Below are positions 1 through 64,000 of a stretch of DNA of 64,000 nt, piece by piece. This stretch comes from Basidiobolus meristosporus CBS 931.73. Its lineage: Eukaryota; Fungi; Basidiobolomycota. Both the position numbers and the translations under genes were made by a program. Position 1 is the stretch's first letter. Each line of letters starts with the position of its first letter. The DNA lies in NCBI GenBank assembly GCA_002104905.1, contig MCFE01000328.1, positions 1 through 64,000 on the forward strand, in the 5' to 3' direction. The notes below the pieces were generated by a model that worked only from the letters and a program-made list of their open reading frames with translations, searched no databases and was not told where the DNA came from.

Positions 1-1003
1 GAGTACAGGGGGGTGACTCATCTTAAATTATCAACTAAGATCAATCTTAAGGCAATCGGTTAATTAATCACTCTGGAGTAGTAGTCATAATACTTCTTAT
101 GGATGTCACGACTTGAGAACCAATCGAAATATGAATACACCAACCAGACAGCCAGACATATTGATCAAACATTGCTTCAGCACAGTCACCATCCGACTTA
201 ATCAGCTGTCCCTATTGGCTGGCTTTGGGGCATATGTTGGAATACCAAATTTGCTGAACTAATCAAAACCATGGCTGTGGTTCGTACTATTTTGTTCACT
301 CTTCACTTCCACCATTGATCGGGAAACTCTACTTATGAATACATCTTGTGTAGAGGCAATGTAATATGTCAACTAGCCGATGGGAAAATTATTTGCGACA
401 ATAGTTAGGTGTGTTGTGTTGCCAAAGTCCCCAAGCGCCATACCAACAATGGCGTGGTATTGGGGCTTACTGATCCTGCGAAGCATGAGCATAGCAATGA
501 TTTTTTCTCTGACATTAGTCTAGAGATGTGACTGATTATTGAGTAATCGTGTGTAGTTTTGGGGCGCAAAACAATCAGAACCATTGGCAGTGTTATAGAT
601 CGAAGGTGGTTCAAGTCAGGTTGCATTGGTATTCCAGAACGAGCTCAACCGCGATAGAGAGTATCCAAAAATAAAAGGCAGAGTAATCGTCTATTCAGGA
701 TGGATTAGAAATAAGCTTTACCAAATATGCGGGTCTGAACAATTATGGTCTAGCATTAGATCCTTGCCAAGCCGACCTGCGGGGAATATTTAGGCTTCTA
801 AACAAAGAAAAGCTTTGGACCGTTGTTGAGGAGCTGAAGGTCAAGAGATCCTTCCTCATGATTCATGGGTTGTGCTTACTGATCTTTGAAGCAACCTATT
901 AAGCTGTTGATACCAATAAACTGGATACGTTCTCTACCATGGCTGCCTCCAATGCTGGTCAGATTAATATGACTGCAGACCGCTGTCTTCTTGTACCTGG
1001 GAG

Positions 1004-1707
1004 TCGGCCCATTTCAACCGCAAGCGTATACCGGAAAGGGCGGTTCGCCCTAAAGGTGCAGGCACTCATGGATGTTTCGCAGGGTGCTACTCATCTGACC
1101 AAGGCCAAGCTTCTTTAGTGGTGGAACAATATAGGTTGGTATTTATCCGCTTTTTCATAGTCGCAGGGACAATGGCCCCGTCGATTGTACTGCGTGGGCT
1201 TATCGTGAAACTCTACGCAGAAGGAATCTGTGCATGACTGGGAACAACACCCCCATCCTCTTCATTCGTAACCCCATCAAATTTCCAAACTTCGTTCACA
1301 CACCAACACTTAATCCGAAAAGAATCATCCAGATGCCAGAGTCCACTCATCAAACTAGATCTTGTTCCCAGACCACTAGGGATCCTGCCGCATAAGTACC
1401 TACTAGAGTTACACACTGAAACTTGTGACTGAGAAAGGCGAGTTCATGTATGTCAAATAGTACCATAAGGTTGATCAGTGAACAGCAACTTTTATCGATG
1501 AAGCTGTTGCAATGGTTTGTCAAGGATCCGGATTATGGGGTACAAGCTCTTTCTCTAACCATTGGGCAAAGGAACCACCACTCGTGGAATGCGTATATTC
1601 AGGTGATGGTCCTGAGCACGGGATTCATTTGATGTCATTAAAGCATGACCTCACAACGGCGTTCTGCCTCGTGAGGTTGGCAGAATGACAATTAACAAAG
1701 TTTCGAA
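1004..1707 (+). pseudogene. Degenerate monofunctional heme catalase fragment
   Basis: Manual translation gives collinear catalase motifs: AHFNRKRIPERAVRPKGAG (catalytic His of VVHA replaced by Arg), VFIRF, VKLYAEG, GNNTPILFIRNPIKFPNFVHT, KDPDYG...SWNAYIQVM, FDVIKA*PH...EVGRMTINK. Several stops and frameshifts; no C-terminal half. Confidence 0.85.
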
Positions 1708-3001
1708 CACTACATAGTGAAAATGGAGTAGGTAACGCTCTCACCCTCTAACATGGTACCTAGTATAGGGACTTCATACATCGTGGTCGTATGTTCGCTC
1801 ACTCCAATGCCCATCAGTACCGTGATACTGTACATATGGCAGGTGATGAGTATGCACAAGCCGGAATGCTCTATCAAATCCCCATCAAATGCAGCCATTT
1901 CCCCCTCGATATCATGCTCCATATACAAATTTCAACGCATGCACTACCGCCTGGATGATTGCAAAAACTGTCACCGGCGATAGAAAATATGAGCATAATC
2001 CACTAAATAGATAAAGGATCTTGCACGTGACTCGCATGAATTGGGTGTTGGCATTGATTTTTCGAGGGTGCGGGTTAAAATTACCGCAGTGTTCATGAAA
2101 TGTCCCAACATTGTGAGAAGTTGGCAGTCCGATCATCAAGTCACACCTACCATGCTTTTGCCGTCGATGTACGTAATTACCACCGCATGTCCGGCATTTT
2201 CAACTGCGTTATAAATTGCACGGGTGCATGAAGCAGTTGGATCCGAATCATCTCCGCTAAACCTGCTATGACCAAAATCCGGTTGATTGGGCCGCACTTT
2301 TTGGGGATTGACAACCCTCTTGTTGCCAAATATGGGACTCGTGATTGCAAAGCAACACGACTGTACCCCTTTAGCCCCTAAAGTGTAAAGAAGACTTGGT
2401 TTGATAAGCAGGTTGCAAAAACGTTGGAGATCAGTCAGGTATATGACTGTGGATCAACTCCACAGGGGAGTTCTAGAGTTCAATCAATCCAATAGCCTCC
2501 TAACCAATCAGCTCGCGTAAAGACCGAGCCCGATTGTTTGCATCAAGTTCATACTCATGTTTCAAACCCTTCTTTCAAGGCTGAGTTTTCTCCACCAAAA
2601 ATGTTGAACAGATTCACACTCGACCAGTGTCGATCAACGAAGATTTCTCCACATTGGTCTACTAGCAGAAACTGTGGGTAGTCAGTGCAACTCCACCACC
2701 ATCTATCGAGTCCAGATCATGGAACTGTGCAAGGATATCATCGTCTCGTCATCAAGTTATGTTGTTTGAAGATAGGAGTGATACAGGTGCTATCGTTACA
2801 CTCGAATGCATTACAGCTTGTGGTTTATTATGTGGAATTAGTGAGGTCATACAAGGTTACATTGGAGAATTGTATCGTTTACACATTCAGCGTATATTAG
2901 ATCTAGTGTAATCAGGTTGATTGCTCGATAAGCAAACCCCCAAACATCATCTATACAGGTAAGTTTTATTTGTCCGTCAACTCATCACGCAATGAGCGTC
3001 A

Positions 3002-4666
3002 CTAGAATCGTCTCTGTGCAAGTAATCGCAGGCGGTCCATCCTATACTGCCCGTCGAATCTGTAAACCGGGACTTTTTCCGGCTCCGCACGAGATAATTT
3101 CATACGGGAAACTGTAATCACCAACATCAGCTTCAGGTTCAACATGGCAAAGTAGCGACCGGGACAGAACCTAGAGCCACCGCCGAACGGAAACACATTT
3201 TTGAATAGCCCCGTTTCGGTATTTTCCATGCTGAGATCAGTGTTGCCAGTAAAGCGATCGGGTAGGAATTTCTCCGGGTCTGGGAAATAGGACTTCTTGT
3301 TGTGTAACGGGAAGATGTTGATGGTGAGCTGAGAACGTTCTGGGACATAGTAACCAGCAAGCATCGTGCCGCTACGTGCAGTTCGAAGATTAAGAGGTAC
3401 ACTGGGGAATTGGCGCATGGTCTCAGTCAGCACAGCATGCGTGTACTTGAGTTTGTTCATATCTTCGTAGGTGATACGCTCAATAAAGGATCTATCCGAG
3501 ATATCTCCGAAAACTGACTCGAGCTCCGCAAGAAGATTCCTCTCCACTTCCGGATGCCGGGTGATCATATCCAAGAGAGATGCGAAAGTTCCCATGGTGG
3601 TATCAGATCCGGCGCTAAACATCTCACGCAAGTTCTGTCTAACGCTATCGCTGTTGTAGCTGCTCTCATTTTCGTTCTCCGGCATGGCCGACATGATGGC
3701 TGTCAGGAAATTAACCCGATACTTCGATGTAGACTTGCCATTTAATGCTTGACTACGTTTGTACTCTTCGACCTCCTGACGATACTCGTTGATGATGGTA
3801 TTCTCTACCTGGGTAAGCTGAGCAGTCATGGCCTTGTAGGCCTTGGCGCGTGTGGAGAAGGGAGGGATGTATTTCCACAAGAACTTGGGTGTGTAGACGA
3901 AGAATCCTAGTGCCTCGATGTATGAGCATAGGGCGTGACGGTAGCGCTCACCGATATCAGCATCGTCGTTAACACCCAAAGTGCCACTCTTGGCTGGCTG
4001 GGAGTGCTTTGGATAGACCTTATCAACCAGAGAAGGGAATTCCTTCTGAAGCTGCGCCCGTAAGCTTTCCATGCGTTTTCCAGTACTTGCTAATGCAATA
4101 ATATCCATGGTCAAGCTTTTCGACCATTCCAATACATCAATGTTAGAGTCCTCAGGAATGCTTTCCCAGATATCACACATCTCCCCGCAGAGGATTGCGG
4201 TTTGTTTAATACTTTCCCGCAAGAAAGGGACATTCATGAGAGCATGCTGCAAGAAGCGACGGTTATACTTCCACGTATCCAGGTTGTTATTCATGATGAT
4301 TCCCCTTTCGTGCATCTCGACCTGGCGCAAGCTTTCTGGGCAGGTATCACTTCGCAGAACAAACTCCGTCTTATTGGTGGTGTAGACTTCACGAATGAGC
4401 TTCTCATCGCAAATGAATATATGCGGCTTCGAGTTGAACAAGCTCAACTCGGCAATTTCGCCGTACTTTTCAGCTATGTAGTTGGCGAGCACACCGAAGT
4501 CCATCCCGCACTTTATCAGCAGGTGGATGTGTCCGATGAATGGAAGGGGGATGGGGCCTGGGGGACGAGAGCCTCGTTTCAGAAAGTAGTCTAGATAGAA
4601 GTAGATGCAGTATGTGACAAAAGCCGAGAGCAGCAACCTTCCGAGTTCTATGATCAATTGTAGCAT
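3002..4666 (-). CDS. Intronless cytochrome P450, about 554 aa
   Basis: Continuous ORF with first ATG at 4666 (MLQLIIELG). N-terminal TM helix then PPGPIPLP hinge, I-helix AGSDTT, ExxR (ETMR), PERF-like PEKF and heme motif FGGGSRFCPG. Confidence 0.93.
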   Translation of the reverse strand: MLQLIIELGRLLLSAFVTYCIYFYLDYFLKRGSRPPGPIPLPFIGHIHLLIKCGMDFGVLANYIAEKYGEIAELSLFNSKPHIFICDEKLIREVYTTNKTEFVLRSDTCPESLRQVEMHERGIIMNNNLDTWKYNRRFLQHALMNVPFLRESIKQTAILCGEMCDIWESIPEDSNIDVLEWSKSLTMDIIALASTGKRMESLRAQLQKEFPSLVDKVYPKHSQPAKSGTLGVNDDADIGERYRHALCSYIEALGFFVYTPKFLWKYIPPFSTRAKAYKAMTAQLTQVENTIINEYRQEVEEYKRSQALNGKSTSKYRVNFLTAIMSAMPENENESSYNSDSVRQNLREMFSAGSDTTMGTFASLLDMITRHPEVERNLLAELESVFGDISDRSFIERITYEDMNKLKYTHAVLTETMRQFPSVPLNLRTARSGTMLAGYYVPERSQLTINIFPLHNKKSYFPDPEKFLPDRFTGNTDLSMENTETGLFKNVFPFGGGSRFCPGRYFAMLNLKLMLVITVSRMKLSRAEPEKVPVYRFDGQYRMDRLRLLAQRRF

Positions 4667-6198
4667 GGCTAAATTGTTCGACCAGTGAGAAGGGGGAAAA
4701 GCTAGAAACGCAAGTTGGATTGCAACCAAAAAGCTGAGTGCAGGGTCTCGCTTTATATCTGAGGGAGGATCTAGATCGAGGGTGATTTAGGAATCTAACA
4801 TGATTTTTTTCGGTCAAAGAAACGAGAGGTTACATGCGTAACGGCCAGGTGACACAGCGCATGCAGTGCAGTGGGTCGTAATAGCCCAGGAGCCAGAAGG
4901 GTGTAGGTCTCTTGGGTATCGTACCACAATGAATTCAGCAGTCATGTATTATATAGATGGTGAAATGCCCCCCTTACATGTTCTTGAAAAGCAAATCCAA
5001 GTTCAATTAATTCCTCTATCATAAACTGGCTTTTACAACAAACCAGTTCTCCTCGCTTCGCCAGATATCAATTAGTACTTGGTGCAGTTGACCTTCTCCC
5101 CTACTTGCTCCATTCCTGTTCTTGATACTTTTCTCCGGACTCAATGTACTACGTTCAAATACGGCCGTCAGCGTTAATTACTTACCGCGGGGAAAAAACG
5201 TGGATCATAGGTTGACTTTTATGAGGTATATCTCCCTGACCTGTTGAGCGTCTCGTGGGTGCAGCTTAATGCCTAGCCCCATTGCCAAGGATTGGGCTAT
5301 CACAGGCCACTATTTCGTTCCATTGGACGCACCGTTGGTTATCAACTTCAGGCGCAGATACCTGATTGTCCACTAGTATAGAGTTAGGGCTGGGGCTATA
5401 TACCCCGCCCTGGAATACACGCCGTTTATTTCGAGGGCACCTTCGTGATAATTGAAGTTATCTCACTATTTGCCATTGCATTATTTTGAAGAGTTCGAGG
5501 CTATGTTCAGGTCCTTAACGAAATGCAGAACATACATGGGTCAAAGTGATCACCTCAACTGAGTCGGTCGCGGTGCGATATGGGCTTATTTACAGTTTTG
5601 ACAGGCCTTCCTAAAACTAATTTTACTCTACCTTTCAGTACAATAGCCATCCAGAGTTGCATTTTTTGTTGCATGATGCAATCAAGCTTGATGGGCTGAT
5701 TACTGTTCCACTAGTAGAATGATTTACTTTGAGGCAGGTGTAGAAACTTGGACGTTTAAGAATGAAAGTGAGCTATGCACTGACTCGATGAACAAGAATA
5801 GCCCGAACAGCTTGAGGTTGTATTTGTAAATTACATCACATAATGAAGTATGTTATAAAACATTGATTTGAACATTCATTAATGGAATATACCTCAGTGA
5901 TCTAGCTGCCATCTAAACTAGCTATATAAGCGTTTCAAGTACAATCAGCACAGCATTACTATATGTATATATATATACATACCATGGAGTAGTGTATAGG
6001 ATGTAGGTTTAACACCATGGAATAGTATGCATGCATGTAGCCTTGAAACAAATCTTATAGAGGCCGCAAAAATACATAGGCGTATTGCTTATTCAAATGG
6101 CTTTGTTTGAAGTGGTCAGGCTACAGAGTGCTCCTGGGTGTATTCGCTAACATTGACTCATTGCGTAAGAGTCCAGTGAATCTCATGTCTCACAGCAA

Positions 6199-6490
6199 AG
6201 TCACTCAAATCATAACATTGAGTAGGCAGTGATTGATAATTCTCATGCTCAGTCATTGGCACAGGGGTTAACTGGAGTAGATGTGGTCGTTACCCTAAGG
6301 TCTTGGCCGATGCCTAATGTAATCCCTCCGATCAGCATGGGCGAGGAATCTTAGTGCCATACACAATCTACAATAATAAGCTAATCATCACTGGTTAGTG
6401 GAGATTACGCAAACGTGACTACCGTGTAGAATAGCTCTAGGATTCAAACTTGATATCACCAAGGCATGGATGATGAGCACGGTCGGGAAT
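6199..6490 (+). pseudogene. Old, heavily decayed NmrA-like paralog remnant (exon 2 and start of exon 3)
   Basis: SHSNHNIE*AVIDNSHAQSLAQGLTGVDVVVTL (from 6199) matches SHPNPNV...ALSGVDVVISAL; VPYTIYNNKL (6354) matches LPYTIYQNGL; KLDIT (6446-6460) matches KLDITSA of the intact copies. Confidence 0.7.
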
Positions 6491-6510
6491 GGGCACTTTC
6501 GAACATCCAA

Positions 6511-7009
6511 CCCATACGTAACTTCTCCACCATTTGGCATCGACGTTACCACCGGGTCCTTCGCACTGTATGGCTCTGGAGACACCAAGCTCGATATCAC
6601 CAGTGCCAAGGATGTAGCCCGCTTCATCGCACACACTATCGGAGACAGCAAAAGTGAGAATCAAACCTACCATTTATCAGGGGACAGGCTCACCATGAAC
6701 CAAATAGTCGGCGAGCTAGCTGAGGTGACCAAGACCACCCCAACCATCACTCGCTTGGGGCACCCGGATCTCAAGCATCTGGAAGACCCGGAAAGCGGAG
6801 AGTTCATCCACGAGCATCTGAAAATCGAGGTCGAGGATGGAGTGTTTGAGCACACCATCATATCCAAGGGTGGGCACGACGATTTCCAATTCCGCACTCT
6901 CCGCGAGTTCTTAGCTGATCAAGTAGCTAGCAACTGAACCTGAGTCTGTATCAACCTCAACTATTCATAATAAACTACACTATCGTTATTTCATATCCAG
7001 TTCAGGATA
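6511..7009 (+). pseudogene. Young 5'-truncated NmrA fragment (most of exon 3 plus 3' UTR)
   Basis: About 98% identical to the 11266-12239 copy from YVTSPPFG to the stop at 6937, and shares its 3' UTR (AATAAA at 6969-6974) to about 7009. No start codon and no exons 1-2. Confidence 0.85.
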
Positions 7010-7022
7010 GTTGGACGAAAAT

Positions 7023-7076
7023 TTCGAATTCCGCACTCTCCGCAAGTTTTTAGTTGGCCAAGTAGCTGACAACTAG
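7023..7076 (+). pseudogene. Second, diverged NmrA 3' end
   Basis: Translates FEFRTLRKFLVGQVADN*, compared with FQFRTLREFLADQVASN* in the intact copies; followed by a diverged 3' UTR-like sequence. Confidence 0.75.
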
Positions 7077-7730
7077 CCTTAAAAATGCACTGTAGTCAAC
7101 CATTCATAATAAATCATCATCCCGTTACTCGTTATCCAGTCTAGGAAAGTTAGACATCGATTTTCGAAGTAGTCATTTTGCGAGGGATAAAACCTAATTC
7201 TGGTAAGCAAGACATGTATCCTTCCGGCAAGTGGTATGAGTAACCGCAGAACAATGCCTTTTCCAAGATTGGATAAGATCGTAGGACGCATTACTACCAT
7301 TCTAATCGGTATTTTTGTCCTCCCAACTCCGTAACCAAACATCTGATTCATACTACATACATGAGTAGCCATAATTAGCCTGTTCATGGCTTCCGGCTGA
7401 GTAATAGAACGGGATACTACGTATGGGCTGAGTTGCAAAAGCCACGATTTCCTAGTTGGCAATACCGCATGCGCTTAATATGAGTAGCCTTAGGAAGTAA
7501 CTAGATTTGATTGGATTATAACCGTGCTGTTGATAGAAGTGTATGTTCTCCAATGACTGTGATGGACTTGGGCTCCAATCACCGTTGATAGGTTCGCTTA
7601 GGCCAAGGCATCAGGTTGCTTGTAAATTGGTGCTTACACTAATCATACGTCAGATTTTACTTGTAAGCATTGACCATACCATTCAAGGTTGAACCATCCA
7701 CTCCTAGCCACGTGATATGTACCTCGCTAG

Positions 7731-7754
7731 TTTGTCCGCTAGAGGTTTCTCCGC
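7731..7754 (+). promoter_or_regulatory. Conserved upstream motif TTTGTCCGC-NN-GAGGTTTCTCCGC (also at 9505-9528 and 11120-11143)
   Basis: 22 of 24 positions are identical upstream of all three intact NmrA genes, about 120 bp before the ATG, although the 9650 copy is otherwise diverged. Confidence 0.6.
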
Positions 7755-7876
7755 CACAAGCCTTACCCTTCCTGGCCTTCTAAGAACATCCACAATCCTC
7801 AGGATTTGTCAGCGAGGTCTGTGCTTATATACAGCCCGGAAGGTCCCCTCTTCTGCAGAACAATTGAGAACGAAAC

Positions 7877-8850
7877 ATGACTGGATTCAGATCTATTGCT
7901 GTTGCTGGTGGCCTCGGGTATTTTGGCAGTGAGATCGTCCAAGCCTTGCTACAGCATGGATACACCCAAGTGAAGATCTTGTCTCGCAAGAACCAGGTTG
8001 GCGTCACAGCCATTCATCTCGGTGTTTGCATGGTTCTAATCTTTGATCTCCGATGTTACAGAATCACCCCAACCCCAATGTTCAAGTGGTGGCCATTGAC
8101 TACTCCAATGCCCAGACATTGGTGGAGGCACTGTCCGGGGTGGATGTGGTCATTAGTGCGCTGAATGACTATGCCATCTTGGAGCCTCAGCTGGCCCTTA
8201 TCGAAGCATCAAAGAGAGCTGGAGTCAAGCGCTTTGTGCCCTCGGAGTATGCTGTCGATTCTGCAGGGTAAGACAATCTAGGCCCATCTCCAATGTGATC
8301 ACTCTAATCCTCATGGGACTAACTTAGGAAAGGCAGTCCCATCTGGGAGGCTAGCCAGGCTCTAGTGAAGAGTCTCAAAGAGTCAGGACTACCATACACC
8401 ATCTATCAGAATGGTCTGTTCATGGAATACGTAACTTCTCCACCATTTGGCATCGACGTTACCACCGGGTCCTTCGCACTGTATGGCTCTGGGGACACCA
8501 AACTCGATATCACCAGTGCCAGGGATGTAGCCCGCTTCATCGCACACACTATCGGAGACAGCAAAAGTGAGAATCAAACCTACCATTTATCAGGGGACAG
8601 GCTCACCATGAACCAAATAGTCGGCGAGCTGGCTGAGGTGACCAAGACCACCCCAACCATCACTCGCTTGGAACACCCGGATCTCAAGCATCTGGAAGAC
8701 CCGGAAAGCGGAGAGTTCATCCACGAGCATCTGAAAATCGAGGTCGAGGATGGAGCGTTTGAGCACACCATCATATCCAAGGGTGGGCACGACGATTTCC
8801 AATTCCGCACTCTCCGCGAGTTCTTAACTGATCAAGTAGCTAGCAACTGA
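7877..8850 (+). CDS. NmrA-like / isoflavone reductase-like NAD(P)-binding protein, 282 aa
   Basis: Exons 7877-7996, 8062-8267, 8328-8850 with GT-AG introns that splice in frame. Rossmann motif IAVAGGLGYFG, plus VDVVISAL and VKRFVPSEY. Confidence 0.9.
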
Positions 8851-9649
8851 ATCTGAGTCTGTATCAACATCATCTATTCACAATAAACCTCACCATCCTT
8901 ACTCATTGTTCAGTCCAGGAAAGTACAATTCAACATTTGACTTGAATTCGGATGCTTTCAGCTAGTGTATTGGCCACTAAGAAATCGTGAAAGAAGTATA
9001 GGGATCCGAAGGGTAATGTCATTTTCAAGATTGGGTAAGCCATACAGTGGCATTTTTGCCATTCTAGATCACTAGTATTGATTGCTCAACCAAATCTGAT
9101 TCCAAATCTGACCAACAATTGACACATGAGTAGCCATAATTAGTCTGGTTAAACATAGCAGCTGAATAAACGAGTGTTGTATATTAGTTGACCCCACTCT
9201 ATATGTTCTGTAAGAGTTACTCCACCCAAAGTTTATTTAGTGTGAAGAGAATCGTATTGGCCTACTTCCCAAGAAACTAATGTATTCCATTCGGCTCACA
9301 AATAGATTTCGGTAGCGACAGAATTAGGTTGATCTGAATCGTTATGCCGTCCGTGGTTCACCTCATGATATTCCAAGACTCTTGTCAGTTCAATGTGCCA
9401 GTTTACCAGTGAGCGAGCTCGTGTTTCTGTCACATATAGGTATATCTATCTACTAAGCAAAGCATTCCAGGTTATTTCTGACCACGTGATGTGTACTTCA
9501 CTGGTTTGTCCGCTTGAGGTTTCTCCGCAACCGACATCAGGCTCTCTGGCCTTCGATGATCGGTCAAACCTTCATCATTTGTCAGCAGGTCTCATGGTTA
9601 AATAGACAAAGGAAGATGCCGAGTGATGCAGAACAATTGGAATCAAAGA

Positions 9650-10623
9650 ATGACTGGATACAAATCTATTGCCGTTGCTGGTGGTCTTGGAAGCTTTGGG
9701 AGCAAGATCGTACAGGCCTTGTTGGATCAGGGATATCCTCAAGTGAAGGTCCTAACACGTAAGAACCAGGTACGATTCAATACCCTTGTGTCCATTGTCA
9801 CATTCTTCCTCCCCTTTGCTCATTTAACATCAACAGAGCCACCCAAACCCGAATGTAACCGTAGTCGCCGTTGACTATGCGGATACCAAATCACTGATTA
9901 ACGCACTCACCGGGGTAGATGTGGTCATTAGCGCGTTGAATGATTATGCCACCTTAGGCCCTCAATTGGCACTCATCGAAGCCTCAAAAATCACTGGGGT
10001 CAAACGATTTGTGCCCTCGGAGTATGTAACCGATACTACAGAGTAAGAAAGCCTTGATGAGTTTATTCCGAGTCTTCGCTAAGCCCAGTTCTAAATCCAG
10101 AAAAAACGAACCCGTATGGGAACCAAGTAGGTCTCTGGTGAATAGTCTCAAAGAGTCCGGGCTGCCATACACCATTTATCAGAATGGCCTGTTCATGGAG
10201 TATGTGATGTCACCTATGTTTGGTATTGATGTTTCTACCGGGTCCATCACACTGTATGGCTCTGGTAACACCAAGGTTGATATCACTAGTGCCAAAGATG
10301 TGGCCCGCTTTATCGCATACACAATTGGTGACACCAAGAGCGAGAACAGGACTTACCACGTGGCAGGCGAAAGACTCACCATGAATGAAATCGTAAGCGA
10401 GCTAGTTGAAGTCACCAAAATCACTCCAGTCATCACCCGCCAGGAGCTGGCAGACCTGACGCATCTAGAAGATTACGAAAGTGAGGAATATATTCACGAG
10501 CACGCCCGCTTCGAGGCAGAAAACGGAGGCTTCAGACAGGCGGCGATCAGTAACAGTGAATACCCCGATTTCCGATTCCGCACATTCCATGAGTTCCTAC
10601 ATGACACTCCACTCGACAAGTAG
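9650..10623 (+). CDS. NmrA-like protein, divergent paralog, 282 aa
   Basis: Exons 9650-9769, 9837-10042, 10101-10623; same exon lengths (120/206/523) as its neighbours. IAVAGGLGSFG, VKRFVPSEY. Confidence 0.9.
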
Positions 10624-11265
10624 CTCAACTCTACTGCCATTTCCAAATCTACCCCATCCTTGCCACCAAGTCACATGATTGATGCCAATAAATGTTACAT
10701 TAATGCGTTTCCATTTGGTCACTTACTATGGTGGTACATGAAGTGAGGAATCACTTTCGTCTTATTTAAGGCTAGAGCCGTTCAACTGGTGACACTCCTA
10801 ATATATACGAAATCACTCATGTTGCTATTCTGTGTTGCTGGGTTCAATTAACAAACAGTCGTCATGAACATGGCCAACCAATATGATGAGCTTATTACAG
10901 GAGCGTTCCGCAGTACACTATGTGATGGATAAATGATGTGCAGCACTCCAACAATCATTCAAGTACTATGCTCAGAAGGTACACAGCATCCAAGGCCATC
11001 TAAGTGCTTACAATAAGTGCTGTGTGTGTACTTGTCATTTAGAAGTGTTAAGATTCAATCAATGATCGGATGACATAGGTAATCATCTAATGTACAGGTA
11101 CACTGCAAGTATTCACTAATTTGTCCGCCCGAGGTTTCTCCGCCACGAGTCTTACCCTCCCTGGCCTTCTAAGAACATCCACAATCCTCAGGATTTGTCA
11201 GCGAGGTCTGTGCTTATATACAGCCCGGAAGGTCCCCTCTTCTGCAGAACAATTGAGAACGAAAC

Positions 11266-12239
11266 ATGACTGGATTCAGATCTATTGCTGTTGCTGGCGG
11301 CCTCGGGTATTTTGGCAGTGAGATCGTCCAAGCCTTGCTACAGCATGGATACACCCAAGTGAAGATCTTGTCTCGCAAGAACCAGGTTGGCACCACAGCC
11401 ATTCATCTCGGTGTTTGCATGGTTCTAATCTTTGATCTCCGATGCTACAGAATCACCCCAACCCCAATGTTCAGGTGGTGGCCATTGACTACTCCAATGC
11501 CCAGACATTGGTGGAGGCACTGTCCGGGGTGGATGTGGTCATTAGTGCGCTGAATGACTATGCCATCTTGGAGCCTCAGCTGGCCCTTATCGAAGCATCA
11601 AAGAGAGCTGGAGTCAAGCGCTTTGTGCCCTCGGAGTATGCTGTTGATTCTGCAGGGTAAGACAATCTAGGCCCATCTCCAATGTGATCACTCTAATCCT
11701 CATGGGACTAACTTAGGAAAGGCAGTCCCATCTGGGAGGCTAGCCAGGCTCTAGTGAAGAGTCTCAAAGAGTCAGGACTACCATACACCATCTATCAGAA
11801 TGGTCTGTTCATGGAATACGTAACTTCTCCACCATTTGGCATCGACGTTACCACCGGGTCCTTCGCACTGTATGGCTCTGGGGACACCAAACTCGATATC
11901 ACCAGTGCCAGGGATGTAGCCCGCTTCATCGCACACACTATCGGAGACAGCAAAAGTGAGAATCAAACCTACCATTTATCAGGGGACAGGCTCACCATGA
12001 ACCAAATAGTCGGCGAGCTGGCTGAGGTGACCAAGACCACCCCAACCATCACTCGCTTGGAACACCCGGATCTCAAGCATCTGGAAGACCCGGAAAGCGG
12101 AGAGTTCATCCACGAGCATCTGAGAATCGAGGTCGAGGATGGAGCGTTTGAGCACACCATCATATCCAAGGGTGGGCACGACGATTTCCAATTCCGCACT
12201 CTCCGCGAGTTCTTAGCTGATCAAGTAGCTAGCAACTGA
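11266..12239 (+). CDS. NmrA-like protein, near-identical duplicate of 7877-8850
   Basis: Exons 11266-11385, 11451-11656, 11717-12239, offset 3389 bp from the 7877 copy; introns and about 150 bp of promoter are almost identical. Confidence 0.9.
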
Positions 12240-12570
12240 ACCTGAGTCTGTATCAACCTCAACTATTCATAATAAACTACACTATCGTTATTTCATATTC
12301 AGTTCAGGAGAGTGAAAGTTGCTACTTAGAGGCTAGTTCAGTATTCTCCGTCGTATAAGCAAGATTGAAGGTTTGAGCAAACGGCGAGCCACCAATCCTA
12401 AGCTCGCACAATATTCCCCTGCACATATTCACTAGCGCTTACAGAGCATCCTTCATTTCCATTTTTTATTCACTTATCACTGTCTTTTAAAAACATACTG
12501 ATTGATCCTATGAAACATGGTTTGTTACGGATACCTTCCGCCTCAATGATATGCATAGCTTGGACTCCGA

Positions 12571-14277
12571 TCATAGCTTGTTGTCGGTTCCGACAATATC
12601 CTGCCATTTTTGGCCGTTGAGCTCTTTCACGATCTCGTCCTTGATGGCTCTAGGGGCGCCAGGGCCATCGTAGGAGAGGATCGAGTAGATCTGGACCATG
12701 GAAGCACCTGCTTTGGCAAATGCAACGGCATCCTTACCGGTGCGAATACCACCCGCGCCGATCAATGGGATTTGTCCCTTGGTCAACTTGTAGAACTCGC
12801 GTACGGTTGCCAACGATTGAGGGAATAATGGACCACCAGAAAGGCCACCTGCCTCTTGAAGGATCTTGGGGTCTAATCAAACAAAACATTTAGCATTGGA
12901 GTAGATTCATTATTACGCACTATCCAGCCTACCTGATTTGATCCCACTTGGGCGGTTGATGGTGGTGTTGGATACGATCACTCCGTCAACCTTACAGTCA
13001 AGGGCTACCTGAGCAATGTCACAGAGTTCTTCATATGAGAGATCAGGGCGGGGAGCAATCTTGATCAGAAGTGGGGGACGAGGCTCGGGAAGGCTGTCAC
13101 GAGCGGTCATAACCTATGTGTCAATCAAGGTGCGGTTAGTTGGAGCTCAATGGCTAACGAGAAGATTTTGAGTTGTCGCATTACTTGTTTGACAAGGCCT
13201 TCGAGCATATCCCTTCTCTGCAAGCTTCTTAGCCCAGGGGTGTTGGGGCTGCTGATGTTTACCACCAAATAATCCGCGTACTTCCCGAGGGTTTCAATCC
13301 CCTTGATGTAATCACTGAATGACTCAGGTGCTGAGGTCTTGTTCTTCCCAAGGTTGAGGCCAAGCTGCTTGTTAGCTCTCAATGATTGGTTGACGGTAGT
13401 GGATTCCACCTCGGGATGGTGGAAGAAATAGTGTCTCAGTCTGTTCTTTAGTCTCTCCACAACAGCCTTGTGCCCATCCGAGTTGAAGCCGTACCGATTG
13501 ATCACTCCCTTGTCTTCCTTGAGTCTGAAAAGTCGGGGCTTTGGATTACCAGGCTAGTCCACGAAAACATCCCCAACAGTTAATACAGGCTGCCCATATA
13601 TAAGTACCATATCAATAGGATCAACATACTTGAGGTTCGGGTGTAACGCTTCCAACTTCCACGAAACCGAAACCCATGTCGAACATAGAATCGATAGCCT
13701 CCCCATGTTTGTCGAAACCAGCGGCAAGTCCAAGTGGGTTGGAGAACTTCTTACCCCAAAGCTACAAGGTTGATTTCGTTTCGAGCACCCATAAGGAAGC
13801 GAACGTTCCTTCGTCAGTATCCTGTTTGAATCCTAAAATCACTTGTGCTAGAGACCGTACCTCGACCTGAAGGTTTTCCGCATCCTGGACCCGGTCACGT
13901 GGTGTGAGTCCGTATTTTCCGGTCAGAATGGCAACTCGGTGACCTGCTTCAGGGTCGAACTGATGCATAATGGGCATGAGGACGTGCTTGTGGAAACCAG
14001 CTCGGGAGTCCAACAGGTAAACGGACAGGAAGACGGTCCCGCCAACAGCCAAACCGCCAAAAATAAAACTCTTCACGCTATCCAAGGGAGAGGAGGTAGC
14101 TGTTGTTGTCGAGAAGGTGGCACAGCTAGCGGAGGGGCCAGTCAAGATCTTGGTACCATTTAGGGGGCGCACAGGCAAGGAGGCATTAGGGAACAGCCTG
14201 CTGGCTTTGGTGATTGGGTTGATTCCAAAGCCTACTCGTGAGCGAGATAAGGTGGATAGTAATGTTCTCGCTGCCAT
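12571..14277 (-). CDS. URA9: Mitochondrial class 2 dihydroorotate dehydrogenase (quinone), about 466 aa
   Basis: Exons 14277-13861, 13761-13630, 13553-13185, 13113-12933, 12872-12571. Presequence plus TM, then [68 protein letters not shown]. Confidence 0.95.
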
Positions 14278-14761
14278 GGTTACTATGCTATAGTCGCAGA
14301 AAGGAAAAGCAGCGAGCACCTAGTATCTCCCTGCCCATGTATCCTCACGAAATTCCCAAATCTGGCTGAACAACCCATTTGCGAGAAAATCCCTCTTCCC
14401 GACCCAATCTTCCCCAATATTTCCCCCCTCGATTGATGGAAATTCAAAGATTGTGGAGAAAAGGTCGCTTCGAGAATATTATTCGGTGGAAATCAGGGCA
14501 TTCTGGAATCAAAAGTATTCCGGAAGGGGATCGCACGCGACCATGAAACGCTTTTCCCGAAATCGGCGTTTGAAATGCATCAGAAGCAGTCAATATCAAT
14601 CGGCCGGCCTGAAATGTAAAGGCACAGCAAAAACAATCCCGCATACACTTGGTGAAACGAGAGGACTGCTATTAGGCAGCACTGAAGAGCGCTATCTTCG
14701 GCCCCGTAAATCGGTATAAAATGGAAGCTGCCGCGAAGGTAGATGGTAATAGGATTTCAAT

Positions 14762-16296
14762 ATGCGTGTCCACGCTTCACTTTACTGTATGGTCTTTGCC
14801 ATGGTTGCAGGTAAATCTTGCTCACCGGTGGAGAGTATGAATTATAATAAACCCTTTGCTGACACAACAGAGTCCACGGAGCTTGCCACGAGCTCGGTAT
14901 ACGTTCTTCCATTGAAATCTGGCCTGGAGTTGGAGGCGCCACCATTTGCGATTGATATTTCCTTCAAGACTCTACCGGTGCTATTTTCCGGCATCTCGCA
15001 GATGCTAGATATCAACGGAGACTTCATACCTGATAGTATTGAGGAGGAGTATCTTTGGATGAATCCCATCATCAATAGCAGCGTGGAGGAAGAAATCCAA
15101 GGAAACCTGCTGCTTTTGGTTAGCGGTCTGACCGACGGTTCCGGTAAGTGAGGGAGGGAAGGGCCTCTCCTTGGGACGCAGGGCCTCGTAGCTAACCACT
15201 CTCGCTTATTTCAGAGATACTGCCTAACTACAAACCAGCAGTGCAAGTGCCCGATTCACCATCGCCCACAGAATTCCATCGGCTGGCTAGCGACCTCGCG
15301 ATCGCTTCGTGGGAAGTATTTGGTGGCTCATGGAAGACTCACTACGAGAACCGACATGGTGGCAGGATCGATATCCGAGCCGAGAATCTAGTAAGTAATG
15401 GAATCCTTGGCGTGTGGGGTGGATTCTGGTTAAGCGATTTCGTGTAGTTCTTGAACGAGAGAATGCCTTCAGCTCTGGTGACTGATGATGAGGCCTACGA
15501 CTATTTCATGAGTACATACCAACTCACTGGTGCAGATCACTTTGATCCGGATGTCAAGGTAGTTCTTGATGAGGTTGAATCCGCCAAACCTGTATTCACC
15601 GTTTTCTTAGGAGGATATGATGTTCATTCGAGAGGTCGAATACACCACAAGAATGATATACAGATACTCTTGGATGGCCAGTGACTACCCCGCAGACAGC
15701 CCGAACAGCCTCCTGATATCCCTAAGCGGCCTTGAGGTAAGTGAATGCCCTGAAACCAGCCGACATCACTTGCTAATATTGCTACAGTTCGTCAGTAAGC
15801 GACACGGACCGACATCCGTCCAAGCGAATGCTGCGAAAATGATCTTACACGAGCTCATTGAGAAGGTAACTTGTCGGCCGGGCGCTTGTCGAGAATCTAT
15901 CATTAACCCAGGTTTTGCCAGACGATGATACCGTTGTTCAAGGATGCACACGACGGCCGGTCCACTTTCTCGGTAATCACCATGCCCTCTGACCCGCTGC
16001 AGATTGCCTTCCTCGATGGGGTAGAGCCATCGCCAAGACTACTCACTGGGGAAAGGATTCGCTCTATCTGGGACCAGTATGGGGTGATTGGGTTGACGGG
16101 TTTGGTCCTCCTCGCCAGTACCTTGCTGGCGCGCCGAAACCCAGCCCCAGCAAGCCAGAAGACCCAGCAGCCCAAGCCGGCGGATGACGAGTACGAAAGC
16201 ACCAGCGAAGCGCACTCGGAGGAAGAGTTGGACCGAATGAGCGACAGTGAGACCGACTATGAGGAGGAGGCCACCAAGAAGCCCGAAGATCAATAG
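14762..16296 (+). CDS. Uncharacterised signal-peptide, single-pass membrane protein with acidic cytosolic tail
   Basis: Seven-exon model with GT-AG introns about 14811-14872, 15144-15214, 15391-15447, 15559-15610, 15737-15787 and 15866-15921 joins the ORF pieces in frame. N-terminal signal; TM GVIGLTGLVLLASTLLA; D/E-rich tail. Confidence 0.65.
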
Positions 16297-16532
16297 CTTC
16301 GAATCTATGATCGGCAGTCGCGCCCTAAGGATTGCCCACATATCCCAGAATCTTCATCCCTACCCATTCCTGAATTCTAGACTATATTCGTTCGCTATTT
16401 ATTTAAAATAAAATAAGCACTCTGGATGTGAAGTATACAAGCGGTCAGCGAGGCGGGGTTTGAGTGAAGGTGGCATATAAACATTATCAAGGACAAAGTG
16501 GGGGGGTCGTACGGATAGGGGCGATGTCTTGG

Positions 16533-17500
<968 letters not shown>

Positions 17501-17768
17501 ATCGGTTAGCGGTGGACTACTATTTGCCAGGGAAAATGTGAAACCCCGTTCGCACCTGGAAACGATGTCTAGCGGAAAAAGAAAAGAAAAGTTTGGCTGG
17601 GCCGGAGATTGGATGAAGAATTTCGGGGAGTTCCTATTGGCGAGCCCATGAAATCCTCGCATTCAGGTCACAAACGATTGAATACATTTGGTGGATGAAT
17701 ATAGGTTTATTCAGTGGTTGACATCGATCTTATTACCAGCACGTATAACAATAATGCTACTCGATTGC

Positions 17769-17816
17769 GACTGTGACTGTGACTGCAACTGGAACTGGAA
17801 CTGCAACTACGACTGT
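17769..17816. repeat. Imperfect hexamer tandem repeat (RACTGN x8) in the 3' UTR of the 705-aa gene
   Basis: gactgt gactgt gactgc aactgg aactgg aactgc aactac gactgt, starting a few bases past the stop codon. Confidence 0.75.
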
Positions 17817-17821
17817 GATGC

Positions 17822-19939
17822 CTAGTAACCGCCCTCATCATCATCATCGTCATCTATGTCCTTGGAGCTAGTGGAGTAGGTGGAGGTCTTGATTTCTGGC
17901 ATTTTCTCCCATGAGATACTGCCGTCACTACCACTCATGGCTCCACTGGAGCTGTAACTTGAATATGATCCTGATCCACCAGAAGATGTTGAGCTATATC
18001 CGGTCCCATATTCTTTGCTGCTAGAGCCTGAGCCTGAGCCTGAGCCTGAACCTGAGCTATATTCGGATACACTACCGCTATACCCTGAGCCGGAATTATA
18101 GTCGGAAGAAGATCCTTTGTAACCAGAGGATCCTGAGCTATATCCCGTCCCATACCCTTTGCTGCCTGAGCCAGAGCCATATTCGGATACACTACCGCTA
18201 TATCCTGAGCCGGAACTATAGTTGGAGGAAGATCCTTTGTAACCCGAGGAGCCGTATTCAGAACCCCCGCTCTTACCACCATAGCTACCACCGTAGGACG
18301 ACCCGCTAGAACCATACTTGCCATCCTTGGGTTGCTTCCTCTTGACAACAACCTTCTTGGTCTTATAGGTAGGAATTACAGTCACTTTCTTCTTACCATA
18401 GCTCGGAATGGTCTTCACCTTTCGATAAGTACCGCCCGATGGCTTGTATGTTGAAATAGGCTTCGTCTTGGGCTTGTAGACAGGCTTTGTCTTGGGCTTG
18501 TAGACAGGCTTTGTCTTGGGCTTGTAGACAGGCTTGGTCTTGGGCTTGTAGACAGGCTTGGTCTTGGGCTTGTAGACAGGCTTGGTCTTGGGCTTGTAGA
18601 CAGGCTTGGTCTTGGGCTTGTAGACAGGCTTGGTCTTGGGCTTGTAGACAGGCTTGGTCTTGGGCTTGTAGACAGGCTTGGTCTTGGGCTTGTAGACTGG
18701 CTTTGTCTTGGGCTTGTAGACTGGCTTCGTCTCGGGTTTGTAGACTGGCTTTGTCTTGGGCTTGTAGACTGGCTTTGTCTTGGGCTTGTAGACTGGCTTG
18801 GTCTTGGGCTTGTAGACTGGCTTTGTCTTGGGCTTGTATACTGGCTTCGTCTCGGGTTTGTAGACTGGCTTCGTCTCGGGTTTGTAGACTGGCTTAGGCC
18901 TGTACGTAGGCCAAGGTCTTGGCTTGTACGTTGGCTTGGGCTTAGGCTTGTACGTAGGTTTTGGCTTAGGCTTGTATGTGGGCTGTGGTCTTGGCTTGTA
19001 CGTCGGCTTGGGCTTAGGCTTGTATGTGGGCTGTGGTCTTGGCTTGTACGTCGGCTTAGGCTTAGGCTTGTACGTGGGCTGCGGACTAGGCTTATAGGTC
19101 GGCTTAGGCTTAGGCTTGTTCGTTGGGTAAGGCTTACCCTCACCATTCCATATGTTAATCCACCCAGTTCCGCGTATTCTAGAGCTACCTCTGCGATGGT
19201 AGCCTCCATATCCACCCAAACCAATATACGATTCATCCAGACCATAGACAGGGGTGATATAACTCACTGCACTAGGACGAAGGCGAACAATGCGGCTTCT
19301 ATAAACCGGCCTACTGATAAATATTCTGGGTCTCGGTCTCACACCGGTGATCAGAATTCGCTTCCCTGAGCCCTGCCCGCTACCAAAGCCGCTGTCTAAC
19401 GCTATACCATCCTCCACACCACCTACAACTCCGCCACCGAATCCTCCCACGCTAACACCTGATGCCAGCTCATCTATGGATCCCAGCCCTGAGTAAGGGA
19501 TGCTCATTTTCCCCGGGTGCTTGAACCCGGAGGCAAGCACATATGGTTGGCCATAAACGAACCCATTTCCTGCCAGCCCACTGAACGATTGGCCCATTAA
19601 AAGCGGAGCATCACCGGTCGCCACCGCACCTCCCCAACTGACACTCGCACCTTTGTGCATCGACTTCGAAACCCCATTCAACACATCCGTAAGATCCCCT
19701 AATTTCCCCTCGGTGATCTTGAATTTGGTACGATGATCCTTGCCATCCTGAAGAACCCACCTGATTTTCGAGGATTTCCCTTTGCTTCGAATGATACGTG
19801 GTTGGATCTTCGAGAAAGTTTTGTACCCTTTGTATGAGCTCTTCGTCACTTCACCGTCCTTTCCCTTCTCAGGTCGGACGGGTGACTCAGCCAGCACACA
19901 TGCAGTGGACAATGCCAGTAGTAATGCTGCGGATTTCAT
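17822..19939 (-). CDS. Secreted Pro/Lys/Tyr-rich repeat protein (extensin-like / adhesive-like), 705 aa
   Basis: Single ORF with signal peptide MKSAALLLALSTACVLA, Gly-rich N-region, 8 x YKPxPxPT, about 18 x YKP(K/E)TKPV, Gly/Ser/Tyr-rich C-region and poly-Asp tail. Confidence 0.88.
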   Translation of the reverse strand: MKSAALLLALSTACVLAESPVRPEKGKDGEVTKSSYKGYKTFSKIQPRIIRSKGKSSKIRWVLQDGKDHRTKFKITEGKLGDLTDVLNGVSKSMHKGASVSWGGAVATGDAPLLMGQSFSGLAGNGFVYGQPYVLASGFKHPGKMSIPYSGLGSIDELASGVSVGGFGGGVVGGVEDGIALDSGFGSGQGSGKRILITGVRPRPRIFISRPVYRSRIVRLRPSAVSYITPVYGLDESYIGLGGYGGYHRRGSSRIRGTGWINIWNGEGKPYPTNKPKPKPTYKPSPQPTYKPKPKPTYKPRPQPTYKPKPKPTYKPRPQPTYKPKPKPTYKPKPKPTYKPRPWPTYRPKPVYKPETKPVYKPETKPVYKPKTKPVYKPKTKPVYKPKTKPVYKPKTKPVYKPETKPVYKPKTKPVYKPKTKPVYKPKTKPVYKPKTKPVYKPKTKPVYKPKTKPVYKPKTKPVYKPKTKPVYKPKTKPVYKPKTKPVYKPKTKPISTYKPSGGTYRKVKTIPSYGKKKVTVIPTYKTKKVVVKRKQPKDGKYGSSGSSYGGSYGGKSGGSEYGSSGYKGSSSNYSSGSGYSGSVSEYGSGSGSKGYGTGYSSGSSGYKGSSSDYNSGSGYSGSVSEYSSGSGSGSGSGSSSKEYGTGYSSTSSGGSGSYSSYSSSGAMSGSDGSISWEKMPEIKTSTYSTSSKDIDDDDDDEGGY
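18460..19120. repeat. Coding 24-bp tandem array
   Basis: Unit ggcttgtagac(a/t)ggctt(t/g)gtcttg repeated about 18 times (18460-18893), adjoined by about 8 related 24-bp units. Confidence 0.95.
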
Positions 19940-20629
19940 GATGATAAGGTGGATGCGATTATTGAGGGGTTTCTACGAAAGTGAACCAAAATTTCGTATC
20001 ACAATCCCGTCAAATGGATTCTAAGGATGGTGAGGGGAAGGAAGGTTGGGATGAGGTGCGGTCCCCATGTGCAGAGCCGGCTCGTTTTATACTTCTCTGC
20101 CCACGGGTACCCATTCAACATTCATGTAACAGACCCGCAACAAGCATGCAGCAAGACAAAGGGATGAAACCATGTTATAAACTTTCCAACTTGTTTCTGA
20201 GTTTTTGGTGTCGTTCTGGTATGGTTCAATATCCTATTGCTTACGACAAGAGGTGGAGTGGAATCCCAAGGGGGGAGAAAGTTTGGTTTGCTTGTCAAGG
20301 ATCGGACCTGGTCATGTATCGCACGATACAGTGGCACATTGATCAGAAGCGTACATACTATATACAAATACGCCCTAATCACATCCGGTGGTTTGCATGA
20401 GTCGCATCTACACAGAAGCTTCTGTTGAAATGTTAATCGCAGTACTTTATAGACACCTCTACTTGAGGGAGCATTCTCGAGCTATTTTCGTTTACAGATC
20501 TCTGAGCTGATTTCTACCATAGAAGATCGCGTTGACATGTGCTTTTGACAAGTGCTGATAGACTGCTGCCTCTGATTAGCGTAATCAGGATTTATATTGT
20601 TGACGATATACGGAATGTTTCCCGTGTAT

Positions 20630-22751
20630 TTACTCTGGGTCTGACAATTCCTCCTCAAGCAGACTTCGATAAAACTGTACGACCTTAGGATGTGCCATCA
20701 CCTTTCGGCTGTCGAAGTTCAATACCTGCAGTCCCTCTAAACTGGTAGCCCTGCTAAGCGCCACATAAGCTTGTCCGTTCTCGAACACTCTGGACAAGTC
20801 AACTATCACCCGATCCAGTGTTTGCCCCTGCGCCTTATGGATCGACATTGCCCAGGCCAGCATCAGTGGCACCTAAACAATGAATCCATCATAGATTGTT
20901 ATGTTTTTAAGTGGGAGGATGGTTTGTACCCTTTGTAGCCTACCTGGGTTCTGCTAGCAACCTCGCCTAGCCCGGGTACTTCCATTTTCCAAGTTTCTGG
21001 TCGAACAGTGATGGTACAGCCAGTGAATCTCACAATAGGCATCCCAGTGTCTTCCTCGAACCCGACTACAACACCTAGGCTTCCATTAACCAATCGATAA
21101 TCTATATTTCTAATCAGTAACACTTGGGCGTGGAGTTTAAGCTCCAGCGTGCTTGGAGCCAGGGAATTCGCAGACAGTCGCTCCAGAAAGGGTGATTTGC
21201 CTTTATCGTTTGCCACATATCGATGTACATCTCCTGGTAGAGAATCAAGTTTTTGTGCGTTGGCTGCGTCCACCTCTCCCCGAAGTGAATATCTGCAAGG
21301 GGAGTTAGCCATTGATTCGCGCTGATGTCATAATCCCACTTACAATCGAGTAGGCTCAATTCCATCGTTAGGATATTGAGGGACCCGTGAAAGGGAGCGA
21401 AACACCAGCTCTGATTCTGGAGATAGAACCCCGATTCTCAACGAGTTCAGGATATCAATAAAGCCTAGATAGAGGTACAGATGTTAGCAGATAACGCATC
21501 ATGATAAACAGGTAATCCTACTCCACTCTGCTCTCGTTGTCGGAACACCTGCGTCAAGTGGACTGTACTTTGAATGCATGCCTTCCAGGTAGCTGCCTCG
21601 AAGCAGAAGAGGCCATCTTTACTAACCGGAGGTAATTGGAAAAAATCCCCGGTAACTACAAGCTACATCAAATTAATTCATGAGGGAGTGTTTGCTTGAT
21701 CGAGGGCTGGTTATATACCTGGATTCCTCCAAATGGCTTGTTGCACGCTCTCACTCTTCTGGCAATATATTCCAGTTTGTCGAAAAATTCCCCATCCAAC
21801 ATAGATACTAAAGTTTCCGGAAATTCATGCTCAGCCATATGCATACCAACTAGAGAGAGGGATAGCTAGCTTCGTTCAAAACGTACTTTCATCAATTACC
21901 AGCACTTTCACTTTCTGCCACCTCTTTTTTGATCTGCTTTGTTTCATGACCATTCTCAATAGTTGGTGTAGTTCGCCGGTTCCAAGCCCCACCCCGGCAA
22001 AGCTGTGCAATGTTGTTCCATTAAGATTGCAAGCGGCTATACCGGTGGAGGCGGTAACTGCCAGCTCCTCTCTTTTGTATATTTTGTGCATACGCTTTAT
22101 GAGCTCTTGTAGTAGCAAAGATTTTCCAGTGCCTAAATCGGTCGATGTCGCACACATTAACTGTCAAATGTACGTGCACGTATATCACACGGAGCACATA
22201 CCAGCTGATCCGGTAAAGAATAAACTACGCTTCTCGTCAATAGCCAAAGATAATGCTCGCTTTTGTTCGGAGGAGAAGTGAATTGACTTTGCCCTGAAAC
22301 GAGTGTCGTTATCAACAGACTCTTTTCTATTCGGGCTCGTTGCAGTCAACGATCGAGCTTTTCCTATACTTGAAATTGGCTCGTTGGTTTCTTTTGTGTT
22401 TCGTTTCTTATTCAAATTTTCTTCTTTGGACAATTTTTCAGCCTCGGTGGCCTGTTGTTCGAGGGGGTGTTCGACACTACACTGGTTTTCCAAAATACAA
22501 TCTCCAGGGCGCTTACTAATGGTGCTGCTCTCTTCACTGCTGGAAGACTTTCTTCTCAAAGTGGTATCAGTAACTAGGTCATCAGTTGGGCTGAAATATT
22601 TTGAAGTGACCTGCCCTTGAGTTGTCTCCTTGGAGCTGGTGGGAAAAGGCGTCAGGCTCTTTGGAAACGATTCAAGGAGTGCTCGCAAGGAGGTGCCTCT
22701 CGATTTGAAAGAAAGCGCACTATGGTTGGGCTTATTTGGTACAGAAGTCAT
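20630..22751 (-). CDS. PIF1: PIF1-family 5'-3' DNA helicase (5' end uncertain)
   Basis: Spliced motifs [89 protein letters not shown]. Introns are canonical except one weak GTGGAG donor. Confidence 0.9.
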
Positions 22752-23402
22752 TATACTCAGCAATGGAGTAAGATTGCTCCGTCATGAACACGCATAAAAT
22801 GAAATCCATCCGTTTTATCCATGGTTGTGACTGGATTAGTGCAGAAAAAGGTAGGCATTCATTACTGTGTTCACCAGGTGCATATATTATTGGTAGAAAG
22901 GGATGATTTGATTGGCATTGTGGAGGCGAAATTCCAGCCTTTTTGAAATTAATATAGGAAGATCAGAATAGGCGCAGCCAGGGATGTTTGAATACAACCT
23001 CGATTACTACAACCATCACTCATGCCAACCACATATAAGCTACAATAACCTGATTGCGCGTTGACCGTCACACATCATTCAACACCTATTCAAAGCGGTT
23101 GGAATTGATGGATGGTGTGGTTTTTCTGATTCGTGGACTGAGCTGTAACGAAATGGAACATGATTGAACACATCCTGACAAGGTCGAAACCACCTTCAAA
23201 CAGGTAGCGAAATGCAATAAACGCCATCCATCAAACCTAATCTTTTGCATTCTATGCTCTGGGGCATTAGAAGATAACATGGTGGAAATCCATCTGAAAC
23301 CTACTCGAAACTTCCTGATGGAAATACTGTTGAAGGATGTGAAGGATGTCAACAGGCTTATATAAATCTAGCCTGTGACGGTCCCAAGGAAGGATCATCA
23401 AC

Positions 23403-23630
23403 ATGAGACTCTCAGCAGGTATTGCATCGATGCTGACGATGGCACTAGCCGTAGTGTCTGCTCAAGATGTTCCACCATCGCCAACGCCCATCCCACGGAA
23501 GGTCCCCACAACGAGTAGGGCGATGGACGTGATAGCTGAATACACGCATTCTCCATCCACTGCGGAGGAGAATACGGCGACCCCTGAGCCAAGAGAAGAA
23601 CAGAACGAGCCATTGAAAACGAGGAGTTGA
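23403..23630 (+). CDS. Small secreted Pro/Thr/Glu-rich protein, 75 aa
   Basis: ATG-initiated ORF with signal peptide MRLSAGIASMLTMALAVVSA/Q and low-complexity mature part; no homolog recognised. Confidence 0.5.
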   Translation: MRLSAGIASMLTMALAVVSAQDVPPSPTPIPRKVPTTSRAMDVIAEYTHSPSTAEENTATPEPREEQNEPLKTRS

Positions 23631-23715
23631 ATTGTATATTTGAAAATCACGGATACATGAATTTTGCATGGGTAAAGAGCGAGCAATAAAATGATGCGAG
23701 AGGGATAACATCAAT

Positions 23716-23931
23716 CTACGTCCAGTGAAATCCTATCAGGCCTGTACCAAATGCGAGCAGCCATAGGGAGGCCTCGGTCCTTTCACCATGGCTCGCTCGG
23801 ATATGTGCCATATTTTTGCCACCCACTTTCACTGGTCCACCCATCTCTACGATGTCGGCGGTGGTGAAATCGGTGCTGCATGTGGTGATTGCAATCAGAC
23901 AGATACTCAGGAGGAAAATACGGAGCAACAT
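23716..23931 (-). CDS. Small secreted or GPI-like protein, 71 aa
   Basis: ATG at 23931: MLLRIFLLSICLIAITTC signal and hydrophobic C-terminus SLWLLAFGTGLIGFHWT. Confidence 0.45.
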   Translation of the reverse strand: MLLRIFLLSICLIAITTCSTDFTTADIVEMGGPVKVGGKNMAHIRASHGERTEASLWLLAFGTGLIGFHWT

Positions 23932-24551
23932 GTTGATGGGGGGGGTGATTGAAGTGTGTGTAGCATCCATTGTGTAGCATCCCATATTCCTTATATATCA
24001 AGGTGGATTGAAACAACGACCGCTACCGACATTTAATCAACAACATAGGGAATAAAATCAAACATAGACGGACAGCATTTACTCAACAACTACGGGAATA
24101 TAATCAAACGAAGCAATGTATCCATCCCCAGTCGCTACCTCAAACCAAATTAATTGCCTACAGCCAAAGTTTTGTGTACGCGTCAACCTCGGCAAGGGAT
24201 AAGGAACATGGGCATGCACATCGCAATCAGGGGAAGGGAACCTCTGCCAACGATCTGAAAAACAAGACATGTGCGAAACCACCTCATACAACTCACTGAT
24301 CCTTCGCACGATCTATTCGCCACTGTCGCCGTTTCCATCTATCCACATGCTGCACCCATTCCTCCCTAATATCCCAATGAGTCAAGGAATCTGCGTTGGA
24401 TGCATGATGACAAGCCGGGTTCACATTGTTTCGGCATGTAGGAAGTGTCCGACCTGACGATATATAACTGCCTTTCGGCCATCGAGCTTAATTATCCTTC
24501 AAACAATCAACAATCCTCTTGCACTCTTAGCCTCTCAATACCAACTCAACT

Positions 24552-24872
24552 ATGCGTTTCTTCACCATCACCGCTGTCGTTGCTCTCCTCATCGCCTCTG
24601 CCTCGGCTCAATCGTCCGCCTCCAGTACACCAGCTAGCAGCTCAGCTACTGACCTTAGCTCTGCTGCTACATCGACCCCTACCGGGTCCTCAGCCGCTAG
24701 CTCTGCCACCCCTTCCTCGGTTTCTGGTAGCGGAACTTCCAGCAGTGTCAAGCCCAACACCAGCACAATTGCTGGAGCCAACAAACCCAACTCGGGCTCC
24801 AACCTTGGTGTCGGATCCGCTCTCGTTGGCCTTTTGGTCGCTAGCGGATTGACAGCACAACAGATGTTGTAA
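24552..24872 (+). CDS. Small Ser/Thr/Ala-rich GPI-anchored cell-surface protein, 106 aa
   Basis: Signal MRFFTITAVVALLIASASA, S/T/A-rich body, omega-like NSG followed by hydrophobic tail LGVGSALVGLLVASGL. Confidence 0.85.
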   Translation: MRFFTITAVVALLIASASAQSSASSTPASSSATDLSSAATSTPTGSSAASSATPSSVSGSGTSSSVKPNTSTIAGANKPNSGSNLGVGSALVGLLVASGLTAQQML

Positions 24873-25109
24873 TTTTTATTTTCCAACCATATTTACAGCG
24901 GATGTTGTGATTTTATTTTCCAACCATATTAAGAGGGTATTCTGCTACTTCGATAGATAGGTAGCTGATTGCGATCGGCTATCAGATCCTGATCCTCTTG
25001 TGATATCCACAGCTATTGAAATAAAGGGAAAATAACTATTTAAAGTTTAACCGGTCGATGTATTAGTTGCTGTAGCCTATCTATAATTCGCCTTGCTTGT
25101 CCACTACTT

Positions 25110-26822
25110 TTACTTGGGATGGTGGTACTGGAGCTGGATATCCTCCAGGAACTGGTTCGACAGTTGGCCCCAATCCTCACTCGAGTTGATCTTTAGAAAC
25201 ACCAGGTTCAAGCACCTCTGCATCAGCTTCTTGACAACCGTCTCGCTCACATACCAGTTGTTGTCGAACTCCAGGTGGGTCAACTCTGTACTCCACATGA
25301 TAAGTCCGTTGATGACCGAGTCGCTGACCCTCCAGCCAGGTAATCCGAGCTCTTTCAGACGGGAGCCAGACTTTCTCAGGTACGGGAATAGGCTGGTGGG
25401 GTCCATGGTGGACCCCTTGGTGGAAGGTCGGGCAAGCACCAGATTCTCGAGAGAGCGCAGGTGGAGACACACCGCTCGTAGTGCCTTCTCCGTAAGCAGT
25501 GGACTCCGTATGTATAGTGATTTCAACTGGGAGCCGTAACACCTGGCGATTTCCATGACCGCCTCATCGGAGGTATTCACGTCAATCAGCTTCAAATACC
25601 TCAAATTTGGACTGCTTTCGACTATGGCCAGGTCGGTGCCGAACGGAAATCTGGTGAACGAAAGGCTCAGCGAGTACAATTTCCGACCAATCGCATTAAA
25701 GAACCCCTTCCAAATGTCGAGGGAGATCCCTTCCGTGTCGTACAGGAAGGACATGTCTAAGCGTCGGAGATTTAACACCGGATACCCGGTGATTTCTTTG
25801 AGCAACGCTTCTGTGAAGCAGATATCTCGCAGGGTTAGGTTCCGAAGCTCCCCGAACGACCGCCAAAGACTCAGGGTCCAGCTGGATGGGATCCCTTTCA
25901 CGCTTTTCCCGCCGGGCTTCAGTACTAGATGATGTAGCTCCCGTATAATACTCTGGGTAGATGGGTTTTCCAAGCACGCGAATTGTTCGGGCTCAACCTT
26001 TTCGAATTCAAACTCTACTTCTCGAAGATCTCTGCATCTCTTACTAAGTATATGCACCAGCTCTCTGGGAGGGGACTTGGCCTTGAATCGCAGCCGCTTT
26101 AGGTTAGGAAGATGGGATAGCAGGGTCGTGACGAACTCCGAATCCAACAAGTTCCCGTCGATATCTAGGGATTTGACACTGGCCGCGTCTGGCAGCTCAA
26201 GAGGAATGCTGGTCCTGACCAAGTCCGCGTCGGTCACATGGATCTCCAGGTGCTCCAGTTTGTGACAATTGTTGAAGATCGAGCCAAGGAAGTGCACCCC
26301 TTTGTCACACCCCGACATCGCAATGCGAGATATCCTGGTGACCTTTTGCAGTGAAGTGGTCATGGAATAGAGCAGCTCTTGCTCGCTGAAGTCCGTTTCG
26401 GAAGACAGATGGATTTGTCTCAGGTTGGGAAGAAATCGCACCAAACCATCCGCGTAGCATAGCATGTTGCTAGCATTCCGATGAAATCTAAGGGTCAATA
26501 CCAGCCTTGCGACTGCGATGAATGGCGGCGTCCAGTAGTAGGTTAGTAACGTATGGAGTCAATTCTCTCGTTAGTCCACTTTACCTTCTCGATTTTGAAC
26601 AATCTGCTGTCTGAATTGGCGGAACTCTCGATGGCTCTTGAATACCGGGGCTCTCCATAAGATCGGCATTGTGGAGATATACCAGTCCCGGTTCACTAAG
26701 CAGAAGGTGGCTAATGCCCGACTATCTTTCTCCAGTATACTCATCACCTTGGTGACAACCGCGGGGTCATACAGGTCCTCATCCAAGGGGCGTATGAAGG
26801 ATTTGGATTTTATAGCTCCCAT
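25110..26822 (-). CDS. F-box-like / leucine-rich-repeat (RNI-like) protein, about 546 aa
   Basis: Exons 26822-26585 and 26512-25110 (intron GTAAAG...CTAAC...CAG). F-box-like LATFCLVNRDWY...ILW and repeated LxxLxL units (LPNLRQIHL, LPNLKRLRF, LRNLTL, LENLVL). Confidence 0.82.
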
Positions 26823-27699
26823 TACGCACGTTACTTGGTCAAAAAATCGTAGTGACCCTGGCCGCGGCGTCTGCTTTTATTGCTATTCACTTCCACTGTT
26901 CGCTTTCGTTATTTTACCAAGAATGGTGCCCATTAATCACCTTCATATACTAGAATAATGCCCCGACAAAAGGATACATGATCATAATCATGACAATCCA
27001 ACATCTATTTATCACGCATTCCCTTCGCCCATTGTGTCCCCGCACCGTTGTTAATCCAACCTTCCTCATTTTGAGCTTTGGGGAGATATGTGGGGGTGTC
27101 GATTCCCAACCTCACAATAGGAGTTATCTCAACCATGCATCATCATTATCCCCATCAGGTGATATAAACCCTTGGCTTTCCTTCACTACTCGTACTGAAC
27201 ACAGTACTTCGCCCATATCCATTCGAATGAATTCCGCCCAGGATGCACAATACCGGTGAGTTAGAGATCACATAACTTGTGCGAACTGACCCCTTATCGT
27301 TGGGTGTTAATCGATGTATATTCATTCCATTGAAAAGACCAAATAGCGTCGTTGCCGAAGAGATCAGGACTTGTGAAGCCAGAAAAACTATGTTTGCTAT
27401 TTTAATGAGATAGACGATGGCGAGTCACATAAGAATAAACCTGTGTAAAAGCCATTTACTAAATAGCAAAAGCAGAACCATTGGTAAATAGTGAAGAAAT
27501 ATGGATGTTCAGGAAAATTTCGATTTCGCTTGTCTAGTGATCTCCACGCCTGCCAAGTTCATCCTTCCACACGATCTGCAAAAAATCCACATGCCAATTT
27601 GCCTTCGTCTGATGATGGTTGGTTTATTTGGATTTCCATGAAAGCTCGATTCAACAAATCTGCATACATGTCAAGTCGATAGGTGTATATTGAGTCTCA

Positions 27700-27867
27700 G
27701 ATCAATAGCTTCAGTAGTAGCCGTAAAATGGGCGGCATTGGCAGGGGACACATTACAGGCATCTTGACTCCGATTACCAGCAGCAACGATGAAAGTTACT
27801 CTAGCGTTGACAGTAGCATTCACTACTTACTGTTACCACCGCAAAGGGGCTTGTTGGCCATACTCTT
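27700..27867 (-). pseudogene. Older diverged subtilisin catalytic-domain remnant
   Basis: Collinear with 29050-29229 (VANMSLGGG to AFAVGAT) at visibly lower identity than the adjacent propeptide copy. Confidence 0.75.
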
Positions 27868-28272
27868 GTGAATACCTGCTCTACCTCGACGTACTCAACA
27901 TCTCCGTGAGCCTTGAGCTCAGAAACCAACCCTTGGCAGTGTGTGTCGGCATAGGCGTTGAAGCTCTCCAAGGAGAACTTGTTCTTGAGCTCATTCTTCA
28001 GCCCATTGTTGCCACTACGACCATGGTTGTATTGGTCAAGCTTGGTCTTCAAGAACTGGTCAACTGCAGCAAACAATGGCAAGCATCAGTTAGAATATCC
28101 AGTTACATCAGTCCAGCCGTAGTAATGGGCTCATACCTTTGTTGGAGTCAGCACCTTCCTTGATTTTGACGATGTACTTGTTGGCGACATCGACAATTTG
28201 GGCCTCGGTCAGCTGGGCAGTCAAGAAATTGGTAACTACGGAGCCCAGAGTGAAAACGCGGAAATTAACCAT
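27801..28272 (-). CDS. Truncated subtilisin duplicate: signal peptide plus I9 propeptide only, 132 aa (functional inhibitor or pseudogene)
   Basis: Exons 28272-28137 and 28063-27801, same intron as the intact gene, about 95% identical to 30021-29619. At about 27868 it joins an older diverged catalytic-domain piece out of frame. Confidence 0.55.
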
Positions 28273-28757
28273 CTTTGATAACCGGTATTTTTTATCATAT
28301 GACATGTGCCGGGTCAGCACATGCAGTATTAGAAAGCTGGAATACTTCTATTTCTAAGGTCTTGAGAACAATGCTGCAAAGGTCGATACGGTATCTGCTA
28401 ATGCATATCAGTAGCATAAACAAACGATCGTTGATCCTATCCATATATCTGGAAAGAGGGTGAGATTTTTCATTGCGCGATCGAACAACTTTCCTAATAT
28501 ATTGACTTCGCATGCAAGACGTCCAAGCGACCAAATTTATGATTGACCTCGGCCATTTTCACCTGTTAGCTGGAAATTACCCACCCATTGGTTGATCTGA
28601 CTGAGATGTTGCAATAAAATTACGATCATAAATGATTACCAAATAGGGCGACTATCCACAACGACCGATGGTATTAAAAAAATCCTGGTAATGTAGGCAA
28701 TGTGGCTTTATTCACTAACTTGGATTGTGGCGTGATACGATAGTGATAACGATTGAT

Positions 28758-30021
28758 TTACTGGTTGGAGTTGAATACCAAAAGGTTGGGGGTGGTGCCC
28801 TTCAATCCGGTGATGACATCCTTGGTGGCCTTGGTTTGAAGTGCCGTGTAGACTTCAGCTGGGGTATTCAAGCCACCTTGAGACAGGTACAAGGCTGCAA
28901 CACCAGCTACATGTGGACTAGCCATGCTGGTGCCAGAGATCTTCTTGGATGCGTTGGTGCCTCCAATCCAAGCAGAAGTGATGTCCTGGCCTGGGGCAAA
29001 GATCTTCACGCACTTGTCATAGTTACTGAAGCTAGCCGAGGTATCAGTACTAGTAGTGGCTCCAACAGCGAACGCGTCGGCGGCATTGGCAGGAGACACA
29101 TTGCAAGCATCTTGGTTCTCATTACCAGCAGCCACAATGAAGGTAACCCCAGCCTTGACAGCAGCATTCACAGCCTGCTTCAAGGCCTCACTGTTACCGC
29201 CACCAAGGGACATGTTGGCCACACTCTTGCGACCACTCTTCTTGGCTTGCTCAGCAACCCAGTTAACTCCGGAGATGACTCCGGAGGTAGTGCCACTTCC
29301 ACTGCCACTCAGCACCTTGACTCCAATGAGCTTAGCCTTCTTGGCCACACCGTAGGTGTTGCCACCGACAGTGCCTGACACATGAGTGCCGTGACCATTG
29401 AGATCATCGTTGGCCTCACCAGTGATGAAGCTCACTGGGAGGGTGGCTCTGCCTCCGAAGTCAACGTGCTTGACATTGATACCAGTATCGATGACATACA
29501 CATCAACACCCTCACCAGCCGAGTCGGGGTAGTTGTATGGGGCACTGAGGTCACGGGCACGCTGAGAGATTCTTGGAAGGCCCCAACTTGGCGGGTTTGT
29601 CTGAATCCCGGAGATGGTGAATACCTGCTCAGCTTCGACATACTCAACATCTCCGTGAGCCTTGAGCTCGGAGACCAATCCTTGGCTGAGTGTGCCGGCA
29701 TAGGCGTTGAAGCTCTCCAAGGAGAACTTGTTCTTGAGCTCATTCTTCAGCCCATTGTTGCCACTACGACCACGGTTGTATTGGTCAAGCTTGGTCTTCA
29801 AGAACTGGTCAACTGCAGCAAACAATGGCAAGCATCAGTTAGAATATCCAGTCACAACAGTCCAGCCGTAGTAATGGGCTCATACCCTTGTTGGAGTCAG
29901 CACCTTCCTTGATTTTGACGATGTACTTGTTGGCGACATCGACGATTTGGGCCTCGGTCAGCTGGGCAGTCAAGAGAATGGCAACTAAGGAACCAAGAGT
30001 AAAAGTGCGGAAATTGACCAT
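28758..30021 (-). CDS. Secreted subtilisin-like serine protease (S8A, proteinase K-like) with I9 propeptide, 396 aa
   Basis: Exons 30021-29886 and 29812-28758; catalytic triad VYVIDTG, NGHGTHVSG, SGTSMASPHVAG; oxyanion AAGN. Confidence 0.95.
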
Positions 30022-30989
30022 GATACAAAAGAGAGTCCAGAAGTGATGATACTCCGTGAAGTGCGGTTACCTGCTTTTATATGTCCGGTGGAAAGTGTGC
30101 TAGTCGATTCTAGTGGCTTTTCTTAAATAGTTTGCATCATCGAATACTGCCATGAAAGCCGGATTTGGTACCGTTGGGAACTTCTTTACCCATGATTATC
30201 TAAAATCATAGTTCGAAGTGATCTGTCGTGTCTTTCCCATGAACACCTTTCTAACGTGAAGTCGTCCCGTGTGCTATGAAACCAGTATGGTATGCTATTG
30301 TATTAGAGATCTGGAAAGCTGTAGTGGTCACCTGTTCTTGAGCTTTGAGCAGGTTATCAGGAAATGTTTATGTATCCGACCGTATATCAGAAGATCTTTT
30401 CCATATTTCGATCATGAATGTGAAGATACCGTGAGGACAGTCAGATCATGCCTCCCTTCTTCGTTGCAAGCAGTGCCTAGGATTAAACGATGGTGTGATG
30501 GGATTCTAATGAAGAGTTTCCCACAAAATATCCGTGATCACGGTAAGCTTCAAGTAGCCCAGAACCATCCCCATGGTAAGAATGCAACCGGTTCTGGTGC
30601 TGAGTATGCGAAAATCGTTGCCGATCTTTACCATGTTTCCGGAAAGCCAACCTGAATTGCCCCGGATGTCACCAAACTGTCCTAATGTGTAGTGATTGCA
30701 CACTAGATGTCTGAATGACGAAGTATTAGATTGCCCTAATGATTCCCACCACTCTATTACGCTCCCAAATCTTGTCCCTCATTGAACTACAGAAAGGCTG
30801 ACCCACGAATCCAGTGACATGATTCGAACAAAGACATGTTGTTGGTGCCAGCCGTCAGGAATTCTTAAAACCTCTTCGTTAACTCATCACGAGATGTGAT
30901 ACGCACTTCGGCCCAGATTCATTTGTGTTGAGTATCATTTAAAACGTGACTTCATTCCTTATTATACTGATACTAATTGCCCATTCCTT

Positions 30990-31373
30990 GACTGATTCGA
31001 TTTGAAACACCAAAAGTTGGGGGGGGGTGGTGCATTTCAATCCAGTAATGGCATTCTTGATGGCCTTGGCTTGAAGTGCCGAGCAGACTTCTGCTGGGGT
31101 GCTTAAGCCACCTTGAGACAGGTACATGGCTAGAACGCCAGCTACATGTGGACTAGCCATGCTGGTGCTAGAGATCTTCTTGGGTGCGTTGGTGCCTCCA
31201 ATCCAAGCAGAGGTGATGTCCTGGCCTGGGGTAAAGGTCTTCACGCACTTGCCATAGTTGCTGAAGCTAGCCGAGGTGTCAGTACTGGTAGTGGCTCCAA
31301 CAGCGAACACGTCGGCGGCATTGGCAGGTGGTATGTTGTAGACGTCTCGACTCTCATTACCAGCAGCAATGAT
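30990..31373 (-). pseudogene. 3'-only subtilisin fragment
   Basis: IAAGNESRD...SSTSMASPHVAGV...QLLVF matches the last third of the intact gene. It lacks signal, propeptide and catalytic Asp and His, and is joined to unrelated sequence at about 31374. Confidence 0.85.
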
Positions 31374-31437
31374 GGGTAAGTTGTCGGATCGGGCTAATTT
31401 ATAACCTTTGGCTGGCTTCGGTGAGAAACAGGGTTCT

Positions 31438-31473
31438 CCCAAAATTCGACCCAAAATTCGACCCAAAATTCGA
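31438..31473. repeat. 12-bp tandem repeat CCCAAAATTCGA x3
   Basis: Read directly at 31438-31473. Confidence 0.9.
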
Positions 31474-32799
31474 ACCGGAGGGTCACGTCCCTCTGGGAAC
31501 CCTCGCCGGTCCTTTCCAAACTTGGGAACGGAGGGGTGAATACCGCAGGCTTCTTTCCATCGGTCGATATGAAATATCCCCCATCGCCGTGGCGGTCGAT
31601 CCGGTAAATACCAGCACATGTCGCTGGTATTTGTTGCATGTGGGGCAACCTCACCCGGCACGAGGAGCTCCCAAAGCCGCCAGTTGTCTAGCGGTCAGCC
31701 AAAAGGATCTTCAAATCTCGAAATCCATCACTTTGTAACTGTTGATGTTGCACCATTACTTGGAGTCTGCAGTTATTTCGTTGGCTTGATCTGTGCCAGA
31801 ACTCGTGACTCATCTAGCTCCGAGATCTTCGAAACTCCTGGCCTTTCCTGCGGTACGCAAAGCAGTTGTAATTCTTGTCTGGTTGTGCGAAGGTACGCTT
31901 GGCCTTCTTACGCTGATGATGTTTCACCTGGGAAGCTTGACCATGCTTGGGAAAAAGAAACCCCCACTCGGAATCATTTCTACTAGTCATATCGGGCCGA
32001 AAATCGGCTTAGTGACGGTGTTGATATTGCACATTATCCAATTCGCATAGCTTTGGCGTGCTTAGTGAGCTGGTTCGAGCTCTGGCCAAGCTATGCACAT
32101 GCTCATCGTACCTGGCGTTATTGCCTGGATGGGGTCATCTCACTGATCAATATTTACAATTTACCATGGTTCAATTGGTGATTTCTCCCTGGCATAAAAT
32201 CACACCTTGGTATCACAAAATAAAGCCATAGGTCAGCTGTCCATTGCAAAGCACCCAAAATTCACGTAGAAGGTACTTCTGGCGGAATCTGGCATCAATT
32301 GCTTCTAACCCAAGGTGGAGACAGTTGTAACAAGAACTTCAACCACTTCCACGCTTGGTAGAGAAGCTGGTAGGCAACTGGAGGTGAAGGGATAATTCAT
32401 CTGACTTTGGATCTATAATCTTAATTGGCCTTGGAAAGTTCTGTAATGCAGATTAGAAGTGTTGTAAATTATGTAATCTTGCCTCTTCTGCAAAATTCTC
32501 ACACCTTGCTATTGTTGTACATACAACTTAGGCATTTTAATCATAGGCTATGAATCATGATATTGTATGTCTGGATTCTTTATTTGTACTTAGTTTGATT
32601 ATCACTCCAAAATACCAAACATTAAAGATATGAAAATGCACCAGGTGGTCAAAAGGCCCCCAAGCTTTGCACATATGCACTTGAGACCTTACTGAGTAAA
32701 TCTTGTGTACTTGTCTAACTAAAGCCATGTAATGAACCAAGTGTAAACACCACTTTGACACTTGGCAAATCATTAAGTAAGTATCACATGTCCAATAGG

Positions 32800-34440
32800 T
32801 CACATAAGCAGTTCTAATTTCTTCAGAACCCTTACAAGTAGGTATTCCCTACAGTTGTAACTAGACTTGTTTTGTTGAAAACTGCAGCTTTTTTGTCTTG
32901 CTTCTTGGTCTCTGGTCTGGGTAGACTTTTGCTTCCTCACCTTTACCATTGGCATTGCCAAGTCTTTCACCACTACTTTAACTAAGTACTTCTTATATTG
33001 TATTATGTTTTCTCCTTGATGAATGCTGCACTGATGCATCTGTTTTTGCCTGCTTGTCCTTGCTGGCACTCTCTAGCAAACTGATGTTTCTTTGCTGCAT
33101 GCCTGGAGCTTTCCACCCTGCTTGTGATGGATTTATGAGAATGCTGTGGGGTTTTATCACTGTCAAGTCCTTCACTGCTACTATAACTCAGTGCTTATAG
33201 TAACCAGACATATCTTTGCTGCTTGTTTTGCACATTCAGCCTGACTAGTGAGAGGCCCCTGCAAAAGCTGCAGGTTTCTATCACTGCCAGTTCCTTCATT
33301 GCTGCTTTGACTGAGCGCTTCTTGCATTGTACCACATTCTTTCCTTGATGCCTGCTGCACTGATGAGTAAGTTTATGCCTGTTTGCACCTTACTGACACA
33401 CTTCTGGCTACCTGACATTCCTTTGCCACTTGTTTAGAGCTTTCAGCCCTGCTTCTGACAGGTTCTTGAGGAAGCTACTTGTTTTTAGCCATGGCACCCT
33501 TACTCTTCTGCCCTTGATAGTCTCTGCTATTCTTAAGATGCTTTCTTAGCATACCAATGCTGGCCCAAATACTGTTTGCTTACTTGAATCCGTAATAATG
33601 TTCATGGAACAGGTAAGGTGCTTTCTGCTTGGCCTTGAGTTCCTGATGTTCCTATGTTATGCCAGCCTTGAGGTGATGCAAAGCTAGACTTCTAATACCC
33701 ACTAAAATATTAGCCAACTTTTCATCATTGCACTCAGCAACATCATAGATATTTAATGTATTTTCACTTTTAGGCTTGGGTGTGAACACCACAGTCACTC
33801 CCTCCCCTTAAATGATAGGTTTTTCTGTGGGCATTATCTTTGTGCACTTTTGTTGTGCTTCAAATACCGCACAGTATTCCTTTGCAGCTACATCAGGACA
33901 TGGGTCAATTATTGGCTGTGACCTTGAGCTACTTGAGTTCCTTTGTTGTAGCCTAGATAATGCTTTCTCTACCTTGGATATTGATTGCTCTACATGTATT
34001 ATCCACTCATCCTGTCTCTGGACGATTTCCTGATTTCTGTGGTCCATTGCATCTATTCCATCAGCCAGTGCACCTAATTGCCTCAGTAATGCCTAGATAT
34101 CAGCTGACAGCATACTTGATAATACTGGTAGTGGTGATGCTATGTCAGTTGTTTGCTGGTCTTGCTCTGGCAGTACTGGGCTTGAGCCATTCTCATCTCC
34201 AGGAGCATTGTGGTCAGCTAGCTGCTCTGAAGACACTCTCATTTGCCTACTTGACTTAGAGCCTGAGGAGCTCACATTATTAGCTTCAGTGTGCACACTG
34301 CCAACATGGCCTTGTTTGGATTTAGCCCTGCTTGTTGCACTGAATGTGAGAGCAAGCTGTTGTCTAACCATTTCTCTGCTATTGTTTGTGGTGGGGCTTG
34401 GTTGGCAACCAAACAACTTTGATTTGCTTTCTGGTGGCAT
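32800..34440 (-). mobile_element. Decayed accessory ORF (ORF-A) of a CACTA-like element, inverted copy
   Basis: MPPESKSKLFGCQPSP... at 34440 is homologous to MPPKNKAKLSGSQPNP at 35668; many stops; internal repeats of about 200 bp. Confidence 0.75.
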
Positions 34441-34731
34441 ATATATGGCAGTAAGTGAAACCATATGGGAAATAGCTTACGTATGTGTGTGGAAAGGGAA
34501 AGCAATCCCTCATCAATAAATCATCCCTTCTATCAGTAACACTTCTATCTTATTGATTAGCAGTTGATCACTGCACCTGCCTTCAACAGTACATCTCAGA
34601 CCTGCCATCAAGGAGCTTTTCAGGGTAGTGCACAAGACACACAGAGGCCTTTGGAGACACTTGGAGCACCTAGGAAGCTAGAGAAGCAGGAGCTTTTACC
34701 ATAGTGACATATTGACAAAGACACCAGCAGT

Positions 34732-37700
34732 TTAGACACAGAGGTTATTGCACCCATCAGACACCTCACACACCTTGAGTTGTGTAGCTTCTCCCAGGAG
34801 TACCTCTACACCACCACACCGCATGACGGTTGTCCACTTGTACCATGTACATGGTAAGTTGCATCCTGGTATGATTTTGGCAAGAAGTAGTAATAAATCC
34901 TCAAAGCCCCCATTACTGATATTAGTGGAAATGCGCCACTTCTCTGGCCACAACATCACATCATTCACCAACAGATGGATTACTGGGCTCACTTGGCTCC
35001 ATAAAGTATCCTTGGCATTTGTCTCAATGGGTGTTGTCTCATTGCATATAGGGATTTGACCGGGCTCATTCATGGTACTGTTGTTAGGGGAGATAGGCTC
35101 AAAATTCATCAGTGAATCTTCTTTGTCAGAGCTATCACTCTGCGCACCATATTCAAAAGGCTGAGGTGAGCCTAAAGGTGTCACAAACTCACCTGATTCA
35201 GTTTGCGCAAGGTGACAAATATGGCCAGGTGCCAATATAGAAGTATCAACTGGCCGGCAAGATAATGTTGGTACAGTAGTGACTGATGAATGGTCAAATA
35301 TGACTTGGGTGGCAAGACACTGGCTGTGATCCTTGCAATACTTCCTATGCTGTCTGCATGCTTCATGGCTGAGAGGCTTGCCACAATAGCCACATGGTCT
35401 TTTTTCTCTTCTCTTACGGCGTTGAGTCAAAGTAGTCTTGTCCATGGGGCAAACAGTTTGACCTTCAGCAATGTAACACTATTATATCACTTTTTGGTCA
35501 ATACTCATGTGAACTTAAGACAGTCTTATATTTGAGACATTGCACTTACATGAATGTAAGATTCAATGATGAATTGCCATAGTAAGCATTATAAATAAAG
35601 TTGTGGCACCACATACACACATATATGTAACCCTATTTCCCCTTTGGTTTGACTCACTTCCATATATATGCCACCAAAAAATAAAGCAAAGTTGTCTGGT
35701 TCTCAACCAAACCCCACTGCTGACGGCAACAGAAGAACGGTTGGACAACAGCTTGCTTTGACATTCAGTGCAACAAGCAAGGCTACATCCAAAAAAGGCC
35801 CTGTGGACAGTGTGCCCATTGAAGGTAATAATGCGGACTCCTCAGGCTCTCAGTCAAGTAGGCAATTGAGAACCTCTGCGGAGCCACAAGCTGACCATTA
35901 TGCTCAGGCAGATGAGAATGTAGCAAATACAGTACCCTCTGTTGAAGATCAGCAAGTGGCCATGATAACTTCACCACCACCCATATTAGCAAGTATGTTG
36001 TCAGCTCATACCAAAGCATTAATGATGCAATTAGGTGCAGTGGCTGATAGGATAGATGCAATGGCCCAGAGAAATCAGGAAGTAGTCCAGAAACAAGATG
36101 AGCGGATAATACGTGTAGAGCAATCAATATCCCAGGTAGAGAAAGCAGTATCTGTGCTGCAAAGAAGGAACTCAAGTAGCTCAATGTCACAGCCAAGAAT
36201 TGAGCCATTTCCCAATGTAACAGCAGAGGAACACCATACAGTCTTTGAAGCACAACAACAGTGCCCAAAGATAAAGCTCACAGAAAAACCTATCACAGCA
36301 TGGGAGGGAGACAATGTGGTGTTTATACCAGAGCCTAAAAATCAAAAGACATTGAAGATCTGTGAAGCCATTGAGTGCAATAATGAAGAGTGGGCTAATA
36401 TACAAGAGGCTGTCAGAAGTCTAGCACACCATCACCTTAAGGCTGGCTGACCATGGGACCATCAGGAACTCAAGGCCAAGCAGAATGCACTTGACTTGTT
36501 CCATGAGCATTATCCTGGATTCAAACAGGCAAACAGATTTTGGGCCATCATTGGTATGCTAAGAAAGTATCTTAAGAATAGCAGAAACTATCAATGGCTG
36601 AAGAACAAGGGTGCCATGGCAAAAAACCAGTGGCTTCCTCAAGAGCCTATTACAAGCAGGGCCAAAAGCTCCAGAGAAGTGTCAAAGAGATGTCAGGCAG
36701 CTGGAAGAGTGCCAAGTAAGGACAAGTAGGCAGACATGTAGGCACCAGCACAGCATTTATCAAGGAAAAAGTGTAGTACCACTCAAGAAGCACCCAGTCA
36801 AAGTAGCAGTGAAGGACCTGGCAGTGATAAAAACCAGCCACTTTTACAGGAGCCATCACAACTACGGTTGAGAGCTCAAAACAAGCTGAAAAGAAATGTC
36901 AGGTTGCCAGAAGAGTGCCAGCAAGGGACAAGCAGGCCAAAACAGATGTGTCAGAGCAGAATTTATCCAGGAGAAAACGTAGTTCTTTACAAGAAGCACT
37001 CAGACAAAGTAGCAGTGAAAGACCAGGCAGTGATAAAGGAAAAGGTAAAGGGAAAGTGTATACCAAAGCCTGAGACAGGGAGGCATGCAAAAAAAACTGC
37101 AGTTCTTGCCAATTATTGCCGCAAGCCAGGAACAGACTGAATCCCATTATAGCCAAGAAGAATAACCAACAAGAAAACAGCTGTTTTTGCAAGAGTTGGA
37201 AGCGCAGCCAGTTGAGCTACACTCCAGCAAGGTAGATGAGTTTGCTGAAAAAGGCAATTTTTCTACCACAGTCACCACAGCCTCCATTGTTGACAGAGTG
37301 GAGATCCCACTGACAGAGAAGGCTACAAGGTTAAGAGCTCAAAAGACTATCACAATGCCTTCAGTGGAGTTTTGGAACATTAATAGGCACACCAAGAGGT
37401 TGCAGCACTTCTTCAAGAGCAGTGCTCAAGAAAATGCACTGGAATATTGCAAGGATTTATTGCAAAGACTGGCAGATGAGAATCTAGACCTTGCAGTGCC
37501 AGCTGAAGACCAGGACATGTGGGAAGCAGTGAATGAACAGTGGCATAAAGCTGTTGGGTTCCTACCAAAGTTGTGGAACCAGAGCATTACAGCAGAGATA
37601 CTTATTGAGTAGTAAATTTAATGGAGTTACTTGTTAAGTGTGGGGTTGGGCTTAATGTTAGTGTAGGGTATTGAGACTTATATAGGTCAATACAATTGAC

Positions 37701-37948
37701 AATTGATGTACAACTGAAGATTCAACAGATATAAATCAACTCATACACATGAAAAGTAAGAGAAATGGTTAAGTCAGGAAGTAAGGAGTGTGAAAAAGAG
37801 GCAATAGCCAATCAATGTACACAAATGTGGGATGTGATCAAGTGTCTGGGATCCAAAAGTGGGCAAATTGGCAAGGAATCAATCAAAAGCCACTTATGTG
37901 TTGTTGTGATGAAAAATTTTGTTCTTGGGATAGAGTCCTGATGAGATC
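34732..37948. mobile_element. Least-decayed two-gene CACTA/En-Spm-like copy: transposase 5' part (minus, from 35445) and divergent ORF-A (plus, from 35668)
   Basis: ORF 34732-35445 (CGYC/H/C Zn-finger-like start) is collinear with 40042-40311, which runs into transposase motifs. ORF-A spans 35668 to about 37612. More CpGs are retained than in sister copies. Confidence 0.72.
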
Positions 37949-40315
37949 AGTACCTCTCAGTATTCTCCACACACCAAGCAAGATGGAGTAGAGATTGGAT
38001 ACAGTAAAGGCAGAGATCTACATGTTCAACTTCATGTTTGTAGTATAGCTGCTCAAATCCTGTCACTCACTTGTTGCACAATAGCTGTAAATGTGTCAAG
38101 TTAGCATTGGTGATCTGTTTATGGATAAATATTCCTACAATGTTGACATATGACTCCCAATGCTTCCAATGTACTCTTGATAGGAATAGCTTCAGAACAC
38201 CGCTTGAATAGACTTGTTCCATTGGATAGTGCCACATCAAGCAATGAGTGCCAAATGATGCCATAGTGTGCCAAGGAGGCCAAGTGAGCCTATATTTGGC
38301 CTCAGAGTGTGAAATGTAGCTCTGCATCTGCATGCAAAGCAGCCCCTACGTTTCACTCATTGTGCTGGAGAAAATCTATTTTTTGACCTTTTTTTTGGAA
38401 CAATGTTTTGCAGGATGTGTACAAGCACATAACGATTGAAGGCATGCATCTGGTACTCAATATGCATGGCACACTGAATCTAGCTGCTGTAGCTTGTATC
38501 ATGTCACAAAAATGCATGGCACTATCTTGGTCCATTGGTACTATCTGGCACTATATTTAAATATTAGCCCTAAAGTAAGACCTATATGAAGCACTTATAG
38601 TGCCAGATAGTACCAGTGGACCAAGATAGTGCCATGCATTTTTGTGACATGATACAAGCCACAAGAGCTTGATTCAGAGTGCCATGGGTATTGAGTATCA
38701 GAGGCATGTCTTCAGTCCTTCTGTGCTCTCACACATTCTGAACAATGTTGATCCAGAATAAAGGTCAAAATATGGATTTTCTCCAGTACAATGGGTGAAA
38801 CACAGGGGCAGCTTTGCAAGAAGATGCAGAGCTATGTTTTACACTCTGTGGCCAAATATAGGCTTACTTGGCTTCCCTGGGACACTATGGTATCTTTTGG
38901 CACTCATGGCTCAATGTGGCACTACCCATCAGAACAAGTCTAATAAATACATAGCAAATTTGTCTAATTTTTGCATTTGTATTGTTGCATACAAGTTTGA
39001 ATATTGATTGGAGCCCATGAGAAGTACTTAGGGTAGTGGATACTCTGTGATATCTTGCTATTTTCTTCAAATTTCTCTGGTATCTGAAGAAGCTCATTTA
39101 GCTTGAAATGCTGCAAGTATAACTTTGTTATCAGTATAGGGATATTGTTGAAAAGTAAATGCATTGCTCCCAGTGGAAAGCTTATGCTCTAACAGTTACC
39201 TGCTATCTTAAGTATATCTGGTTTCCAATTGATTCCATATTCCAGCCAATGGCTTGTAGCTTGCCAATTTTGCCACAATTGCGTGCTTACTTCTGTGCAT
39301 TCTCTCAGTGAAAAGTGAAGTTCCTAGTGCTTGTGTTTGAGTAATAATAGTGCGTGTGAGTTATGGAATAAATCCCCTGGATCTCACAGATTTAACAGCA
39401 ATACTATCCATTGTGCCCAGAGAAGCCAGCTATCTTGCTGAAGGCTGGGGTATTTCCAATGCAAATAATAATATGCACTTTTACATAACAGCCATTTACT
39501 GTATCTTGCCAGAAAGCATACAAAACTTGTCCAGCAGTGGATACAGATAGCCATTCAGGTTGGACAGTGATTAAGGCCCAGACACAAGTGAGACTTCCAA
39601 CAGATTTTTACTCTGATGCTGTAAGATAGGCAGCAAGTTCAGGTTGATGAGAATCAGTGGCCAGCAGGATCTACTGGCAGAGTACTTGTTCAGTGAGAAT
39701 CCATCAAGTGCTAAGGCAATGGCTCAGTCATACCTACCTTCAATGTAGCTTGAAATGTTTGCCATCAAATATATTGGATATGTTTGCCCTTGATTGATAC
39801 TGAGTGCAGTAATTTAAGCTTTGCAATATTTGCTAGACCGCATGAGCTTTTTTAGACAGGGTATTACTGGAATATATCCAGAGTGTGTACAATGTTTTCC
39901 CTTAATTGTGGTCAATTCCTGACAACTTGGACACATTGCAATGGTGGCATTTTTTGATATGAAGGCCAGGCAACTATTAACAAATGCTAGAATCAGGACA
40001 ATTGCTGAGTTATTTGTTGCCAGCTGCATGACAGTTGTCCACTAGTACCACACATATTGTAGATTGCATCCTGGAGTGATTTTGCCAAGTAGGGACAAAT
40101 CCTCAATGCCCCTATTACTGATATCATTGGAAAGGTGCCACTTCTCTAGCCACAACATCACATCACTCACCAATAGATGGATTACTGGGCTCACTTGGCT
40201 CCATAAAGTATCCTTGGCATTTGTCTCAACAGGTGTTGTCTCATTGCATATAGGGATTTGACCAGGTTCATACATGGTACTGTTGTAAGGGGAGATAGGC
40301 TCAAAATCCATCAGT
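37949..40315 (-). mobile_element. Decayed CACTA (Transposase_21-type) transposase, interrupted by a foldback element
   Basis: Minus-strand translation: YIPVIPCLKKLM, NIFDGKHF, ALALDGFSLNKY...SCWPLILINLNLLP...VSGP*SLSNLNGYLYPLLDKF, FPLGAMHLLFNNIP. Confidence 0.82.
38210..38941. mobile_element. 732-bp foldback/MITE with about 345-bp inverted arms, termini AGAC...GTCT, TSD AAT
   Basis: Arms 38210-38554 and 38597-38941 are reverse complements around a spacer of about 40 bp; AAT lies on both flanks; the flanks are collinear with the uninterrupted transposase at 43430-43930. Confidence 0.88.
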
Positions 40316-40319
40316 GAAC

Positions 40320-40943
40320 CTTCTGTGCAACAAGCAGGGCTACATCCAAAGGCAATTTGTCTACCACAGCCTCCACATAGTCCATTGTTGACAGAGTGGA
40401 GACCCCACTGATAGACAGGCTACAACACAAAGAGCTTGAACAACTGTCACAATGCGTTTGGGAACCAGTGAATGAACAGTGGCATAAAGTCATTTGGTTC
40501 CTGCCAAAGTTGTGGAACCAGAGTGTTACAGCAGAAATACTTATTGAGTAGTAAATTTAATGGAGTTACTTGTTGAGTGTGGGGTTGGGCTTAATGTTAG
40601 TGTAGGGTATAGAGACTTATATAGGTCAATACAATTGACAATTGATGTACAACTGAAGATTCAACAGATATAAATCAACTCATACACATGAAAAGTAAGA
40701 GAAATGGTTAAGTCAGGAAGTAAGGAGTGTGAAAAAGAGGCAATAGCCAATCAATGTACACAAATGTGGGAAACAGTCAAGTGCCCAGGATCCAAAAGTG
40801 AGCAAATTGGTAGTGAACCAATCATAAGCCACTTATATATCATTGTGATGAGATATTTTCACCAAGTTTTTTGTGAAATCTGGGGTGTGATTATTTTTCA
40901 ATGGTCTCTGCACAGTGTCATGACAGGATCAGTACCTCATAGT
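40320..40943 (+). mobile_element. Internally deleted ORF-A 3' end and flank of the CACTA-like element
   Basis: Mosaic of segments homologous to 35766-35795, 37254-37350 and 37520-37948. Confidence 0.75.
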
Positions 40944-41690
40944 AAAGAATGAGAGGTTACCATTGGGTTGAAGAGAATCTCTACACCATTCAATAAAGAA
41001 TTCATGCAAACAAGAACCAGAGTGTACCCAAAAGGGGAATTAAAATTCAGCAGGGAGAAGAGAATTATTGGCCAAGTACAAAATAGTATTTTGTGGATAT
41101 TTAAGTGGTTTTCATGGCAACAGTAGCAGCAACCAAGTATATGCTTGCAGGATGTAAATGTTGCCAGTAACACAAGGTAAATGACAACTTTGCAGGTACC
41201 ATACTGAAACACCATAAACTTGAGGTGATAGAAGTGTGCCAAATGCAGCGGGTGCACACATATGGAGAAGGAATGTATTAGCTAAATACCAAGAAGTTCT
41301 TTGTGGATAGTCAACAGGTATTCATGGCTAAAGTGGTGGCAACCAAGCATATGCTGGCAAGATATGTATGTTACCAGCATTACTAGGTACATGACAACTT
41401 TGCAAATATTAAACCAGAAAGTTGTAAAGCTGAGGTGATGGAAGTGTATCTATTGCTGCAGGTGTGCTTGTATGTAGAGGTTAGTAAGTATAAGGCCATA
41501 GTTTTTTGATTCAAGCACTATATGAAATACCCATGGTAGTAGTGGGTGCGCAAATAAATTGAGGTGATTCCACAATGGTATATGTGAGTGGTGCAAGGGG
41601 AGGTAGCCAAATCCCAATCAGATCCACCTACTCACCAAATGTTCTTTCCTAGTGCTATTGAGGTTAGAAAAAGTCTGTACTTGGATTGGT
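40944..41690 (+). mobile_element. CACTA transposase C-terminal fragment (opposite orientation) with a tandem duplication of about 210 bp
   Basis: Reverse-complement match to 42760-43120; 41050-41260 and 41265-41470 are two diverged copies of one segment. Confidence 0.6.
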
Positions 41691-41699
41691 CTCTTTAAT

Positions 41700-43931
41700 G
41701 AAAGAGCAATTTATACATATTACACTGTAACCCTTATTGTTGTATATTGTTTCTCTCACTATCACTTTGCTTGGATGAGAGGGTCCCACCTCAATGCTCT
41801 AACAGCACCTTAAAGTACTGCACTTGCAACTGGTCCAATAGCCAAAATCAACCTACATGATTTGCTAATTAGTGCCTTGTCTTGCTTAATAGGTGGTTGA
41901 ACAGGGTGGCTTAGCATGCCTGCAGCCAGCTAGGCAAGATTGTTCATCTTCAGCAGTAGCACTGGTGTTATGAATGGTGAATTTTTTGCAAGCATTCATT
42001 GTGAGGGGCTGGGCCTCAGGTTCTAGATTAGCTTGATATTACTTAAATCAGTATGTGAATTGACAAGAGTGGAGCACTGCATTCTGGTTGCCCTGAGTTA
42101 CATTTACTGAGATGGTAGGCCCAACCCACTGTACTGCACACCAGCATGTTTTTGTACCCACCATTAAAAGCTGAGGCTCATGTGCTTATAGTGTGCCTAC
42201 ATTAGAAAGGTCACCAGAAGCAGTTTGCCTACAATCAGATGCCCAATGAGAAGTTATTTGGTCCTGCAGGTGAATCCAATCCAAGTCAGCTATGATAAGC
42301 CTGCAACAAGTCTGTCATTAAGCTAGCTGCTTAGAATTATTGACCCATTGCACAATCTTATGTTGGCAGTGTGATGACATTTTGCAGATTTTACTGCCAA
42401 AGTAAAGCTAATAACTTGATTGTGTTTTAGCAATTTTTTGACAAGAAGTGCATGGTGTTCTGATGGTCCTAATATGCTCTACATTTATTTGAGTGGACTT
42501 AACCAGCAAATACATCCAATTGTCTTATATGGCAAGAAACTTGACAGTGCCCTTACAGCCTTATTGAAGACCTCTGTTGGCATTATTAAAGTAATATGAC
42601 AGCCTACAGCTAGTTCCATACAATGCTACCACACCAATATTCCAACTGAAGCTTTCTTTTTCTACATCCCCATTTGCCATTCATATACCCACTGTAGAAT
42701 CACCCTTCTTTATTTTCTAACCTACTGCTATCTTGGATACTCCCCACATAGTTTGAGTAAAAAAACAATGGCCTCCTGCTTACTAACCTCTACATACCAG
42801 CATCCCCACTGCAATTGGCACACTTCTATCACCTCAACTTTACTGCTTTTAAATATGATACTTGCAAAGTTGCCATGTACCTTTTACTGCTGGTAACATA
42901 CACTTCTTGCCAGCATATGTTTGGTTGTTGCCACTTTTACCATTAATACCAGCTGAATATTTGCAAAGAACCTTTTGGTATTCAGCCAATATATTCCTTC
43001 TCCCTGTTGGATTCTAGTCCCCCTTGAATGTGTACTCTAGCTCTTGCTTTTGTGAATCCAGTATTGAATAGTGTGGAAACTGGCTTTTGACTAAGAGAAA
43101 CCCAACATACTTTAGTAAAGTTGTCCTAATAAGGACTAGCAATTTGTTGCACCCAATACAACTTTGCATTACTTGACTGTTTATTCACAGACAGGGGCTG
43201 CTTAGCTTCTGAATGCCAAAGGCATAGGTGTCTCCATCTGCACATCTGTCCTCAGTGTTTTACTTCTCTTCTTGGCAGCCCTCCATGTGCCAACTCATTG
43301 CATCCCTGATAGGATTGAAGGTAATATTGGTGACAAGATTGGGATATGGTAGTACTTGTGACTTGGCTTGTGTTTGTGTCTCCTCTCACATCTGCTCCAT
43401 AGGAAGCTCCTAAAGGGTGAAGGAAAGCCCAATATGCTCCATACACCAAGCAAGATGGTGTGGAGAATGGATACATTTGCTGCAGAGATCTACGTGTTGG
43501 GCTTTGTGCTTGTAGTACAGCATCTTTAATACTGTCACAAACTACTTGCGCAAAACCCAAAGATACATCAGGTTGGCATTGGCAATCTATGTCTGGATAA
43601 ATATTCCTATAATTGCTTCATATGACTCCAATGTTTCCTATTTACTCTTGGTAGAAATGGCTTCAGAAGGCTACCTGAATATTTATATATCTATTTCAAC
43701 CAGTCCTTGCATTTGTATTGTTGCATATGTGTAAGAATATTGGTAGGAATCTGTAGGATGTACTTTAGGAAGTGGATGCTCCATAATATCTTGCCAATTC
43801 TTTTAGATTGCTTTGGTGTCTCTAAGAGCTCATTTTACTTGAAATGCCTGTGTACAACTTGGTCATTAGTATAGGGATATTGTCAAAAAGCAAATGCATT
43901 GCTCCCAGTGGAAAGCTTTTGCTCTAACAAG
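41700..43931 (-). mobile_element. CACTA transposase 3' portion, left flank of the Gypsy insertion
   Basis: 43430-43930 is homologous to 37950-39200 (FPLGAMHL region); homology stops at the Gypsy LTR and resumes at 55137. Confidence 0.72.
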
Positions 43932-46159
43932 TGTTATGATCTACCACCTGAATATTTAAGTTAGATCAGTTTTTAGTCAATTAATTAGTTCTATGTTTAG
44001 CTTATCAGTATATTAGTAATTTATACCAAATCAGTAGCATTAGTCAGCAAATGAACAAGCAGATCCTTCAGACAGAAATGGATATATTAAGTAGGATCTT
44101 ATTGGGTGATGATAATGCAGTCAAATGAGTCTTCAGCCACAGCCTACATTAGGAAATACCATTAGTCAGTATTTGATTTGGAAAAATGTATATTAGGAGC
44201 TTCTGGAACCTCAATAAAAATTAGTTCAAGCTTTAGGGGATACAATGCTAGCTAAACTCCCTATTCCTCTACCTCTCTTATACCAAGACTTGTAACATTG
44301 GTAGCAGCAATAACCAGAAACCTCCCTCCTGAAGAACAAAGAAGCCTCCCACACAATGTCCAAAAATCAAGAATGAAAGAATGCTATGCAGCAAATCCTG
44401 CCCCAGCAGCAACAGTTACTCCAGATCCTCAGCCAACAGCAACAAGGAATGACTACCATGGCCCAAAGCCAGCAAAGCCCTATCAAGAACAACTTTAGTG
44501 TGAAGGTCAACTGGTAACATGGTAGAGTCAATGAAAACCTGGAAACCTGGCACTTCCAGATTGAAGAAGCTTTTAAGGCTAAGAGAGTTGCTCCAGAAAG
44601 CAAGTTACATTATGTGGCAACATACCTAGCAGATGCATCTTAACAGTGGTACCAAAATAAGATTAGGTCAGCCACCATGATGGGATGCTCTACAATCTCT
44701 ACCTGTTATGAGTTTGTGTTGCAAATTCAGGATGCCTTTGAACCTCCACACCAACAGACATTACTGAGAAGAAAGTTGAAGATGCTCAGACAGAAAGGAA
44801 TGGTCCAAGAATACATCTATGAATATAGATGTCTACTTGGACAAATTTAAAGAATGGACCCTCTGGATCAAGTTTGATACCTTATTGATAGGTTGAAAGA
44901 AAGAACTTCTAAGGAAGTGAATTACCAAAAACCTCAGACTATTGAGGAAGCTTTCAAGGTTGCCATTGACTATGACTCAGCTATTTTTGGGGTTGGGAAG
45001 CCCACAATGACTGATCAGAGAGGCTACAATCACTGTGAATGAAGACAATCAGAAGCAATGCCAAGGGAAATAGAAGCTATGCAGAAGAATCCTACTTCAG
45101 AAGAATGTAAGAAGAAAGAACTTTGCTTTAATTGACACCAACGGGGACATACTGAAAGTACCACCCTCAGAAAAAAAATGGACACCACACATCAAGAACC
45201 TTAGCCATATTGAAGCCCTACTGCATAGTAACATGGAGGATGAAGTTGAAGAAGACTCAAGACTCACCTTCCATATGTCAGATGAATACCCATCCCAGAT
45301 GACCTCAAACTCAGGAAGGCTATTATACTTGAATACAGTAATAATTGGAGTACCTGCCATGATCATGAATGACTCAGGAGCATTGAATGAGTATATGTCC
45401 AAGCAATTTGCTTTGAAAGCTGGAATCAACCTGGAACCCACCAAATCAACTTCAGTCTCAACGGCTAATGGGAACTCTCACATAGTTGACCATATTACTC
45501 AGCTAGTAAGGATGAAGATCATTAATTACAAAGAAGTTCTACAGGCCTATATATTTGGGAGCTGCAACTTTGACCTTGTACTTGGGAAAACCTAGCTATT
45601 TTGTTGTAATCCATCAATCAGCTGAAGAACCCATGCTACTCAGATCCAGAAGGACATCAAGACCTATTAGCTATTACCTACCAGACTGGATTTTAACTTG
45701 GTCAATTCCAGTGTGTGTGACACAAGTGAACTTAGCAGGACACAGTTCTATTGAGCACTAAGAAAGGCACCAAGTTGTTCCTCATGGCAGTATTATAGGA
45801 GGATTCCTCTACTCCAATATCCCAAAAGGTCAGATTTTTTTGAAGGAATATTCAGACGTATTTCCAGATAAGCTTGTAAGCCTACCACCAGTCAGAGCTG
45901 TGGATCATGCCAATGAAATGGGAGATAGCCCTCCAGTGAGTAAGACACCTGACAGAATGAGTCCATTGGAGTTGGAAAAGATGAAGAGACAAATAGTTCG
46001 GTAACTGGAGCAAGGATATATTAGACACAGCAAGTCACCTTGGGGAGCATCAGTACTTTTTGTGAAGTAGAAGGATGGAACAATTAGGATGTGTATTGAC
46101 TACAGAGCCTTCATCAGTTACCATGAAGAATAAGTACCCCATACCTTGGATTGATGAGC

Positions 46160-48030
46160 AATCACTGATCAAGGCAAAAATGTGGTAACTAGTAGATTTA
46201 CCAGATGGGAGAAAGCCAATAGGATGTAGATGGGTCTACAAGATCAAAATAACCTCAAATGGTGCCGTTGATAAGTTCAAGGCTATATTGGTTGCTAAGG
46301 GCTATTCCCAGATCCAGAGACTAGACTTTAAGGAAAACTTTGCTCCAGTTGCCAAGTTGAACTCCATTAGGACAGTTCTAGCCTTGGCAGCTGTACACAG
46401 TCTAAATCTACACCAAATGGATGTCAAAACAGCCTTTCTAAATGAGCATTTGCAAGGAACCATACATATGGAGCAACCAGAAGGTTTTATCAATCCAAAA
46501 GACCCCTATAAGGTGTGCAAACTTAGAAAGTTGTTGTATGGGCTTAAGTAGGCACATAGAGCATGGTATAACAAGATTGACACATATCTAGAGGAAATTG
46601 GGTTCTCTTGCAGCACTGCAAATCACAGTTTATATGTGAAACAGCTCAAAAAGGGTGTGTTCATCCTAGTTCCTTTTGTAGATAACCTAATTACAGCTAC
46701 AAGTGACCAAGAGGCACTTAAACAGACAAAATCAGATCTCTTCAGCAAGTTTGAAATGAAAGATCTTGGAAAAATGAGCTATTCTCTTGGAGTTGAGGTC
46801 AAATTTGATACACCTACGCAGAAAGTTGTGCTGAATCAGTTTAAGTACCTCAGCGGCATTCTTAGATGCCTCAAAATGGAAAATTGCAAACATGCAGCTA
46901 CCCCAATGGTCAACAACCTGAAATTCAGCAAATCACAGCCAGTTATAGATGAAAACAGCTCAAATATGGACCAAAACTTTCCCTATCAGTCAATGGTTGG
47001 TAGCCTAGTGTACTTGATGGTATCTACAAGTCCAGATATTGCAGTGGCAGTTGGAATAGTCAGTCAATTCATGCAGAATTATGGATCAGATCAAATTGCA
47101 GCAGTTAAGCAGATTTTCAGATATCCACAAGGTACCATTTATATAGTACTGAAATACTCTGGAGCAGCTAATAGGCAAATATTTGATAGTAATAGTGATT
47201 CAGATTGGGGTAGGGGTCTGATTGACAGAGGCTATACCACAGGCTATGTATTTCTTTATGCTGGTGCAGCTATTACTTGGAATTGTAAGAAACAACCCAC
47301 TGTGGCCCTATCTACAACTGAAGCAGAATATATGGCTGCATGTCAAGCAACCAAGGAGGCTATATGGCTACAAAAGTTATTCAAAGACTTAGGTTTTGAT
47401 TCAGATGAACCAACATATATTTACAAGGATAATCAAAGTTGTATTTCATTAGCTAGAAATTCTACTAATCATGCCAGAACTAAGCACATTGATATTCAGC
47501 ATCACTTTGTGCGGGAAGCTGTAGAAAGTAACTTAGTCAAGTTGGCATACTGCCCAACTAACAAAATGGTGGCAGATATATTGACATAACCACTAGCTAG
47601 GCCACAGTTTGAAAATTGTAGGGAGGAACTAGGATTAAGAAATTATTGAGTTGAGGGGGAGTGTAGAGATCTTGGACTATTTGGTGTCATTCTGCAGCTA
47701 AAAATTTACTTAACAATACTGGACTAGTCTTGGACACTGTGAGAATAATTTACAGCTCTAACTTTGCCACTTTCTTCAGATCTATGATCTTATGATTATT
47801 CCCTTATAGTCAGGATCAAATTAGCACTAATACTAACTTTTATGTACTAACCCTGAAATTGTTACAGAATGCTCCTGAATATTGAGGGACCCTCCTTACT
47901 TAGTGTTACAGCTGTATTATTTCTACAAAGGTATAAATACTGAGCTTCTTTATTCATCAACAATAGTTCAACTTTTACCACTATTTCTTGATAAGTTCCT
48001 TACATCAAAATCACTTCTTAATTTGAAACA
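46160..48030 (+). mobile_element. Copia element A: RT-RNase H, PPT and 3' LTR (47662-48030); 5' half missing
   Basis: LVAKGYSQ, HQMDVKTAFLN, LYGLK, FVDNLI, KQPTVALSTTEAEYMAA, KHIDIQHHFVRE; PPT GAGGGGGAG directly before the LTR. Confidence 0.92.
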
Positions 48031-51000
48031 GTAAATACATGTTGGTTCATGTGAGTTAAAACCTAGGTTTTTGAATGATTTTTGTAGCCATATAGCCTCC
48101 TTTGTTGCCTGAGGTGAAGCCATATATTCTGCTTCAGTTGTAGATAGGCCACAGTTGGTTGTTTCCTGTGATTCCAAGTAATAGCTGCACCAGCATAAAT
48201 ATATACATAGCCTGTGGTAGAGTGTCTGTGAAACAGATCCCTACCCCAATCTAAATCACTATAGGCATCAAATCTCTGCCTATTAGCTGCTCCAGAGTAT
48301 CCCAGTACCATATTTATGGTACCTTGTAAATATCTGAAAATCTGCTTAAATGCTACAATTTGATCTGATCCATAATTCTGCATGAATTAACTTACTATTC
48401 CTACTGCCACTGCAATATCTTTACATGTAGACACCATCAAGTACATCAGGTGACTAGCCATTGACTGTTACGGAAAGTTTTGGTCCATATTTGAGCTGTT
48501 TTCATCTATTACTGGCTGAGATTTGCTTAATATCAGGTAATTGTCCATATGGGTAGCTGCAGGTTTGCAATTTTCCATTTTGAAGCATATAAGAATGTCC
48601 CTCAGGTACTTAAACTGATTCAGCACATTTTTCTGTTTAGGTATGTAAAATTTGACTTCAATTTCAAGAGAATAGCTCAATTTTCCAAGATCTTCCATCT
48701 CAAACTTGCTGAAGAGATCTGATTTTTTCTGTTTAAGTGCCTCTTGGCCACTTGTAGCTATAATTAGGCTATCTACATAAGGAACTAGGATGAACACACC
48801 CTTTTTGAGCTGTTTCACATATACACTGTGATTTGCAGTGCTGCAAGAAAACCCAATTTCCTCTAGATATGTGCCAATCTTGTTATACCATGCTCTAGGT
48901 GCCTGCTTAAGCCCATACAACAACTTCCTAAGTTTGCCAACCCTTTAGGGGTCTTTTGGATTGATAAAACCTTCTGGTTGCTCCATATATATGGTTTCTT
49001 GCAAATCCTCATTTAGAAAGGCTGTTTTGATGTCCATTTGATGTAGATCTAGACTGTGTACAGCTGCCAGAGCTAGTACTGTCCTAATGGAGTTCAACTT
49101 GGCAACTGGAGCAAGGTTTTCCTTAAAGTCTAGTCCCTGGATCTGGGAATAGCCCTTAGCAACCAATATAATCTTGTACTTATCAGCAGTACCATTTGAG
49201 GTTATCTTGATCTTGTAGACCCATCTACATCCTATTGGCTTTCTCCCATTTGGTAAATCTACTAGTTCCCACGTTTTTGCCTTGATCAGTGATTGGTATT
49301 CCTCCTGCATGGCTTGTTGCCACATAGTAGCATCAGGACTTTGCATTGCATGTTCCAGATTCCAAGGTTTGGCACATAAGGCAAGATAAGCTTCTTCATG
49401 ATCATTGGATATATGCCACCAGGATCCAGGGGCATTTCTTGTTCTGGTAGATCCCCTAACCGGGATAATGTGCTCTGATCTGAAACCAACAGAATTATCA
49501 TCTGTATCTGGCTGAATTAGATACGCATCTTCTTCATTAGTGTTGATTACATCATTGGGTAGCTGGCCAATGATTTCTGTGGCTTTCTGATCTGAATTCT
49601 CCTCAGGGTACAAGATCCCTGCTCTTGATCAGTTTCTGAATTTTGCCATCATACACTCTTTACTCTTTTGTATCTTCACAATGCCCAAGAAAGATCCCTT
49701 TCCCACTCTTTGATTCCAACTTTGAGTGTTATTTGTCATAGATGTGATAAAAAACATTACTTCCAATGATCTTGAGGTGCTGGAGATCTGGTTTTTTGCC
49801 TGTATATGCCTCAAGGGGTGTAGAATCATGTAGTGCTGTTTTTGAACATCTGTTCTTGATGTAAACTGTGGTAGCAACAGATTCAGTCCAAAACATGTAG
49901 TCCATTCCCTTATCGTGTAGCATAGATCTTCCCATCTCTACTATTGTTCTATTTGCTTGTTTTGCTATTTCATATTGCTGTGGAGTATGAGGAACTGTGG
50001 TCTGTTGAAGTACACAAGTAGATGAGCAATATTTTGTAAGCTCCTTTGAACAATATTCTCCTCTATTGTCACTTTGTAGTAACTTCAATTTACACCCACT
50101 TTGTGTTTCTGCCATCTTCTTGAAGTGCTTAAACATCTCAAAAGCTTCATCCTTTTTATTGAGGAAGTACACCCATGTATGTCATGTTTTGTCATCAATA
50201 AACATCTTAAAGTATCTCTTACTCCAATGGGCAGTGTTCTCATGGGGCCACAAATGTCTGAGTGTACAATAGCCAGTATTTTGGTGGTATTATGCCTTCT
50301 GAGCTCTTGAAACATTGCCTAGCCTGTTTGCCATATGAACATCCCTTACAGACATTCAATTTGACCGGAATTGAGTAGTTTAGGCCCCAAATAAGCTGAC
50401 ATTTCACCATTTGGCTCATTTTCTGCTCCCCCATGTATCCTAGCCTCCTATGCCATGTCTCCCAGCTGGTTTCATCAGTTTCAGCAATGTTGAAATATTC
50501 AGGTACAATAATCTTGCACTATAACTTGTATATACTGTGATCTCAGATTCCCAAAGCTAATTTTTGTCCATTTTCACTCATTATTGCGCAGCTCATCTTA
50601 GTAAAAACAAATTTCAGTCCCTGAGCAGTTGCTTTACCGACTGAGAGTAGGTTCTTAGCTATTCCAGGTACATAGAGTACATCAGTCAGTCTTACTGCTG
50701 TTGCCCCTGAGCTATTGCGCATATTTAGTTGAATAGACCCACTGGCAATAGCTTCCAGAGTAGAGTTATCTCTCAGATAAACCTTTCTTAAGGGAATAGT
50801 CTTTAAGTTGCTGAACCACTCCTATATACCACAAATATGCTGTGATGCTCCAGAGTTAATATACTATTCATAACTTTGGCTACTTGTACTCTCTTGTACA
50901 GTGACAAATTACTGTTCATTAGTGGTTATATGGTTTGCCGGCTATAGTTTCTGTTTTTTGTCTGCTTGTTTCTTCTTGCATTCTCTTGTCCAGTGTCCTG

Positions 51001-52110
51001 GCTTTTTACATTAGTTACAGCAACCAGGTTTCCTCTGGTTTTGTTGCTTTCCCTTCTTTCTGTGTGCCTTTCTGAACTGAATAAAGTATTATCTTCAATT
51101 TTCTCTGCTTGATCATTATGTCTGAGTTCTGCATGGAGAAGTCTTCCTTTGACATAGTCTAAAGTCAAATTGTATTCTCTGCTTTCAAACAAAAGTATGA
51201 GTGGCTCATACTTGTCTGGTAAGCTGCAAAGCCAACAGAGTATCTTTTCTTCATCATCTACCCCAGCATTAATACTGTAAAGTTCTTCTGCAAGTGTATC
51301 CTTTCTAGTAATGAGTTGCAGCATGTCATCATCTGGCTTCTTCCTCATGTTTAAGAACTTTTGTTTTACATAAAGCTTGCTTTATACTGACTTTGCTCTA
51401 AAGATCTTCTCTGAGGATTCCCATGCTGCTTTGGCAGTATTTGAGGCATCAATTTGTCCAATGAAGGAATCTTGCACATTGATACATATGGCATTAAAGG
51501 CCTTTCTCTCCTTCTCTTGAAACTTCTCCACATCTTCTTCTGCTGTTCCTTTGGACTCAACTTCTTTTCCTGTTATTATATTCTAAAGCTTCCTTTCCTC
51601 AAGGTGGATCTGCATCTTGATTCTCCAAAGTTTGTAGTTCTTCCCATCAAATCTCTCCTTTACAGGGAAAATGTTTGTGTTGTTCTGTTTGTTGGTAGAA
51701 GTCATCTTTAAAATAGATTAAGGCAATTGGGGCTTATAACCTGCCCCAAGTTAAGCAGTGATTTGGATATAAGGAACTTATCAAGAAATAGTGATAACAG
51801 TTGAGCTGTTGTTTATTAATAAAGAAGCTCAGTAGTTATACCTGTGTAGAAGTAATACAGCAATAACACTAAGTAAGGAAGGTTTCCCAATATTCAGGAG
51901 CACTCCACAATAGTTTCAGGGTTAGTACACAACATTTAGTAATAGTGCAAATTTGATCCTCATGGTAAGTGAATAACCATAAGATCATAGACCTGAAAAA
52001 AGTGGCAGAGTTAGAGCTATAAATTAGTCCCACAGTGGCCAAGACTAGCCCAGAATTGTTAAGTACATTTGTAGCTGCAGAATGATACCAAATAGTCCAA
52101 TATTTTAACA
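48031..52110 (-). mobile_element. Copia element B: 5' LTR (51742-52110), PBS, gag-PR-IN-RT, truncated in RNase H
   Basis: gag ATG at 51705 (RFDGKNYKLWRIKM), integrase LQSDNRGEY/PHTPQQ, RT YSQIQGLDFKE. PBS GGTTATAAGCCCC lies immediately inside the LTR. Confidence 0.92.
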
Positions 52111-52150
52111 GAGGATCACTTGGGGCACATTTTAAAGGTCTTGAAGAAGC

Positions 52151-52519
52151 TGTTACAATTTAAGAAGTGATTTGGATATAAGGAACTTATCAAGAAATGG
52201 TGATAATAGTTGAACTGTTGTTTATTCATAAAGAAGCTCAGTATTTATACCTTTGTAGAAGTAATACAGCTGCAACACTAAGTAGGGAGGGTTTCTCAAT
52301 ATTCAGGAGCATTCTGTAACAGCTTCAGGGTTAGTACACAATGTTTGGTAATAGTGCTAATTTGATCCTGACTATAGGGGAATAATCATAAGATCATATA
52401 TCTGGAGAAAGTGGCAAAGTTAAGGCAGTAAATGAGTCCTACAGTGACTAAGACTAGCCTAGAATTGTTAAGTAAATTTTTAGCTGCTGAATGATACCAA
52501 ATAGTCCAATATTTCAGCA
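52151..52519 (-). mobile_element. Copia solo LTR with perfect 5-bp TSD GAAGC
   Basis: 369 bp homologous to the other Copia LTRs; GAAGC at 52146-52150 and 52520-52524; it interrupts Gypsy RT EDHLGHILKVLKK/LGANKLY. Confidence 0.93.
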
Positions 52520-52781
52520 GAAGCTAGGAGCAAACAAGCTTTATGACAAGCTACCTAAGTCTGAATTCTTCAAGGAACACATTGAGTATCTGGGACACAT
52601 AGTGACTAGCACAGGAGTAACCTTAGACCCTAAGAAGATTGAAGTTATCAAGAATATGAAGCAGCCCCATGGCATAGCAGAACTCCAATCATACCTTAGA
52701 ATGGTTTCATATTATTGGAGATTTGTCAAGTCATTTGCAAGTTTTGCAGCCCCTTTAACTGATGTCCTCAATAAAGACAAT

Positions 52782-52992
52782 AGACTCGTTCCATTGTGCC
52801 ATTGATCATAGTGCCAGAAAGTGCTGTATATTTTGTTATTAATTTGATATTTTAGGGTCATATGCATGTCAATTTTGATCCCAAATTGGCACTGTATGGC
52901 ACCATGTGGCACTCTGTGGCATGATCAGGCACCATCTGGCATGCTATGGCACTATTGGGCACTATGATCAGCTGAAATGATGGAACAGGTCT
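52782..52992. mobile_element. 211-bp MITE, termini AGAC...GTCT, TSD AAT
   Basis: AAT|AGACTCGTTCCAT ... ATGGAACAGGTCT|AAT; removing it restores the Gypsy frame NKDNTYKW. Confidence 0.88.
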
Positions 52993-55136
52993 AATACCTA
53001 CAAGTGGGATATAGCTTGTGAAACTGCCTTTCAGATGCTCAAGAATGAACTTGCCAAGCTACCAAGCCTAAGAATCCTGGACTTCAGGAAATAGTTTACT
53101 CTATGCACAGATGCTTCAGCCTATGCAATTGGTGGAGTGCAGAAACAAGAACGCAAGGGAAAGGACTACCTAATTGCCTATGAATCCAACAAACTGAACT
53201 TAGCAGAACATTACTTTCCAGTGCATGGGAAGGAGATGCTTTCTATAATACAATGCTTGAAGACATGGAGATACTATATTGAAGGAGCCAAATGCACTGC
53301 GAAGACTGATCATTCCTCCCTCAAGTATACATCTACTCAGAAGGTACTCTATAGACAAATCACAAGATGGAGTCAATACACAGAGCAATTTGATCTGGAG
53401 ATTGTCTACTGTCCTGGGAAAAACATCACAGTTGCTGATGCCTTATCAAGATTAGAACAAGTTGCACTACTCAACTTGGTGCATGAATCAGATTGGCCTA
53501 GCCTATTACCAAAGTACTTTGAGGGCAAAGCCATTCCTAATGAGGTGGATGAAGATACCAAGAAGATAATCCGGGATGAAGCCAGCAAATTTGTAGTACA
53601 GGATGAAACACTGTACCAATTTGCTGATGGAAGCCCTATTGCCAATTGCCCTTATGTTTCTTGCCTGAATTTAAAACATGAGCTACGCAATGGGTACGGA
53701 CATTTTGGAGTTGAAGGAACCTGTAACCTAGTGAAAGCCAGAGTATGGTGGCCCATAATGAAACAAGATACTGAGAAGCTAGTGAAAACCTGCCCAAACT
53801 GCCAAATCAATCAAGGCCAGCCACATAGAATTTCCAAACTCTTTCCCTTGAAGCCTGTAAGACCATTTGAAAGATGGGGGATTGACTTTATTGGAAGACC
53901 GCCAACTACCAGGAAATGCAACCATTGGATCCTAGTTGCAATTGACCATGCCACCAAATGGCCAGTGGCTAAAGCTGTACCTAATGCCAGTGAACAAGAA
54001 GTTGCAAGTTTCATCTACCATGGGATCCTTATGAAGCTTGGATGCCCTGCAGATATTCTATCCAATAGAGGTGCAAGCTTTATGGCAAAGACACTGGAAG
54101 CTTACCTGGAAATGCAGCAGATCAAACACATACAAACCTTGGCATATCACCTCAGAACCAATGGAGCCACTCAATGGTTTAATGGATTATTTGGAAAAAT
54201 GCTGACCAAGTATGCAAATGGAGTTGTCAGTAGATGGGATGATTATATAGTCCAAGCATTCTTTGCATGCAGAGTCAGAGCACACTACACCACCCAACCA
54301 TTGCACTTTACCTAGTGTAACAATGTCAACCAGCAATTCCAGGAGATCTCACACAACCAAAGCTTACAGACACCCTAGAAGAGGAGCTCAGTCAGCAAAG
54401 TAGACACCAGCAGCTGGAACAAAGATGTCAAGAGGCACAAACCAAAGTGTCTCAATGTGCAGAAAAGATGAAGCAGAGATTTGACAAGACTATAGCACCA
54501 GAAGCAGTGACAGTTGGGAGCTTTGTTTTACTAAGAAACAACATTCAGAAGAAGTTTGAGCCACAATGAACAGGACCATTCAAGATCATCAGAGAATGTC
54601 CATTTGCAACTTACCAACTAGTGGACAAACAAGGCTACATCTGGGAAGACCTAGTGTATAGGGACAGACTCAAGCTTGAAAGACTTGCTGATATTACTGA
54701 ACCATCAGATATTGGTGTTGCAACAAAAGAGATTCGGGAGAACCCTCTCAACTTTAGTAGGGGAGAATGTTTTGATCTACCACTTGAATGTTTAAGTTGA
54801 ATCAGTTTTTAGTCAAATCATTTAGTTATGTGTTTAGCTTATCAGTATATTAGTATTATAAATCAAATCAGTAGCATTAGTCAGCAAATGAACAAGCAGA
54901 TCCTTGTCCAACAGAAATAGATATATAAAGTAGGATCTTATTGGGTGATGATAATGCAGTTAAATGAGTCATCAGCCACAGCCTACATTAGGGAACACAA
55001 TTAGTCAGTAAATGATCTGGCAAAATGTATATAAGGAGCTGCTGGACCCTCATTAAAGAACAGTTCAAGTTTTAGTGAATACAATACTTGCTAAACTCCC
55101 TATTCCTCTGTAACTGTTAAACCAAGACTAGTAGCA

Positions 55137-58100
55137 CAGATATCTGCTTTCTCAAGGATCATTAGTTTGTGATCAGTTCCATATTCAGACCAATGGCCTG
55201 TAGCTTACCAGCTTTACTACAATTGTATGCTGACTTCTGTTTGTTCTCTCAGTTGTAAGATGATTTTATCAGCAAAGGTGTTTTGCTAAAATAATGTGTG
55301 TGAGTTATGAAGTATATCCCCTAGATCTCACGCATTCAACAGCAACACTATCCATTGTGCTTAGAAGACCTGGCTATCTTGCTGATGGCTGGAGTATCTC
55401 CAATGGAAGCAATTTTATGCATATTGATATGACTGCCATAAAGTAATGACCTACTGGAAGCATAAATGATTCATCCAACAATGGTTCCAGGTACCTATTC
55501 AAGCTCAACAGTGATGGAGGCCCCATTATCATTGAGACCACCATCAGATTTCTGCTCTGATACTGTAAGATATGCAGCAGACTCAGGTTCATGGGAATCA
55601 GAGGCCAGCAGGATTTGCATGTTAAGTATTTATTTAATGGGAATCCATCAAGTACCTAAGCAAAGGCATCTTTATAAATACCTCTAAAGTAGCCCTTGTT
55701 TATAATGCTTGCCATCAAATACACTGAAAGCAATTGTGCTTGATTGATACTGATTGCAGTGTCTTCATAGCATTGCAACATAGCCACAACATCATATCAT
55801 TTGCCTGTAGATGGATCCCAGGGCTCACTTGGCTACATTGCAACCACCATCAGATTTCTCTTCTGATACTGTAAGATAGGCAGCATACTCAGGTTGCTGA
55901 AAATACCCTAAGAAAAAAACTAAGAAAAGGCCAGCAGAATTCCCTCATAAAATCAGCTGAATTCCAAGTTTCTCAAATCTGACAAATACAATTATGGCAT
56001 GTACTAGCAGTTGGGCAGACAAGCAGACAAATTCTCCAAGAGGAGGCTAGGCCAACCAGGATTCATACCAAATTTGGTGATCAACTGCCTACTACCTCCA
56101 TCAAAAAAATAAATGCATATTTGAGCTACAAACACCAGCAGAGTACTGGCTGAAAATCAGATAAATTCCATGTTAGGGATTACTCATAGCGTTAGTGGCC
56201 TGCAGGATTTGCTAGTAGAGTACTTGTTTAATAAGAGCCCATCAAATGCCAAGGCAAAGGTATATTTATCAATACCTTTAAAGTAGCTCTAGCCTCTGAA
56301 TTGTTTGGAATGTTTGCCATCAAACATAGTGGAAATATTTGTTCTAGAATGATAATGAGTGTGGTACTTTATAGCTTTACAACACTTGTACTGCTTGACA
56401 CTCTTTGGACAGGATATTACTGGAGTATACCTGGAGTGTGTACATTTTTTCTCCTATAGTAGTGTGTTCCTGACAACATGGACACCTTATAGTGTTGCCA
56501 TATTCTGATGAGAATGCCATGACATTTTTAATGCATGCTGGTATCAGGATGGTCTCTTGGTCATATGCTGCCAGCTGCATGATGATTGCCCAGTTGTACT
56601 ATGTATATGGTAAGTTGCATCTTGAAATGATTCTGACACCAAGTAGTAAGTCCTTAAAGCCCCTGTTACTGACATTAGGGGGAACACACCACTTCTCTAT
56701 CAACAGCTTCACATCATTAGCCAGTGGATAGATTACTGGGCTCACTTGCCTCCATTAGGTATTCTGGATATTTTTCTCTGCAGTTATGGTTTCATTACGT
56801 ATTAGGATTTTGGTTGGCTCATGAGGTTTTCTTGGCCTTTTTTGCTGCAGGTGTTGTCTTATTTTATACTGGGATCTTGGCAGGTACATGCATGGTATTG
56901 TTGTTAGGGGAAACTGGCTCAAAATCCACTGGTGAGCCTTCTGCTTCAGAGCTACAGCACTGCATGCCATTTTTAGAAGCCTGAGGTGAGCCTAAAGGCA
57001 TTATAAGCTCACCTGATGCAGTATATGCAGGTGCCAAGTATGGCTAGTTACCAATATAGAAGTATCAATTGGCCAGAAAGACATTGTTGGTATGATAATG
57101 GCTGCTATATGGTCAAAAATGACTTGTATAGCAAAACACTCTCTGTGATCATTGTAACACCTCTAATGCTGCCGGCATACCTCATGGCTGAGAGAATTTT
57201 TGTAATAGCCACATAGTCACTTACTCTTCTGTTATGGTGTTGAACCAATGTAGTTGTTTACAAGGGGCAGACAGTTTGACACTCAATAACACAATGCTAT
57301 TTTCTCACCATTATCAATACTCATTTGAGTTTAAGGCAGACTTTTATTTGGGACATAAAGCCCACATTAGTGTGGACATAATGATGACTTGCCACAGTAA
57401 GCCTTATAAATCTTGCAGTGGCTCTGTAAGCCCACATATATGTAGAAGTATTTTCCCTTTGGTTTGACCTACTTCCATATATATGCTGCTAAAGCTAAAG
57501 CAAAGTTGTCTGGTTCCCAACTAAACCCTCCTGCTGACAGCAGCAGAAGAATGGATGGACAATGGCTTGCATTGACATTTAAGTGCAACAAGCAGAGGTA
57601 CATCCAAAAAAGACCGTGTGGACAGTGTGCCCGCTGAAGGTATTAATGCATACTCCTCAGACTCTCAGTGAAGTAGGCAAATGACAATTTCTGCAGGGCT
57701 GCTGGCTGACCATAATGCTAAAGTGAATGGGAATGTAGCAAGCTGAGTACCTTTGGTTGAGGACCTGCAAGTGGCCATCATGACATCACTACCACTAGGA
57801 TTTGTATTGGCAAGTATGTTGTCAGCTCATACCATAGCATTTATGAGGCAATTAGTAGCAGTGGCTGATAAAATAGATGCAATGGCCCAGGGAAATCAGT
57901 ACACAGTCCTGAGACCGGATTAGTAGATGATCTGTGTAGTGTAATCAGTACCCCATGAGAATTATCCTGGATTCTGGAAAGCAAACAGATTTTGTGCCAG
58001 CAGTGACTTGCCAAGAAAGCAACTTAACTATAGCTGAAACTATTAAAGGCAGAAGAACATGGGTGCCAGGGCTACAAGCCATTTGCTTTCTCAAGGGCAC

Positions 58101-59640
58101 ATCACAAGCAGGGCTGAAAGCTCTATACAGGCAGCAAAGGAATGTCTTGTAGCCAGAAGATTGCTACTAAGAGACAGGTAAGCAGAAACAGATATATAAG
58201 TGCAGCATTTCACAGGGAGAAAATGTGGTTCCATATAAGGAATATTCAGCAGCAGCAGCAGTGAAGGAGTTTACTGTGATAAGTATCTACAACTTTTTCA
58301 GCAGCCCATTACAAGCATGGCTGTAAGTTCCAGACAAGCCACAAAGACACAACAGGTTGCCAGCAGAGTGCTGGCAAGCACCAAGCAGGTTGAAATGGAT
58401 GCACCAGTGTTGTATTCATTAAGAAGAAAACAAAGCCCAATACATGAAGCACTTGGTCACAGTAACATGGGAGGACTAGATAATGATAAGCCCATGGCTT
58501 TCACAGCAACTCATCACAAGCAGGGCTGATAGTTCCAAGCAGGCAGGAAAGAAACTTCAGGTTGCCTGAATAGTGCTGGCAAGGGACAAGCAGGCAAAAA
58601 CTGATGCATCAGTGCAGTATTCATCAAGGAGAAGACATAATATAATACAAGAAGCACACAATCAAAGTAGCAGAAATAGACTTGGCAATGGATAAGGTAA
58701 AGATAAACAGAAAAGAGCCATCCAAGCCAGAGACATGGAAGAAAAAGCAGCAGTTCTCACCAACAAATGCTCTCAGCCCTCAACAGGCTGAATCTCATCA
58801 TAGCCAAAAAAATCACCAACAAGACAAAAACTGTTTTCTCAAGAGTTCCAAGTGCAGGCAGTTGGGTTATATTCCTGTGAGGTAGATGAGTTTGCACAGA
58901 AAAGCAATTTGTCCACTACTGCCTCTATGTCCTCCATTGTAGGCCAAGCAGATATCTCACTAACAAGCAAAGCAACAACCTCGAAAAGTAAAAACATAAT
59001 TACATTCCCTAAAGTAGAATTTTAGAATATTGAAAGGCACACCAAGAGGTTGCAGCATTACTCAACAGCAGTGCTGAGGAAAATGCACTTGAATGTTGTA
59101 AGGATTTATTGTGAAGACTTGTAGATAAGATGCTAGACCTTGCAGTGCCAGCTGAAGACCAGGATATATGGGAACCAGTGAATGAAAAGTGGCATAAAGT
59201 CACAGGGTTCCCTCCAAAGTTGTAAAATAAGGGTGTGACAGCAGTAATACATATTGGATGATTGATTTTAATATAGTTACTTGATGAATGCAGTTTTGGT
59301 CCTAATGTTGTTGTTGGGTATAGAGACTTGCATAGGTCAACACAATGGTAATTGAGGTTCAACTAAAGTTTCAGTGGTAACAAATCAATTTATATGCATG
59401 AAAAGCAAGAAGCATTTGATTACATTTCAGTTGTTGTTCTGTTATACTCTGTCAGGGCATGCAGCACAATCCATGGCTATTAAAGTCAACCAGGTGCAAT
59501 GCTGTAAATATCAGTGAGCTAGACTACTCTTAGAGAATATTGCACTATGTGAACTAATCTCACAATCTATAGAACAATCTCACATAAGGTTTGTACAGAT
59601 GATTATGGCAACTTGTAGTGTTTGCATCACTAGCACACTT
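55137..59640. mobile_element. Remainder of the CACTA-like copy split by Gypsy: transposase (minus, to about 57290) and ORF-A (plus, from about 57482)
   Basis: Collinear with 39190-40300 and 35100-37750; many stops; internal duplication near 55800. Confidence 0.75.
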
Positions 59641-59646
59641 AGATAC

Positions 59647-62600
59647 TGTTGCAACTTAAGAAGTGATTTGAAGATAAGGAACTTGTCAAGAATTAGTGCC
59701 AATAGTCGAACTGTTATTTAGTCAAAAAGAGCGCAGTATTTGGACCTTTCTAGAAGTAATATAGTTGTAGCACCAAGTAAGGAGTGTTTTGCAACATTCT
59801 GGAGCACTCTGTAACAGCTTCTGGATTAGCATGTAATGTTTGGTAAAAGTGCTAAATTGATCGTGAGTGTAGGGGATTAATCCTAGGATCAAAGATATGA
59901 AGAAAGCAGCAAAGTTAGGGTTGTAAATTAGTCCTACAGTGACTAAGACTAGTCCAGAATTGTAAATAAGTAAGTCTTTGGCTGCTAAATGACACCAAAT
60001 AGTCCAATATTTCAACACTCCCCCTTATCTTAGTAAGTTCTTAATCCTTATTCCTCTCTGATATTCTCAAATCTTGTCTTAGCTAGTAGTTTTTTTAATA
60101 TATCTGCCACCATTTGTTGGTTACGCAGAAAACCAACTCTACTAAGTTATTTTCTACAGCATCCCTGACAAAGTGTGTTTATCTATATGCTCAGTTCTTG
60201 CATGATTAGTGGGACGCCTAGCTAATGAATTACCACTGAGATTATCCTTGTAAATATATGTTAGTTTGTCTGAATTAAAACTTAAGCCACTGAATAATTT
60301 ATGCAGCCATATAGCCTCTTTAGTTGCTTGATAAGCAGCCATATATTCAGCTTTGGTTGTAGATAAGGCTATAGTTGGTGTTTCTTGTAACTGCAAGCAA
60401 TAGCTGAACCAGTATAAACAAATGTATATTCAGTGTTAGAGCCCCTGTCAATCAGATCCCTACCCCAATCCAAATAACTATAGCAATAAAATACTTGCCC
60501 ATCTGCTGCTCCAGAGTACTACAGTATCATACTTATAGTACCTTATGGATATCTGAGAATCCACCTCTCTATTATAATCAGGTCTGATCCATAATTCTAC
60601 ATGAATTGACAGCCTATTACAACTGCCACTGCAATATCTGGACATATGGACACCATTGAGTACATCAAGATACCAACCATTGATTGTTACAAAGTTTGGG
60701 TCTATATTTGGGATGTCTTTTCCCAAAATGGCCAAGATTTACTAATTTTCAAGTTATTGTTCATAGGGATAGCTGCAGGCTTGCAATCTCCCATTTTGAA
60801 GCATTAAAGAGTGTCCCCAGTGTACTAACACTGATTTAGCAAAATATCTGCATAGGTAGGCTAAATACAACTTCAATTCCAAGAAAATAGCTCAATTTTC
60901 CAATAAATATCTTCTCAAACTTGCTGAAGAGATCCAATTTTGCCTGTTGAAGTGCCTCCTGTTTACTTGTAGCTATTATTAGGTTGTCCATATAAAGAAC
61001 TAGGATGATCACACCTCTTGTAAGCTGTATTTTGTACTACATATAGGCCTCATTTCCTCTAGATATGTGTCAATCCTTTTAAGCCAGGCTCTAGGCTCCT
61101 GCTAAAACCCAAACAACAATTTCCCAAGTCTGTACATCTTTGGTGAGCCTTTTGGAGTAGTAAAACCTTCTGGTTGCTCCATATATATAGTATCTTGCAG
61201 AACCCTAATTAGAAAGGCTGTTTTGATGTCCATTTGGTGTAAATCTAGACTGTGTATGCTGCCAGGACTAGTACAGTCCTAATGGAGTTAAACTTGGCAA
61301 CCGGAGCAAATGTTTCCTCACAGTCTAGTCCCTGGATCTAAAAATAGCCTTTTGCCACTAATCTAGCCTTGTACTTATCAATGGTACCATTAGAAGCTAT
61401 CTTAGTCTTATAGACCCATCAGCATCATATTGTTTCTCCCATTTGGAAAGTCTACCAGCTCCCACATTTTTGCTTTGATCAGTGATTGATACTCCTCCTG
61501 CATGACTTCTTGCCCCATGGTGGCATCTGAACCTTGTATTGCCTGTTCCAGATTCTGAAGTTTAGAACATAAGGCAAGACAAGCACCATCATGATCATTG
61601 GATGTCCAGCACCAGGATCCTGGTGCATTTCTTATTCAGGTAGGTCTCCTAACTGGGATAATCTGCTCTGATCTGGAACTGTTTGAATTATCTTCTGTAT
61701 CTAGTTGAATTAGGTATGTATCTTCATTGGTGTTGATTGCATCATCTGGCAGCTGGCCAATGATTTCAGTGGCTTTCTGATCTGATTTCTCCTTGAATAA
61801 GATGTCCCTGTACTTAATCAGCTTCTGATTTACCACTTTGCATTCAATACCCTACAGTGTCATCACAATACCCAACAAGGAACCCTTTCCACTCCTTGGT
61901 TACCACTTTGAGAGTTTGTTGTCATCAATGTGATAAAAGACATCACTGCCAATGATCCTGAAGTGCTGGAGGTCTGGTTTTTTGCCTGTATATGCTTTAA
62001 ATGCGTGAAGACTTGTGTAGTGCTGTTGTTGGCCATCTATTCCTGATGTGTACCCTGGTAGCAACAGATTGAGCCAGAAAATTTCTAGTACATTCCCTTA
62101 TCATTTAGCATAGATTCACCATCTATGCTATTGCTCTATTTGCAGGTTCTACTACTCCATTTTGCTGTGGAGTATGTGGAACAGAGGTCTGTTGAACTAT
62201 ACCAGTAAATGAGCGCTATTTTACAGGCTTCAATAAGCAGTATTCCCCTACATTGTCACTTTGAGGTACCTACAATTTACACCCATTCTGTGTTTTTGCC
62301 ATGTTCTTGAAGGGCTTATCTCTTGGATCCAAAAGACAGTGATCTCATGGGGCTGCCTATATCTGAGTGTTCAATAGCCAATGTTTGGTGGTGTTAATGC
62401 CTCCCAAGCTCTTAAAACATTGCTTAGCTTGTTTGCCATATGAACATCCCTTACTGACATTGAACTTGATTGGAATTGAGTAATTTTGGCCCAAAACAAG
62501 CTGACCTTTCACAAATTGGCTCATATTCTGTTCCCCAATGTGTCCCAGCCTCCTATGCTATGTCTCCCAGTTAGTGCATCAGTCTCAGCGGTGTTGACAT

Positions 62601-62995
62601 AGCGACGTACAATGATCTTGCATTGTAACTTGTATATACTATGATATCTGATCTTGAAAGCTAGTTTTAGTCCATTTACCATTACTGCTGAGCAGCACAG
62701 CTTGGTAAAGACAAATTTCAGTCTCTGTGTCTTTGCTTTACTAGCTGAGGGTAGATTCTTAGCTACTCCAGGCACACAGGATATGTCAGTCAGCTTTGCA
62801 GTTGTGGCCCCTGAGATATCAATCATATTTAGTGGCATAGACCTAATGGTGGTAGCTTCTAGTAAAGAGTTGTCTCATAGATAAACCTTCCTTACAGGAA
62901 TAGTTTTTAAGTTACTGAACCAATCCTTTATATCACAAAAATGCAGTGATCCTCCAGAGTCAATATACAATTCATTGCTTTGGTTATTTGCACTC
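59647..62995 (-). mobile_element. Copia element C: 3' LTR (59647-60017), PPT, RNase H-RT-IN-PR, truncated in gag
   Basis: LTR homologous to 52151-52519; PPT AGGGGGAG adjacent; ALSTTKAEYMAA and ARTEHID motifs; collinear with Copia B. Confidence 0.88.
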
Positions 62996-62999
62996 TACT

Positions 63000-64000
63000 G
63001 AATTGCATGCATTGACAAGGTATTTGGTGCTCTTGTCAAGGGTGTTGGCATAGATTGAACTGAAGTGTGCTAGCCACTGGCATTGCATAGGATGGTAAGG
63101 AATCCAGTACAGTATGCTGGCATTAACCAGACCTAGCTGTACACAGTCTGTATACTTGTTCTCAAAGCTTACCACTTAATTCTTCACAGCATTCACTTGC
63201 ACTCTATCTGATACTTTAGAACTGTTGCCTTGATGAGTTTAGTATGATTCAGCTACAAGCCAGCAGCTTGGGCTTACTGACTGTCTGTCCAATCTTATAG
63301 TGGAATTGTACTGGCTTTTTTTTCAATTTTTTTGCCATACAAAGTAAAAAACTCTACAGTATTTTAGCAGACTTTCAACAGAAATTTATGGCATCTTGAC
63401 TGTCTTCATGAGCTCTTTATTTACTTAAGTGCACCAAGCAAGCCAATACATCTATCTGCCTTATATGGTTTACACATTAAACATCAATACTGTCCATTGT
63501 GCCTAGAAAAGCTATCTATCTGGCTGATGGCTGGATATCTCCAGTACACAAAATAATATGCACTTTGATATGATGGCCATTCAGTAGTATACTGCTGGAA
63601 TATATTGGAGATGTTTGCACTTGAGTGTTACTCAGTGCTGTACTTCAAAGCTTTACAATATTTGTTTCACAGCATAAGCTTTCTTAGATGGCTATTACTA
63701 AAATACGCTGAGATTAGCTGGACTCATGCTGGGTACTGTTGTTAAGGTAGATAGGCTCACAATCCATCAGTGCACCTTCTACTTCAGAGCTATTGCACTA
63801 CAAGCCATATTGAGAAGGTTGAGTTGAGCCTAAAGGTGTCACAAATTCACCTGGCATACTTTGCGCAAGGTGAAAAATATGGCTTGGTGCCAGTATAAAA
63901 GCCTCAAGTGGCTGGCAAGATATTGTTGGTATTATAGTGAATTATGAATGGTCAAATATGACTTATACAGCAAAGCACTGTTGGTGCTCCTTGTGATACT
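63000..64000 (-). mobile_element. Further decayed CACTA transposase fragments
   Basis: 63480-63600 matches 39410-39540 and 55340-55460; 63720-64000 matches 35060-35340. Confidence 0.65.

Follow-up and report, generated by a model that had tools for sequence, protein, structure and literature searches.

The mussel foot protein Mfp-1 is built from the decapeptide unit AKPSYPPTYK, with Tyr modified to DOPA and Pro to hydroxy- or dihydroxyproline, and its unmodified recombinant form undergoes Tyr/Lys cation-pi coacervation without DOPA. In plants, the soybean wall proteins PRP1 and PRP2 have the unit PPVYK/PPVEK, and PRPs become insolubilised in the wall. Extensins, hydroxyproline-rich glycoproteins of the Ser-Hyp4 type, are basic, rod-like repeat proteins rich in Pro, Tyr and Lys, and are thought to be cross-linked through Tyr; Ser-Pro3-5 blocks and Y-x-Y cross-link motifs are typical of them. 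Low-complexity materials of Gly, Ser and Tyr are found in FUS-type [G/S]Y[G/S] domains, in plant glycine-rich wall proteins, in schistosome eggshell precursors and in the cement of the sandcastle worm.

Basidiobolus is culturable and an occasional human pathogen; its species B. meristosporus is associated with the gut and with insects. To our knowledge, the molecules of spore adhesion in fungi are largely unknown beyond a few ascomycete yeasts. A 2018 review counted among the open questions how the surface glues of fungi are built and what they do. The adhesive-tipped spores of Basidiobolus need to attach to arthropods and to withstand the subsequent transit through the gut. A preliminary description of the locus studied here, made from its letters alone, had suggested that early-diverging arthropod- or gut-associated fungi with sticky conidia would plausibly need an adhesive or wall-coat protein, which agrees with the capilliconidia of the Basidiobolaceae, as these bear adhesive material at their tip. 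Described here, from its sequence, is a fungal Tyr-Lys-Pro octapeptide protein which resembles mussel glue and plant wall proteins, yet appears to be unrelated to them. It is encoded in a 64,000-nucleotide stretch of Basidiobolus meristosporus CBS 931.73 (contig MCFE01000328.1, positions 1 to 64,000), hereafter the window.

Gene and predicted export of its product

The Tyr-Lys-Pro repeat gene (Table 1) is real and free of introns. Its 705-aa ORF is the longest in the window, whereas the longest ORFs of shuffled windows (n = 30) average 141 aa and reach 217 aa at most, and the public annotation of assembly GCA_002104905.1 includes an identical 705-aa, single-exon gene model. The differences between repeat copies also argue for a real gene because they are mostly synonymous, both among the units of array B (synonymous third positions at four of the five variable sites) and between the two copies of the duplicated Gly/Ser/Tyr unit (7 synonymous vs 4 non-synonymous codon differences). 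The TATAAA and AATAAA sequences located at -152 and +111, respectively, point in the same direction. No paralogue was detected by tblastn within the window. One of the spliced neighbour genes encodes an E2 ubiquitin-conjugating enzyme.

Table 1. Features of the Tyr-Lys-Pro repeat locus (positions within the window)
Feature	Position	Strand	Remarks
ORF / gene	17822-19939	minus	705 codons, ATG to TAG, no intron
TATAAA, possible TATA box	20086..20091	minus	152 nt 5′ of ATG; consensus match only
Residues 1-17, signal-peptide-like start	19889..19939	minus	Met-Lys, Ala/Leu-rich core, V-L-A before Glu18
Residues 18-272, non-repeat N region	19124..19888	minus	Gly-rich (47 Gly), basic (net +19)
Residues 273-351, array A	18887..19123	minus	lead-in + 8 x YKPxPxPT + YRPKPV junction
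Residues 352-495, array B	18455..18886	minus	17 x YKP(K/E)TKPV + YKPKTKPI
Residues 496-545, decayed repeats + Lys-rich linker	18305..18454	minus	KR at 533-534
Residues 546-670, Gly/Ser/Tyr block	17930..18304	minus	37 Gly, 55 Ser+Thr, 17 Tyr, net charge 0
Residues 671-705 + stop, acidic tail	17822..17929	minus	net -8, DDDDDD, C-terminal EGGY
AATAAA, possible polyadenylation signal	17706..17711	minus	111 nt past stop; consensus match only

The signal peptide of the preliminary description was found again as a 17-residue signal-peptide-like start, called by eye and by hydropathy, from which we infer cleavage. Outside this start, the protein has no hydrophobic 15-mer (all six of the highest 15-residue hydropathy windows fall within residues 1-21), and secretion is predicted. 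As the sole hydrophobic stretch is the signal peptide, there is no GPI-attachment signal at the C-terminus, the final 30 residues being acidic and polar. The product had been described as strongly cationic, and the mature chain indeed has a pI of 10.1 and a net charge of +97, without any Cys; Lys and Arg amount to 136 residues in the protein. Confidence of structural models is very low throughout. The ESM Atlas model of the whole protein has a pLDDT of 0.36, and the AlphaFold2 single-sequence model of residues 1-275 has a pLDDT of 30.7, too low for a fold search. These values are consistent with disorder.

Repeat arrays and comparison with described systems

When the repeats were counted by regular expression, YKP.P.PT was found exactly eight times, as had been reported, at residues 282-345, and the "about 18" copies of the second repeat turned out to be 17 copies of YKP[KE]TKPV at 352-487 plus a single YKPKTKPI. 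The two arrays, joined by six residues, together comprise about 26-27 octapeptide units, in all of which Tyr is invariant; spacing from Tyr to Tyr is exactly 8 residues in 25 of the 28 intervals. The resulting Tyr-Lys-Pro rod is 235 residues long, has a net charge of +75 and is composed of 31% Lys, 28% Pro, 12% Tyr and 13% Thr. At the DNA level, Tandem Repeats Finder reports a 24-bp unit repeated 18.2 times with 95% matches (score 694) and, in array A, a 48-bp super-unit (4.8 copies), corresponding to the 16 residues YKPKPKPT-YKPRPQPT. Units this alike may be collapsed during assembly, so that the true repeat number could be higher. Array B consists of two sub-blocks, the first of CCA-GTC units and the second of CCT-GTC units.

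Downstream of the arrays, a Lys-rich linker (508-545) had been missed in the preliminary description. The internal duplication described for the Gly/Ser/Tyr block corresponds to a 40-residue unit at 565 and 605, with insertions of 8 and 4 residues, and the poly-Asp tail is present as well. Upstream of the arrays, the N region, which had been omitted from that description, accounts for 255 residues, 36% of the protein.

The fungal protein shares with Mfp-1 a polycationic character, tandem repeats, an abundance of Lys, Pro, Tyr and Thr, and secretion (here predicted); both contain the tetrapeptide PTYK (9 copies in the fungal protein), and Tyr adjoins Lys in the arrays as in the cation-pi coacervation of recombinant Mfp-1. 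The heptapeptide KPVYKPK is in turn common to the fungal protein and to the Apfp1 cluster of the pen shell (Atrina foot protein). Nevertheless, the fungal unit is an octapeptide (24 bp) and not a tandem decapeptide, Pro-Pro is absent, and the 255-residue N region, the Gly/Ser/Tyr block and the poly-Asp tail are extra with respect to bivalve foot proteins. No bivalve protein was among the database matches to the arrays and the N and C regions matched nothing; no homology was found beyond low-complexity matches.

With respect to the soybean PRPs, the array B unit contains KPVYK (18 copies), and its alternation of Lys and Glu (YKPKTKPV / YKPETKPV) resembles that of PPVYK and PPVEK; the fungal protein also is basic, lacks Cys and has a (predicted) signal peptide. 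In contrast, Lys-Pro replaces the defining Pro-Hyp dipeptide, PPVYK is not found, there is no homology, and the two belong to different kingdoms. The protein shares with extensins its basic, Pro/Tyr/Lys-rich, rod-like repeats and predicted secretion, but contains no SPPP, PP, Y.Y or YY. The resemblance to Mefp-1, PRPs and extensins which had been proposed holds for KPVYK, PTYK and KPVYKPK, and fails for PP, SPPP, Y-x-Y, PPVYK and the decapeptide. As Pro-Pro does not occur, prolyl hydroxylation appears doubtful.

The resemblance of the Gly/Ser/Tyr block to other Gly/Ser/Tyr materials is one of composition only (17 Tyr in 125 residues); the protein includes 11 [GS]Y[GS] triplets, most of them within this block. 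The combination of a polycationic block with a Ser-rich acidic part recalls the oppositely charged proteins of sandcastle-worm cement. Among fungal adhesins, Als, Flo, Epa and Hwp1 also have a signal peptide (predicted here), tandem repeats bearing Thr and Ser and near-identical DNA units, and repeat number is likely to vary in the arrays as it does in adhesins. The fungal protein differs from Als, Flo and Epa in having neither an N-terminal binding domain recognisable by Pfam nor a GPI signal, and its array repeats are strongly basic and Tyr-rich, not mucin-like with Ser and Thr. The repeat Q[IV]xDGQ[IVP]Q of PIR wall proteins is not found in the protein, and the eight-cysteine pattern of hydrophobins and CFEM domains is absent from its Cys-free mature chain. 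We consider as a class the secreted tandem-repeat structural or adhesive proteins, a functional group and not a homology family, which is recognised by a signal peptide, long near-identical tandem repeats, a biased, cross-linkable composition and predicted disorder. All four features are found here, secretion and disorder as predictions.

Searches for relatives

Word-index searches returned no match for the N region (18-272) or for residues 508-705. For the N region, an exhaustive phmmer search against 1.84 billion representatives also yielded no match at E <= 0.001, and none of the 253 stretches matched in a metagenome scan with back-translated peptides was confirmed. A degenerate DNA pattern for YKPKTKPVYKP had no match in metagenomes. 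The metagenome protein P0028, which has PTYKP repeats and poly-Asp runs in common with the fungal protein, was discarded, as its likeness is confined to the repeats. When the whole protein was compared with Pfam, only a sub-threshold match to the PT repeat was obtained (13.8 bits, cut-off 26.2). ESM Atlas feature searches with both protein halves gave no usable match, and the structure rows of the same resource are meaningless, all having TM < 0.4 on a model of pLDDT 0.36. Nothing below E 0.29 was found in a PDB sequence search, and in the literature the motif strings were traced only to the Apfp1 cluster.

An exact-sequence cluster look-up showed that the protein is itself absent from a collection of 15 billion proteins, which weakens all of these homology negatives, since the query had no copy of itself to retrieve. 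We read the gene as lineage-specific (orphan) among the collections searched, and the absence of any homologue fits the convergent origin that had been put forward. As no orthologue was found, conservation cannot be shown as a sign of function.

Proposed role and alternative readings

Our main reading, to which we assign a probability of about 0.5, is that of a lineage-specific gene for an exported, intrinsically disordered material protein built of blocks. The sequence makes it plausible that this protein is a disordered, polycationic and Tyr-studded coat or adhesive of the cell exterior. We think that its most likely site would be the spore surface, as coat or adhesive; a glue and a wall coat are inseparable at this level. 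This explanation, the best that we have, leaves the 255-residue N region unexplained.

The protein would leave the cell through the secretory pathway, where its many Thr and Ser are probably O-mannosylated, and the acidic tail may shield charge in transit. Outside, the Pro-stiffened polycationic rod would adsorb to negative surfaces such as cuticle, debris in the gut or the polymers of the fungal wall itself. A polycation is no obvious fit for the epicuticle of insects, which is a waxy layer. Evenly spaced Tyr beside Lys could provide cohesion by cation-pi contacts, as in unmodified recombinant Mfp-1, with a contribution of the Gly/Ser/Tyr block to self-association; should a secreted tyrosinase, laccase or peroxidase act, covalent DOPA-quinone, Lys or dityrosine cross-links would be formed. 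What results would be an insoluble layer on the surface of spores or hyphae, either a coat or an adhesive matrix. If true, this independent arrival at the Tyr-Lys-Pro repeat chemistry also used in mussel byssus and in plant wall proteins would offer a concrete candidate for a spore glue or a tanned spore coat, and a fresh sequence template for bio-inspired adhesives.

A narrower proposal, which we consider unlikely, is that the protein serves specifically as haptor glue, at the tip of the capilliconidium, and would be stored, released at the beak and cured by oxidation. The adhesive-tipped capilliconidia of the family would suit it, as would the motifs akin to those of bivalve foot proteins and the high Lys and Tyr content without a wall-anchoring signal. 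On the other hand, nothing links the gene to the capilliconidial cell type, and the fungal glues studied to date are largely based on glycoproteins or glycans. Orthologues would also be expected in other species forming capilliconidia, but none was seen in the searches, the gene being a single-copy orphan.

The arrays might instead be a stiff, protease-resistant spacer that spans the wall and displays or tethers the N region or the Gly/Ser/Tyr block, comparable to TonB and to bacterial PT/KP linkers, with Tyr chemically idle. Pro follows Lys or Arg at 24/24 sites in array A and at 36/51 in array B, which would suit such a rod, and all 32 word-index matches of the arrays, the top database matches among them, are K/P/T linkers between domains of unrelated proteins. 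These matches (in fish PCOLCE, a bacterial transglutaminase-FN3 protein and other unrelated proteins) were rejected as homologues. In 30 of the 32, however, the K/P-rich segments have about 5% Tyr or less (most 0-2%) vs 11.5% in the arrays, where every octapeptide carries it, which argues that the arrays are not an ordinary linker. There is, moreover, no recognisable folded domain at either end to be displayed, and we regard a mere spacer as improbable.

Comparably improbable is a young, fast-evolving repeat ORF, functionless or unexpressed, and annotated only because its repeats hold the frame open. Orphan repeat genes of recent origin may be neutral; this one has no relatives in any search, the 95% identity of its DNA units indicates a very recent expansion, and other reading frames across the arrays are also long (276 and 136 aa). 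Against it, 470 non-repeat codons are likewise open, the signal peptide judged by hydropathy lies right at the first ATG, the 705-codon frame far exceeds the maximum obtained by shuffling, and within it repeat copies differ mostly at synonymous positions. Were the gene merely an unexpressed orphan, it would be one more low-complexity ORF of little consequence.

The preliminary description had also missed two dibasic sites, KR at 193-194 and at 533-534, both exactly on block borders; cuts at the two would give pieces of pI 9.7, 10.5 and 4.5. A precursor processed by a Kex2-type protease, one product being a Lys/Pro-rich polycation with, for instance, antibacterial activity in the gut, is nevertheless very unlikely: two KR among so many Lys and Arg easily arise by chance, the recurring spacer-KR pattern typical of true polyprotein precursors is absent, and a 340-residue piece far exceeds the Pro-rich antimicrobial peptides generally known. 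Least credible is a two-part wet adhesive, in which the KR-cut precursor would release a 40-kDa polycation, with pI 10.5, a net charge of +94 and Tyr at every eighth residue, and a 17-kDa Ser/Gly/Tyr piece destined to become the polyanion (pI 4.5, more acidic if Ser were phosphorylated); the two would co-coacervate and be cured by tyrosinase as glue of the capilliconidial beak, a mussel and sandcastle-worm strategy reached independently by an early-diverging fungus. Besides its KR, the N region contains a further dibasic site, RR at 249-250.

Reading frame and layout of the repeat protein

A single open frame of 705 codons encodes the Tyr-Lys-Pro octapeptide-repeat protein; no ORF in the 64-kb window is longer. 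When the window was shuffled (n=30), the longest ORF per shuffle had a mean length of 141 aa and a maximum of 217 aa. The annotation of contig MCFE01000328.1 (GCA_002104905.1), the coordinates of which equal those of the window, contains the same gene with a single exon and 705 aa.

Features of the 705-aa gene and of its product
Feature	Position	Strand	Details
Coding frame	window 17822-19939	minus	ATG to TAG
TATAAA	152 nt 5' of ATG
AATAAA	111 nt 3' of stop
Signal-peptide-like start	residues 1-17		Met-Lys, Ala/Leu core, Val-Leu-Ala before Glu18
Non-repeat N region	residues 18-272		47 Gly, net +19, KR at 193-194
Array A	residues 273-351		8 YKPxPxPT units as 16-residue super-unit, then YRPKPV junction
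Array B	residues 352-495		17 YKP(K/E)TKPV units and one YKPKTKPI
Linker	residues 496-545		decayed repeats and Lys-rich stretch, KR at 533-534
Gly/Ser/Tyr block	residues 546-670		net charge 0, 17 Tyr, 40-residue unit x2
Acidic tail	residues 671-705		DDDDDD, EGGY at end
ORF of 276 aa	window 18415-19245	minus	other frame of repeat arrays
ORF of 136 aa	window 18487-18897	plus	other frame of repeat arrays

The preliminary description had listed a signal peptide, eight YKPxPxPT units, about 18 YKP(K/E)TKPV units, an internally duplicated Gly/Ser/Tyr block and a poly-Asp tail. All these blocks were found, the signal peptide as a prediction, but the N region had been omitted from that layout. The first 17 residues provide the sole hydrophobic 15-mer of the protein, and secretion is accordingly predicted here as well. 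The mature chain (74.5 kDa, no cysteine) is as strongly cationic as had been claimed, with a pI of 10.1 and a net charge of +97.

Taken together, the arrays consist mainly of Lys (31%) and Pro (28%), with 12% Tyr and 13% Thr. The spacing from Tyr to Tyr is exactly 8 residues in 25 of the 28 intervals, and Pro directly follows Lys/Arg in all 24 cases in array A and in 36 of 51 in array B. It is unlikely that the arrays are a mere stiff spacer, as Tyr is invariant in the repeats and no domain is present to be displayed.

Array B was detected by Tandem Repeats Finder with a score of 694 (24-bp unit, 18.2 copies, 95% matches). It comprises two sub-blocks, CCA-GTC units followed by CCT-GTC units, which suggests that unequal exchange has enlarged it very recently; strains probably differ in copy number. 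Its 17 core units differ at five nucleotide positions, four of them synonymous third positions and the remaining one the Lys/Glu switch, and the two copies of the Gly/Ser/Tyr unit that were compared show seven synonymous and four non-synonymous codon differences. Numbers are small, and this synonymous bias is the pattern expected from selection on the 705-aa frame. A young ORF without function is just as improbable as a spacer: in addition to the bias between repeat copies, the non-repeat parts are also open and a signal-peptide-like start is present. Because unit-to-unit variation is synonymous in the 705-aa frame only, the ORFs of 276 and 136 aa were rejected as genes; long ORFs of this kind usually arise in repeats, here from the 24-bp periodicity.

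For the whole protein, the pLDDT of the ESM Atlas model is 0.36, and AlphaFold2, run without alignment on residues 1-275, gave 30.7, with no residue above 50. These values fit a disordered protein without proving disorder, since modelling an orphan from its sequence alone often gives poor results.

Relatives and resemblances

The N region had no match in a word search, in an exhaustive phmmer search against 1.84 billion representatives or in a metagenome scan with back-translated peptides, none below E 0.29 among PDB sequences and no usable one in the ESM Atlas feature search. The lack of any homologue in the collections searched fits the independent origin that had been suggested. The C-terminal 198 residues had no match in the word search, nor had a degenerate DNA pattern of the array B peptide in the metagenome collection; Pfam returned only a sub-threshold PT-repeat match, and the window contains no paralogue. 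The 15-billion-protein collection lacks the 705-aa protein, which is present in the ESM Atlas and in the gene-position index; searches of that collection could not recover the query, so that proteins of this genome may have more relatives than blank results suggest. Hence, orphan means here no relative within the collections searched, fungal genome collections not being among them.

The arrays gave 32 matches in the word search, in proteins including fish procollagen C-endopeptidase enhancers and bacterial transglutaminase-FN3 proteins. Thirty are K/P/T-rich inter-domain linkers in which Tyr makes up about 5% or less, in most of them 0-2%, compared with 11.5% in the arrays. P0028, an unrelated 624-aa protein from JGI metagenome 3300078831 (L002:3001-4875), combines a signal-peptide-like start and several runs of poly-Asp with 197 residues of PTYKP/PTYE repeats (15.7% Tyr). 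Only the repeats are alike, which suggests that P0028 is another Tyr-Lys-Pro repeat protein of separate origin.

The resemblance to mussel and plant proteins is real as far as short motifs are concerned. KPVYK occurs 18 times where soybean repetitive proline-rich wall proteins (PRPs) show PPVYK alternating with PPVEK, and array B shares with them a Lys/Glu alternation at one position. PTYK, present nine times, is also found in the decapeptide AKPSYPPTYK of the mussel foot protein Mfp-1 (Mefp-1), and the string KPVYKPK also occurs in Apfp1, a foot protein of the pen shell, within its positive cluster. In contrast, the protein lacks the Mfp-1 decapeptide, the PPVYK and any Pro-Pro of PRPs, and the SPPP and Y-x-Y of extensins. 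The earlier comparison with Mefp-1, extensins and PRPs thus holds for short motifs, whereas all family-defining features tested are absent and no homology to these families was found. Convergence, as had been proposed, is the best explanation of the likeness. A classical fungal wall protein was also rejected (no binding domain, GPI-type end, PIR motif or cysteines). The protein may work like mussel, plant or fungal wall proteins without belonging to their families, and would be a secreted tandem-repeat structural or adhesive protein, a known kind; we know of none described in this fungal lineage.

Proposed role as coat or adhesive protein

Broadly read, an extracellular material protein that serves as coat or adhesive has, in our view, a probability of about 0.5. 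The features present are an export-type start, a Pro-stiffened polycation with regular Tyr, a neutral Gly/Ser/Tyr block, an acidic tail and no anchor signal. Once secreted and O-mannosylated on Thr and Ser, the polycationic rod would adsorb to anionic surfaces. Cohesion could come from Tyr and Lys via cation-pi contacts, by which recombinant Mfp-1 without DOPA coacervates, and both residues could then be cross-linked by oxidative enzymes. To judge from the Pro after Lys/Arg, the Lys-Pro bonds would be poor targets for trypsin-type proteases, a point worth noting in a fungus that passes through guts. A Kex2-cut precursor yielding separate products is a far weaker proposal: the KR sites coincide with borders of blocks, and cleavage there would release pieces of pI 9.7, 10.5 and 4.5, but with so many basic residues two KR dipeptides could have arisen by chance.

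The coat or adhesive reading suits the organism, as had been argued, since the beak of Basidiobolaceae capilliconidia is coated with adhesive material. Taken strictly as the capilliconidial glue, it is unlikely. In the literature, the nature of fungal surface glues still counts as an open question. The protein itself is a tidy candidate that can be tested, and not a system already proven.

Neighbouring sequences

Directly upstream of the gene (window 20630-21312, minus strand), two short ORFs (80 aa and 137 aa) are similar to Pif1-type helicases in their C-terminal/2B part and appear to be a PIF1-like gene that is truncated or broken, possibly Helitron-derived. The plus strand at about 7877-12239 (converted from locus L001) carries three consecutive NmrA-like paralogues, which are NAD-binding proteins of 282, 290 and 282 aa, adjoining a dihydroorotate dehydrogenase gene. 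Towards the right, at window positions 38000-64000, the G+C content is lower, with 0.38-0.41 compared with about 0.45-0.51 before.
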